A stretch of DNA of 64,000 bases, taken from an uncultured Clostridia bacterium. GTDB lineage: Bacteria > Bacillota > Clostridia > TANB77 > CAG-508. This document shows, one piece after another, positions 1 through 64,000 of this stretch (positions are counted from its first letter, which is position 1; the number at the start of each line of letters is the position of its first letter). The notes beneath the pieces are model-generated. The model was not told where the DNA came from. It ran no database searches and saw only the letters and a program-made list of their open reading frames with translations. The position numbers and the translations under genes are program-made. The stretch is taken from NCBI GenBank assembly GCA_944392805.1, contig CALXXZ010000001.1, positions 1,084-65,083 of the forward strand, written 5' to 3'.

Positions 1-10059: not shown

Positions 10060-10090
10060 ATATTTTAATATGATTTTTTAGATTTGTCAA
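10060..10090 (-). promoter_or_regulatory. Putative sigmaA promoter of the tRNA-His/tRNA-Gln operon
   Basis: TTGACA (rc of 10085-10090), 17 nt, TAAAAT, about 25 nt upstream of the tRNA-His 5' end. Confidence 0.4.
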
Positions 10091-10121
10091 GATATTTTTG
10101 ATAATTTTTATAAATTTTAAA

Positions 10122-10145
10122 AGAATTAGCCGAAGCTAATTCTTT
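10122..10145 (-). terminator. Hairpin terminator downstream of CDS 10169-11068
   Basis: Perfect 10-bp stem AAGAATTAGC-CGAA-GCTAATTCTT followed by a T-rich run on the minus strand. Confidence 0.5.
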
Positions 10146-10168
10146 CTTCCTAAGTTGTTACTTAAATA

Positions 10169-11068
10169 TTATTCCCCTTTGCCTTCTGGTAAGGCATTAG
10201 GTAATTCAATCCTAATTCTAATTTTAAATACATAAGTAAATGCTCTAACGACTTTACTATTTTTAAATCTTTGCCATAATGATGGCTTTTTATCAAATGA
10301 TATTGATTCTTGATATTCTTGTATCTGTTTTTTCTCTTCTTCTTTATTTTCTTCTACAGCAACTACTTGTGAAACAATTTGTTTTTCTTCAACTTTTTCT
10401 ACATTAGATTCTTCTGTTATTGTTTCTTCTACAATTGTATCTACTGGTTTTGGTATAACTTTTAATGCATCAGCAACTTCTATACCGATATAGCTTAATG
10501 CTTTTGATTTATCTTCAATTCTTTCCATGTCGATTTCTATGTGTAGATTTGTTTCAAGGTTATTAACTCTTGCATTTAATAATTTTAAAGCATCTTGATA
10601 ATTTTGACTTTGTTGACTTTTATCTTTTCCAACTAATCTTAATGTTTCTATAACTTCTTCTGAAAATACTCCTTCTGCTTCTTTTACTCTATCTTTCCAA
10701 TTATCTTCTTTATTTTCTACTGCATCTATTAAGTCTTTTAATTTTCCAGCTAATGCTATATTTTCTTCTCTTTGTCTAATTAGTTCTTCTACTTTTTTAG
10801 TATTTTCTTCAAATTGATTTGTTGCATATTCAACTAAGCCATAAGCTGCTTTATATACACTTACAGGAAAGTTTTTCTTTTTTGGATATTCTATTAAATA
10901 AGCTTTTATTGATTCAATTAAATCTTTAAAATATGTGTCATCTTCTAATTGAACAATTTGCTTTTTACTATTCGGATTTATCATTTTTTGAACTTTATCT
11001 ATATTTGATAAGATTTTTTCTTCAGTAATAACCATTCTAACATTTACTATGCCTGATTTCCTAGACAT
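10169..11068 (-). CDS. hypothetical coiled-coil protein
   Basis: 299-aa ORF rich in E/K heptads; no recognisable catalytic motif. Confidence 0.45.
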   Translation of the reverse strand: MSRKSGIVNVRMVITEEKILSNIDKVQKMINPNSKKQIVQLEDDTYFKDLIESIKAYLIEYPKKKNFPVSVYKAAYGLVEYATNQFEENTKKVEELIRQREENIALAGKLKDLIDAVENKEDNWKDRVKEAEGVFSEEVIETLRLVGKDKSQQSQNYQDALKLLNARVNNLETNLHIEIDMERIEDKSKALSYIGIEVADALKVIPKPVDTIVEETITEESNVEKVEEKQIVSQVVAVEENKEEEKKQIQEYQESISFDKKPSLWQRFKNSKVVRAFTYVFKIRIRIELPNALPEGKGE

Positions 11069-11248
11069 TGCAAATACCTCCTTTTTCCTATGTGGTCAAT
11101 AATTAAATTCTATTTTATTATACACCACTTTCCGTAGAACTACAAGGCTTTTTTCTTATTTTTATATTACATTTTTATTACATTAATGTTACAAAAATAT
11201 TACAAAAAGAGAATTATAGCTTTTTTGTCTATAATTCTCCTCTATTTC

Positions 11249-12961
11249 TTATTTCCCTAAGGTTCTCTTTAATTCTTCATGTCTTTTTATTTTTAGTGTT
11301 GTTGTTTTTATAAGTTCTTCTTCTGTTATTTTCATTTCTCTAATTGCTTTATATTTTGGCATCATTCCATTTACTTCTTTAACTTTTTTCCATAAGAATT
11401 CTCTAATGTTTTCATCGCCTTCAATATTATATAATTCTTTAATCATTTCTCTATCAAATACGATTTTAACACAAACTTTAACATCTCCGTCTTCTTCTTT
11501 TTTCTCATAAACAAATGATTCTTTTATTCCTTCTATTTTGTTTAATAATATTTCTAATTCTTCTGGGAATACATTTTTTCCATTATTTAATACTATTACA
11601 CTTTTCTTTCTTCCTGATATGTATATATATCCATCTTTGTCTATTCTTGCTAAATCTCCTGTATGTAGCCATCCATCAGGTTCTAATGTTGATTTTGTTG
11701 CTTCTTCATTTTCATAATATCCTAACATTATTGATGGTCCTTTTACCATTAATTCTCCAACACCTTCTTCATCTGGATTGTCAATTTTTACTTCAAGACT
11801 TGGAAATTTCTTTCCTATTGATCCTAATCTATGATTTTTTGGTGTTTCTGCAGCTATTACTGGTGATGTTTCTGTTAAACCATATCCTTGATATAGTGCA
11901 ATTCCTAATTCATTAAATCCTCTTTCTGTTTCTGGATCAAGTGCTGCTCCTCCTGCAACTGCTAATCTTAGTTTTCCTCCTAAATTCTGATGTATTTCAT
12001 TAAATAATTTTCTTCTAACATCTATTCCTATTTTTAATAATGCTTGTGTGATTTTTACTCCTTTTCTTACTGTTGGTAACATTCCTTTTTTCTCTATTGT
12101 TTTCATTAATTTTCTGTATATTACATCAAATACGGCAGGAACTGAAATCATTACTGTTATTTGAAATTCTCTAATATTATCTGCCATATGTTTTACACCT
12201 TCTGAGAAACATATACAACATCCTATTGACATTGGATATAAAAATCCTACTGTACATTCAAATACATGGTGTAATGGCAAAAATGACAATAATCTATCAT
12301 TTTCGTCTAAATCAAATGATTTTCTAATATCCATTACATTTGATACTATATTTTTATGTGATAACATTACAGCTTTTGATATTGCAGTTGTTCCTGATGT
12401 GAATAACATTATTCCCATTTTTTCAGCATCGATTTTTGCATCTAGAAATTCTCTATTTCCTTCTTCCAATAATTTTTTCCCTTTTTCTAATAATTCTTTT
12501 TGAGAATAGATTTCATCTGTATTTTTTTCTAAATCCATTGATATGAAATATTTTAAGTTTGTATTTTTCTTTTCTCTTAATTCGTTCATTATGTTGTCAT
12601 ACTTGCTTGAATAAAAAATTGCTTCTACTTGTGAACGTAATATTAGACTTTCTATTTCATTATCTGGTAATGCTTTATCTAAAGGAACTACTACACCTGT
12701 TCCGGTTACTACTGATAAATATGCTAATTCCCATTCATATCTGTTTTCTGAAATTACTGCTATTCTTTTATCTTTTAGTCCCATATCGATTAATTCTGTT
12801 CCTAATGCATTTATTTGATGTCTGAATTCTCCATGTGTTATTATATCAAATTTTCCTTCTTCTTCTGTTTTAAACATATATGCAGGTCTATCTGCATATA
12901 ATTCTCCTGATTGTTTTAACATATCTTTTAAATCTGTAAATTTCATATTTTTTGTTTCCAT
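11249..12961 (-). CDS. Long-chain fatty acid-CoA ligase (AMP-dependent synthetase/ligase)
   Basis: 570 aa; AMP-binding motif LFTSGTTAISKAV, and GYGLTE; TetR gene immediately upstream. Confidence 0.75.
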   Translation of the reverse strand: METKNMKFTDLKDMLKQSGELYADRPAYMFKTEEEGKFDIITHGEFRHQINALGTELIDMGLKDKRIAVISENRYEWELAYLSVVTGTGVVVPLDKALPDNEIESLILRSQVEAIFYSSKYDNIMNELREKKNTNLKYFISMDLEKNTDEIYSQKELLEKGKKLLEEGNREFLDAKIDAEKMGIMLFTSGTTAISKAVMLSHKNIVSNVMDIRKSFDLDENDRLLSFLPLHHVFECTVGFLYPMSIGCCICFSEGVKHMADNIREFQITVMISVPAVFDVIYRKLMKTIEKKGMLPTVRKGVKITQALLKIGIDVRRKLFNEIHQNLGGKLRLAVAGGAALDPETERGFNELGIALYQGYGLTETSPVIAAETPKNHRLGSIGKKFPSLEVKIDNPDEEGVGELMVKGPSIMLGYYENEEATKSTLEPDGWLHTGDLARIDKDGYIYISGRKKSVIVLNNGKNVFPEELEILLNKIEGIKESFVYEKKEEDGDVKVCVKIVFDREMIKELYNIEGDENIREFLWKKVKEVNGMMPKYKAIREMKITEEELIKTTTLKIKRHEELKRTLGK

Positions 12962-12976
12962 TTTTTACATCCTCTC

Positions 12977-13552
12977 TTATTTTACTTTTAATCCATTTAT
13001 TATTGTATTTTCATATTCATGGTATAATTGCATTATGTTCATTTCTTCTTCTCTTTTTTTGTAAACAAGTGTAGAACATATTAATCCATATATTTCTGAT
13101 GCAATTGCTCTTGAGTCTCCTTGTTTTATTTGACCTTTTTCTATTCCTTCTTGTACTATTTTTTCTATTTTACTTATATATGAATATACTAAATCTTGAC
13201 ATTTTTTGTTTCTGTCTTCTTTTCCCCAAAATTGGCTTAATAATATTGTTATTATATCTTCATACCTTGCTACTATTTTTATCTGAATTAATACTATTGC
13301 TTTTATTTTGTCAATATAATTACTATGTCTAGCTGTTTTTATATCTATACTGTTTTGCAATAGTTTAATTCCTTCTTCTATTAAAAAGTTAAATATTTCT
13401 TCTTTACTTGAAAAGTGATAATATAATGTTCCTTTAGCAACTCCTACTGTTGCTGTTATTTCTTCTATACTTGTTGCTTCATATCCCTTTTCGGCAAATA
13501 ATTTCATTGATGTTTCAAATATTTTTCTTTTCGTTTTATTCATGGACTTCAC
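12977..13552 (-). CDS. TetR/AcrR-family transcriptional regulator
   Basis: N-terminal HTH LFAEKGYEATSIEEITATVGVAKGTLYYHF. Confidence 0.75.
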   Translation of the reverse strand: MKSMNKTKRKIFETSMKLFAEKGYEATSIEEITATVGVAKGTLYYHFSSKEEIFNFLIEEGIKLLQNSIDIKTARHSNYIDKIKAIVLIQIKIVARYEDIITILLSQFWGKEDRNKKCQDLVYSYISKIEKIVQEGIEKGQIKQGDSRAIASEIYGLICSTLVYKKREEEMNIMQLYHEYENTIINGLKVK

Positions 13553-13667
13553 CTATCTTTTTTTCTTTACTTTCATATTATATAATGTTATCTAAGTTTA
13601 TGCAAGCTTTTTTTGTTTTTTTGAATACTCATTCAGTTTTTTATTTTATGTCTTCTCTTTTGTTTAC

Positions 13668-13730
13668 TGTTTTGTGTGGATATCTTTTATCCACAACCTG
13701 TGGATAATGTGGATAACTCTGTGAATAACT
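13668..13730. promoter_or_regulatory. Cluster of five DnaA boxes
   Basis: TGTGGATAT 13675-83 (1 mismatch); TTATCCACA 13687-95 (perfect); TGTGGATAA 13699-707 and 13708-716 (perfect, opposite orientation); TGTGAATAA 13720-28 (1 mismatch). Confidence 0.55.
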
Positions 13731-13895
13731 TATAATGGTCATATTCTTTTCACACATTATTCACATTTGGTTGTTGATAATTTATCTGTTTACATTTATT
13801 TGTATTTTTTTCGTTTTTTTATGTAACTTATTTATCTCTTTTATCCATACTACTATAAAAAAATGAAAAAAGCCGTTTTTTACAGCTTTTTCATC

Positions 13896-14507
13896 TTATT
13901 TTTTTATATAATTGTTTTGATTTATTTTTAATATTTTAAATTTACCATTTTCATATTCCAGCTCATTAATGCATGCATTACTTTGACTATATTTTTCTCT
14001 CTTTTCTGGATTTTCAATATATTCTATACTATTAAAAAATGTAAAAATTGCACATCCATGTGAGCATATTAGTATAGTTTTTTTATCATTTTCTTTAGCA
14101 ATCTTTGTTATACAATTTTTCATTCTCTTTTCTAGTTCTTCTGTTGTTTCTTGCTCAGGAATCCCCATAATTTCATGATATATTTGTTTGTTTTTCTTTA
14201 TTTCTGGATTTATTTTATCAACCTCATCCCACGTCATTCCATCATATATTCCGAAATACTTTTCCATCAAGTCTTTATCTGTTGTAATTTTTAAATTAAG
14301 TTTCTGTGCTGTTGGCTTTATTGTATCCACACACCTTATTGATGGACTTGAATATATTGCGTCTATTTTTACATTTTTGAGCTCCTCTGCTAAATCTTGA
14401 GCCATTTGCTCCCCTTTTTCGGATAATTTAAAGTCTTTTCTTCCTGTTAGAGAATTTGTAACATTCCCTATACATTCAGCATGCCTTACTAAAATTATTT
14501 TAGTCAT
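13896..14507 (-). CDS. Histidine phosphatase family protein (phosphoglycerate mutase-like)
   Basis: N-terminal ILVRHAECIGN (RHG-type motif). Confidence 0.6.
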   Translation of the reverse strand: MTKIILVRHAECIGNVTNSLTGRKDFKLSEKGEQMAQDLAEELKNVKIDAIYSSPSIRCVDTIKPTAQKLNLKITTDKDLMEKYFGIYDGMTWDEVDKINPEIKKNKQIYHEIMGIPEQETTEELEKRMKNCITKIAKENDKKTILICSHGCAIFTFFNSIEYIENPEKREKYSQSNACINELEYENGKFKILKINQNNYIKK

Positions 14508-15586
14508 TATTGCACCATTCCTTCTTTAGCTTTTTCTAATTCTTCTTTTAAATATTTTCTAGATTTTTGTCTTTCTTGTTCAATTATTTGATTAACTTTT
14601 TGATAATCTATTTCATTTTCTATAACTTTATCTAATTGTTCTATATCTGACAGATTTTGTTTTTCTAGTCCAAATCTTGTTAATAAATCATTAAATTTAT
14701 ATTTATTACTTGATCTAGATATTCCAACAAATTTTCTATTATATTTGATAGAAAAAACTGCTCCATGAAATGTATCTGTAACTACATAACTTGCGTGTTT
14801 AAAATAATTTAATAATTCAAATGGTTTTACATTTATATTTTCATCACACCAAGGTTGGTATAATCCTAGTCCTATCGTTTTTAAATTATTTTGTGCGGCA
14901 AATGCTTTTATTTTTTCAACTTCTTTTTCATTACATAAACGATAGTCATATGAATATATTATAATATAATCTTTTTCTTTAAATTCTTTTGGTTCTATAT
15001 ATTTATCAAAGTCAGAAATAAATACTGGATCTACATTTTCATTTGCATCTATTCCTGAAATTTTCTTAACAAATTCTAATGTATTTTTATCTCTTACAGA
15101 AATATTTTTTAATTGTTCTAACGATTTTTTTACTTCATTTTGTAAATTGTATTTTTCTATTAATTCATAATTTGTATGTCCACAACAAGCTGCATATGTA
15201 ATTGTATATTTTGATACATTGTCCCCAAATAATTGTGTTGTAAAACCTATATTACCATTACCTATACAATTAAACACTTCATCACTACCAATTATTGCAA
15301 AATCGTAATCATTTTTGTAGTTCATCTCTTCTGATAAATTCAAGTATTTTTTTGCATATTCTTCTATAATAATATTTCTTTTTTTTCTAAAATCAACAAA
15401 TTCTTGGTTATCCCAGTCTTTTGTACCTCTATCTTTAAATTCTATTCCTTCATAAATTTTTCCTGGTTTTATATCAATAAAATCAACTGTTGCACCAAAT
15501 TCTTCTAATGTATTTTTTAATGATAGTGCTTGAAAAAATGAACCATAATTTTTTACTCTTTGCATTGATAATATTCCTGCTCTCAT
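14507..15586 (-). CDS. Polysaccharide pyruvyl transferase family protein
   Basis: 359 aa; N-terminal glycine-rich region and typical length; adjacent to an F420H2-dehydrogenase-beta-like FeS protein and a GT2. Confidence 0.55.
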   Translation of the reverse strand: MRAGILSMQRVKNYGSFFQALSLKNTLEEFGATVDFIDIKPGKIYEGIEFKDRGTKDWDNQEFVDFRKKRNIIIEEYAKKYLNLSEEMNYKNDYDFAIIGSDEVFNCIGNGNIGFTTQLFGDNVSKYTITYAACCGHTNYELIEKYNLQNEVKKSLEQLKNISVRDKNTLEFVKKISGIDANENVDPVFISDFDKYIEPKEFKEKDYIIIYSYDYRLCNEKEVEKIKAFAAQNNLKTIGLGLYQPWCDENINVKPFELLNYFKHASYVVTDTFHGAVFSIKYNRKFVGISRSSNKYKFNDLLTRFGLEKQNLSDIEQLDKVIENEIDYQKVNQIIEQERQKSRKYLKEELEKAKEGMVQ

Positions 15587-15596
15587 AATATTCCTC

Positions 15597-16673
15597 CTAA
15601 TTTTCTATATTTTTCATTGCTTCTTCAAATCCTTGAGTTTTATATATTTCTTTAAATTTTAATGTGTTTTTATTTTTAGAAGATGGATAATTTAATTGTT
15701 TATTTCCTTTTAAAGCTTCTTCTAAATTCCTTTCTACTAAAAATATTTTGTCTTCTATTTCTTCAATGAATTTTTTTCCTTTTTCTGTGTTTACTAATAT
15801 TACTGATGTTCCATCTTCAGTAGGATAGTTAAATGGTATATCTTCTCCTAGTCCCCAAAAATCTCCAATTGTAATATCTCCAACTCTTTCTTTTCTTGCA
15901 TATCTACATTGGTAGCAATTTTCTCTATAAAACAATCCATTTAAAAATGATTTATAAAAGAAATCTTCTTTATTATGTTTTTTATATATTACCTTTCCTT
16001 TTTTATAACCTGTAAGATGCCAATTGTTTTCTCCTCTAAATGTCACATTATCTATTTTATTGTTTAATTTAAGATATTTTAGATACTCTTTTAAATATTT
16101 TGCTGGTGGTACTCCATGGCAAATTAAATCTACAGTTATAATATTTTCTATATTTTTATTCTTTAAAAAATTTTTCAAACCATTTACTTGACATGGTGTC
16201 CCTATAAAAATAACTTTTCTATTTTGTTCTACATATGGTTTAAGCTGTGTAAATATAGTTCCTATTGAACTTTGCATATATTTGGAACCTCTAAAGCCTT
16301 CTAATTCTTCCAAATTAGTAGCAATTTGATGAGACAAATTCATTTCATTGTCAAATTTAGTACCTACTGCTATTCCTCCATGTTTTATTATATAATGGTA
16401 CATTTCCCACGCAATTCCACCTGATGAACTTTTCTTTCTTACATTTTCATCAAGTGACCATCCTGCATAAACTTTTAATGGTTCTTTCAAATCAATTTCA
16501 TTGTTTTCTGGACATACTTTCCTACATATATTACAATTTATACATTTTTTTTCATCAATATGGGGCATTAAAGCTCCATATTCGTCTTCTTCCATAGTTA
16601 TACATTTTTTGGGGCATGAATTAAGACACGTACTACATCCTGTACATTTATTTTTGTCACAAATTTCTCTCAT
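15597..16673 (-). CDS. Coenzyme F420 hydrogenase/dehydrogenase beta-subunit-like protein with 2x[4Fe-4S] ferredoxin motifs
   Basis: CTGCSTCLNSCP and CINCNICRKVCP cluster-binding motifs at the N-terminus. Confidence 0.55.
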   Translation of the reverse strand: MREICDKNKCTGCSTCLNSCPKKCITMEEDEYGALMPHIDEKKCINCNICRKVCPENNEIDLKEPLKVYAGWSLDENVRKKSSSGGIAWEMYHYIIKHGGIAVGTKFDNEMNLSHQIATNLEELEGFRGSKYMQSSIGTIFTQLKPYVEQNRKVIFIGTPCQVNGLKNFLKNKNIENIITVDLICHGVPPAKYLKEYLKYLKLNNKIDNVTFRGENNWHLTGYKKGKVIYKKHNKEDFFYKSFLNGLFYRENCYQCRYARKERVGDITIGDFWGLGEDIPFNYPTEDGTSVILVNTEKGKKFIEEIEDKIFLVERNLEEALKGNKQLNYPSSKNKNTLKFKEIYKTQGFEEAMKNIEN

Positions 16674-16682
16674 ATTTTCTCC

Positions 16683-17534
16683 TTATTCAATTAACTTGTA
16701 ATTTCTTTTTGGCATTGCTGGTGAGTTTGTCTTATTTTTTATTGAATCTAATATACAATCTAATCTATCTGGAATGCTCATTGTTTCATTTTTTATAAAA
16801 CTCAAAACATATTTTTTATATTCATCTGGTGTTATTTCATACAATTCCATCATATGAGCTAACATCTTGTACATATCTGTACATCTTCTTATATTTGGTG
16901 TAGACATTATACTTCCTGGTCTATTTCTATAATAATTAAATATTGGGAATTCACCATAACTCAATTTTTCTGATAATATTGTACTCTTCATAGAATACAC
17001 CATATCTTCATAGTACATATCTTCTATGAATGTTATATTATTTTTTCTTAAAAAGCTTGTTTTCCAACATTTGCTAGGCACGCCAAAAAAGATATCACAA
17101 CTTAAACGTGCAATTTTAGTGGAGTTTTCTGCATTTGATAGATATAATTTATTTGAACCTCCTATATATTGAACTCCAAAAAATGTAACATCTGCTTGGT
17201 CTCTTTCTATTATTTCATTTATTCTAGATAATGTATGTTCATCATACATTGTATCGTCGCCATCTAAATAAAGTATATATTCTCCTCTTGCTATTTTCAC
17301 ACCTATGTTTCTAGATGCTCCTAGTCCTTTGTTTATTTCGTTGTTTACTACAACTACATTTTCTGCTTCATATTTTTTCATTTTATCTAATGTTTTGTCT
17401 GTAGAACAATCATTAACTAATATTAATTCATAACTTAAGAAATCTTGAGCCAATACACTCTTTATTGATCTTTCAATATATCCTTCTATATTATATCCAC
17501 AGATTATTATACTATATTTAAATTTACCCTCCAC
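16683..17534 (-). CDS. Family 2 glycosyltransferase
   Basis: YSIIICGYN...LVNDCSTD...YLDGDD (DxD) motifs. Confidence 0.7.
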   Translation of the reverse strand: MEGKFKYSIIICGYNIEGYIERSIKSVLAQDFLSYELILVNDCSTDKTLDKMKKYEAENVVVVNNEINKGLGASRNIGVKIARGEYILYLDGDDTMYDEHTLSRINEIIERDQADVTFFGVQYIGGSNKLYLSNAENSTKIARLSCDIFFGVPSKCWKTSFLRKNNITFIEDMYYEDMVYSMKSTILSEKLSYGEFPIFNYYRNRPGSIMSTPNIRRCTDMYKMLAHMMELYEITPDEYKKYVLSFIKNETMSIPDRLDCILDSIKNKTNSPAMPKRNYKLIE

Positions 17535-17675
17535 GTAATTTCCTCCTCTTTTTCATAACTTTATAAATTATATCATATTTTGTTATTTTTTGCAATATAT
17601 CTCTTAATTCTTAATATTCTCGCAGTTTTTATACTATTATTAAAAATAAAACGACTTTAAGTTACACTTTTTTTA

Positions 17676-17702
17676 ATTAAATAAAAGACTGTCTATAACA
17701 GC
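17676..17702 (-). terminator. Putative intrinsic terminator of the DUF1294 gene
   Basis: Minus strand: GGCUGU-UAUAG-ACAGUC hairpin followed by UUUU. Confidence 0.35.
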
Positions 17703-17705
17703 CTC

Positions 17706-18017
17706 TTACATAAATTGTAAATATATCACTAATACTATTTCTAATATCAATATTGTGGGTAGTCCAATTGTGAATTTTAATTTCTTAGTTTTATGTCTAA
17801 AAGTATACATTCCTGCAATTGTACCAATTCCTCCACCTAATGCGGTCACTATAAAAAGTGTATTTTCAGGTATCCTCCATTTTCCCCATTTAGCTCTTCT
17901 TTTGTCTGACCACATCATATAAAATCCAATTAGATTAATTACAATTAAATAAATTATTATATTTCTTAATGAAAATATTTCACTTAAGCTTATAATATTT
18001 GTTGTTTCTCCTATCAT
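17706..18017 (-). CDS. DUF1294 family membrane protein
   Basis: MWSDKRRAKWGKWRIPENTLF...ALGGGIGTIAGMYTFRHKTKK signature. Confidence 0.65.
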   Translation of the reverse strand: MIGETTNIISLSEIFSLRNIIIYLIVINLIGFYMMWSDKRRAKWGKWRIPENTLFIVTALGGGIGTIAGMYTFRHKTKKLKFTIGLPTILILEIVLVIYLQFM

Positions 18018-18039
18018 ACTTATCTCCTTATAATTTATA

Positions 18040-18130
18040 AAAGTCTGTCCCTTTTTTTCCTTTTGGGCAAAATGGGGACAGTCCCCAAATTGCCCTTTTG
18101 GAAAATTGGGGACTGTCCCAAAATTTTCCT
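18040..18130. repeat. GC-rich palindromic repeat element (GGGGACWGTCCCC family), copy 1; likely doubles as a terminator
   Basis: GGGGACAGTCCCC 18074-86 and GGGGACTGTCCC 18108-19 embedded in TTTTGG...AAATT context; a degenerate third core at 18046-54. Confidence 0.6.
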
Positions 18131-38304: not shown

Positions 38305-40086
38305 TTACTTTAAAGTTTCTAAATATGGTAATACTTCACTTAATATTTTACTACCTACTGGTGCTGCGACACCACCTCCTTGGTGTCCACCTTCTCCTGT
38401 TGGATTATATAATGTTATTAAAAGAACTATTTGAGGATCATCTGTTTCTGCGACTCCACAAAAAGAAGTAACATATTTATTAGTATTTACACCATCTTCT
38501 GATGTACCTGTTTTACCACCAACATTATATCCTGCAACTTGAGCATTTTTTCCAGTTCCTTCTGAAACAACACTATTCATCATACTCAAAACTTTTTCTG
38601 CATTTTCTTTAGAAATTATTTGTTCACCTGTTTCAATTGGCATTTCTGTAGTTTCACCAGTAACAGAATTTTGTATACTTTTTACAATTCTAGGTTTTAT
38701 ATATGTTCCATTATTCGCTATAGATGATACTGCTGTAATCATTTGAAGAGGAGTGATTTCAAACCTTTGACCAAAACTAATTGTTGCAAGTTCTACTGGT
38801 CCTGCTTTTTCCTCTTTTACAAAAATACTGTTAGCTTCTCCTGGCAATTTTATTCCAGTTTTTGAAAATAGTCCAAATTTTCGTAAATATTCATAATATT
38901 TTGTAACACCAATTTTTTGGCCTAATCCTATAAATACAGGGTTACATGAATTCATCAATCCTTGTCTTAAACTTTCTGGGCCATGTGGTCTATAATACCT
39001 CCAACATTTTATTCTGGTTCCAGCAACTTCAATTCCACCACTACAGTTAAATTCTCCTTGTTTATCTATATCTGTTACAATACCTTCTTGCAATGCTGCT
39101 GATGCTGTAATAAGTTTAAATACTGAACCTGGTTCATATGTATCTGAAATTGCTTTATTTCTCCACATTCCTTGCAATATTACTGTTCTATCTTCTTGCG
39201 ACATTGAAGACCAATTTGCTTTTAATTCTTCATCAACTGGTTCATATGGTGTATTCAAATCATAACTTGGATATGTAGCCATTGCTAATATATCTCCATT
39301 TTTAGGATTCATTGCAATTACACTTCCACCATCTGTGCATACATTATCAATACAAGCTTCTTCTAAATACTTTTCAACTATTGATTGAATTGTCATATCA
39401 ATTGTTAAAATAAGATTATTTCCATCAACTGCTGCAACATACTCCTCCGCACCTAAGCTTTCTCCTGTGGCATTTGTTTCTCTTTCAATTTTTCCATTTG
39501 TTCCTTTTAATTCATCATCATATTTTGCTTCGATTCCATCTAGTCCTTGATTATCACTTCCACAAAATCCTATTACTTGAGCAGCTAAATCTCCATATGG
39601 ATAATATCTTTTGGAATCTTCATCTATATTGATTCCTGCTGTAATCCCTTCCTCTTCAAGCCATTTCCTCAATTCATCAGTTTTTTCTTTTTCCACTTGT
39701 CTTACTATTGTTTCTATTGAACTTATTTTCTTTACCTTTTTTAATACTTTTTCATAATCTAATTCAAATATTTCACTTAATTTCTTTGCAACTTTTTCTT
39801 TATCTTCCTCTGCTATGTTTGTAGGATTTACAGTAATCGCTTCTACACTTGAACTTACTGCTAATACATATTTTCCTGTACTATCATATATAGTACCTCT
39901 TTTAGCTGTTATAGTCCTACTTTGGGATTGTTGACTACTCGCTTTTTCGCTTAGTTCAGCTCCCCATACAAACTGTATGTAAGATAGTCTTACTGTTAAA
40001 AGCACAAATATTAATATCACTATAAATAATGCATTTCTCATTTTCTTTTTATTTGACAATGAAATTGGCATAAAAAAATCACCCAT
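38305..40086 (-). CDS. Penicillin-binding protein 2 (class B transpeptidase, SpoVD/FtsI-like)
   Basis: 593 aa; N-terminal TM, SxxK (GSVFK), SxN and KTGT(S) motifs. Confidence 0.8.
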   Translation of the reverse strand: MGDFFMPISLSNKKKMRNALFIVILIFVLLTVRLSYIQFVWGAELSEKASSQQSQSRTITAKRGTIYDSTGKYVLAVSSSVEAITVNPTNIAEEDKEKVAKKLSEIFELDYEKVLKKVKKISSIETIVRQVEKEKTDELRKWLEEEGITAGINIDEDSKRYYPYGDLAAQVIGFCGSDNQGLDGIEAKYDDELKGTNGKIERETNATGESLGAEEYVAAVDGNNLILTIDMTIQSIVEKYLEEACIDNVCTDGGSVIAMNPKNGDILAMATYPSYDLNTPYEPVDEELKANWSSMSQEDRTVILQGMWRNKAISDTYEPGSVFKLITASAALQEGIVTDIDKQGEFNCSGGIEVAGTRIKCWRYYRPHGPESLRQGLMNSCNPVFIGLGQKIGVTKYYEYLRKFGLFSKTGIKLPGEANSIFVKEEKAGPVELATISFGQRFEITPLQMITAVSSIANNGTYIKPRIVKSIQNSVTGETTEMPIETGEQIISKENAEKVLSMMNSVVSEGTGKNAQVAGYNVGGKTGTSEDGVNTNKYVTSFCGVAETDDPQIVLLITLYNPTGEGGHQGGGVAAPVGSKILSEVLPYLETLK

Positions 40087-40121
40087 TTAATTTTATGCTA
40101 TTATTTATTAAAAAATGCACT

Positions 40122-40160
40122 AAAGAGGACCGTCCCCTTTAAAAAGGGACGGTCCTCTTT
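40122..40160 (-). terminator. Strong hairpin terminator after mazF (about 16-bp GC-rich stem)
   Basis: AAAGAGGACCGTCCCCTTTAAAAAGGGACGGTCCTCTTT; the core GGGACGGTCC resembles the GGGGACWGTCCCC repeat family. Confidence 0.6.
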
Positions 40161-40166
40161 GGTGCA

Positions 40167-40514
40167 TTATTCTAAGCCGAAACTTACTCCTAATGCATTA
40201 TTTAATTTATTCATTATTTGTGTGTCATCTATATGCCCAATTTTTTCTTTCAATCTACTTTTATCTATTGTTCTTATTTGCTCAGCTAATACTACAGAAT
40301 TACTTTTTAACCCACTAGTATTTTCTCCAAGTTCTATGTGTGTTGGTAATTTCGCTTTATTAGTTTGGGACGTTATGGCAGCAGCAATTACAGTTGGACT
40401 ATATTTGTTACCTAAGTCATTCTGTATTATTAAAACAGGTCTAATTCCTCCTTGTTCTGAACCTACAACTGGACTTAAATCTGCATAAAACATATCGCCT
40501 CTTTTTACTATCAT
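40167..40514 (-). CDS. mazF: MazF/PemK-family endoribonuclease toxin (EndoA/NdoA-like)
   Basis: [33 protein letters not shown]...KLPTHIELG is nearly identical in pattern to B. subtilis EndoA; the track start (GTG at 40523) is probably 3 codons too long. Confidence 0.8.
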
Positions 40515-40630
40515 CTTCTTCACTCCTAAAATTAGTATATTTCAAGTCTATATATTTCTATATTTAAACTATTAGTTTGAAGTAAAGTCAATAGTATATT
40601 ACATATATATTTTCGTAAAGTGTACTAGTA

Positions 40631-41245
40631 TTACTCCGTACTATTTACCTTTACCTCATTATATAATATGTAAATTGTCGTTTTTTGTTTATTGTCCTTT
40701 ATTTCCATCTGTGTTGGTTTATATGTTTTTTTGTCTATGTGTAAGATTTTTTCTTGTATGTAAATATTTTCTAGATTACTACTTGTTTTCATTATTATTT
40801 CTGTATCAGTTTCTTCATATTTTGCTTTTTCATCTTGCTTATAATCTTCGATGAAACTAGATAAATCTAAGCAATTATCTCCTAAATAATTGTAATTTTC
40901 TAAAATTGTGTTTAAATTTAAATTACTATTTTCTATTTTTAGATTTGTTCCATCTCTTTCTATTCTTATTCCTGCTATATTACTTGGTTCTATTACTTCT
41001 TGTATACTTTTATTTTCATTTTGATGTATTTGTTTTAATATATATTTATTACTATTTTTGTTACTTGTTACATTTACTGTTATCTGTGTTTCATATTCAC
41101 TAATGTTTAAAATATAGTCTACTATTTCTTGACTATTTTTATTATTTCCAATTTTAGAATTTTTAAAACTATTTTTATAAAAAATTGTAATTATTACTGC
41201 AACTATAATTATTATTAATAAAATTAACCAATATTTCTTTTTCAT
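40631..41245 (-). CDS. Membrane-anchored hypothetical protein
   Basis: 204 aa; N-terminal transmembrane anchor, N/K-rich extracellular part. Confidence 0.45.
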   Translation of the reverse strand: MKKKYWLILLIIIIVAVIITIFYKNSFKNSKIGNNKNSQEIVDYILNISEYETQITVNVTSNKNSNKYILKQIHQNENKSIQEVIEPSNIAGIRIERDGTNLKIENSNLNLNTILENYNYLGDNCLDLSSFIEDYKQDEKAKYEETDTEIIMKTSSNLENIYIQEKILHIDKKTYKPTQMEIKDNKQKTTIYILYNEVKVNSTE

Positions 41246-41338
41246 GTGACCTCCTTGATTGTTTTTTATTCTTTTAATTATATTTGATTATTTTTTAAAA
41301 TATGCACATGAAAAAAACTGGTATTTTTATAACCAGTT

Positions 41339-42313
41339 CTAAATATTATTAAAGTATTTTTCTACTACTTCAAATAATTCTTCTTTATTATTTATATGAT
41401 TTATTTTATCTCTAAATGTGCTTGAATCTTTCATATTTTTTGTATACCAAGCAATATGTTTTCTCATTTCATTTAAAGCTACATTTTCTCCTTTTTCTTT
41501 TATATCAAGTTCTATATGTTCTTTTAAAATTTGATATTTTTCTTCTGCTGATGGTTTTTCTAATTTTTTTCCAGTTTCTAAATAATATTGTATCTGTTTA
41601 AATATCCATGGATTTCCCATTGAACCTCTACCTATCATTATTCCATCTACTCCAGTATATTCAAACATCTTCTTTGCACTTTCTTCATCTATTATATCAC
41701 CATTACCTATTACAGGAATTTTTACTGATTGTTTAACTTGTTTTATTATATCTAAGTCTGCTTTTCCTCCATAAAATTCATCTCTTGTTCTTCCATGTAT
41801 TGTTATTGCTGATATTCCATTTTTCTCTGCCATTTGTGCAAATTCACATGCTACAATATTTTGATTATTCCAACCTTTTCTTAATTTTAATGTTACTGGA
41901 ACTTTTGCATTTTCTACAACCTTTTTTATTATCTGTTCTGCTTTCTCGATATCTAATAATAATTTACTTCCATCTCCATTTTTTACTACTTTAGGAGCAG
42001 GACATCCCATATTTATATCTATTATATCAGCTATATCATTTAGATATTTTGTAGCATATCCCATTGTCTCTGGATCACTTCCGAATATTTGCATACTTAT
42101 TAGATGTTTTTCTCCATCCGTTTTTAAAAGTGTTTTCGTTTTTTCATCCCCATAAAATAATGCTTTAGAACTCACCATTTCTGTACACACTAGGCCTGGA
42201 TTAAACTTTTCCACTATAATTCTAAAAGGCAGGTCTGTGACACCTGCCATTGGAGCTAATATTAAATTATTTTCTAATTCTACATTTCCTATTTTCAATT
42301 TTTTTAAGTACAT
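41339..42313 (-). CDS. dusB: tRNA-dihydrouridine synthase
   Basis: LAPMAGVTDLPFR N-terminal motif and TIM-barrel FMN-binding pattern. Confidence 0.8.
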   Translation of the reverse strand: MYLKKLKIGNVELENNLILAPMAGVTDLPFRIIVEKFNPGLVCTEMVSSKALFYGDEKTKTLLKTDGEKHLISMQIFGSDPETMGYATKYLNDIADIIDINMGCPAPKVVKNGDGSKLLLDIEKAEQIIKKVVENAKVPVTLKLRKGWNNQNIVACEFAQMAEKNGISAITIHGRTRDEFYGGKADLDIIKQVKQSVKIPVIGNGDIIDEESAKKMFEYTGVDGIMIGRGSMGNPWIFKQIQYYLETGKKLEKPSAEEKYQILKEHIELDIKEKGENVALNEMRKHIAWYTKNMKDSSTFRDKINHINNKEELFEVVEKYFNNI

Positions 42314-42430
42314 TTAATTATCCTCCTAGAAATAGATATATAACTATTGATTAGTCAAAGACCCCCGACGAAAACCATAGATATGTTTTTGACAAGAAAT
42401 AGTTATATATCTATTTCTAGGTAAAATTAA

Positions 42431-43543
42431 TTACTTGTTAAACATACCCGTTTTTCTTTGACTACTTATATTTAATAATATTCCTATACATAGAAAACTC
42501 GTCATCATAGAAGTACCACCATAGCTAACAAAAAGTAACGGCACTCCAGTAATTGGTAATAATCCCATTGTCATACCTATATTTTCTAATGTATGAAATA
42601 AGAATATTCCAGCAATACCTGTTGCGACATATGCACCAGCTTCATCTTTAATACCTTTAGCAATTTGAATTGCCTTTGTAATAATAACCACATTCAATAT
42701 TATTACTGAGCCGGCCACTATAAATCCCATTTCTTCACCGATTACAGAAAAAATAAAATCAGTTGTTTTAGGATATAAATATCCTAATTGTGTTTGATTT
42801 CCTTCTAAAATTCCCATTCCTGTAATTTGCCCTGCGCCTATTGCAAGTTTTGATTGTAATACATTATATCCTGCGCCTCTAGCATCTTCTTCAGGATTTA
42901 AAAAAGTATCTATTCTTTTTTTAGCATGTTCTGGTAATATGAAATTATATGATACCGGTACTGCTATAACTACTAATGCAATTGCTGTTATTATATATTT
43001 TTTATCTATACCTGCTACAAATATCATTAATACTGTTGCCATTATATATGCAGAAGCTGTACCATAATCTGGTTGCATTATTATTAATACCACTGGTATA
43101 CCTACTACCAATAATATCAATCCAAGTTTTAAAATTTTATTTATTTCGTTTCTGCCTCTTCTTTGTAAGATTGATATTATATATGATAAAAATAATATTA
43201 CAAATATTTTAGATATTTCTGCCGGTTGCAATGAGAATAATCCGTCTCCTATATCAAACCAGCTACTGGCACCATTTATAGGTTCTGTAAATAATACTGC
43301 AATTAAAGAAATTATCGATATTGCATATAATATTGGAGATAATCTTATCATAATTTTATAGTCTATAAATAGTGCTATAAACATTAAAATAATACTTATC
43401 CCCACCCAAATTAATTGTTTTTTAAAATCTTCCAATCCAGAATCATAAGATGCCGAAAATAATGCTACAAGTCCTATTGCACATAATACTATTGCACATA
43501 CTGGTATCCACCATTCTATTTTTCTAAAATTCTTGATATTCAA
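42431..43543 (-). CDS. rodA: FtsW/RodA/SpoVE-family peptidoglycan glycosyltransferase (SEDS)
   Basis: 370 aa, about 10 TM helices, conserved DFIFSVIGEE..G motif; the position after minDE suggests rodA. Confidence 0.7.
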   Translation of the reverse strand: MNIKNFRKIEWWIPVCAIVLCAIGLVALFSASYDSGLEDFKKQLIWVGISIILMFIALFIDYKIMIRLSPILYAISIISLIAVLFTEPINGASSWFDIGDGLFSLQPAEISKIFVILFLSYIISILQRRGRNEINKILKLGLILLVVGIPVVLIIMQPDYGTASAYIMATVLMIFVAGIDKKYIITAIALVVIAVPVSYNFILPEHAKKRIDTFLNPEEDARGAGYNVLQSKLAIGAGQITGMGILEGNQTQLGYLYPKTTDFIFSVIGEEMGFIVAGSVIILNVVIITKAIQIAKGIKDEAGAYVATGIAGIFLFHTLENIGMTMGLLPITGVPLLFVSYGGTSMMTSFLCIGILLNISSQRKTGMFNK

Positions 43544-43558
43544 TTTGACCTCTCTTTT

Positions 43559-44011
43559 TTAAGATTGTTCTTTTTCAACCTTCTTTTCTTTTTTTGTTTC
43601 TTTTTTATCTGTTTTCTGCTCTTTTGTATTTTCTTTTTCTGGCTCTGTTTGATTTTTTTCTTCAACCTTTTCTTCTTGTTTTTCTTGATTGTCTACTTTT
43701 TCATTTTTTCTTGCTTCCTCTTTTATATTTAATATTGGTATATTTGCATATAAAGCTGGAGCTCCATTTGTTCCATCACTGTTTTCTTTATTTGTTAATC
43801 TTACATCCATTGCACTTTCATCAATGTCTATATATTTTTTTATTACATCTATTATTTCTTGTTTCATCAAATCTAAAAAGTCTGCTGATACATTTGCTCT
43901 ATCTTGCATCAAAACTAGATGTAGTCTCTCTTTTGCAGCATCTTTAGATTTTAATGTTTGCTCTTCTTTTTTTGCCATCTTCTTAAAAAACTTCATTATG
44001 CTTTCAAACAT
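43559..44011 (-). CDS. minE: Cell division topological specificity factor MinE with extended K/E-rich C-terminal tail
   Basis: N-terminal MFESIMKFFKK...KERLHLVLMQDR matches MinE; about 60 extra C-terminal residues of low-complexity KE repeats. Confidence 0.65.
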   Translation of the reverse strand: MFESIMKFFKKMAKKEEQTLKSKDAAKERLHLVLMQDRANVSADFLDLMKQEIIDVIKKYIDIDESAMDVRLTNKENSDGTNGAPALYANIPILNIKEEARKNEKVDNQEKQEEKVEEKNQTEPEKENTKEQKTDKKETKKEKKVEKEQS

Positions 44012-44035
44012 TATTTATTACCCTCCAACTTTTGT

Positions 44036-44827
44036 TTATTTTTTAAATATGTTTTTTATTTTTTCAAAAAACCCTTTTTCTCTTCCTGGTATTGTTACTT
44101 CTATATTTTCTCCTAATACTCTTTTTGCGATTTCTAAATATGCTTTTCCTGATGGTGCTTTTCTATTTTGTATTACAGGTTCTCCTTTATTTGTTTGTGT
44201 TATTATGTATTCGTCGTCTGGTACTACACCTATTAAATCTATTGATAGCAAGTCCACTATATCATTTACATCCATCATTTCGCCTTTTTTTACCATGTTT
44301 GGTCTTATTCTATTTATTACCAATTCTGGATTTTTTATTTCTGATGCTTCTAATAATCCTATTATTCTATCTGCATCTCTTATTGCTGATATTTCAGCTG
44401 TTGTTACTACTATTGCACGATTTGCTCCTGCAATGGCATTTTTAAATCCTTGTTCAATTCCTGCTGGGCAGTCTATTAGTATATAGTCAAATTCTTCTTT
44501 TAATTTGTTTACTAAATTTCTCATTTGTTCTTCATTTACTGCACTTTTATCTCTTGTTTGTGCAGCTGGTAACAAATATAATTCTTTAAATCTTTTATCT
44601 TTTATTAATGCTTGTCTTAATTTACATTTTTCTTCAACAACATCTACTATGTCATATACTATTCTATTTTCTAGCCCCATTACTACATCTAGATTTCTTA
44701 ATCCAATATCTGTATCTATTAATACTACTTTTTTTCCTTCTAAGGCTAAGCTTGAACCTAAATTTGCTGTTGTTGTTGTTTTTCCAACTCCACCTTTTCC
44801 TGATGTTATAACTATAACTTCTCCCAT
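44036..44827 (-). CDS. minD: Septum site-determining ATPase MinD
   Basis: GKGGVGKTTTTANLG deviant Walker A; 263 aa. Confidence 0.85.
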   Translation of the reverse strand: MGEVIVITSGKGGVGKTTTTANLGSSLALEGKKVVLIDTDIGLRNLDVVMGLENRIVYDIVDVVEEKCKLRQALIKDKRFKELYLLPAAQTRDKSAVNEEQMRNLVNKLKEEFDYILIDCPAGIEQGFKNAIAGANRAIVVTTAEISAIRDADRIIGLLEASEIKNPELVINRIRPNMVKKGEMMDVNDIVDLLSIDLIGVVPDDEYIITQTNKGEPVIQNRKAPSGKAYLEIAKRVLGENIEVTIPGREKGFFEKIKNIFKK

Positions 44828-45059
44828 ATTTCCCTCCTTAGGATATAAAATCCCAATTTATACATCTATTATCATACTATGAAAATGGCAAAAAGTCAAT
44901 GTATTTGGTAAAATTTGCATAAAAAAATTGCTATTTCCCTAAGGCTTAACTTCACTTTGTTACGTACTTGTAATACTTTAATTATTACATATAAATATAA
45001 TTAATATAAATGAAAACATTTTGTATATCTAAATTTTGAAATAGCAATTGTTAATAAAA

Positions 45060-45105
45060 ACGATGAGCCTCATTCAATGTGAAATTGAACATATCTCATC
45101 GCTTT
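45060..45105 (-). terminator. Bidirectional hairpin terminator after the amidase gene
   Basis: CGATGAG...CTCATCG stem with nested pairing, flanked by T runs on both strands. Confidence 0.5.
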
Positions 45106-45107
45106 TT

Positions 45108-45815
45108 TTATTCATAAAAATAATCTATTATCCCATTATATATTCCCCATGCTAGTTTATTTTGGTATTCATCTTCTAATAATAGTTTTTCTTCTTCTGG
45201 ATTTGATAAAAATCCACATTCTACTATTGCTGTTGGTATTTCGATATGTTTTATTATATAAACATTATCTATTGTTTTTGCAACCCTATTATTTTCTTTT
45301 TGTATTGCATCATTTAAGTTGCTTTGTATTTTTTCCGCCAGTTTTTTTCCTTGCTCGTTTCCTTGTTTATAAAATGTTTGCCAGCCATCATATTGCTGTT
45401 GTGGTATTTTGTTTAGGTGTATTGATACAAATATATCTGCACTTGATTCATTTCCTATTTTTACTCTATTGTGTATGTCTGATATCTTTTTCTGTTTTAA
45501 TGTTTTTGAATCTATATCATATATTGCATTTTCATCAGAACGCGTAAGTATTACGGAAGAACCACTTTGCTCTAATAAATTTTGTAATTTTAGTGCTATT
45601 TTTAAATTTGTTTCCGCTTCTGTTGTTCCTCTACTACTTTCAGCGCCTTCATCAGGTTTTCCATGTCCTGCATCTATTACTATTGTTTTCCCTGATACTG
45701 GCAACGATACTGTTGGAATCATTTCTTGTTTGTCTGTTACTAGAATAAAAGCAAATATTGATACAAATACACTCATTACTATAATTGCTATTCTTTTTTT
45801 ATTTAATACAATCAT
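45108..45815 (-). CDS. N-acetylmuramoyl-L-alanine amidase (AMI_3; CwlD-like)
   Basis: VIDAGHGKPDEGAES...E..N zinc-amidase motifs; the track start at 45884 overlaps the upstream gene, so the likely start is MIVLNKK at 45815. Confidence 0.65.
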   Translation of the reverse strand: MIVLNKKRIAIIVMSVFVSIFAFILVTDKQEMIPTVSLPVSGKTIVIDAGHGKPDEGAESSRGTTEAETNLKIALKLQNLLEQSGSSVILTRSDENAIYDIDSKTLKQKKISDIHNRVKIGNESSADIFVSIHLNKIPQQQYDGWQTFYKQGNEQGKKLAEKIQSNLNDAIQKENNRVAKTIDNVYIIKHIEIPTAIVECGFLSNPEEEKLLLEDEYQNKLAWGIYNGIIDYFYE

Positions 45816-45846
45816 AAAAAATCCCCCATACTCTTTTATAATTGTA

Positions 45847-46389
45847 TTAGTCTTTTCTGTTTTTATGCATAAAAATTTTATCATTATGTGTAAATTCTTT
45901 CAGCCATTTATTTAAATCTTTTTGTTTTTTAAAAATTAATACTTTTTCTTTTGGAATATTTTTCAAATTATCCACAATTGTAGGTCTTTTCTTTTTATTA
46001 TATGTAATAACATATTTTAAAAATGTAAAATCCAAACGTTCCTTACATCCTGGTATTTCAGCTCTTTCTTTATTATGTGTTTTTATAAATCTTTTTAGAA
46101 CTCCTTTTAATTGTGCACTAGTTGAATAATCTAACCAAATTATTAAATCAGCTTTATCAAAACGTTCTTTAAGTGTTTTATTGTAATTACCATCAATAAT
46201 CCATTTGTCTTCTGATGACTTATTAGATATTATCTTGTCTCTTTCTTCCTTATCTATTTGAATCCAGTTTTCTTTAAAATTAATCCCATCTAAATGAATA
46301 GCTGGAAGGTTTAATTCTTTTGATAATACATCACATAATGTACTTTTCCCACTTCCAGAACCACCAACAATAGAAATTCGATTATACAT
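45847..46389 (-). CDS. P-loop nucleoside/nucleotide kinase-like protein (topology-modulation/AAA-like)
   Basis: ISIVGGSGSGKSTL Walker A; the likely start is MYNRISIVGG (46389) rather than the track start at 46425. Confidence 0.55.
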   Translation of the reverse strand: MYNRISIVGGSGSGKSTLCDVLSKELNLPAIHLDGINFKENWIQIDKEERDKIISNKSSEDKWIIDGNYNKTLKERFDKADLIIWLDYSTSAQLKGVLKRFIKTHNKERAEIPGCKERLDFTFLKYVITYNKKKRPTIVDNLKNIPKEKVLIFKKQKDLNKWLKEFTHNDKIFMHKNRKD

Positions 46390-46405
46390 AATAATTTCCT
46401 CCCGA

Positions 46406-47386
46406 TTATCCAATATTATAGACATACCCTACTTCTTTATATCTTTTTCCATCTTTTTCAAAATATTTTTCATCAGTCATTAATTTTCCACCAATTTTCT
46501 CATAGAATTTTCTTCCATTTTCATTTTTTTCTAAACACCATATTATCATTTTGTTTTTACTTTTATTTTTCAAATCATTCATTACATATTCTACTAATTT
46601 TCTACCTATACCTTTTCCTAAACTATCATAATCCACATATATTGCTATAATTTCTGAATCTATATCACTATTTTCATAGGCTACATTGTCATCATATCTA
46701 CAATATCCTAATATCTTTCCATTTTCTTCCGCAACTATTACATTTCCAATATTATAATGTTGTCTCCATTTTTCTATTTTTTCATTTCTATCAAGATTAT
46801 CTAAAGTTGTATCATCTATTATACCTTTATATACTTTTTTCCAATCATTAATGTTTATATCAACAATTTGTTCAATGTCTTCATATTTAACTTCTCTAAT
46901 TACTATATCTTTACATTTTAAATCATTATTAATTTTGTGTACTGGGAAATTTGTAGACTTAAAGACCTCTTGTAAACATCTAGGTAAAATAGTATATTCT
47001 TCTATTTTATCTAGATCTATCCATTCGTATTGTAAATATTCTTTGCCTTCTATATTATGCATTGTATAATCAATATTCTTATCTTCTTCATTTTTAAATT
47101 CTATCCTATGCAAGAAATATATTTCATGATATTTTTTATTTTCCATTTCAAAAAAATTTTCTATTGTTGCAATATACCCTGTTATTTCAATATCTTTTCC
47201 CAACTCTTCTTTGATTTCTCTCCTTATTGTTTCTTCTGAGCTTTCGCCTATTTCTACTCTCCCTCCTGGCAGACAATAATGGTCCTTATTTATATTTTTG
47301 TGAGTTAAAATCTTGTTATTATGTATAATTACTCCTCCTGCACGTATATTTAGCTTATAATCTTCTACATCTAAAGTTAAATCCAT
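46406..47386 (-). CDS. Nudix hydrolase fused to GNAT N-acetyltransferase
   Basis: N-terminal Nudix box GGRVEIGESSEETIRREIKEELG; C-terminal acetyl-CoA-binding LGKGIGRKLV. Confidence 0.65.
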   Translation of the reverse strand: MDLTLDVEDYKLNIRAGGVIIHNNKILTHKNINKDHYCLPGGRVEIGESSEETIRREIKEELGKDIEITGYIATIENFFEMENKKYHEIYFLHRIEFKNEEDKNIDYTMHNIEGKEYLQYEWIDLDKIEEYTILPRCLQEVFKSTNFPVHKINNDLKCKDIVIREVKYEDIEQIVDININDWKKVYKGIIDDTTLDNLDRNEKIEKWRQHYNIGNVIVAEENGKILGYCRYDDNVAYENSDIDSEIIAIYVDYDSLGKGIGRKLVEYVMNDLKNKSKNKMIIWCLEKNENGRKFYEKIGGKLMTDEKYFEKDGKRYKEVGYVYNIG

Positions 47387-47477
47387 ATCAATTCTCCTTT
47401 CTTGTTTCTACATTTTATCACTTTAATATTTTTATATCAATAGGAAAATACAGGAAATATTATTTTTATGAAAAATC

Positions 47478-47497
47478 ACCATAGGGATGCCCCTATG
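47478..47497 (-). terminator. Hairpin terminator downstream of CDS 47581-48048
   Basis: Perfect CCATAGGG-ATGC-CCCTATGG hairpin followed by a T-rich run. Confidence 0.45.
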
Positions 47498-47580
47498 GTT
47501 CTAATTTTAATGTATAAAAAAACTCTTTTATTCCTGTTTCTGTTTCAAAAAATATTCTATATTTATAATATGTTCCTGTT

Positions 47581-48048
47581 TCAATTCTTCCAACATTTAC
47601 TGACCCCTCTATTGTAGCTGTTGTATTTCCCCCGGGGTTCAACTGTTACTGGATTTAAGTTTTCTGTTCTTGAGTCATATGCGCTTCTTGAGTCAACTGA
47701 TTCTAATAATTCAACTTTTCCATTTGTAAATGTATTTTTAGAATTGTTTCCTAATTGTAATGTTATTGTTAATGTTCTGGGAATGATTGCAAGTTTGCTT
47801 TGGACTTTCATAGTTGTTGTAATCGAATTTCCCACACATTGTTCATCAACTACTTTTAGAAGTTCCATCCCAAATAGATTTTCTATCTTTGTGGTTGCTG
47901 AAAATCTATTAATACCATTTTCATCTTCTCCTACTGGTGGTACTTCTATTTCTTGTTCTTCCATTTTAGCTATTGCTGTTCCATTTATCGTTAGTTCTTC
48001 TGTAAAAATCGAATAACCTGTTGATATAACACCACATATGACAAGCAT
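47581..48048 (-). CDS. hypothetical protein
   Basis: 155-aa ORF; upstream in-frame stop confirms the start. Confidence 0.4.
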   Translation of the reverse strand: MLVICGVISTGYSIFTEELTINGTAIAKMEEQEIEVPPVGEDENGINRFSATTKIENLFGMELLKVVDEQCVGNSITTTMKVQSKLAIIPRTLTITLQLGNNSKNTFTNGKVELLESVDSRSAYDSRTENLNPVTVEPRGKYNSYNRGVSKCWKN

Positions 48049-48097
48049 TATTATAATTATATATACTGTTTTTAATGGTTTCTTTCGTTTTTTTATC

Positions 48098-49393
48098 TTA
48101 TACTTCTTCGTTTTTACACACCTTTACTTTCAATATTCTTTTGTCTTCATATTCTTCTATTTTAAATGTTAATTCTTTTGTTTCAATTACTGGATTTTCT
48201 TCTTCTGATGGAATTCTTCCTAATTCTTCTTGCAAGTATCCTGATAATGTATCATAATCTCCTTCTGGTATATTTGATTTTAATATTTTATTTACATCAT
48301 ATATTGGCATACTTCCTGAAATTATATATGTTTTGTCATCTATTTTTTCATATTCTTCTTCAATTTCATCATATTCATCAAATATATCTCCAACTATTTC
48401 TTCTAATATATCTTCCATTGTTACTAATCCTGCTGTTCCACCATATTCGTCTACAACTATTGCTATCTGCACTTTGTTTTTTTGCATTTCTTTGAATAAT
48501 TCATTTATTAATTTATTTTGTGATACAAAATATGCTTCTTTCATTATACTTTTTATTTTAAATGTCTTTTTATTAATATTTTTTATTAAGTCTTTTACAT
48601 ATAATATTCCTTTTATTTCATCTATTGTTTCATCATATACTGGTATTCTACTATGTTTACAATCATCTTTTATTATTTCTTCTAATAGTTCTCCTGCACT
48701 TGTATTTATATCTACAGCAAATATGTCTGTTCTATGTGTCATTATTTCTGATGCTGTTATATCATTAAATTCAAATACATTGTTTATATATTCTTTCTCA
48801 TCTTCTTCTATTGTTCCATTTTCTTCGCCTTGGTCTATCATCATTTTTATTTCTTCTTCAGTAACTATTTCTTCTTCATTTTCACTTACTCCAAATAGTT
48901 TTGATATTGCATTTGTTGTAACTGTTAAAAGTTTTACAAATGGTGCTGTTATTATTGATATTCCTCTTATTATTCCTATTGTTCCAAATGCAATTTTTTC
49001 ATAATTTTTCATTGCAAGTCTTTTTGGAACTAATTCTCCAAATATTAGTGTAAAAAATGATAATATTATTGTTATTATTACTATTGATATACTTTGCCAC
49101 ACTCCTACACCTATTGGCATTAGTTTATTTAATTCTGGTGCTAGCATGTCTGCAAATGTGTCTGATGCAAACGCACTTGATAAAAATCCTGCAAGTGTTA
49201 TACCAATTTGTATTGTTGCTAGAAATTTACTTGGCGTTTCTAGCATTTTTTGTATTTGTTTTGCTTTCTTGTTTCCTTCTTTTGCTTGCTTTTCAATTTT
49301 GTTGTCATTTAATGATATAAATGCGATTTCACTTGCTGCAAAAAATGCATTTAATGCTATCAATATTACTAAAACAAGTATTTGCATAATCAT
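48098..49393 (-). CDS. Hemolysin-family (TlyC/CorC) DUF21-CBS-CorC_HlyC membrane protein
   Basis: 431 aa; N-terminal TM DUF21, tandem CBS domains, C-terminal CorC domain. Confidence 0.75.
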   Translation of the reverse strand: MIMQILVLVILIALNAFFAASEIAFISLNDNKIEKQAKEGNKKAKQIQKMLETPSKFLATIQIGITLAGFLSSAFASDTFADMLAPELNKLMPIGVGVWQSISIVIITIILSFFTLIFGELVPKRLAMKNYEKIAFGTIGIIRGISIITAPFVKLLTVTTNAISKLFGVSENEEEIVTEEEIKMMIDQGEENGTIEEDEKEYINNVFEFNDITASEIMTHRTDIFAVDINTSAGELLEEIIKDDCKHSRIPVYDETIDEIKGILYVKDLIKNINKKTFKIKSIMKEAYFVSQNKLINELFKEMQKNKVQIAIVVDEYGGTAGLVTMEDILEEIVGDIFDEYDEIEEEYEKIDDKTYIISGSMPIYDVNKILKSNIPEGDYDTLSGYLQEELGRIPSEEENPVIETKELTFKIEEYEDKRILKVKVCKNEEV

Positions 49394-50334
49394 CCATTTA
49401 CTCCTTTATATTCTTGACGTCTATCTATTGCATAACTACTTCCAATTATAGATTTAGCCATATGTTTTACTTGGGCTCCAACTTCTCCTATTTCTAATAT
49501 GTTTGAAAATCTTCCTTTTTCGGCTATTACTGCTCCTATTGATATTGATGTTAATGAAAATTGTTCTATTATCCCTTTTCTATTTGCTACTTCTATAAAT
49601 CCTTTTTCTAAATCTTCTTCTGTGAAAAATCTTGTTACTTCTTTATCAAACATTGCTATTATTGTTTGACAAATATCATCTACCTCAATATCTGGTACTA
49701 TTGCTATAAAGTCATCTCCACCTATATGTCCTACAAATGAATTTTCACTATATTTATCATGTATACATTTTAATATAGTGTTTGCTGTAAATTCTATTAT
49801 TTCGTCTCCTTTTAGAAATCCGTATACATCATTATAAGCTTTGAAATTATCTAAGTCTAAATATAATACTGAAAATTCTTCTTTATTTGTTATTCTCTTT
49901 TTTAATTCTGCATGTATCTGTACATTTCCTGGTAATCCAGTTAATGCACTTATTCTTCTATTTATTGTTAATAATCTATTTAAGTTTTTTACTGTACAAT
50001 ATAAATAGTCTGTATCTACTGGTTTTTTTATATAATATTCTACTGATTCTCTCAATACTTCTAGTCTATGTTCTCTATCTGTATTTGAAGATACAACTAT
50101 TATTGGTGTTATTTTATTGTCTTCATCAGTTCTTATTCTTCTACATAGTTCTGTTACATCTATTCCAATTGCATCTTCATTTATTATTATTAAAAATGGT
50201 ATATTTTTTAATGCTTTGTCTATCTCGTTTGTTGATACCCCTATGAATTTGAATTCTTTATCATTTTTAAATAGTTCTCTGAATATTGGTAATGATGACG
50301 AATCATCATCTATTATATATACTTCTTGTGCCAT
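49390..50334 (-). CDS. Response regulator receiver-GGDEF diguanylate cyclase
   Basis: N-terminal receiver (IIDDD), C-terminal GGDEF with GGDDF active-site motif; 4-nt overlap with the downstream gene. Confidence 0.75.
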   Translation of the reverse strand: MAQEVYIIDDDSSSLPIFRELFKNDKEFKFIGVSTNEIDKALKNIPFLIIINEDAIGIDVTELCRRIRTDEDNKITPIIVVSSNTDREHRLEVLRESVEYYIKKPVDTDYLYCTVKNLNRLLTINRRISALTGLPGNVQIHAELKKRITNKEEFSVLYLDLDNFKAYNDVYGFLKGDEIIEFTANTILKCIHDKYSENSFVGHIGGDDFIAIVPDIEVDDICQTIIAMFDKEVTRFFTEEDLEKGFIEVANRKGIIEQFSLTSISIGAVIAEKGRFSNILEIGEVGAQVKHMAKSIIGSSYAIDRRQEYKGVNG

Positions 50335-50347
50335 ATTTTCTCTCCTA

Positions 50348-51295
50348 TTAATTTACAAATTTTGCTCCTCTTGTTTTTTCTATTCCACTTCTATTTTTTA
50401 CTACTACTTTTAATCTGTTTTCTCCTGCTACCATTTCAACTTCTCCCTTATATGTTTTGTCATTTACTTCTACTGTTTGTGGAGTTCCATCATTTAATGT
50501 TAATTCTACTGTTGCAATTTGATCTTCATCTGTTGCTTCTATTATAAATCCTACTTTTCCATTACTTAAGTATGCTGCTGAAATTGATATTGTTGGTTCT
50601 GTTGCTCCTACTACTTGTTGTATTTTTGATGCTTTTTTTCCGTTTATATCTACTACTTCTATTGTTAATGTATGTGGTCCCATTGGTGCTGTTATTATTC
50701 CTTCATATTCTTTTGCAGAGACTTGTATTTCTTGGTTTTCTCCATTGTCCCAATTGTATGTTATATAATCTATTTCTGTTTCACTTGTTGATATTATTTT
50801 TATACCATTTGATACTGCTTCTAATTCTATTGTTGGTATATTTGAAACAGTATATTGTTTGCTATATTTTACTTTTTGCCCATTTTCTTCTGTTACTTCT
50901 AGTGTTAATGTATTTGTTCCTCCTAATAATTCAATTGTTTCTGTTAATTGTTTTTGATTGTTTCCATTTATTGTTGTTGCTTCTTCTGCATTCCACCAAT
51001 ATTCTAATTTTGTTATTCCTCTTATATGATTTACTTTAATTTCTAATGTATTATTATCATCATCTCTTACTATGTCTATTGTTGGTTTTGCACTTGCTTC
51101 TACTGTTTCATTAATTTTTTCTTTTGAATATATACTTCCTATTATTATACATATTCCTAGAATTATTATACTTAATGCATATATTATTACTATTGTTTTT
51201 TTACTTAATGGATTTTTTTCTTTTTTTACTTTTGGCATCTTTTGATTTTTATATACTCTATCATTTTCTCCGCCTGTTACTAAAATCTGGTTCAC
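50348..51295 (-). CDS. Membrane-anchored protein with repeated Ig-like beta domains
   Basis: 315 aa; N-terminal TM then repeated ~90-aa segments (TLEIKV.., TLTLEV.., TLTIEV..). Confidence 0.45.
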   Translation of the reverse strand: MNQILVTGGENDRVYKNQKMPKVKKEKNPLSKKTIVIIYALSIIILGICIIIGSIYSKEKINETVEASAKPTIDIVRDDDNNTLEIKVNHIRGITKLEYWWNAEEATTINGNNQKQLTETIELLGGTNTLTLEVTEENGQKVKYSKQYTVSNIPTIELEAVSNGIKIISTSETEIDYITYNWDNGENQEIQVSAKEYEGIITAPMGPHTLTIEVVDINGKKASKIQQVVGATEPTISISAAYLSNGKVGFIIEATDEDQIATVELTLNDGTPQTVEVNDKTYKGEVEMVAGENRLKVVVKNRSGIEKTRGAKFVN

Positions 51296-51361
51296 ATAAT
51301 CACCCCATTGTTTATCATTTCGTTAAAATTATATCATAAGCATTTTTAGTTGTAAACAAAA

Positions 51362-51394
51362 AAGTAGAAAACTTTTTATATAGTTTTCTACTTT
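51362..51394 (-). terminator. Hairpin terminator after giant adhesin gene 1
   Basis: Perfect 12-bp stem AAGTAGAAAACT..AGTTTTCTACTT plus T run. Confidence 0.55.
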
Positions 51395-51400
51395 AATTTT

Positions 51401-54400
51401 TTATAATACAAACCTTTTAATTAATATAATTCCTACCAAAACTGTTACTAATAATCCTAATGTAAGCATGAAATATGTTTTTGTACTACCAGTTGCTACT
51501 GCTAATATTACTTGTGCTTCATCTATATCGTCTTCTCCTTCTTCTTGATTGTCTGGTGTTGAATCTCTATCTGGCACATCATATTCATTATCATCTTCTG
51601 ATATTTCTGCCACATTTGTTTTTAAGTTTAAGTTGTCTTCTCCATTTATCCATGTTAGTACAACTTCTACTATTGCACTTTCTCCTGGTTGTAGTAATGT
51701 TCCTTCTAGTTGTCTTGTAGATATTACATTATTTCCTTCATCTGTCCATTCTGGATTATCTTCTGCAACAAATTTTAATCCTTCTGGTACATAGTCTGTT
51801 ATTTCTGTTGCATATCCTGGAATATCTCCTTCATTTGTTATTTTTATTCCAAATCCGAATTTTACTGTTACTTCATCTAGTTTTTTTCTATGTAATTCTA
51901 CTTTTACTACTGGTTCTGGTACTTCTGTTCCATCATATCCTGTTTCTGTGATTTTTTCTACTCCATCTTCGATTACTATTGCTTTTGTTACATATTTTAA
52001 TAATGCTAAATCAAAATATTCTACTTTTACATTTTCTATGTCTTGGTCATCTTCTCCTTCATTCCACTCATCTGGTTCTGAGTCTTTATCTTTTATAGGG
52101 TTTCCTTCTTCATCTGTGTCATCTGATATTTGTGCATGGTTTGTTATTATATATTCATTTGAATTTGGGTCTTTTACTTTAAATGCTATTTTTATGTCTT
52201 TATAATGTAGTATTGTTCCATCAAATGCTTCTATTAAGTTGTCTTCTCCATTTTCTTTTGATAGATAATTTGTTTTTACTTTTACTGCTTCTTCTACATT
52301 TTCTGTTTCTTGGTCATTTTCGTCATACATTTTCCACATATATTCAACATTTGTTGAATCTTCTGGTAAATATTCTAGGAATTCTGGTATATCATCTGTT
52401 ATTTCACTTGCATATCCTGATATTTCTCCTTCATTATATATTCTTAATGTATATATAACTACATCATCAACATGTACTAATAATGGTTCTTTTGTATGTT
52501 CATATCTTATTTGCCCATTTTCATATTTTGCTTGTGGCTCTCTATCTGTAACAGGTCTATCTTTTACTTGTGTTATGAATTTTCTTAATGCTAAATCAAA
52601 TTCTTTTACATATACTTTTTCGAAGTCATCATCATCTTCGTTTCCTGGTACATATGGATTGTTTTCTTCATCTTGTTTATATCCTGGCAAATCTTTATCT
52701 TCTGGTATGTCTTCTTCTACATTGTTAGAACTTGAGTCTACATCTTCTGGCACTATTGTTTCACCATATTTATATTCTGATATTTCTGCTATATTTGTAA
52801 TTCTTTCATCAGGTATAGCATTTTCTGATATTTTACATTCTATCTGAATATCCTCATAATCTAATGTTGTTCCATTAAATGCATCTATTTCTTTATCTGT
52901 TAAATATTTAGTTGTAGCAAGTCTACCATCTTCTGATATCTGCCATTGATATCTGGTATTTATTTCACTATCAGCAACAAATTCCAAATATGGTGGTAAA
53001 TAATCTTTTACCTCGCTTGCATAACCATCAATTTCTCCTTCATTATATACTCTAATTGTGTATATTACTGTGTCTCCAACTTTTAATGCTACTGGTTTTT
53101 TAGAATGATTATATATTGCTGTTGTATCTGTTTTATTTACTAATGGACTTACATCTACTACTGGCTCTCTGTTTTGTGCCGTTTCATTTACTTGTGCTAT
53201 AAATTTTCTTAAACTTAAGTCAAATGTTTTTACATATAATTTTTCAAAGTCATCATCATCTTGTTCTCCTTTATAATAGTAATCACTATCTGTTAAATCA
53301 TCTTTATTATCTGTATGTCCTTTATAATCTTCCATGTTATCTTTATTTACATCTGGTGCATTTTCTGGTTCTGAATCTCTATCTACTGCTACAACATTAT
53401 CTTCTGTATCATATGCCCCGCTTATCCATGCTACATTTGTTAATATATTTTTGTCTCCTGCTTGTGGTTTATGTATTACTTTACATTGTAATTCTATTGT
53501 TTCATAATCTAGTTTTCCAGTTTCATATGCTTGTAAATCTTTTGGTGTTCCTGCTATATCAAATGTTATTTTGTTTGTTGTTGTGTCATATGTTACATTA
53601 TATGTATTTTTATCTGCTCCTGTAGAGTCTTTTGATGTTACTGTACTACTTGGTATATATATTAATCCAGTTGGCAATTGGTCTATTATTTGATTTGCAT
53701 ATCCTGTTTTTTCTCCTTCATTATATATTGTTATTGAATATGTTACTATATCATTTTCTTGAACATATACAGGATCTTTTTTATGATTGTATGTTGCTGT
53801 TGTTTCTGTTTGTAATGTATCTTCTGATATATTTGGTACTCTTTGTGGTAATTTTAAATTTGATAATTCTACTCCATTTATTTCTGTTATATATTTTCTT
53901 AATGCTAAATCAAATATTTTTACTTCTTCTGGTGCATGTGTATTTGTTGCTTTAAATCCAACTGTTGCTGTTCCTGATATTTCTACTTCATATCCTTCTG
54001 GTACATCATTTTCTATTACTTCATATACAATGTCTACTCCATCTTGTTTTTTTGGTAAATCTGTAAATGTATGTGTCCAGTTATTGCCTTCATCTAATGT
54101 TACAGTTTCTTTTACTTCTTTATTTGCAAGTAAACTTACACTTACTGATTCTGGTCTGATTCCATCTTGGTTATTTGCATCATCCCATACTTTTGTTACT
54201 GAAACTGATGTTAAGTCTGTTTCATGTGTATTTACTACTGTAAATCCATCTGTTGCATTTCCTTCAATACTTACTACATATCCTTCTGGAACATTTTTTT
54301 CTTGTACAATATATGTAATAGGATTTCCTCCTGATTTTAATGGTAAGTTTTCAAATGTATATTTCCATCCATTGCCTTCATTTAGTGTTACTGTTTCTTT

Positions 54401-57400
54401 TTCAACTCCGTTTGCAAGTAATGTTACATCTACTGAATCTGGTCTTAATCCATCTTGATTGTTATTATCTGACCAAACCTTAGTTACTGATATTTGTGTA
54501 ATTTCTGGTGTATGTTTATTTGTTATTATATATCCTGTTTCTGCATCTCCTGTTATTTCATTTGTATAACCTTCTGGTATGGTTTCTTCTACTGTATATT
54601 CTATTGGTTGTCCATTTGCTTTTACTGGTAAGTTTTCAAATGTATACTCCCATCCGTTTTCAGCATTTAATTCTACTGGATTTTTTGTTATTATAACTCC
54701 ATTTGCTTTTAATTCTACAAATATAGAGGTTGGTCTTATTCCATCTTGATTTTCTGCATCATCCCATACTTTACTTACATGTACTTGTGTTTCTTCTGGT
54801 GTATATGTGTTTGTTATTATATATCCTGTTTCTGCATCTCCTGTTATTTCTACTGTATATCCTGTTGGAACTTGAACTTCTTCTACTTCATAATTTATTA
54901 GATTACCATTTTTATATTTTGGTAAGTCTGTGAATTTTCCTGTCCAACCATTTTGTTCATTTAATGTTACTGTTTCTTTTTCTGCTCCATTTGCTAATAA
55001 TGTTACACTTACTGATGTTGGCCTTTTTCCATCTTGATTATTTGTATCTTCCCACACTTTTGTTACTGTTACACTTGTTTGTGGTTGTAAAATTAGCTTT
55101 TCGAAATCATCATCATCTTGTTCACCTTTGTAATAGTATTCATCATCTGTTAAATCATCTTTATTATCAGTATGTCCTTTATAATCTTCCATATTGTCTT
55201 TGTCTACATCTGGTGCATTTTCTGGCTCAGAGTCTCTATCTATTGCTACTTTATCTTCTTCTGTATCATATGCCCCGCTTATCCATGCTACATTTGTTAA
55301 TATTTTATCTGTCGTTTCACTTGGTACTTCTGTTACTACACATTGTATTTCTATTGTTTCATAATCTAAGTTTCCAACTTCATATGCTTGTAAATCTTTT
55401 GGTGTACCTTGTATATCAAATGTTATTTTGTTTGTTGATGGTTCATATGTTACTTTATATGTATTTTTGTCTGCTCCTGCTGAGTCTTTTGATGTTACTG
55501 TACTTCCTGGATTATATATTAGTCCTGTTGGTAGTTGGTCTATTATTTGACTTGCGTATCCTGATTTTTCTCCTTCATTATATATAGTTATTTTATATGT
55601 TACTATATCATCTGTTTCTACTGATACTGGGTCTTTTCTATGTTTATATGTTGCTGTTGTTCCTGTTTGTAATGCGTTTTCTTCTATTTGTGGTATTCTA
55701 TTGTTTATATCAGTTTGGTTTACTTTTGTTATATATTTTCTTAAACTCAAGTCAAATATTTTATGTGTATTTGTTATTGTATAATCATTTTTTTCATTTT
55801 CTGTTATTTGTGCTTCATATCCTTCTGGTACTACTTCTTCTATTGTATATACTATTTCTACACCTTCATCTCTATATTTTGGTAAATCTTTAAATGAGCC
55901 TGACCAATTATTATTTTGGTTTAATGTTAATGTTTTTCCTTCAACTTTATTTCCATCTGCTAATAAATTTACTGTTACCTGTTGTGGACGTATTTTATCT
56001 AAATTATCATGGTCATTCCATATTTTATTTACTTTTACTTCAGTAGTTTCTGGTGTATATGTATTTTGAATTGTAAAATTATTTTTTGAGTTTGTTACTA
56101 CATTTTCTGTATATCCTGTTGGAACTGTTTCTTCTTTAACAGTATATACAATTTCTTTTCCTGCTTTATATTTTGGTAAATTTGTAAATGTATATGACCA
56201 ATCTGTACTAGATGTTATTGTTATTGTTTGTCCATCAACTTTTTCTCCATCTGCATATAAACTAATTTGTATTGATGTTGGTCTTTTTCCATCTTGATTA
56301 TTTGAATCTATCCATTCTTTGTTTACTTCTACTTGTACAACTTCTGGTGTGTGTGAATTTGTAATTATATATCCTGTATCAGCTGTTCCTGATGACTCTG
56401 ATGTATAATTTGGTACTTGTTTTTCTGTTACAGTATATTCTATTTTTGTTCCATTTTGATATTTTGGTAAATTTTCAAATGTGTGGCTCCATCCATTTGA
56501 TTCATTTAATGTTGCTGTATCTACTAGATTTTCTCCATTTTTTAGTTCTACTTGTATTGATGTTGGTCGTATTCCATCTTGATTATTTGTATCATTCCAT
56601 TTTTTATTTACTGTTACATCTGTTATTTCTGGTGTATGACTATTTATAATTGTAAATGTTCCTGTTGGATTTTCTACTATTTGTTTTTGATATCCTGTTG
56701 GTACTTGTGCTTCTTCTACTGTATATTTTATATCTGCACCATTTTCATCCTTTTTCATTAGTCCTGTAAATGTGTATGTCCATTTATTTGCTTCATTTAA
56801 TGTTGCTCTTTCTACTTCTGTACTTCCATTTTTTAATATTACTTCTATTGATGATGGTCTCATTCCATCTTGATTGTTGCTATCTTGCCATTGTTTTATT
56901 ACTGTTATCTCTGTTTCTTCTAATTTAGCAGTTAATCCTACTGTTTCTTCATGTGGGTTTAACTCTAAATCTGCAACTGGCTGTTCTGCTTCTAATGTTA
57001 TTGTTGTTCCATTATCTGTTCCTTTTAACCATAATGTTTTTGTTGTTGTGTTATATGAAGTTTTTAATTCTATATTTACTTCATTTCCTAAATTACTTGG
57101 TATTGATATATATATATCTTGTCCAACTAATTTTTCTATGTTTTGTTCTTTTAATACTGTTCCTGAACTATTTGTAAATTTATATTTTGATGAATTTATT
57201 TCAGTTCCATCTCCACTTGTTACTTTTAATTCTATACTGTATTGTAATTCATTGTTTTTATCTATTCTTATTGGTCCTACTATATTATTATTACCTTTTC
57301 TTATAATCTGTAATTGATATTTTCCACTTTCATCTGTTGATAATCCTGTTGTATTTACATTTATTGGCTTACCGATTTTATAATTATTTTCTTGTGTATA

Positions 57401-58228
57401 GTATTTTGCATTGTTTATAGCTGAATCTATTAAATAATTATACAATATTCTAGCTTGTTCTTCTCTATCCTCTCCACCGTTTGCTATTTCTGATAATTGT
57501 GTATATCTTATACCATCTGTAGTCACAGTTAACCAATCATATAATGATTTTTTGTCAAATTCATTATCTCCATCTAATTTTGCATTCATGAAATACCATA
57601 TTACTGCTTGTTGTACTGCTTTTATATCACTGTCAGTTAGTACTGTATTATATTCATAAATTGTTACTTGGTCAGAATAATCATATCCATCTACTGGCTC
57701 ATAATAATATACATCATATTCATCATCATATTCTATTCCTATTTTTTCTAATAATTTGTCTTTATCTGAACTTCCAGGAATATAACTATTATCTAATACC
57801 CACAATAGTTCTCTGTAATAACCATTTGGATCTAAAATTTTTGCTACTATATCATCTGGTGTTCCTTGTGATGGGTTTCCAAGTAATTGTATTAATTTAT
57901 CTCTATCTTCTTGTAAATCAAATGATAAATTATATCCTACAATATTATCTACATTTATTTCCCATGATTCACCATATTCGCCTTTTAAACAATATAATTG
58001 TCTCTGCGCAACGCTTTCATCTCCTCTATTTCCTGAATCATAGTTTCTCAAATTCCATAATGTTTTACCACCATTATCTGGCCTTCCTATTGAATACCCC
58101 ATTCCGTCTTTGTGTGTAGCATTAATTCCTATGTATAATACTTCGTTTCCCGCAAAACTTACTAGATTGAATATTAGGTATACTACTAATAGTAATATTA
58201 CTCCTATAATAAGCACTTTTTTCTTCAT
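51401..58228 (-). CDS. Giant surface adhesin (2275 aa): thioester-domain-like N-terminus, multiple DUF11-type and CnaB-type repeat domains, C-terminal TM anchor
   Basis: Signal peptide; N-domain with LYCLKGEYG (Cys) and VQQAVIWYF (Gln) resembling TED motifs; about 10 CnaB repeats (KVWDDANNQDGIRP...); DUF11-like repeats (FDLALRKYITEINGV...TTATYNHKKDP); C-terminal VILAVATGSTKTYF + hydrophobic helix + KRFVL. Confidence 0.75.
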   Translation of the reverse strand: MKKKVLIIGVILLLVVYLIFNLVSFAGNEVLYIGINATHKDGMGYSIGRPDNGGKTLWNLRNYDSGNRGDESVAQRQLYCLKGEYGESWEINVDNIVGYNLSFDLQEDRDKLIQLLGNPSQGTPDDIVAKILDPNGYYRELLWVLDNSYIPGSSDKDKLLEKIGIEYDDEYDVYYYEPVDGYDYSDQVTIYEYNTVLTDSDIKAVQQAVIWYFMNAKLDGDNEFDKKSLYDWLTVTTDGIRYTQLSEIANGGEDREEQARILYNYLIDSAINNAKYYTQENNYKIGKPINVNTTGLSTDESGKYQLQIIRKGNNNIVGPIRIDKNNELQYSIELKVTSGDGTEINSSKYKFTNSSGTVLKEQNIEKLVGQDIYISIPSNLGNEVNIELKTSYNTTTKTLWLKGTDNGTTITLEAEQPVADLELNPHEETVGLTAKLEETEITVIKQWQDSNNQDGMRPSSIEVILKNGSTEVERATLNEANKWTYTFTGLMKKDENGADIKYTVEEAQVPTGYQKQIVENPTGTFTIINSHTPEITDVTVNKKWNDTNNQDGIRPTSIQVELKNGENLVDTATLNESNGWSHTFENLPKYQNGTKIEYTVTEKQVPNYTSESSGTADTGYIITNSHTPEVVQVEVNKEWIDSNNQDGKRPTSIQISLYADGEKVDGQTITITSSTDWSYTFTNLPKYKAGKEIVYTVKEETVPTGYTENVVTNSKNNFTIQNTYTPETTEVKVNKIWNDHDNLDKIRPQQVTVNLLADGNKVEGKTLTLNQNNNWSGSFKDLPKYRDEGVEIVYTIEEVVPEGYEAQITENEKNDYTITNTHKIFDLSLRKYITKVNQTDINNRIPQIEENALQTGTTATYKHRKDPVSVETDDIVTYKITIYNEGEKSGYASQIIDQLPTGLIYNPGSTVTSKDSAGADKNTYKVTYEPSTNKITFDIQGTPKDLQAYEVGNLDYETIEIQCVVTEVPSETTDKILTNVAWISGAYDTEEDKVAIDRDSEPENAPDVDKDNMEDYKGHTDNKDDLTDDEYYYKGEQDDDDFEKLILQPQTSVTVTKVWEDTNNQDGKRPTSVSVTLLANGAEKETVTLNEQNGWTGKFTDLPKYKNGNLINYEVEEVQVPTGYTVEITGDAETGYIITNTYTPEETQVHVSKVWDDAENQDGIRPTSIFVELKANGVIITKNPVELNAENGWEYTFENLPVKANGQPIEYTVEETIPEGYTNEITGDAETGYIITNKHTPEITQISVTKVWSDNNNQDGLRPDSVDVTLLANGVEKETVTLNEGNGWKYTFENLPLKSGGNPITYIVQEKNVPEGYVVSIEGNATDGFTVVNTHETDLTSVSVTKVWDDANNQDGIRPESVSVSLLANKEVKETVTLDEGNNWTHTFTDLPKKQDGVDIVYEVIENDVPEGYEVEISGTATVGFKATNTHAPEEVKIFDLALRKYITEINGVELSNLKLPQRVPNISEDTLQTETTATYNHKKDPVYVQENDIVTYSITIYNEGEKTGYANQIIDQLPTGLIYIPSSTVTSKDSTGADKNTYNVTYDTTTNKITFDIAGTPKDLQAYETGKLDYETIELQCKVIHKPQAGDKNILTNVAWISGAYDTEDNVVAVDRDSEPENAPDVNKDNMEDYKGHTDNKDDLTDSDYYYKGEQDDDDFEKLYVKTFDLSLRKFIAQVNETAQNREPVVDVSPLVNKTDTTAIYNHSKKPVALKVGDTVIYTIRVYNEGEIDGYASEVKDYLPPYLEFVADSEINTRYQWQISEDGRLATTKYLTDKEIDAFNGTTLDYEDIQIECKISENAIPDERITNIAEISEYKYGETIVPEDVDSSSNNVEEDIPEDKDLPGYKQDEENNPYVPGNEDDDDFEKVYVKEFDLALRKFITQVKDRPVTDREPQAKYENGQIRYEHTKEPLLVHVDDVVIYTLRIYNEGEISGYASEITDDIPEFLEYLPEDSTNVEYMWKMYDENDQETENVEEAVKVKTNYLSKENGEDNLIEAFDGTILHYKDIKIAFKVKDPNSNEYIITNHAQISDDTDEEGNPIKDKDSEPDEWNEGEDDQDIENVKVEYFDLALLKYVTKAIVIEDGVEKITETGYDGTEVPEPVVKVELHRKKLDEVTVKFGFGIKITNEGDIPGYATEITDYVPEGLKFVAEDNPEWTDEGNNVISTRQLEGTLLQPGESAIVEVVLTWINGEDNLNLKTNVAEISEDDNEYDVPDRDSTPDNQEEGEDDIDEAQVILAVATGSTKTYFMLTLGLLVTVLVGIILIKRFVL

Positions 58229-58264
58229 TTGACACCCTTCCTTTGTATCTAATTTTCCAACTTA

Positions 58265-58293
58265 ATTATATAATTATCGACAAAAAAAATCAA
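58265..58293 (-). promoter_or_regulatory. sigmaA promoter of giant adhesin gene 1
   Basis: TTGATT (rc of 58288-93), 17 nt, TATAAT (rc of 58265-70), then AAGGAAGGGTG RBS. Confidence 0.5.
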
Positions 58294-58329
58294 TGTTTAT
58301 TTTTACTAATTTTTAATATTTAAAAAAAT

Positions 58330-58772
58330 GTTACAATTCACATCCTGTATTTGAGTAGGGTGGGGGTGCTATGCCTTATTTTATGAACTTTTCGGCTCAA
58401 TACGATATTTAAGAATTTGTAATATAGTTTATTGCGTCTCTTTCACTCAGGCTCAACTCCTTGTATATTCATTACGAATAAATGACGAATGTGATTGGAG
58501 AATTATTAGAAACTCTTAAATAATTTTATGGAAAATGTTCACGTTGAGCGTAGCGAGGACTAAGTGAAAGGGTGCCATAAAATTATTTTAGAGTTTCTTA
58601 TAATTTGTATTGAGCCGAGGAATTTATAAGAAATGAATATACAAGGAGTTGCCCGTGAACATCCCTCAATAAATTATTTAACAAATTCTAAAACATCTCC
58701 AATCACATTCAAAGTTCATAAAATAAGGCATAGCACCCCCACCCTACTCAAATACAGGATGTGAATTGTAAC
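58330..58772. repeat. ~443-bp structured element with perfect 61-bp terminal inverted repeats (MITE-like), GC-richer than its surroundings
   Basis: Left arm GTTACAATTCACATCCTGTATTTGAGTAGGGTGGGGGTGCTATGCCTTATTTTATGAACTT (58330-58390) equals the rc of the right arm (58712-58772); the interior has nested, rearranged inverted copies. Confidence 0.65.
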
Positions 58773-58780
58773 AAAAAAGA

Positions 58781-58806
58781 TAAGAAACCTTTTCTAGTTT
58801 CTTACC
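58781..58806 (-). terminator. Hairpin terminator after giant adhesin gene 2
   Basis: TAAGAAAC..GTTTCTTA stem then T6 on the minus strand, immediately before the IR element. Confidence 0.5.
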
Positions 58807-58817
58807 TTTTCATATTA

Positions 58818-64000: not shown

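What the first reader, a model, noticed from the sequence alone, without database searches (positions are those of the whole stretch)
13668..13730. Dense cluster of five DnaA boxes away from any dnaA/dnaN gene
Three perfect TTATCCACA/TGTGGATAA boxes and two one-mismatch boxes occur within 55 bp, in both orientations. They lie in the AT-rich intergenic region upstream of the tetR/fatty-acyl-CoA-ligase operon. Such clusters act as DnaA-titrating sites or DnaA-regulated promoters in Bacillus, for example near sda, ywlC and yydA. Here it could couple lipid metabolism or a neighbouring gene to replication status.
Basis: partly seen in the sequence, partly recalled or inferred. Interest (0 to 1): 0.55.

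Follow-up and report, generated by a model that had tools for sequence, protein, structure and literature searches.

The report
Conserved DnaA-binding site beside polC
A roughly 180-bp non-coding block packed with binding sites for the replication initiator DnaA is real and strongly conserved in uncultured gut Clostridia. It travels with the polC-ysdA (DUF1294) gene pair rather than with the neighbouring lipid operon, so it looks like a Bacillus-type chromosomal DnaA landing pad and not a lipid-replication switch.

Summary
Three perfect TTATCCACA boxes and two near-perfect ones lie in 54 bp (13675-13728), with three more nearby. Chance predicts about 4e-8 such triplets per 64 kb. The Ishikawa density/affinity score is 4.33, against a threshold of 0.3 and 0.36-1.64 for the eight B. 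subtilis DnaA-bound sites.

It is not an origin. GC skew and gene orientation do not switch, dnaA and dnaN are absent, and there is no DnaA-trio or GC cluster.

The link to tetR and lipid metabolism is not supported. The tetR-ligase operon is present in all 80 related species, but only 17 carry the boxes. The same box module lies just downstream of a DUF1294 (YsdA-like) gene, usually after polC, in 53 metagenome contigs. There the next gene is glyQS, uvrA, an L,D-transpeptidase, rhodanese or femAB. In this window a 4-gene insertion separates DUF1294 from the block.

The same module (three direct boxes and one inverted box) also occurs at known Firmicute DnaA sites: downstream of tsaD/gcp, next to rlmH/yydA, and upstream of dnaA.

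The best reading is an autonomous, selected, non-origin DnaA-box cluster. It is a new member of a known kind, with unexplained phased TACATAA motifs on both flanks.

The parts
13646..13828 (-). Whole conserved block, about 183 bp. It runs from the left AGTTACATAA motif to the right GACATAA motif and contains all conserved DnaA boxes.
   Evidence: Alignments of 18 species and 50 distinct metagenome sequences. Median identity to the window is 75% for the block, against 71% for tetR third codon positions.
13687..13728 (-). Core four-box module, read on the minus strand: TTATTCACA-gag-TTATCCACA-TTATCCACA-ggt-TGTGGATAA. That is three head-to-tail boxes facing one inverted box.
   Evidence: Median identity across 16 species is 93%. 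The box at -12 is not part of the search pattern, yet it is present in 20 of 20 diverged flank groups.
13675..13683 (-). One-mismatch box ATATCCACA. It is specific to this lineage (the window and L001 only).
13757..13765 (+). Conserved inverted box TTATTCACA (TGTGAATAA on the minus strand), 49 bp upstream of the core.
   Evidence: Present at -49/-50 in 16 of 20 diverged flank groups.
13772..13780 (-). One-mismatch box TTATCAACA.
   Evidence: Conserved in the closest subclade and in some others.
13819..13828 (-). Left flanking motif AGTTACATAA. The ACATAA hexamer lies at -108 from the core start.
   Evidence: ACATAA lies at -107/-108 or about -95 in most of the 24 flank groups (present in the left flank in 23 of 24), always on the same strand. 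Its function is unexplained.
13646..13655 (-). Right flanking motif GAAGACATAA. The ACATAA hexamer lies at +65 from the core start.
   Evidence: ACATAA lies at +39 to +42, +52 to +54, +64/65 or +71 to +73 in 24 of 24 flank groups. Its function is unexplained.
13577..13605 (-). tetR promoter: TTGCAT (13605-13600), 17-nt spacer, TATAAT (13582-13577). It is a neighbour of the block, not part of it.
   Evidence: Read. It is conserved in species with and without the box block.
13622..13636 (-). Palindrome CTGAATGAGTATTCA, a candidate operator for TetR itself.
   Evidence: Conserved CTGAAT-N4-ATTCA just upstream of the -35 element, including in L014, which lacks the DnaA boxes. This assignment is inferred.
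12977..13543 (-). tetR-family regulator. It is the downstream neighbour in this lineage only.
   Evidence: Pfam TetR_N. It shows full-length but sub-threshold similarity to Bacillus FadR.
13896..17534 (-). Four-gene insertion (GT2, FrhB-like, polysaccharide pyruvyl transferase, His phosphatase). It separates the block from DUF1294 in this genome.
   Evidence: Pfam. It is absent in 13 relatives where DUF1294 abuts the block. The same insertion is seen in L216.
17706..18017 (-). DUF1294 (YsdA-like) membrane protein gene, the conserved upstream partner of the block.
   Evidence: Pfam and the JGI name. A DUF1294 gene ends upstream of the core in 53 metagenome contigs, 110-350 bp upstream in most.
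18129..22982 (-). polC, the replicative DNA polymerase III alpha subunit of the PolC type. It is usually upstream of DUF1294.
   Evidence: Pfam and synteny.

Best explanation
This is an autonomous, non-origin DnaA-box cluster (DBC): a roughly 180-bp non-coding element that assembles a tight DnaA oligomer.

Its core is four closely packed boxes. Three are head-to-tail, with spacers of 3 and 0 bp. One is inverted, 3-5 bp away. A further inverted box lies 49 bp upstream.

The element is kept at one chromosomal address, the 3' side of polC-DUF1294(ysdA), in a broad clade of small-genome, low-GC gut Clostridia. What is transcribed next to it does not matter. It therefore most likely acts on DnaA itself. 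It would sequester or otherwise modulate the initiator, as the six extra-origin DBCs of B. subtilis do. Any effect on the tetR promoter about 100 bp downstream would be a side effect.

Shown: the sequence anatomy, its statistical significance, its conservation, and its synteny with DUF1294 rather than tetR.

Inferred: DnaA binding, from box quality and from the same module at known DnaA-bound loci. The effect on initiation is also inferred.
For: Site strength. Box density and quality exceed every experimentally bound B. subtilis site: A is 4.33 against 0.36-1.64 (PMC2533591).

Chance is excluded.

Conservation. The core is 93% identical across 16 species, while tetR third codon positions are 71% identical. 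All 16 contigs picked through DUF1294 alone carry the cluster.

Synteny. Fifty-three metagenome contigs carry the core downstream of DUF1294, in most 110-350 bp from its end. Their DUF1294 proteins are only 48-63% identical to each other. The downstream genes differ: tetR, glyQS, uvrA, YkuD, rhodanese and FemAB.

Autonomy. The block survives separation from DUF1294, as in the window's 4-gene insertion and in L007, L018, L019 and L127.

Same module elsewhere. It lies downstream of tsaD/gcp in a GC-0.50 Bacillales-like group. That position corresponds to the conserved gcp-ydiF DBC, which also sits at gene 3' ends. It also lies next to rlmH/yydA and upstream of dnaA.

Precedent. Deleting the B. 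subtilis DBCs causes early initiation, and a single DBC partly complements this even when placed at the terminus (PMC3245932).
Against: No binding or genetic data exist for these uncultured organisms.

The distance to oriC is unknown. The only complete chromosome (OV788638.1) has the locus at 0.75 of 1.55 Mb. If that record starts at dnaA, the locus is origin-distal, whereas most Bacillus DBCs are origin-proximal.

Some species show decayed boxes (L020, L056, and strain variants), so the element is not indispensable.

The next gene's promoter always lies 111-139 bp downstream of the core in three different contexts. A local transcriptional role therefore cannot be excluded.

The metagenome sample was ascertained with the three-box core itself.
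Confidence: 0.6

Rival explanations
1. It is a DnaA-regulated promoter element for the tetR/acyl-CoA-ligase operon. On this reading it couples fatty-acid handling to replication status, like sda, ywlC or yydA in B. subtilis.
For: The boxes lie about 70-95 bp upstream of the tetR -35 element. Upstream DnaA boxes activate sda in B. subtilis (PMC4447404). The downstream promoter lies at a similar distance (+111 to +139) in three contexts.
Against: The tetR-ligase-unk299 operon and its promoter are conserved in 80 species, but only 17 have the boxes. Insertions of 35-115 bp between the boxes and the promoter are tolerated. tetR has its own conserved palindrome next to the -35 element, which is also present without the boxes (L014). 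The same block precedes glyQS, uvrA, ldt, rhodanese and femAB elsewhere.
Confidence: 0.13
2. It is a cis element acting on the upstream polC-DUF1294 transcription unit. It could be a DnaA roadblock or terminator at the unit's 3' end, or a DnaA-controlled antisense promoter.
For: Linkage to the 3' end of DUF1294 is tight and the polarity is fixed. In some lineages the inverted box pair is followed by a T-run and scores as a terminator (L091). In L097 two upstream boxes form a terminator-like hairpin. Several relatives have no other terminator between DUF1294 and the block.
Against: The T-run is absent in the window and in most groups. Several species have a separate terminator before the block (L003, L021, L056). 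The block persists when 3.6 kb of other genes with their own terminator separate it from DUF1294. No conserved antisense promoter could be defined.
Confidence: 0.1
3. It is a catalytic DnaA-cycle site, DARS-like or datA-like, that changes the nucleotide state of DnaA rather than merely binding it.
For: The core topology (two head-to-tail boxes facing an inverted box 3-5 bp away) matches the E. coli DARS1 core read here: TAATACACA-N3-TTATCCACA-N5-AGTGGATAA on the reverse strand. The DARS core is defined by one box opposed to the other two (PMC5742627). The conserved, phased flanking TACATAA motifs could be sites for an accessory protein, as IHF and Fis are at datA and DARS2.
Against: The spacing of the opposed pair varies from 3 to 5 bp between lineages, whereas DARS spacing is fixed. 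Firmicutes lack IHF, Fis and Hda. Bound nucleotide state appears less central to initiation control in B. subtilis (PMC4447404). Mixed box orientation is common in ordinary DBCs.
Confidence: 0.07
4. It is a replication origin, a second origin, or a relic of one (chromosomal or from an integrated plasmid or phage).
For: Box density is at oriC level. The same three-box core lies upstream of dnaA in L083 and next to rolling-circle Rep genes in small viral contigs.
Against: GC skew stays negative (-0.25 to -0.3) on both sides, and all flanking genes are on the same strand. dnaA and dnaN are absent. There is no DnaA-trio array and no GC cluster. There is no plasmid match, and phage matches cover only the 32-36 bp box core. 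Chromosomal synteny holds across many species.
Confidence: 0.03
5. It is an operator for a dimeric transcription factor such as TetR binding the perfect 9-bp inverted repeat, or it is a chance AT-rich repeat.
For: TTATCCACA-N3-TGTGGATAA is a perfect palindrome next to a tetR gene.
Against: The palindrome spacer varies from 3 to 5 bp. The additional direct repeats are conserved. The block occurs without tetR in most lineages. The chance expectation is about 1e-6 per genome.
Confidence: 0.02

Closest known systems
B. subtilis extra-origin DnaA-box clusters, especially DBC[gcp-ydiF] (Ishikawa 2007, PMC2533591; Okumura 2012, PMC3245932; Smith & Grossman 2015, PMC4447404)
   Same: It is intergenic and has at least 4 tightly spaced TTATNCACA boxes with several perfect TTATCCACA. 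It is conserved between species and lies at the 3' end of a gene rather than in an obvious promoter. The identical four-box module sits downstream of tsaD/gcp in a Bacillales-like metagenome group. B. subtilis gcp-ydiF also has abutting boxes and three direct boxes facing an inverted one.
   Different: The neighbours differ: polC-DUF1294 here. No DnaA-bound region near ysdA or polC is listed for B. subtilis. The A value is much higher. The element is possibly origin-distal. It has extra conserved TACATAA flanking motifs that the gcp-type block lacks. The organisms are uncultured small-genome Clostridia.
DnaA-controlled promoters sda, ywlC and yydA (B. subtilis)
   Same: A cluster of DnaA boxes lies upstream of a promoter. 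One retrieved locus with the same core sits next to rlmH/yydA.
   Different: Here the downstream gene is not conserved and the spacing to the promoter is not fixed.
E. coli datA
   Same: It is a non-coding cluster of high-affinity DnaA boxes outside oriC that restrains initiation, and its chromosomal position is conserved.
   Different: datA needs IHF, and its essential boxes all point the same way. Firmicutes have no IHF, and no homologous sequence exists here.
E. coli DARS1/DARS2 core
   Same: It has three boxes with one opposed to the other two and a 3-5 bp gap at the opposed pair.
   Different: Here the two direct boxes abut (0 bp, against 3 bp in DARS1). The gap at the opposed pair varies. 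No evidence for ADP-DnaA preference or nucleotide exchange exists in this phylum.

Membership tests
Extra-origin DnaA-box cluster (DBC; Ishikawa 2007 / Okumura 2012) | At least four successive TTATNCACA boxes (up to 1 mismatch) with A = summed affinity divided by mean gap greater than 0.3 | tested here: met
   A = 4.33 (sum 13, d = 3.0) at 13675-13728. The rest of the window scores at most 0.08.
Extra-origin DnaA-box cluster (DBC; Ishikawa 2007 / Okumura 2012) | Located in an intergenic region outside oriC | tested here: met
   The region between His_Phos_1 and tetR is intergenic. There is no skew or gene-orientation switch and no dnaA or dnaN.
Extra-origin DnaA-box cluster (DBC; Ishikawa 2007 / Okumura 2012) | Conserved in related species | tested here: met
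   It is present in 17 species genomes, 16 of 16 DUF1294-selected contigs and 53 diverged metagenome contigs.
Extra-origin DnaA-box cluster (DBC; Ishikawa 2007 / Okumura 2012) | Stable DnaA binding in vivo or in vitro | not testable with these tools
   This needs ChIP or IDAP-seq with the cognate DnaA.
Extra-origin DnaA-box cluster (DBC; Ishikawa 2007 / Okumura 2012) | Deletion advances initiation; usually origin-proximal | not testable with these tools
   The position relative to oriC is unknown. L012 lies at 746-755 kb of a 1,549-kb chromosome whose start point is not verified.
DnaA-regulated promoter (sda/ywlC/yydA type) | Boxes associated with the same regulated gene across species | tested here: not met
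   tetR occurs without the boxes in 63 of 80 species. The boxes occur with six different downstream genes.
DnaA-regulated promoter (sda/ywlC/yydA type) | Constrained position of boxes relative to the promoter | tested here: inconclusive
   The distance from boxes to the -35 element is 95-210 bp within the tetR subclade. Across three contexts the -35 element lies +111 to +139 from the core.
DnaA-regulated promoter (sda/ywlC/yydA type) | DnaA-dependent change in transcription | not testable with these tools
   No expression data are available.
Chromosomal origin (oriC, Firmicute bipartite type) | GC-skew and gene-orientation switch at the site | tested here: not met
   Skew is negative throughout and genes are on the minus strand on both sides.
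Chromosomal origin (oriC, Firmicute bipartite type) | DnaA-trio array preceded by a GC cluster, next to an AT-rich unwinding element | tested here: not met
   No in-phase WAR trio array with TAG or TAA content and no GC cluster (5 of 6 G/C) were found in 13400-14000. The definition comes from PMC7561715.
Chromosomal origin (oriC, Firmicute bipartite type) | Adjacent to dnaA/dnaN | tested here: not met
   No Bac_DnaA or DNA_pol3_beta ORF is in the window. Compare L083, where both are present.
DARS-type DnaA-reactivating sequence | Core of three boxes with one opposed to the other two, at fixed spacing | tested here: inconclusive
   The topology matches DARS1. The spacings differ (0 bp against 3 bp), and the gap at the opposed pair varies from 3 to 5 bp.
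DARS-type DnaA-reactivating sequence | Preferential ADP-DnaA binding and ADP release | not testable with these tools
   This requires a biochemical assay.

The most novel reading that the evidence does not exclude
The block may be a composite cell-cycle element rather than a plain DnaA sink. On this reading, a fixed DnaA-assembly module is flanked on both sides by helically phased, same-strand TACATAA motifs. These resemble the inner part of the XerD arm of Firmicute dif (AGTTTACATAA, recalled from memory, not tested). A second protein would bind them. The element would be held at a defined, possibly terminus-proximal, chromosomal address next to polC. It could then act as a late-replicating DnaA regulator, by DARS- or datA-like nucleotide-state control or by linking DnaA to chromosome organisation. 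No such class of site has been described in Clostridia.
Probability: 0.1. Interest if true: 0.75.

Novelty: new member of a known kind. Interest (0 to 1): 0.45.

Why it matters
Control of replication initiation outside Bacillus and E. coli is poorly known, and nothing is known for the abundant uncultured small-genome gut Clostridia.

This locus is an unusually clean candidate regulatory DnaA site. It has near-maximal predicted affinity and is held in place across lineages whose neighbouring proteins are only about 50-60% identical. Its four-box module is shared with the Bacillales gcp, yydA and dnaA-upstream sites.

That recurrence suggests a general high-affinity DnaA assembly cassette in Firmicutes that could be tested biochemically. 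The module could also serve as a search key for DnaA regulatory sites in metagenomes.

The analysis also corrects a tempting but unsupported story, that lipid metabolism is coupled to replication.

Tried and rejected
1. Origin or relic origin. Rejected on skew, gene orientation, and the absence of dnaA/dnaN, a DnaA-trio and a GC cluster.

2. Small gene or sRNA in the spacer. The 38-aa and 43-aa ORFs overlap the boxes or lack a conserved start. Rfam found nothing at gathering thresholds, and only sub-threshold noise at E<1.

3. dif site. The conserved GTAAAC and ACATAAT stretches do not form a two-arm dif. The only dif-like hit in the window (22/28 at 58157) is inside a gene.

4. Mobile element. 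There is no plasmid hit, and phage hits cover only the box core. The viral contigs carrying the core have a different context with a rolling-circle Rep.

5. The ACATAA motifs as sigma-A -10 or -35 elements. Partner hexamers are not consistently present. Only the +72 copy in some lineages forms TTGACA.

6. Identifying the window's own record and its position. The exact-match look-up of TetR failed. The look-up of DUF1294 returned only a 4.7-kb contig.

7. About 19 metagenome hits to the core lie inside a Bacteroides-like hybrid two-component gene, where the sequence encodes VDNVDN. I treated these as coincidence.

8. Looking for a B. subtilis counterpart near ysdA or polC among the 269 in vitro DnaA regions. 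None is listed.

Full report
**Observation**

On the window's plus strand the region 13675-13728 reads TGTGGATAT-ctt-TTATCCACA-acc-TGTGGATAA-TGTGGATAA-ctc-TGTGAATAA. That gives three perfect TTATCCACA boxes and two one-mismatch boxes in 54 bp. Three further one-mismatch boxes lie at 13757, 13772 and 13841. With the Bacillus consensus TTATNCACA, five boxes are perfect.

Box-like 9-mers are not enriched in the window as a whole: 32 were found against 25 expected. The clustering is what stands out.
- About 0.7 perfect boxes are expected per 64 kb.
- About 4e-8 triplets within 30 bp are expected per window.
- Ishikawa's density/affinity index A is 4.33 here. The threshold is 0.3, and the eight DnaA-bound regions of B. 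subtilis score 0.36-1.64.
- The next best site in the window scores 0.08.
- None of 300 simulated windows exceeded 2.0.

**Setting in the window**

The DNA is about 26% G+C with a strongly negative GC skew along all 64 kb. Almost all genes are on the minus strand. The boxes lie in a 350-bp spacer on the minus-strand gene line.

Upstream of the spacer is a His_Phos_1 gene with its terminator at 13866-13892. Downstream is a TetR-family gene (ATG at 13543), followed by an AMP-binding acyl-CoA ligase and an unknown 299-aa protein.

The tetR promoter (TTGCAT-17-TATAAT, 13605-13577) and a palindrome, CTGAATGAGTATTCA, lie between the boxes and tetR. No dnaA or dnaN is present.

Further upstream of the His_Phos_1 gene lie three more polysaccharide genes, then a DUF1294 gene (17706-18017), then polC (18129-22982).

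**It is not an origin**

Skew and gene orientation are the same on both sides. The spacer has no DnaA-trio array and no GC cluster (definition in PMC7561715). The block has no plasmid match, and phage matches cover only the 32-36 bp box core. Rfam finds no RNA family here. The short ORFs in the spacer are not conserved.

**Relatives selected through TetR**

A genome scan with the TetR protein returned 80 loci, one per species. All are uncultured gut Clostridia, including 'Clostridium sp. CAG:343' and '26_21'. One is a complete 1.55-Mb chromosome.

All 80 loci contain tetR, and nearly all keep tetR-ligase-unk299 together. Only 17 carry the box cluster.

In 13 of those 17 the gene order is polC, DUF1294, box block, tetR. 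The window's four polysaccharide genes are therefore an insertion between DUF1294 and the block. The same insertion is seen in L216.

Close relatives without the boxes (L004, L005, L006, L008, L014, L017) have a different upstream neighbour. They keep the tetR promoter, and L014 also keeps the palindrome.

Within the box-bearing species, the box core is 93% identical to the window. tetR third codon positions are 71% identical. Insertions of 35-115 bp between the boxes and the tetR -35 element are tolerated.

**Where else the core occurs**

I scanned metagenome and viral collections for the three-box core TTATCCACATTATCCACA-N2-5-TGTGGATAA. I classified the flanks with tblastn, an HMM and Pfam.

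Of 120 metagenome contigs, 53 have a DUF1294 gene on the same strand upstream of the core, in most of them ending 110-350 bp before it. Another 10 low-GC contigs are too short upstream to judge.

The DUF1294 proteins in these 53 contigs are only 48-63% identical to each other. PolC, when present, is 62-80% identical to the window's.

The gene after the block varies: tetR, glyQS, uvrA, a YkuD L,D-transpeptidase, rhodanese or FemAB. The gene before DUF1294 is usually polC and sometimes a HIT protein.

Sixteen contigs picked through DUF1294 alone all carry the cluster, with occasional single-base strain variants.

The conserved partner of the block is therefore the 3' side of DUF1294 (YsdA-like), not tetR. 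The block also survives separation from DUF1294, as in the window, L007, L018, L019 and L127. It therefore behaves as an autonomous element.

**Anatomy in the wide clade**

Coordinates here run from the first base of the two abutting boxes, read on the gene strand. The conserved elements are:
- an inverted box (TGTGAATAA) at -49, in 16 of 20 flank groups
- TTATTCACA at -12, in 20 of 20 groups, followed by a 3-bp spacer
- TTATCCACA at 0
- TTATCCACA at +9
- TGTGGATAA at +21 to +23

The boxes at -12 and -49 were not part of the search pattern, so their conservation is not an ascertainment artefact.

The hexamer ACATAA flanks the boxes on the same strand in essentially every group. The extended forms are AGT(T/A)TACATAA and GAATACATAAT.
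- Left copies lie at -107/-108 or about -95 in most groups; ACATAA is present in the left flank in 23 of 24.
- Right copies lie at +39 to +42, +52 to +54, +64/65 or +71 to +73 (24 of 24), roughly one helical turn apart.
- About 0.09 occurrences are expected per flank.

These copies are not DnaA boxes and are not consistently promoter hexamers. They remain unexplained.

**The other contexts of the core are informative controls**
- Nine GC-0.50 contigs carry the same four-box module (box, N3, box, box, N4, inverted box) just downstream of tsaD/gcp, with an ABC-F ydiF-like gene nearby. This position corresponds to the conserved gcp-ydiF DBC of Bacillales. That DBC is one of the eight strongest DnaA-bound regions in B. 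subtilis and also lies at gene 3' ends.
- One contig has the core next to rlmH/yydA. Another has it between rnpA and dnaA-dnaN.
- About 20 are small elements with a rolling-circle Rep.
- About 19 are coding coincidences inside a Bacteroides-like two-component gene.

The module is therefore a recurrent Firmicute DnaA-binding cassette. This supports the inference that DnaA binds the window's block, although nothing here measures binding.

B. subtilis itself has no listed DnaA-bound region near ysdA or polC. The polC-DUF1294 site is thus a clade-specific member of the class. Ishikawa et al. likewise noted species-specific DBCs in other Bacillus genomes.

**Mechanism**

The best-supported reading is an extra-origin DnaA-box cluster that assembles a DnaA oligomer and acts on the initiator pool. 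This is how the six B. subtilis DBCs are thought to work. Their joint deletion advances initiation, and one re-inserted DBC partly complements this even at the terminus.

Three points argue against a gene-specific promoter role: the changing downstream gene, the unconstrained spacing in the tetR subclade, and the many tetR operons without boxes.

A local effect cannot be excluded. In three contexts the next promoter lies 111-139 bp after the core.

Roles in ending the polC-DUF1294 transcript are possible in some lineages, where a T-run follows the inverted pair. They are not general.

The core has the same topology as the E. coli DARS1 core that I read from MG1655: two direct boxes facing an opposed one. 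The spacings differ and vary, and Firmicutes lack the accessory factors. A DARS/datA-like catalytic role is therefore only a low-probability alternative.

**Open point**

The position relative to oriC could not be determined. The one complete chromosome has the locus at 746-755 kb of 1,549 kb, and replication there runs toward higher coordinates (orientation). If that record starts at dnaA, the site is near the terminus. That would be unusual for a Bacillus-type DBC and would make the site more interesting. The record's start point is unverified.

**Verdict**

The site is a new member of a known kind, extra-origin DnaA-box clusters.

Three features are worth follow-up:
- the conserved polC-ysdA address
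- the four-box module shared with known DnaA sites
- the unexplained phased TACATAA flanks

Noticed in passing
window 13646-13655 and 13819-13828 (minus strand); L081-L200 DUF1294-type loci: Same-strand ACATAA/TACATAA motifs flank the DnaA-box block at fixed, roughly helically phased positions (-107/-95; +42, +53, +64, +73) in essentially all diverged lineages. They are not DnaA boxes. They resemble the inner part of the XerD arm of Firmicute dif (recalled from memory). Their function is unknown.
   Followed up: partly
L138, L168, L182 (GC about 0.50), core region: The identical four-box module (box-N3-box-box-N4-inverted box) lies just downstream of tsaD/gcp, with an ABC-F ydiF-like gene nearby. 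This position corresponds to the conserved Bacillales gcp-ydiF DnaA-box cluster. The module looks like a reusable high-affinity cassette.
   Followed up: partly
L083, L128, L166: The same three-box core occurs in three further places. In L083 it lies between rnpA and dnaA-dnaN, the canonical origin region of a GC-0.30 organism. In L128 it lies next to rlmH/yydA. In L166 it sits in a 13-box cluster upstream of a dnaG-like primase gene in a GC-0.54 organism.
   Followed up: partly
window 13896-17534: A four-gene cassette (GT2, FrhB/FdhB-like Fe-S protein, polysaccharide pyruvyl transferase, histidine phosphatase) is inserted between DUF1294 and the box block. It is absent from 13 related species. 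It is present in another sample (L216) and partly in L019.
   Followed up: partly
window 1-10032: The left end looks like a prophage. It holds Sipho_Gp157, a Rad52-like protein, an S24/HTH repressor at 7724-8419 and an integrase at 8572-9783. It abuts tRNA-Gln (9870-9944) and tRNA-His (9956-10032), a likely integration site.
   Followed up: partly
window 35316-37198: A two-gene AbiL abortive-infection system (AbiLii/RloB-like plus AbiLi AAA ATPase) sits between pyrB and an unannotated stretch.
   Followed up: partly
window 51401-63347 and 26586-30907: Two giant surface proteins are present (2275 aa with 8 Cna_B repeats; 1509 aa with DUF11 repeats). Upstream is a cluster with a pilin-like N_methyl protein, DUF5305 and an S26/S24 peptidase. 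Together they suggest an adhesin or pilus locus.
   Followed up: no
window 58157-58184 (+): A 22/28 match to the B. subtilis dif sequence (recalled from memory) lies inside the Cna_B gene. It is probably chance.
   Followed up: no
window 18129-22982: PolC here is 1617 aa, longer than the roughly 1430-aa Bacillus enzyme. It is more than 90% identical across species whose TetR is only about 87% identical.
   Followed up: no
L082, L106, L117 and about 16 others (GC about 0.45): The three-box DNA pattern also occurs inside a Bacteroides-like hybrid two-component sensor gene, where it encodes ...VDNVDN.... This is a recurrent false positive for DnaA-box cluster searches in gut metagenomes.
   Followed up: yes

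What the first reader, a model, noticed from the sequence alone, without database searches (positions are those of the whole stretch)
18040..18130. Dispersed GC-rich palindromic repeat family (GGGGACWGTCCCC) at gene ends, including both sides of polC
In a ~28% GC genome, the 13-bp near-palindrome GGGGAC(A/T)GTCCCC is embedded in a conserved TTTTGG...AAATT context. It occurs in pairs at 18040-18130, 22988-23056 and 32755-32820, and a related GGGACGGTCC hairpin lies at 40122-40160. The copies always sit between genes, where they can act as bidirectional terminators. The conserved sequence suggests a REP/BOX-like repeat family or a common protein-binding site rather than independent terminators.
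Basis: seen in the sequence. Interest (0 to 1): 0.5.

Follow-up and report, generated by a model that had tools for sequence, protein, structure and literature searches.

The report
REP-like palindromic repeats at gene ends
The GC-rich hairpins around polC and ddl are real copies of a small dispersed palindromic repeat, of the kind that elsewhere flanks a tyrosine (RAYT/TIRYT) transposase gene, so this is a new member of a known class rather than a new kind of element.

Summary
The 27% GC window has five full ~31-nt hairpin units, GG(G)-W6-GGGGAC-W-GTCCCC-W6-CC(C), plus two partial units. They form three arrays with a 34-nt period: 18043-18129, 22996-23050 and 32754-32818. None is expected by chance. 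All are intergenic but touch or overlap stop codons.

They are not independent terminators:
- Orthologous polC and ddl spacers in relatives (PolC 86-90% identical) are empty, as short as 12-15 nt.
- The nearest relative has the same arrays with a different unit number.
- An 83-nt composite recurs at 85% identity at an unrelated locus in another Clostridia MAG.

The GGGGACAG half-site matches GGGGWSAS, the published motif of repeats flanking TIRYT / Group 1 RAYT genes. In 262 motif-bearing loci from many phyla I found 11 such Y1 transposase genes, 8 with the core within about 80 nt. Five of six RAYT-like genes found independently on plasmids carry GGGG[AT]CAG repeats.

Best reading: a REP-like non-autonomous repeat family moved by a Y1 HUH transposase and co-opted as terminators. 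No transposase lies in the window, and the rest of the genome could not be searched. The 40122-40160 hairpin is at best a distant relative. Interest is moderate.

The parts
18043..18129 (.). Array 1, between the polC stop and the DUF1294 gene start. It holds a half unit (GTCTGTCCC-T7-CC, 18043-18060), a full hairpin unit at 18065-18095 and a full unit at 18099-18129. TTTT spacers lie on the + strand. The last bases overlap the polC TAG stop codon (18129-18131).
   Evidence: Sequence. Covariance-model hits of 50 and 35.5 bits. Folds as one long nested hairpin, -38.8 kcal/mol, z -5.0. It is 85/87 identical in L122. The site is empty in L125, L127 and L283. It is 85% identical over 83 nt to L043:2588-2670, at an unrelated locus.
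22996..23050 (.). Array 2, upstream of the polC start (22982) and downstream of ORF 23135-23854. It holds a full unit at 22996-23026 (core TGGGACAGTCCCC) and a truncated unit at 23031-23050 (GGAAATTTGGGGACAGAGTC).
   Evidence: Sequence. Covariance-model hit of 40.8 bits. Fold is weak (z -1.3 and -2.3). L122 has two full units here. L125 and L127 have none. L283, L284 and L126 carry diverged or degenerate units at the same site.
32754..32818 (.). Array 3, between convergent genes (ORF 31759-32754 on + and ddl 32813-33802 on -). It holds two perfect hairpins: GGGAAAAAAGGGGACAGTCCCCTTTTTTCCC (32754-32784) and GGTAATTTGGGGACTGTCCCCAAATTACC(C) (32788-32818). The ddl stop codon and last codon lie inside the second hairpin.
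   Evidence: Sequence. Covariance-model hits of 51 and 41 bits. Folds at -44 and -45 kcal/mol, z -7.4 on both strands. Flagged as terminator-like. Identical in L120 and L121. L122 has three units with compensatory arm changes. L123 and L125 have none.
40122..40160 (.). A doubtful relative. It is a single long hairpin, AAAGAGGACCGTCCC-loop-GGGACGGTCCTCTTT, just downstream of ORF 40167-40523 (- strand). Each arm contains GGACSGTCC.
   Evidence: Sequence. Only 15.6 bits, E 0.04, partial model match. Very stable fold, -40.4 kcal/mol, z -11. Cores with a central G or C also occur in L122 and L284 family units, so distant relatedness is possible but not shown.

Best explanation
These are copies of a REP-like, non-autonomous palindromic repeat family.

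The unit. It is a ~31-nt hairpin, GG(G)-W6-GGGGAC-W-GTCCCC-W6-CC(C). Units sit head to tail with a 34-nt period, separated by TTTT.

The family. The core half-site GGGGACAG is the GGGGWSAS motif. That motif marks the repeats flanking TIR-associated tyrosine transposases (TIRYT; Group 1 RAYT; TnpA-Y1 subclass 2.1).

Proposed mechanism. A single-copy Y1 HUH transposase, encoded elsewhere in the genome, recognises the hairpin on single-stranded DNA. It cuts and rejoins the DNA, seeding copies into permissive sites right after stop codons and changing the unit number within arrays. Copies are then inherited vertically for long periods. Arm complementarity is kept by selection.

Secondary function. 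Once in place, the hairpins are transcribed as mRNA 3' ends. The A6-stem-T6 unit serves as a bidirectional intrinsic terminator or 3' stabiliser.

Shown versus inferred. Shown: a repeat family far beyond chance; presence/absence and unit-number polymorphism at orthologous sites; dispersal to non-orthologous loci; association of the same core with Y1 transposase genes in other lineages. Inferred: that such a transposase exists and acts in this organism, the ssDNA mechanism, and terminator activity.
For: 1. Family beyond chance. There are five full and two partial units at three loci, with 0 expected.

2. Insertion polymorphism. The polC-DUF1294 spacer carries the 87-nt array in the window and in L122. 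It is 12-15 nt and empty in L125, L127 and L283, whose PolC is 86-90% identical. The ddl 3' spacer has 2 units in the window, 3 in L122 and none in L123 or L125.

3. Compensatory change. In L122, arm GGGAAAAAAGAGAAC pairs perfectly with GTTCTCTTTTTTCCC across an extra 34 nt. Across 17 units, column pair 4/28 covaries as AU, GC, CG and UA. The covariation score is 0.20 against 0.12 in shuffles.

4. Dispersal. Window array 1 matches L043 (another Clostridia MAG, different flanking genes) at 85% over 83 nt, with the same ends. A further unit lies at a different locus in L126.

5. Transposase link. Clustering ORFs from 262 motif-bearing loci gave a Y1_Tnp family. It hits PF01797 at E 1e-13 to 1e-15. 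Its best NCBIfam match is NF047646, REP-associated tyrosine transposase. In 8 of 11 loci the GGGACWGTCCC core lies within about 10-80 nt of the gene, often on both sides. Hosts include Olsenella, Peribacillus, Halomonas and Acidobacteriota.

6. Independent sample. Of six RAYT-like genes found by tblastn on plasmids, five are flanked by GGGG[AT]CAG repeats.

7. Literature. TIRs flanking TIRYT genes share GGGGWSAS. Some are self-complementary, form dimers or clusters, and make moderately abundant families (PMC3733652). Subclass 2.1 has motifs NHVH and Y[IV]HLNP/YIELNP, as in my proteins (PMC6006769). Group 1 RAYTs occur in 21 classes, including Clostridia (PMC5581495).

8. Motif specificity. Pairs of GGGACWGTCCC 20-26 nt apart give 24 stretches in viral contigs. 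Three same-composition control palindromes give 6, 1 and 1.
Against: - No Y1 transposase is encoded in the 64-kb window, by HMM or phmmer even at E up to 10, nor in about 140 kb of orthologous loci from relatives. The one exception is an unrelated IS200 in L126.
- The rest of the source genome could not be searched, so neither the cognate enzyme nor the copy number is known.
- The two AT-rich Firmicute RAYT-like clades I could inspect are coupled to comM-dprA and have no such repeats.
- The units lack the GTAG foot of canonical REPs.
- The motif-bearing loci were ascertained by the motif. With so many genomes searched, some cross-phylum sharing of a GC-rich palindrome could be coincidence.
- No target-site signature could be defined from filled versus empty sites.
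- L123 carries a different repeat family at the same two polC sites. That could mean these spacers simply tolerate any hairpin.
Confidence: 0.62

Rival explanations
1. These are ordinary intrinsic (bidirectional) terminators that arose in place. Their similarity reflects selection for a stable GC stem flanked by A and T runs, plus local duplication. No mobility is involved.
For: All arrays lie at gene 3' ends or between genes. The unit at 32754-32784 is a textbook A6-stem-T6 hairpin and is flagged by the terminator scan. Folds are very stable. Single hairpins of the form AAAAAGGGGACWGTCCCCTTTTT occur in unrelated low-GC genomes (L014, L015, L030, L051, L075, L092), as expected if some are convergent terminators.
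Against: - Similarity extends well beyond what termination needs: 83 nt at 85% identity between unrelated loci in different MAGs, with the same ends.
- Array 2 lies upstream of polC, and its minus-strand (sense) hairpins are followed by A runs, not U runs.
- Units include truncated halves.
- Orthologous spacers of 12-15 nt in relatives need no terminator.
- The same core flanks Y1 transposase genes.
- Control palindromes of equal composition are 4- to 24-fold rarer as pairs.
Confidence: 0.12
2. The 13-bp perfect palindrome is an operator or array of binding sites for a dimeric DNA-binding protein (a regulator or nucleoid-associated protein). The arrays are then regulatory sites, for example for polC.
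For: The core is a perfect palindrome, strictly conserved while the arms vary. Tandem sites lie just upstream of the polC start. Published subclass 2.1 Y1 proteins carry a C-terminal HTH. A DNA-binding, non-transposing role for a domesticated enzyme therefore cannot be excluded.
Against: Most copies sit at 3' ends and overlap stop codons. Sites are present or absent among close relatives with the same gene order. No regulator gene is linked. The arms covary as a hairpin, which double-stranded operators do not need.
Confidence: 0.1
3. The units are miniature inverted-repeat elements (MITEs) moved by a classical DDE transposase whose terminal inverted repeats end in GTCCCC...GGGGAC, not by a Y1 enzyme.
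For: The 34-nt period unit, GTCCCC-W6-CC-TTTT-GG-W6-GGGGAC, reads as an inverted-repeat element. L122 has exactly one extra such unit at the centre of a hairpin.
Against: No target-site duplication is visible at filled versus empty sites. No DDE transposase gene recurs next to the motif in 262 loci, whereas a Y1 gene does. The extra unit can equally arise by slippage in an array of alternating inverted repeats.
Confidence: 0.06

Closest known systems
TIR repeats of TIRtrons / TIRYT genes (Di Nocera et al. 2013, PMC3733652). The same group is TnpA-Y1 subclass 2.1 (Quentin et al. 2018, PMC6006769) and Group 1 RAYT (Bertels et al. 2017, PMC5581495).
   Same: - The core contains GGGGACAG, which fits the published GGGGWSAS motif.
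- Copies are self-complementary, occur as dimers or clusters, and appear moderately abundant.
- The identical 11-13-nt core directly flanks Y1 transposase genes with subclass 2.1 motifs (NHVH, Y[IV]HLNP/YIELNP, C-terminal HTH) in several phyla.
- Group 1 RAYTs are reported in Clostridia.
   Different: - The published description concerns the gene flanks and a few genomes (Stenotrophomonas, Acidobacteria, Rhodopirellula).
- Here the copies are AT-armed hairpins in a 27% GC uncultured gut Clostridia-like genome, in 34-nt-period arrays, with no transposase gene in reach.
- Quentin et al. found no REP-like structures next to subclass 2.1 genes with their search criteria.
Canonical REP/BIME/REPIN-RAYT systems of Enterobacteria and Pseudomonas
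   Same: - Short extragenic palindromes at gene 3' ends, often in alternating orientation at regular spacing.
- Vertically inherited at orthologous sites.
- Proposed mobilisation by a single-copy HUH Y1 enzyme.
- Secondary roles in termination and mRNA stability.
   Different: - No GT[AG]G foot.
- A perfect rather than imperfect palindrome with a one-base centre.
- AT-rich arms.
- A different RAYT group.
Neisseria DNA-uptake-sequence inverted pairs and other conserved terminator hairpins
   Same: A conserved sequence repeated as inverted pairs that double as terminators downstream of genes.
   Different: There is no evidence for an uptake bias here. The arrays are multi-unit and are linked to a transposase family in other genomes.
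Firmicute small repeats (BOX, RUP, bcr1, EFAR, STAR)
   Same: Intergenic, repeated and hairpin-forming elements in low-GC Gram-positive bacteria.
   Different: There is no sequence or architectural similarity. There are no Rfam matches. Those elements are longer (100-200 nt) or modular.

Membership tests
TIRYT-associated TIR/REP-like repeats (GGGGWSAS type) | Repeat contains the GGGGWSAS motif | tested here: met
   Every full core reads GGGGACAG on one strand. The motif definition is from PMC3733652 and PMC6006769.
TIRYT-associated TIR/REP-like repeats (GGGGWSAS type) | Repeats form a dispersed family, often self-complementary and in dimers or clusters | tested here: met
   Three arrays of 1.5-2.5 units in 64 kb. 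Further copies lie at other loci in L043 and L126. The genome-wide number could not be counted.
TIRYT-associated TIR/REP-like repeats (GGGGWSAS type) | A Y1 (TIRYT / Group 1 RAYT) gene flanked by the same repeats in the same genome | not testable with these tools
   There is none in the window. In other genomes with the identical core the feature is met in 8 of 11 cases.
Canonical REP / REPIN-RAYT | Conserved GT[AG]G tetranucleotide at the foot of an imperfect palindrome | tested here: not met
   Units start GG(G)W6 and end W6CC(C). There is no GTAG or GTGG at either foot.
Canonical REP / REPIN-RAYT | Extragenic location, inverted doublets, persistence at orthologous sites | tested here: met
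   All copies are intergenic. The central base alternates A then T in arrays 1 and 3. All three sites are occupied in both the window and L122, which are about 89-93% identical in DNA.
Intrinsic transcription terminators | GC-rich stem followed by a U run, downstream of a gene on the sense strand | tested here: inconclusive
   Met for 32754-32784 on both strands. Weak for array 1, where the core is followed by AUUUUG on the sense strand. Not met for array 2 on the polC sense strand. There are no transcript data.
DDE-type MITE | Terminal inverted repeats plus a target-site duplication | tested here: not met
   Filled sites (window, L122) compared with empty sites (L125, L127, L283) show no duplicated flank. 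Flank divergence limits this test.
CRISPR array / type III toxin-antitoxin RNA repeats | Regular repeats separated by unique spacers, or a repeat array next to a toxin gene | tested here: not met
   Spacers are 4 nt (TTTT). There are no cas or toxN-like genes nearby and no Rfam hit.

The most novel reading that the evidence does not exclude
GGGGACWGTCCCC may be the almost invariant core of one pan-bacterial REP superfamily. It would be carried with Group 1 RAYT/TIRYT genes across more than ten phyla and across 26-75% GC, with only the arms adapting to each host. The gut Clostridia-like clade sampled here would hold a long-lived, vertically inherited population of it. A sister species has replaced that population, at the very same polC spacers, with a different hairpin family (GTGCA-N4-TGCAC). 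That would point to site-specific targeting or family turnover driven by co-evolving transposases.
Probability: 0.3. Interest if true: 0.6.

Novelty: new member of a known kind. Interest (0 to 1): 0.4.

Why it matters
REP-RAYT systems have been studied almost only in Proteobacteria. This result places a REP-like family with the TIRYT-type GGGGWSAS core in an uncultured, very AT-rich gut Firmicute. It comes with clean filled and empty orthologous sites, and with units that supply stop codons to essential genes (ddl, polC).

For annotation, these hairpins should be masked as repeats and not called as independent terminators or small RNAs.

More broadly, the same 13-bp palindrome recurs as pairs and arrays in many phyla and is enriched over control palindromes. 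That suggests the recognition site of Group 1 RAYTs is far more conserved than those of the well-studied groups. If so, the enzyme-site pair would be easy to test biochemically.

Tried and rejected
- **Genome-wide count.** The single genome-contig scan used a pattern that proved too general.
- **Extending the window.** Exact-protein look-ups returned only short contigs or nothing.
- **Cognate RAYT in this clade.** A homologue search with the Peribacillus RAYT, followed by picking AT-rich hits, led to a different RAYT-like clade. That clade is coupled to comM-dprA and has no GGGGWSAS repeats.
- **Rfam.** No family matched in the window or in 18 motif-bearing loci. The weak LhrC and miRNA hits are noise.
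- **Literature.** A full-text search for the exact sequence found only unrelated eukaryotic oligonucleotides.
- **IS200 in L126.** Considered as the mobilising enzyme and rejected. It has its own, different hairpins, and L126 has no GGGAC cores near it.
- **Insertion at the palindrome centre.** I considered this as the growth mechanism because of the extra 34 nt in L122. It cannot be told apart from slippage, because an array of alternating inverted repeats is palindromic about every centre.
- **Noc/ParB-like site.** The Peribacillus junction TATTTCCCGGAAATA resembles the NBS site as I recall it. I dropped this because it is absent from the window's family.

Full report
**What is in the sequence**

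The window is 27.2% GC. The 13-mer GGGGACWGTCCCC occurs exactly at 18074, 32763 and 32797. It occurs with one mismatch at 18108 and 23005. Shuffles give 0.00 exact matches and 0.05 at up to two mismatches.

Reading the DNA shows that each core is the centre of a longer hairpin unit, GG(G)-W6-GGGGAC-W-GTCCCC-W6-CC(C). Units follow each other with a 34-nt period, separated by TTTT on the + strand. I delimit three arrays:
- 18043-18129: a half unit plus two units.
- 22996-23050: one unit plus a truncated one.
- 32754-32818: two perfect units.

I built a covariance model from 17 units of this clade and ran it over the whole window without filters. It finds exactly these five full units (35-51 bits) and nothing else above 16 bits.

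The hairpin at 40122-40160 scores only 15.6 bits (E 0.04). It is a single 21-bp-stem hairpin whose arms contain GGACSGTCC. I treat it as a possible distant relative at most.

**Gene context**

Genes here run mostly on the minus strand.
- Array 1 lies between the polC stop codon and the start of a DUF1294 gene.
- Array 2 lies between an unknown ORF and the polC start.
- Array 3 lies between an unknown + strand ORF and ddl, which converge.

The arrays are intergenic but butt against the genes. The polC TAG and the TAG of ORF 31759-32754 each share a base with the first G of a unit. The final Gly codon and the TAA of ddl lie inside the arm GGGTAATTT.

**Structure**

- Array 3 folds into two perfect hairpins on either strand (-44 and -45 kcal/mol, z -7.4).
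- Array 1 folds as one long nested hairpin (-38.8 kcal/mol, z -5).
- Array 2 folds weakly.

Across the 17 units, 85% of cells pair. Column pair 4/28 covaries through AU, GC, CG and UA. The middle of the W6 arms is often mismatched.

The A6-stem-T6 unit looks like a bidirectional intrinsic terminator and is flagged as terminator-like. Array 2 does not look like a terminator on the polC sense strand.

**Comparison with relatives**

The source is an uncultured organism. The same DNA is found in ENA and Logan gut-type assemblies. PolC homologues at 81-97% identity are common in metagenome contigs. I fetched orthologous loci for seven of them.

L122 (PolC 97%; DNA about 89-93% identical) has all three arrays, with these differences:
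- The polC-downstream array is 85/87 identical, which is better conserved than its flanks.
- The polC-upstream array has two full units instead of 1.5.
- The ddl array has three units instead of two. The arms GGGAAAAAAGAGAAC and GTTCTCTTTTTTCCC carry two complementary changes each.

The more distant relatives differ as follows.

| Locus | PolC identity | polC-DUF1294 spacer | Upstream of polC |
|---|---|---|---|
| L125 | 90% | 12-15 nt, RBS only | no element |
| L283 | 90% | 12-15 nt, RBS only | diverged unit |
| L127 | 86% | 12-15 nt, RBS only | no element |
| L284 | 89% | tandem GTGTCGGTTC repeats, perhaps a diverged variant | diverged unit |
| L126 | 88% | 46 nt, no element | degenerate unit |

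L125 also has no element at ddl. The diverged cores upstream of polC are GAACCGTCCCC (L283) and GGGGACGGTCC (L284). L126 also holds a good unit at a different locus.

L123 (88%) has a different tandem hairpin repeat at both polC flanks: GTGCAGTTTTGCAC-GRGAAAAAAGCGAGATAAT, with a 35-nt period.

Array 1 also matches a locus with unrelated flanking genes in another Clostridia MAG (L043). The match is 85% over 83 nt and has the same ends, GTCTGTCCC... and ...GGGACTGTCCCAAAATTGCCC.

Together these results show a dispersed, polymorphic repeat family that is inherited at orthologous sites. They do not fit independently evolved terminators.

**The core elsewhere**

Its 118 loci came from many phyla at 27-72% GC, often in pairs or arrays and often several per genome. 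A metagenome scan for two cores 20-26 nt apart again hit the limit, with dozens of distinct contexts.

Such scans are ascertained by the motif, so I ran a control in viral contigs. The real pair pattern gave 24 stretches. Three palindromes of the same composition gave 6 (GGGTCWGACCC), 1 and 1. The motif is therefore special. Notably, the best control is the other form allowed by GGGGWSAS.

**Link to a transposase**

I extracted all ORFs from 262 motif-bearing loci and clustered them. Apart from generic families, one cluster stood out: a 180-280-aa protein present in 11 loci from different phyla.
- It hits Pfam Y1_Tnp at E 1e-13 to 1e-15.
- Its best NCBIfam match is NF047646, REP-associated tyrosine transposase. 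One member is above the curated cut-off.
- Database homologues are named RayT or REP-associated tyrosine transposase.

In 8 of the 11 loci, GGGACWGTCCC cores lie within about 10-80 nt of the gene, often on both sides. Examples are Olsenella L077 and Peribacillus L057. One further gene is flanked by GGGGTCWGACCCC instead.

As a sample not chosen by the motif, I searched plasmids by tblastn with one of these proteins. Of six regions inspected, five have GGGG[AT]CAG repeats at the gene flanks. The sixth, a Clostridia replicon, has TAGGGACGGTT twice.

**What is already known**

- Di Nocera et al. (PMC3733652) described RAYT-like 'TIRYT' genes flanked by inverted repeats that share GGGGWSAS. Some are self-complementary, arranged in dimers or clusters, and form moderately abundant families.
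- Quentin et al. (PMC6006769) equate most TIRYTs with TnpA-Y1 subclass 2.1 (HuH motif NHVH, Y motif Y[IV]HLNP/YIELNP, C-terminal HTH). These features match my proteins.
- Bertels et al. (PMC5581495) call this Group 1 RAYT. It is the most widespread group (21 classes, including Clostridia), and its flanking 16-mers occur about 12 times per replicon.

GGGGACAG fits GGGGWSAS. The window's elements are therefore best filed as a new member of this known kind. They are not canonical REPs, because they lack the GT[AG]G foot.

**Mechanism and limits**

I propose that a Y1 HUH enzyme recognises the hairpin on single-stranded DNA and seeds or rearranges units. This would match what has been shown for E. 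coli TnpA-REP and IS200/IS605 enzymes, according to the cited literature. The hairpins would then be retained as mRNA 3' structures and terminators.

The enzymatic step is inference here. There is no Y1 gene in the window or in about 140 kb of relatives' loci, except an unrelated IS200. The rest of the genome could not be reached. No target-site signature could be defined. The extra 34-nt unit in L122 could be either insertion or slippage.

**Verdict**

- Novelty is that of a new member of a known kind.
- Interest is moderate (0.4). It could rise if the cross-phylum invariance of the 13-bp core, and the replacement of one repeat family by another at identical sites, prove general.

Noticed in passing
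L123:9740-10001 and L123:14875-15033: In a sister species (PolC 88% identical), both polC flanks hold a different tandem hairpin repeat: GTGCAGTTTTGCAC-GRGAAAAAAGCGAGATAAT, 35-nt period, three to four units. These are exactly the two spacers that hold the GGGGAC family in the window. No copies were found in the other fetched loci.
   Followed up: partly
L280, L281 and L285-L289 (for example L285:2501-4624): A RAYT-like Y1 gene in 30-37% GC Firmicute contigs abuts comM (stop and start are adjacent) and is followed by dprA. It has no GGGGWSAS repeats nearby. It looks like a domesticated HUH gene in a DNA-processing operon.
   Followed up: partly
window 1-9800 and 9870-10032: The left end of the window looks like a prophage. 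HTH_3, Sipho_Gp157 and DnaB_2 are annotated on the matching contig L282. It ends next to tRNA-Gln and tRNA-His.
   Followed up: no
window 51401-58228 and 58818-63347 (- strand): Two giant ORFs (2275 and 1509 aa) are built from internal repeats of about 290 nt and about 600 nt. They are probably repeat-rich surface proteins.
   Followed up: no
window 23135-27480: A duplicated block of small genes: copies are 72-83% identical at a 2080-nt offset. It lies just upstream of polC array 2, and its gene content differs between the window and L122.
   Followed up: no
window 35316-37198 (- strand): An AAA_21 ATPase plus RloB pair, which resembles an OLD/abortive-infection-type defence module, according to the Pfam annotation of the identical contigs L120 and L121.
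   Followed up: no
L126:15160-16190: An IS200-type TnpA (168 aa) with its own flanking hairpins (AACCCCGTGTTTTACGCGGGGTT and AACCACGTGTTTTACACGTGGTT) is inserted next to the DUF1294 gene in a relative. It is unrelated to the GGGGAC family.
   Followed up: yes
window 18043-18129 versus L122:14804-14890: The polC-downstream array is 85/87 identical between two genomes whose flanking DNA is only about 92.6% identical. This suggests purifying selection or homogenisation of the array.
   Followed up: partly
L241:4650-5990; L292 (Rhodospirillum rubrum plasmid): Some RAYT-like genes are flanked by the sister palindrome GGGGTCWGACCCC. This was also the only control palindrome with an elevated pair count in viral contigs (6, against 1 and 1). 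The two cores look like alternative recognition sites within one transposase clade.
   Followed up: partly

What the first reader, a model, noticed from the sequence alone, without database searches (positions are those of the whole stretch)
58330..58772. 443-bp palindromic element with perfect 61-bp terminal inverted repeats between the two adhesin genes
The 61-nt termini are exact reverse complements. The interior is GC-richer than the flanks and is built from nested, reshuffled inverted copies of shorter modules, such as TTCGGCTCAATAC / GTATTGAGCCGAGG and CCTTGTATATTCAT / ATGAATATACAAGG. It sits exactly between the terminator of adhesin gene 2 and the promoter of adhesin gene 1, flanked by A-runs. 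Candidate identities are a MITE-like non-autonomous mobile element or another cruciform-forming element that could promote recombination between the paralogous adhesin genes.
Basis: seen in the sequence. Interest (0 to 1): 0.65.

Follow-up and report, generated by a model that had tools for sequence, protein, structure and literature searches.

The report
Orphan palindromic insertion between two adhesin genes
A 445-bp non-coding DNA palindrome with perfect 63-bp ends was inserted between the terminator of one surface-adhesin gene and the promoter of the next in an uncultured gut Clostridia bacterium; it looks like a small parasitic mobile element rather than a native switch, but only one copy could be found.

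Summary
The perfect arms are 63 nt, not 61 (58329-58391 and 58711-58773). The whole 445-bp element is an imperfect palindrome with 77% self-complementarity and a folding z-score of -20 to -25.

The new evidence is comparative. The closest related genome (L013) has an exact empty site. Seven further loci from relatives have the same terminator followed 15-25 nt later by the same conserved promoter block, with nothing in between. The element is therefore a lineage-specific insertion at the end of the terminator's T-tract, about 70 bp upstream of the downstream adhesin's transcription start.

It has no coding capacity, no Rfam match, TGT...ACA termini and a possible 5-bp target duplication, which is ambiguous because the site is an A/T run. 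This fits a MITE-like foldback element.

No second copy and no partner transposase were found anywhere I could search. Multi-copy status is untested, because the rest of the genome is not available.

An invertible promoter switch is unlikely. The interior is nearly symmetric, it carries no strong promoter, and the conserved promoter lies outside the element.

Swapped internal modules do suggest one past inversion inside the element.

Interest is modest.

The parts
58329..58391 (.). Left arm A (63 nt), begins TGTTACA
   Evidence: Perfect inverted repeat with 58711-58773
58711..58773 (.). Right arm A' (63 nt), ends TGTAACA
   Evidence: Perfect inverted repeat with 58329-58391
58392..58450 (+). 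Unit U1: head X (58392-58403, TCGGCTCAATAC), an AT-rich middle of the 'GAATTTGT' type, and tail CTCTTTCACTCAG
   Evidence: Unit dissection; the head and tail match U3, the middle matches U4
58451..58486 (+). Module M2a, with a 20-nt perfect core at 58454-58473
   Evidence: The 20-nt exact inverted repeat with 58632-58651
58487..58543 (+). Unit U2: head Y (58487-58500, GAATGTGATTGGAG), a middle of the 'GAAACTCT' type, and tail ATGTTCACG
   Evidence: 79% complementary to U4 (I3) and 83-94% complementary to U3 in the middle
58544..58559 (.). Central loop TTGAGCGTAGCGAGGA, the asymmetric centre of the palindrome
   Evidence: contains TAGCGA at 58551
58560..58618 (-). Unit U3 (X-type, read on the minus strand); X' lies at 58607-58618
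   Evidence: I2
58619..58653 (-). Module M2b, with its core at 58632-58651
58654..58710 (-). Unit U4 (Y-type, read on the minus strand); Y' lies at 58697-58710
   Evidence: I3 and I7
58324..58328 (.). Left copy of the possible 5-bp target-site duplication (AAAAA on the + strand)
   Evidence: Sequence. The flanks match for at most 5 nt. Removing the element and one copy restores a T7 tract, as seen in most of the relatives
58774..58778 (.). Right copy of the possible 5-bp target-site duplication (AAAAA); it is also the U-tract of the upstream terminator
58774..58811 (-). Intrinsic terminator of the upstream adhesin gene (A-tract, hairpin, T-tract); it is intact
   Evidence: RNA fold -16.9 kcal/mol, z = -5.4, comparable to the orthologous terminators in L013, L016 and L009
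58265..58308 (-). Conserved promoter block of the downstream adhesin: TAGTAAAAATAAACA, then TTGATT (-35, 58293-58288), a 17-nt spacer, and TATAAT (-10, 58270-58265). It lies outside the element
   Evidence: Promoter scan 10/12; the block is conserved in L007, L009, L010-12, L013, L014, L016, L031 and L036
51401..58228 (-). Downstream adhesin gene (2275 aa): 8 Cna_B domains, DUF11 repeats and a C-terminal transmembrane anchor
58818..63347 (-). Upstream adhesin gene (1509 aa), a paralog of the downstream gene. About 95% amino-acid identity over the last ~400 residues in the displayed alignment; 66% over the 878-residue alignment as a whole

Best explanation
The element is a 445-bp non-coding foldback insertion. 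It is most likely a MITE-like non-autonomous transposable element, or the only copy visible here of such a family.

Shown: it landed at the end of the T-tract of the upstream adhesin's terminator, about 70 bp upstream of the inferred transcription start of the downstream adhesin's conserved promoter. It is not a native part of the locus, because related species join the terminator directly to the promoter block. The terminator and the promoter block are both intact, so the insertion sits in a permissive gap.

Inferred mechanism: a transposase supplied in trans recognises the two identical 63-bp ends (TGT...ACA) and inserts the element into an A/T run, duplicating 5 bp.

Inferred consequence: transcripts that read through the upstream terminator would fold into a hairpin with a stem of about 210 bp, immediately followed by U7. 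That structure could act as a second terminator or as an RNase III substrate that insulates the downstream promoter, as has been reported for transcribed MITEs.

Inferred history: the swapped X/Y modules are best explained by one past inversion of the inner segment between the 20-nt M2 cores.
For: Insertion, which is shown:
- In the closest representative genome (L013; 81% amino-acid identity for the adhesin, 83-89% nucleotide identity), window 58200-58321 and window 58766-58860 are directly adjacent at L013 250/251.
- Loci L007, L009, L010-12, L014, L016, L031 and L036 also have the terminator followed by the conserved promoter block 15-25 nt later.

Properties shared with MITEs:
- The size is 445 bp and the terminal inverted repeats are 63 nt and perfect.
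- The longest ORF is 43 aa. Peptides from all long open frames of the element have no homolog among 5.8 billion proteins.
- There is no Rfam family match.
- The flanks match for at most 5 nt, and reconstructing the empty site gives a T7 tract, as in most relatives.
- GC is 30-37% against 16-25% in the neighbouring intergenic DNA.

Context from the literature:
- Prokaryotic MITEs are described as 50-800 bp, with TIRs of at least 10-15 bp and TSDs of 2-10 bp, and are mostly conserved only within a genus (PMC11602168). Absence from other species is therefore expected.
- RNase III cleavage and terminator-like behaviour of transcribed MITEs are reviewed in PMC10969869.

Structure: the hairpin is very stable, and a T7 run directly follows it on the gene strand.
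Against: - No second copy was found in the window, in 46 related loci by blastn or by an nhmmer profile of the two halves, in GTDB representatives, in JGI metagenomes, in IMG/VR, or in plasmids and phages.
- No transposase lies in the window, and no IS with matching ends was found.
- The target duplication lies in an A/T run, so it is uninformative.
- Ordinary transposition does not explain why the outer 63 nt are identical while the interior has diverged by about a quarter.
- The outermost 8 nt (TGTTACAA) loosely resemble native post-terminator sequence: GTTTACAA after the paralog and ATTTAGAA in L013. The exact boundary could therefore be off by a few bases.
- The proposed effects on transcription are untested.
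Confidence: 0.5

Rival explanations
1. Relic of a larger element, deleted in place. An IS, transposon or other mobile element once inserted here and later lost its interior. What remains is its two ends as a single-copy scar that was never itself mobile.
For: - The element is single-copy in everything searched.
- It is an insertion relative to the sister species.
- It has TGT...ACA ends and a possible 5-bp duplication.
Against: - The interior is itself palindromic right up to a 16-nt loop. A simple internal deletion of an IS would leave unrelated left and right subterminal sequences.
- No transposase remnant exists in any reading frame.
Confidence: 0.15
2. Invertible DNA switch (inverton). A recombinase flips the 319-bp interior between the 63-bp arms and thereby phase-varies the downstream adhesin.
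For: - The inverted repeats are perfect and lie immediately upstream of a surface adhesin gene.
- A weak promoter-like site, TTGAAT-16-TAGAAT, lies at the A'/Y junction and points toward the gene. The mirror A/X junction has none.
- The swapped X/Y modules suggest that an inversion has happened inside the element.
Against: - The interior is 77% self-complementary, so flipping it changes little.
- Promoter-like hits are at chance level: 6 found against 4.2 +/- 1.9 expected, all 9/12 inside the element.
- The strongly conserved promoter (10/12) lies outside the element and is shared by relatives that lack the element.
- No invertase lies in the 64-kb window. The only recombinase is a prophage integrase 49 kb away.
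- The two available assemblies show the same orientation.
- The arms are 2-4 times longer than the inverted repeats I recall for characterised invertons; this comparison rests on my own knowledge.
Confidence: 0.1
3. Acquired cis-acting structure under selection. The palindrome would function as a giant bidirectional terminator or insulator, as an RNase III processing site, or as a protein-binding platform (repeated TTCAC/GTGAA motifs). It would be kept because it uncouples the two adhesin genes.
For: - The hairpin is followed by U7 on the gene strand.
- The arms, the X and Y heads and the M2 core are perfectly conserved while the rest has diverged, which hints at constraint or gene conversion.
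- Six (A/T/G)TTCAC motifs plus two AATCAC variants are arranged symmetrically. I counted these by reading the sequence.
Against: - The native terminator is intact and as stable as those of relatives that manage without the element.
- There is no conservation beyond one lineage.
- There is no Rfam match.
- The motif enrichment is mild and was not tested independently.
Confidence: 0.1
4. Palindrome formed in place. A foreign fragment of about 220 bp was inserted and then copied in inverted orientation, by a template switch or by hairpin-primed repair. The interior diverged later, or was mosaic from the start.
For: - The palindrome spans the whole length of the element.
- The outermost 8 nt resemble native flank.
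Against: - A single duplication cannot give 100% identity over 63 nt alongside about 75% identity in the interior, with swapped modules, unless further events are added.
- No source sequence for the half-element was found.
Confidence: 0.07
5. Assembly artefact.
For: - The window and L001 are metagenome-derived sequences.
- An inverted repeat longer than the assembler's k-mer leaves the orientation of the interior unresolved. This rests on my own knowledge of de Bruijn assemblers.
Against: - The element lies in the middle of long contigs, with syntenic flanks on both sides.
- It is identical in the window and in ENA scaffold_901, which differ by 3 SNPs elsewhere.
- The imperfect interior is not what fold-back artefacts look like.
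Confidence: 0.02

Closest known systems
Bacterial MITEs that fold as RNA hairpins (Correia/NEMIS elements of Neisseria, ERIC/IRU of enterobacteria, RUP/BOX/SPRITE of S. pneumoniae)
   Same: They are small, non-coding and intergenic, and have terminal inverted repeats. They are often placed between a gene's 3' end and the next promoter. When co-transcribed, their transcripts fold into hairpins that are cut by RNase III or behave like terminators (PMC10969869).
   Different: Those families have tens to hundreds of copies per genome, TIRs of about 20-30 bp and lengths of about 100-160 bp. This element has one visible copy, 63-bp perfect TIRs and a length of 445 bp, and it shares no sequence with them.
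E622 of Pseudomonas syringae (611-bp MITE)
   Same: It is a large MITE (611 bp; PMC10969869) associated with virulence or surface-interaction genes. From memory it also has unusually long TIRs; I did not verify that.
   Different: E622 has a known partner transposon and demonstrated mobility. Neither is known here.
Eukaryotic foldback (FB-type) transposons
   Same: Almost the whole element is one long inverted repeat built from sub-repeats around a short asymmetric centre.
   Different: They belong to a different domain of life and depend on different transposases. This is an analogy of architecture only.
Invertons / invertible promoter switches (for example the cwpV and flgB switches of Clostridioides difficile, or Bacteroides capsule promoters; from my own knowledge)
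   Same: Inverted repeats bracket a few hundred bp directly upstream of a surface-protein gene in a gut Firmicute.
   Different: Known switches carry an asymmetric promoter or terminator, and the ones I recall have inverted repeats of about 15-45 bp. Here the interior is nearly symmetric, the conserved promoter lies outside, and relatives lack the element altogether.

Membership tests
MITE (non-autonomous class II element) | Small size (50-800 bp) and no coding capacity | tested here: met
   The element is 445 bp and its longest ORF is 43 aa. No protein homolog exists for any long open frame. Size criteria come from PMC11602168.
MITE (non-autonomous class II element) | Terminal inverted repeats of at least 10-15 bp | tested here: met
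   The arms are 63 nt and 100% complementary.
MITE (non-autonomous class II element) | Target-site duplication of 2-10 bp | tested here: inconclusive
   AAAAA lies on both sides, with a maximum match of 5 nt. The site is an A/T run, so a match is expected by chance. The reconstructed empty site gives T7, as in most relatives.
MITE (non-autonomous class II element) | Presence/absence polymorphism with an identifiable empty site | tested here: met
   L013 joins the two flanks at positions 250/251. Seven further loci from relatives lack the element.
MITE (non-autonomous class II element) | Multiple copies in the genome | tested here: not met
   There is one copy in the 64-kb window and none in about 300 kb of relatives or in any public collection scanned. 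The rest of this genome could not be searched, so this is 'not met in the data available', not a whole-genome result.
MITE (non-autonomous class II element) | A partner autonomous element with the same ends | tested here: not met
   No transposase lies in the window. The terminal 19-mer and 22-mer are absent from IMG/VR and from JGI metagenomes.
Inverton (invertible promoter or terminator switch) | Flanking inverted repeats | tested here: met
Inverton (invertible promoter or terminator switch) | Both orientations present in a population | not testable with these tools
   No reads are available. The two assemblies (window, L001/L006) show the same orientation.
Inverton (invertible promoter or terminator switch) | Asymmetric functional cargo, so that orientation matters | tested here: not met
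   The interior is 77% self-complementary. Only chance-level 9/12 promoter-like sites lie inside it. The conserved promoter lies outside it.
Inverton (invertible promoter or terminator switch) | An invertase gene nearby (common but not obligatory) | tested here: not met
   The only recombinase is a prophage integrase at 8572-9783, 49 kb away.
ssoA-type single-strand origin of rolling-circle plasmids | An RSB (TTATGCCGAGAAAATTT) in the stem and a CS-6 (TAGCGT) in the loop (PMC4598088) | tested here: not met
   The best RSB match is 12/17, and 22% of shuffles match as well. The loop has TAGCGA at 58551, and the RSB-like site lies on the wrong side of it. There is no Rep gene or plasmid context.
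Any curated structured RNA (Rfam 15) | A covariance-model match | tested here: not met
   No match at E <= 1 in 57000-60000 on either strand.

The most novel reading that the evidence does not exclude
The element could be a self-contained multi-site inversion module, a non-coding 'mini-shufflon'. Its interleaved perfect inverted repeats (A/A' 63 nt, X/X' 12 nt, Y/Y' 14 nt, M2/M2' 20 nt) would allow several DNA isomers upstream of an adhesin gene. It would also be mobile and would target the T-tract of intrinsic terminators. That would make it a transposable phase-variation cassette.
Probability: 0.07. Interest if true: 0.65.

Novelty: new member of a known kind. Interest (0 to 1): 0.3.

Why it matters
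If it is mobile, it would define a new MITE/foldback family in a poorly known lineage of low-GC, uncultured gut Clostridia; the related MAG titles name Hadza, Nepalese ('Nepal') and 'BRZ' samples. It would also be an example of an element that targets the gap between a terminator and a promoter.

The practical point is that the element is not part of the conserved regulatory architecture of the adhesin locus. It should not be annotated as a phase-variation switch without read-level evidence.

The conserved promoter block shared by the relatives is probably the more informative regulatory feature of this locus.

Tried and rejected
- Rfam at a permissive threshold found nothing.
- Copy searches all found no second copy:
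  - blastn-short against the window;
  - blastn and an nhmmer profile of the two halves against 46 loci plus the masked window;
  - exact 30-, 20-, 22-, 19- and 20-mers against GTDB representatives, JGI metagenomes and IMG/VR;
  - distant blastn against plasmids and phages.
- Protein-space trick: ORF43 against 1.84 billion representatives gave one spurious hit with no alignment. A concatenate of all long open frames against 5.8 billion proteins gave nothing.
- Exact look-ups of the flanking adhesins returned only one other assembly, which is identical over the element.
- Single-strand origin idea (TAGCGA in the loop): the RSB match is at chance level.
- c-di-GMP or other riboswitch: no Rfam hit.
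- Multiple transposase-binding repeats in each end, as in Tn7, Mu or IS21: only one weak 12-mer pair per half.
- Retron or DGR: no reverse transcriptase in the window.
- Type I toxin: the small ORFs are not toxin-like.
- A scan for comparable long inverted repeats in relatives' loci found none.

Full report
**1. What is there**

The window has 27% GC. Two large paralogous surface-adhesin genes lie in tandem on the minus strand:
- The upstream gene is at 58818-63347 (1509 aa) and has DUF11 repeats.
- The downstream gene is at 51401-58228 (2275 aa) and has eight Cna_B domains plus DUF11.
- Both end in a transmembrane anchor.
- Their last ~400 residues are about 95% identical, and the 878-residue alignment as a whole is 66% identical.

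Between the two genes, the repeat finder reports a 63-nt, 100% complementary inverted repeat at 58329-58391 and 58711-58773, with 319 nt between the arms. The arm occurs only at these two places in the window and in no shuffle.

Aligning the 445-bp element to its own reverse complement gives 77% identity over its whole length, with a centre near 58551. It folds as one long hairpin:
- as RNA, at -210 and -214 kcal/mol (z = -22 and -25);
- as DNA, at -128 kcal/mol (z = -20).

GC is 30-37% inside the element and 16-25% in the adjacent intergenic DNA.

**2. Internal anatomy**

Each half reads: arm A, unit, module M2, unit. There are four units of 57-59 nt.
- U1 (58392-58450) and U3 (58560-58618, read on the minus strand) share head X (TCGGCTCAATAC) and tail CTTTCACTnAG.
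- U2 (58487-58543) and U4 (58654-58710, read on the minus strand) share head Y (GAATGTGATTGGAG) and tail ATGTTCACG.
- The AT-rich middles instead match the positional partner across the palindrome: U1 with U4, and U2 with U3.

Head and tail type is therefore swapped between the two halves, while the middles follow the palindrome. The simplest history is one inversion of the inner segment between the two M2 cores (58454-58473 and 58632-58651, 20 nt, perfect). Undoing that inversion gives one half made only of X-type units and the other made only of Y-type units. This is an inference from a single sequence.

There is no convincing set of repeated binding sites in each end.

**3. Surroundings**

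- On the gene strand, the upstream adhesin ends in an intact A-tract/hairpin/T-tract terminator at 58811-58774. It folds at -16.9 kcal/mol, as stable as the orthologous terminators of relatives.
- Downstream of the element lies TTGATT-17-TATAAT (58293-58265; 10 of 12 matches), about 30 nt upstream of the start codon.
- Promoter-like hits inside the element are all 9/12 and at chance level: 6 found against 4.2 +/- 1.9 expected.
- No ORF longer than 43 aa lies in the element.
- There is no Rfam match at E <= 1.
- The window otherwise holds core chromosomal genes: PolC, MinDE, RodA, a PBP, Ddl, PyrB and a GGDEF response regulator.
- It also holds the end of a prophage, whose integrase lies 49 kb away. 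There is no transposase or invertase.

**4. Comparative evidence, which decides the question**

An exact-protein look-up found one other assembly of essentially the same strain (ENA scaffold_901). It has 3 SNPs in 11.6 kb, and its element is identical and in the same orientation.

A profile of the adhesin N-terminal domain retrieved 34 loci from uncultured gut Clostridia MAGs. Four further homolog look-ups added six more loci.

In the closest genome (BRZ_EF__bin101; loci L013 and L021; 83-89% nucleotide identity), the sequences flanking the element are contiguous. Window 58200-58321 aligns to L013 370-251, and window 58766-58860 aligns to L013 250-159.

The relatives L007, L009, L010-12, L013, L014, L016, L031 and L036 all show the upstream adhesin's terminator followed 15-25 nt later by a strikingly conserved block: TAGTAAAAATAAACATTG(A/C)TTTTTTTGTCGA..TATAAT. 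Only the window lineage has 445 bp wedged between the T-tract and that block.

The element is therefore a lineage-specific insertion about 70 bp upstream of the inferred transcription start. It leaves both the terminator and the promoter intact.

The flanks match for at most 5 nt (AAAAA on the + strand). Removing the element and one copy of that match restores a T7 tract, as in most relatives. Because the site is a homopolymer run, this is compatible with a 5-bp target duplication but does not prove one.

One caveat concerns the boundary. The outermost 8 nt (TGTTACAA) loosely resemble native post-terminator sequence, so the boundary could be off by a few bases.

**5. Is it mobile?**

Every search for a second copy failed:
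- the window;
- about 300 kb of related loci, by blastn and by an nhmmer profile of the halves;
- GTDB species representatives;
- JGI metagenomes;
- IMG/VR;
- plasmids and phages;
- predicted proteins, in any frame.

No comparable long inverted repeats occur in relatives' loci.

These negatives are weak for two reasons. This species itself appears to be absent from the DNA-searchable collections, since the best adhesin match is 81% amino-acid identity. MITE families are also usually genus-restricted (PMC11602168). The rest of this genome could not be reached, so copy number remains untested.

**6. Interpretation**

The best reading (about 0.5) is a MITE-like foldback element inserted into a permissive gap between a terminator and a promoter.
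- Shown: the insertion, the terminal inverted repeats, the lack of coding capacity, and the intact neighbours.
- Inferred: mobilisation in trans, the 5-bp duplication, and any effect on transcription. One possible effect is a second terminator or an RNase III site made by the hairpin plus U7, as reported for Correia, ERIC and SPRITE elements (PMC10969869).

Unexplained: the outer 63 nt are identical while the interior has diverged by about a quarter. Gene conversion or recombination between the arms, or constraint on the ends, would account for it.

An inverton is unlikely (about 0.1). The interior is nearly symmetric, it has no strong promoter, the conserved promoter lies outside it, relatives manage without it, and no invertase is nearby.

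The other rivals are a relic deleted in place, a selected cis-acting structure, in-situ palindrome formation, and an assembly artefact. They are listed with their evidence in the rival explanations.

The ssoA idea, prompted by TAGCGA in the loop, fails the RSB test.

**7. Verdict**

The feature is real and non-random, and it is now shown to be an insertion. It is most likely a new MITE/foldback-type element, an orphan in current data, that sits in but does not belong to the conserved regulatory architecture of the adhesin locus. Interest is modest at 0.3. Read-level tests for inversion and a whole-genome copy count would settle its nature.

Noticed in passing
window 58265-58308 (minus strand); L007, L009, L010-12, L013, L014, L016, L031, L036: A ~45-nt non-coding block, TAGTAAAAATAAACATTGATTTTTTTGTCGA..TATAAT, lies upstream of the second adhesin gene. 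It is almost invariant across relatives whose adhesin N-termini are only 44-81% identical, so it is more conserved than the coding sequence. It is probably the promoter plus an UP element or a regulator-binding site.
   Followed up: partly
window 51401-58228 and 58818-63347: The tandem adhesin paralogs are about 95% identical over the last ~400 residues, and their terminators are homologous, but their N-terminal and central regions have diverged. This is consistent with gene conversion at the 3' ends. One N-terminal homolog (P0014) is named by NCBI as a Cys-Gln thioester bond-forming surface protein.
   Followed up: partly
window 42325-42348 / 42398-42421: A perfect 24-nt inverted repeat with a 49-nt spacer lies in the 5' leader of the Dus (dihydrouridine synthase) gene at 41339-42313. 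The proximal arm abuts or overlaps the Shine-Dalgarno sequence. The spacer carries two outward-facing TTGACA/TTGACT hexamers. It could be an operator, a leader hairpin or a small invertible segment.
   Followed up: no
window 27532-27563 / 27681-27712: A 32-nt, 94% inverted repeat with a 117-nt spacer lies in the AT-rich intergenic region upstream of the ORF at 26586-27476.
   Followed up: no
window ~1-9800: This is the end of a prophage. It carries Siphovirus Gp157 (6142-6642), a CI/LexA-like repressor (7724-8419), which is bracketed by a 22-nt inverted repeat at 7324-7345 / 8437-8458, and a tyrosine integrase (8572-9783).
   Followed up: partly
window 35316-37198: An RloB-like protein and an AAA_21 ATPase (an OLD/abortive-infection-type defence gene pair) sit next to pyrB (34290-35204).
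   Followed up: no
window 23135-26440: Five consecutive minus-strand ORFs (239, 159, 263, 237 and 159 aa) have no Pfam match. The alternating sizes suggest a duplicated gene pair.
   Followed up: no
window 49390-50334: A response regulator with a GGDEF output domain lies two genes downstream of the adhesin pair. The gene between them (50348-51295, 315 aa) has no Pfam match. The layout hints at c-di-GMP control of adhesion, but no c-di-GMP riboswitch was found near the adhesins.
   Followed up: no
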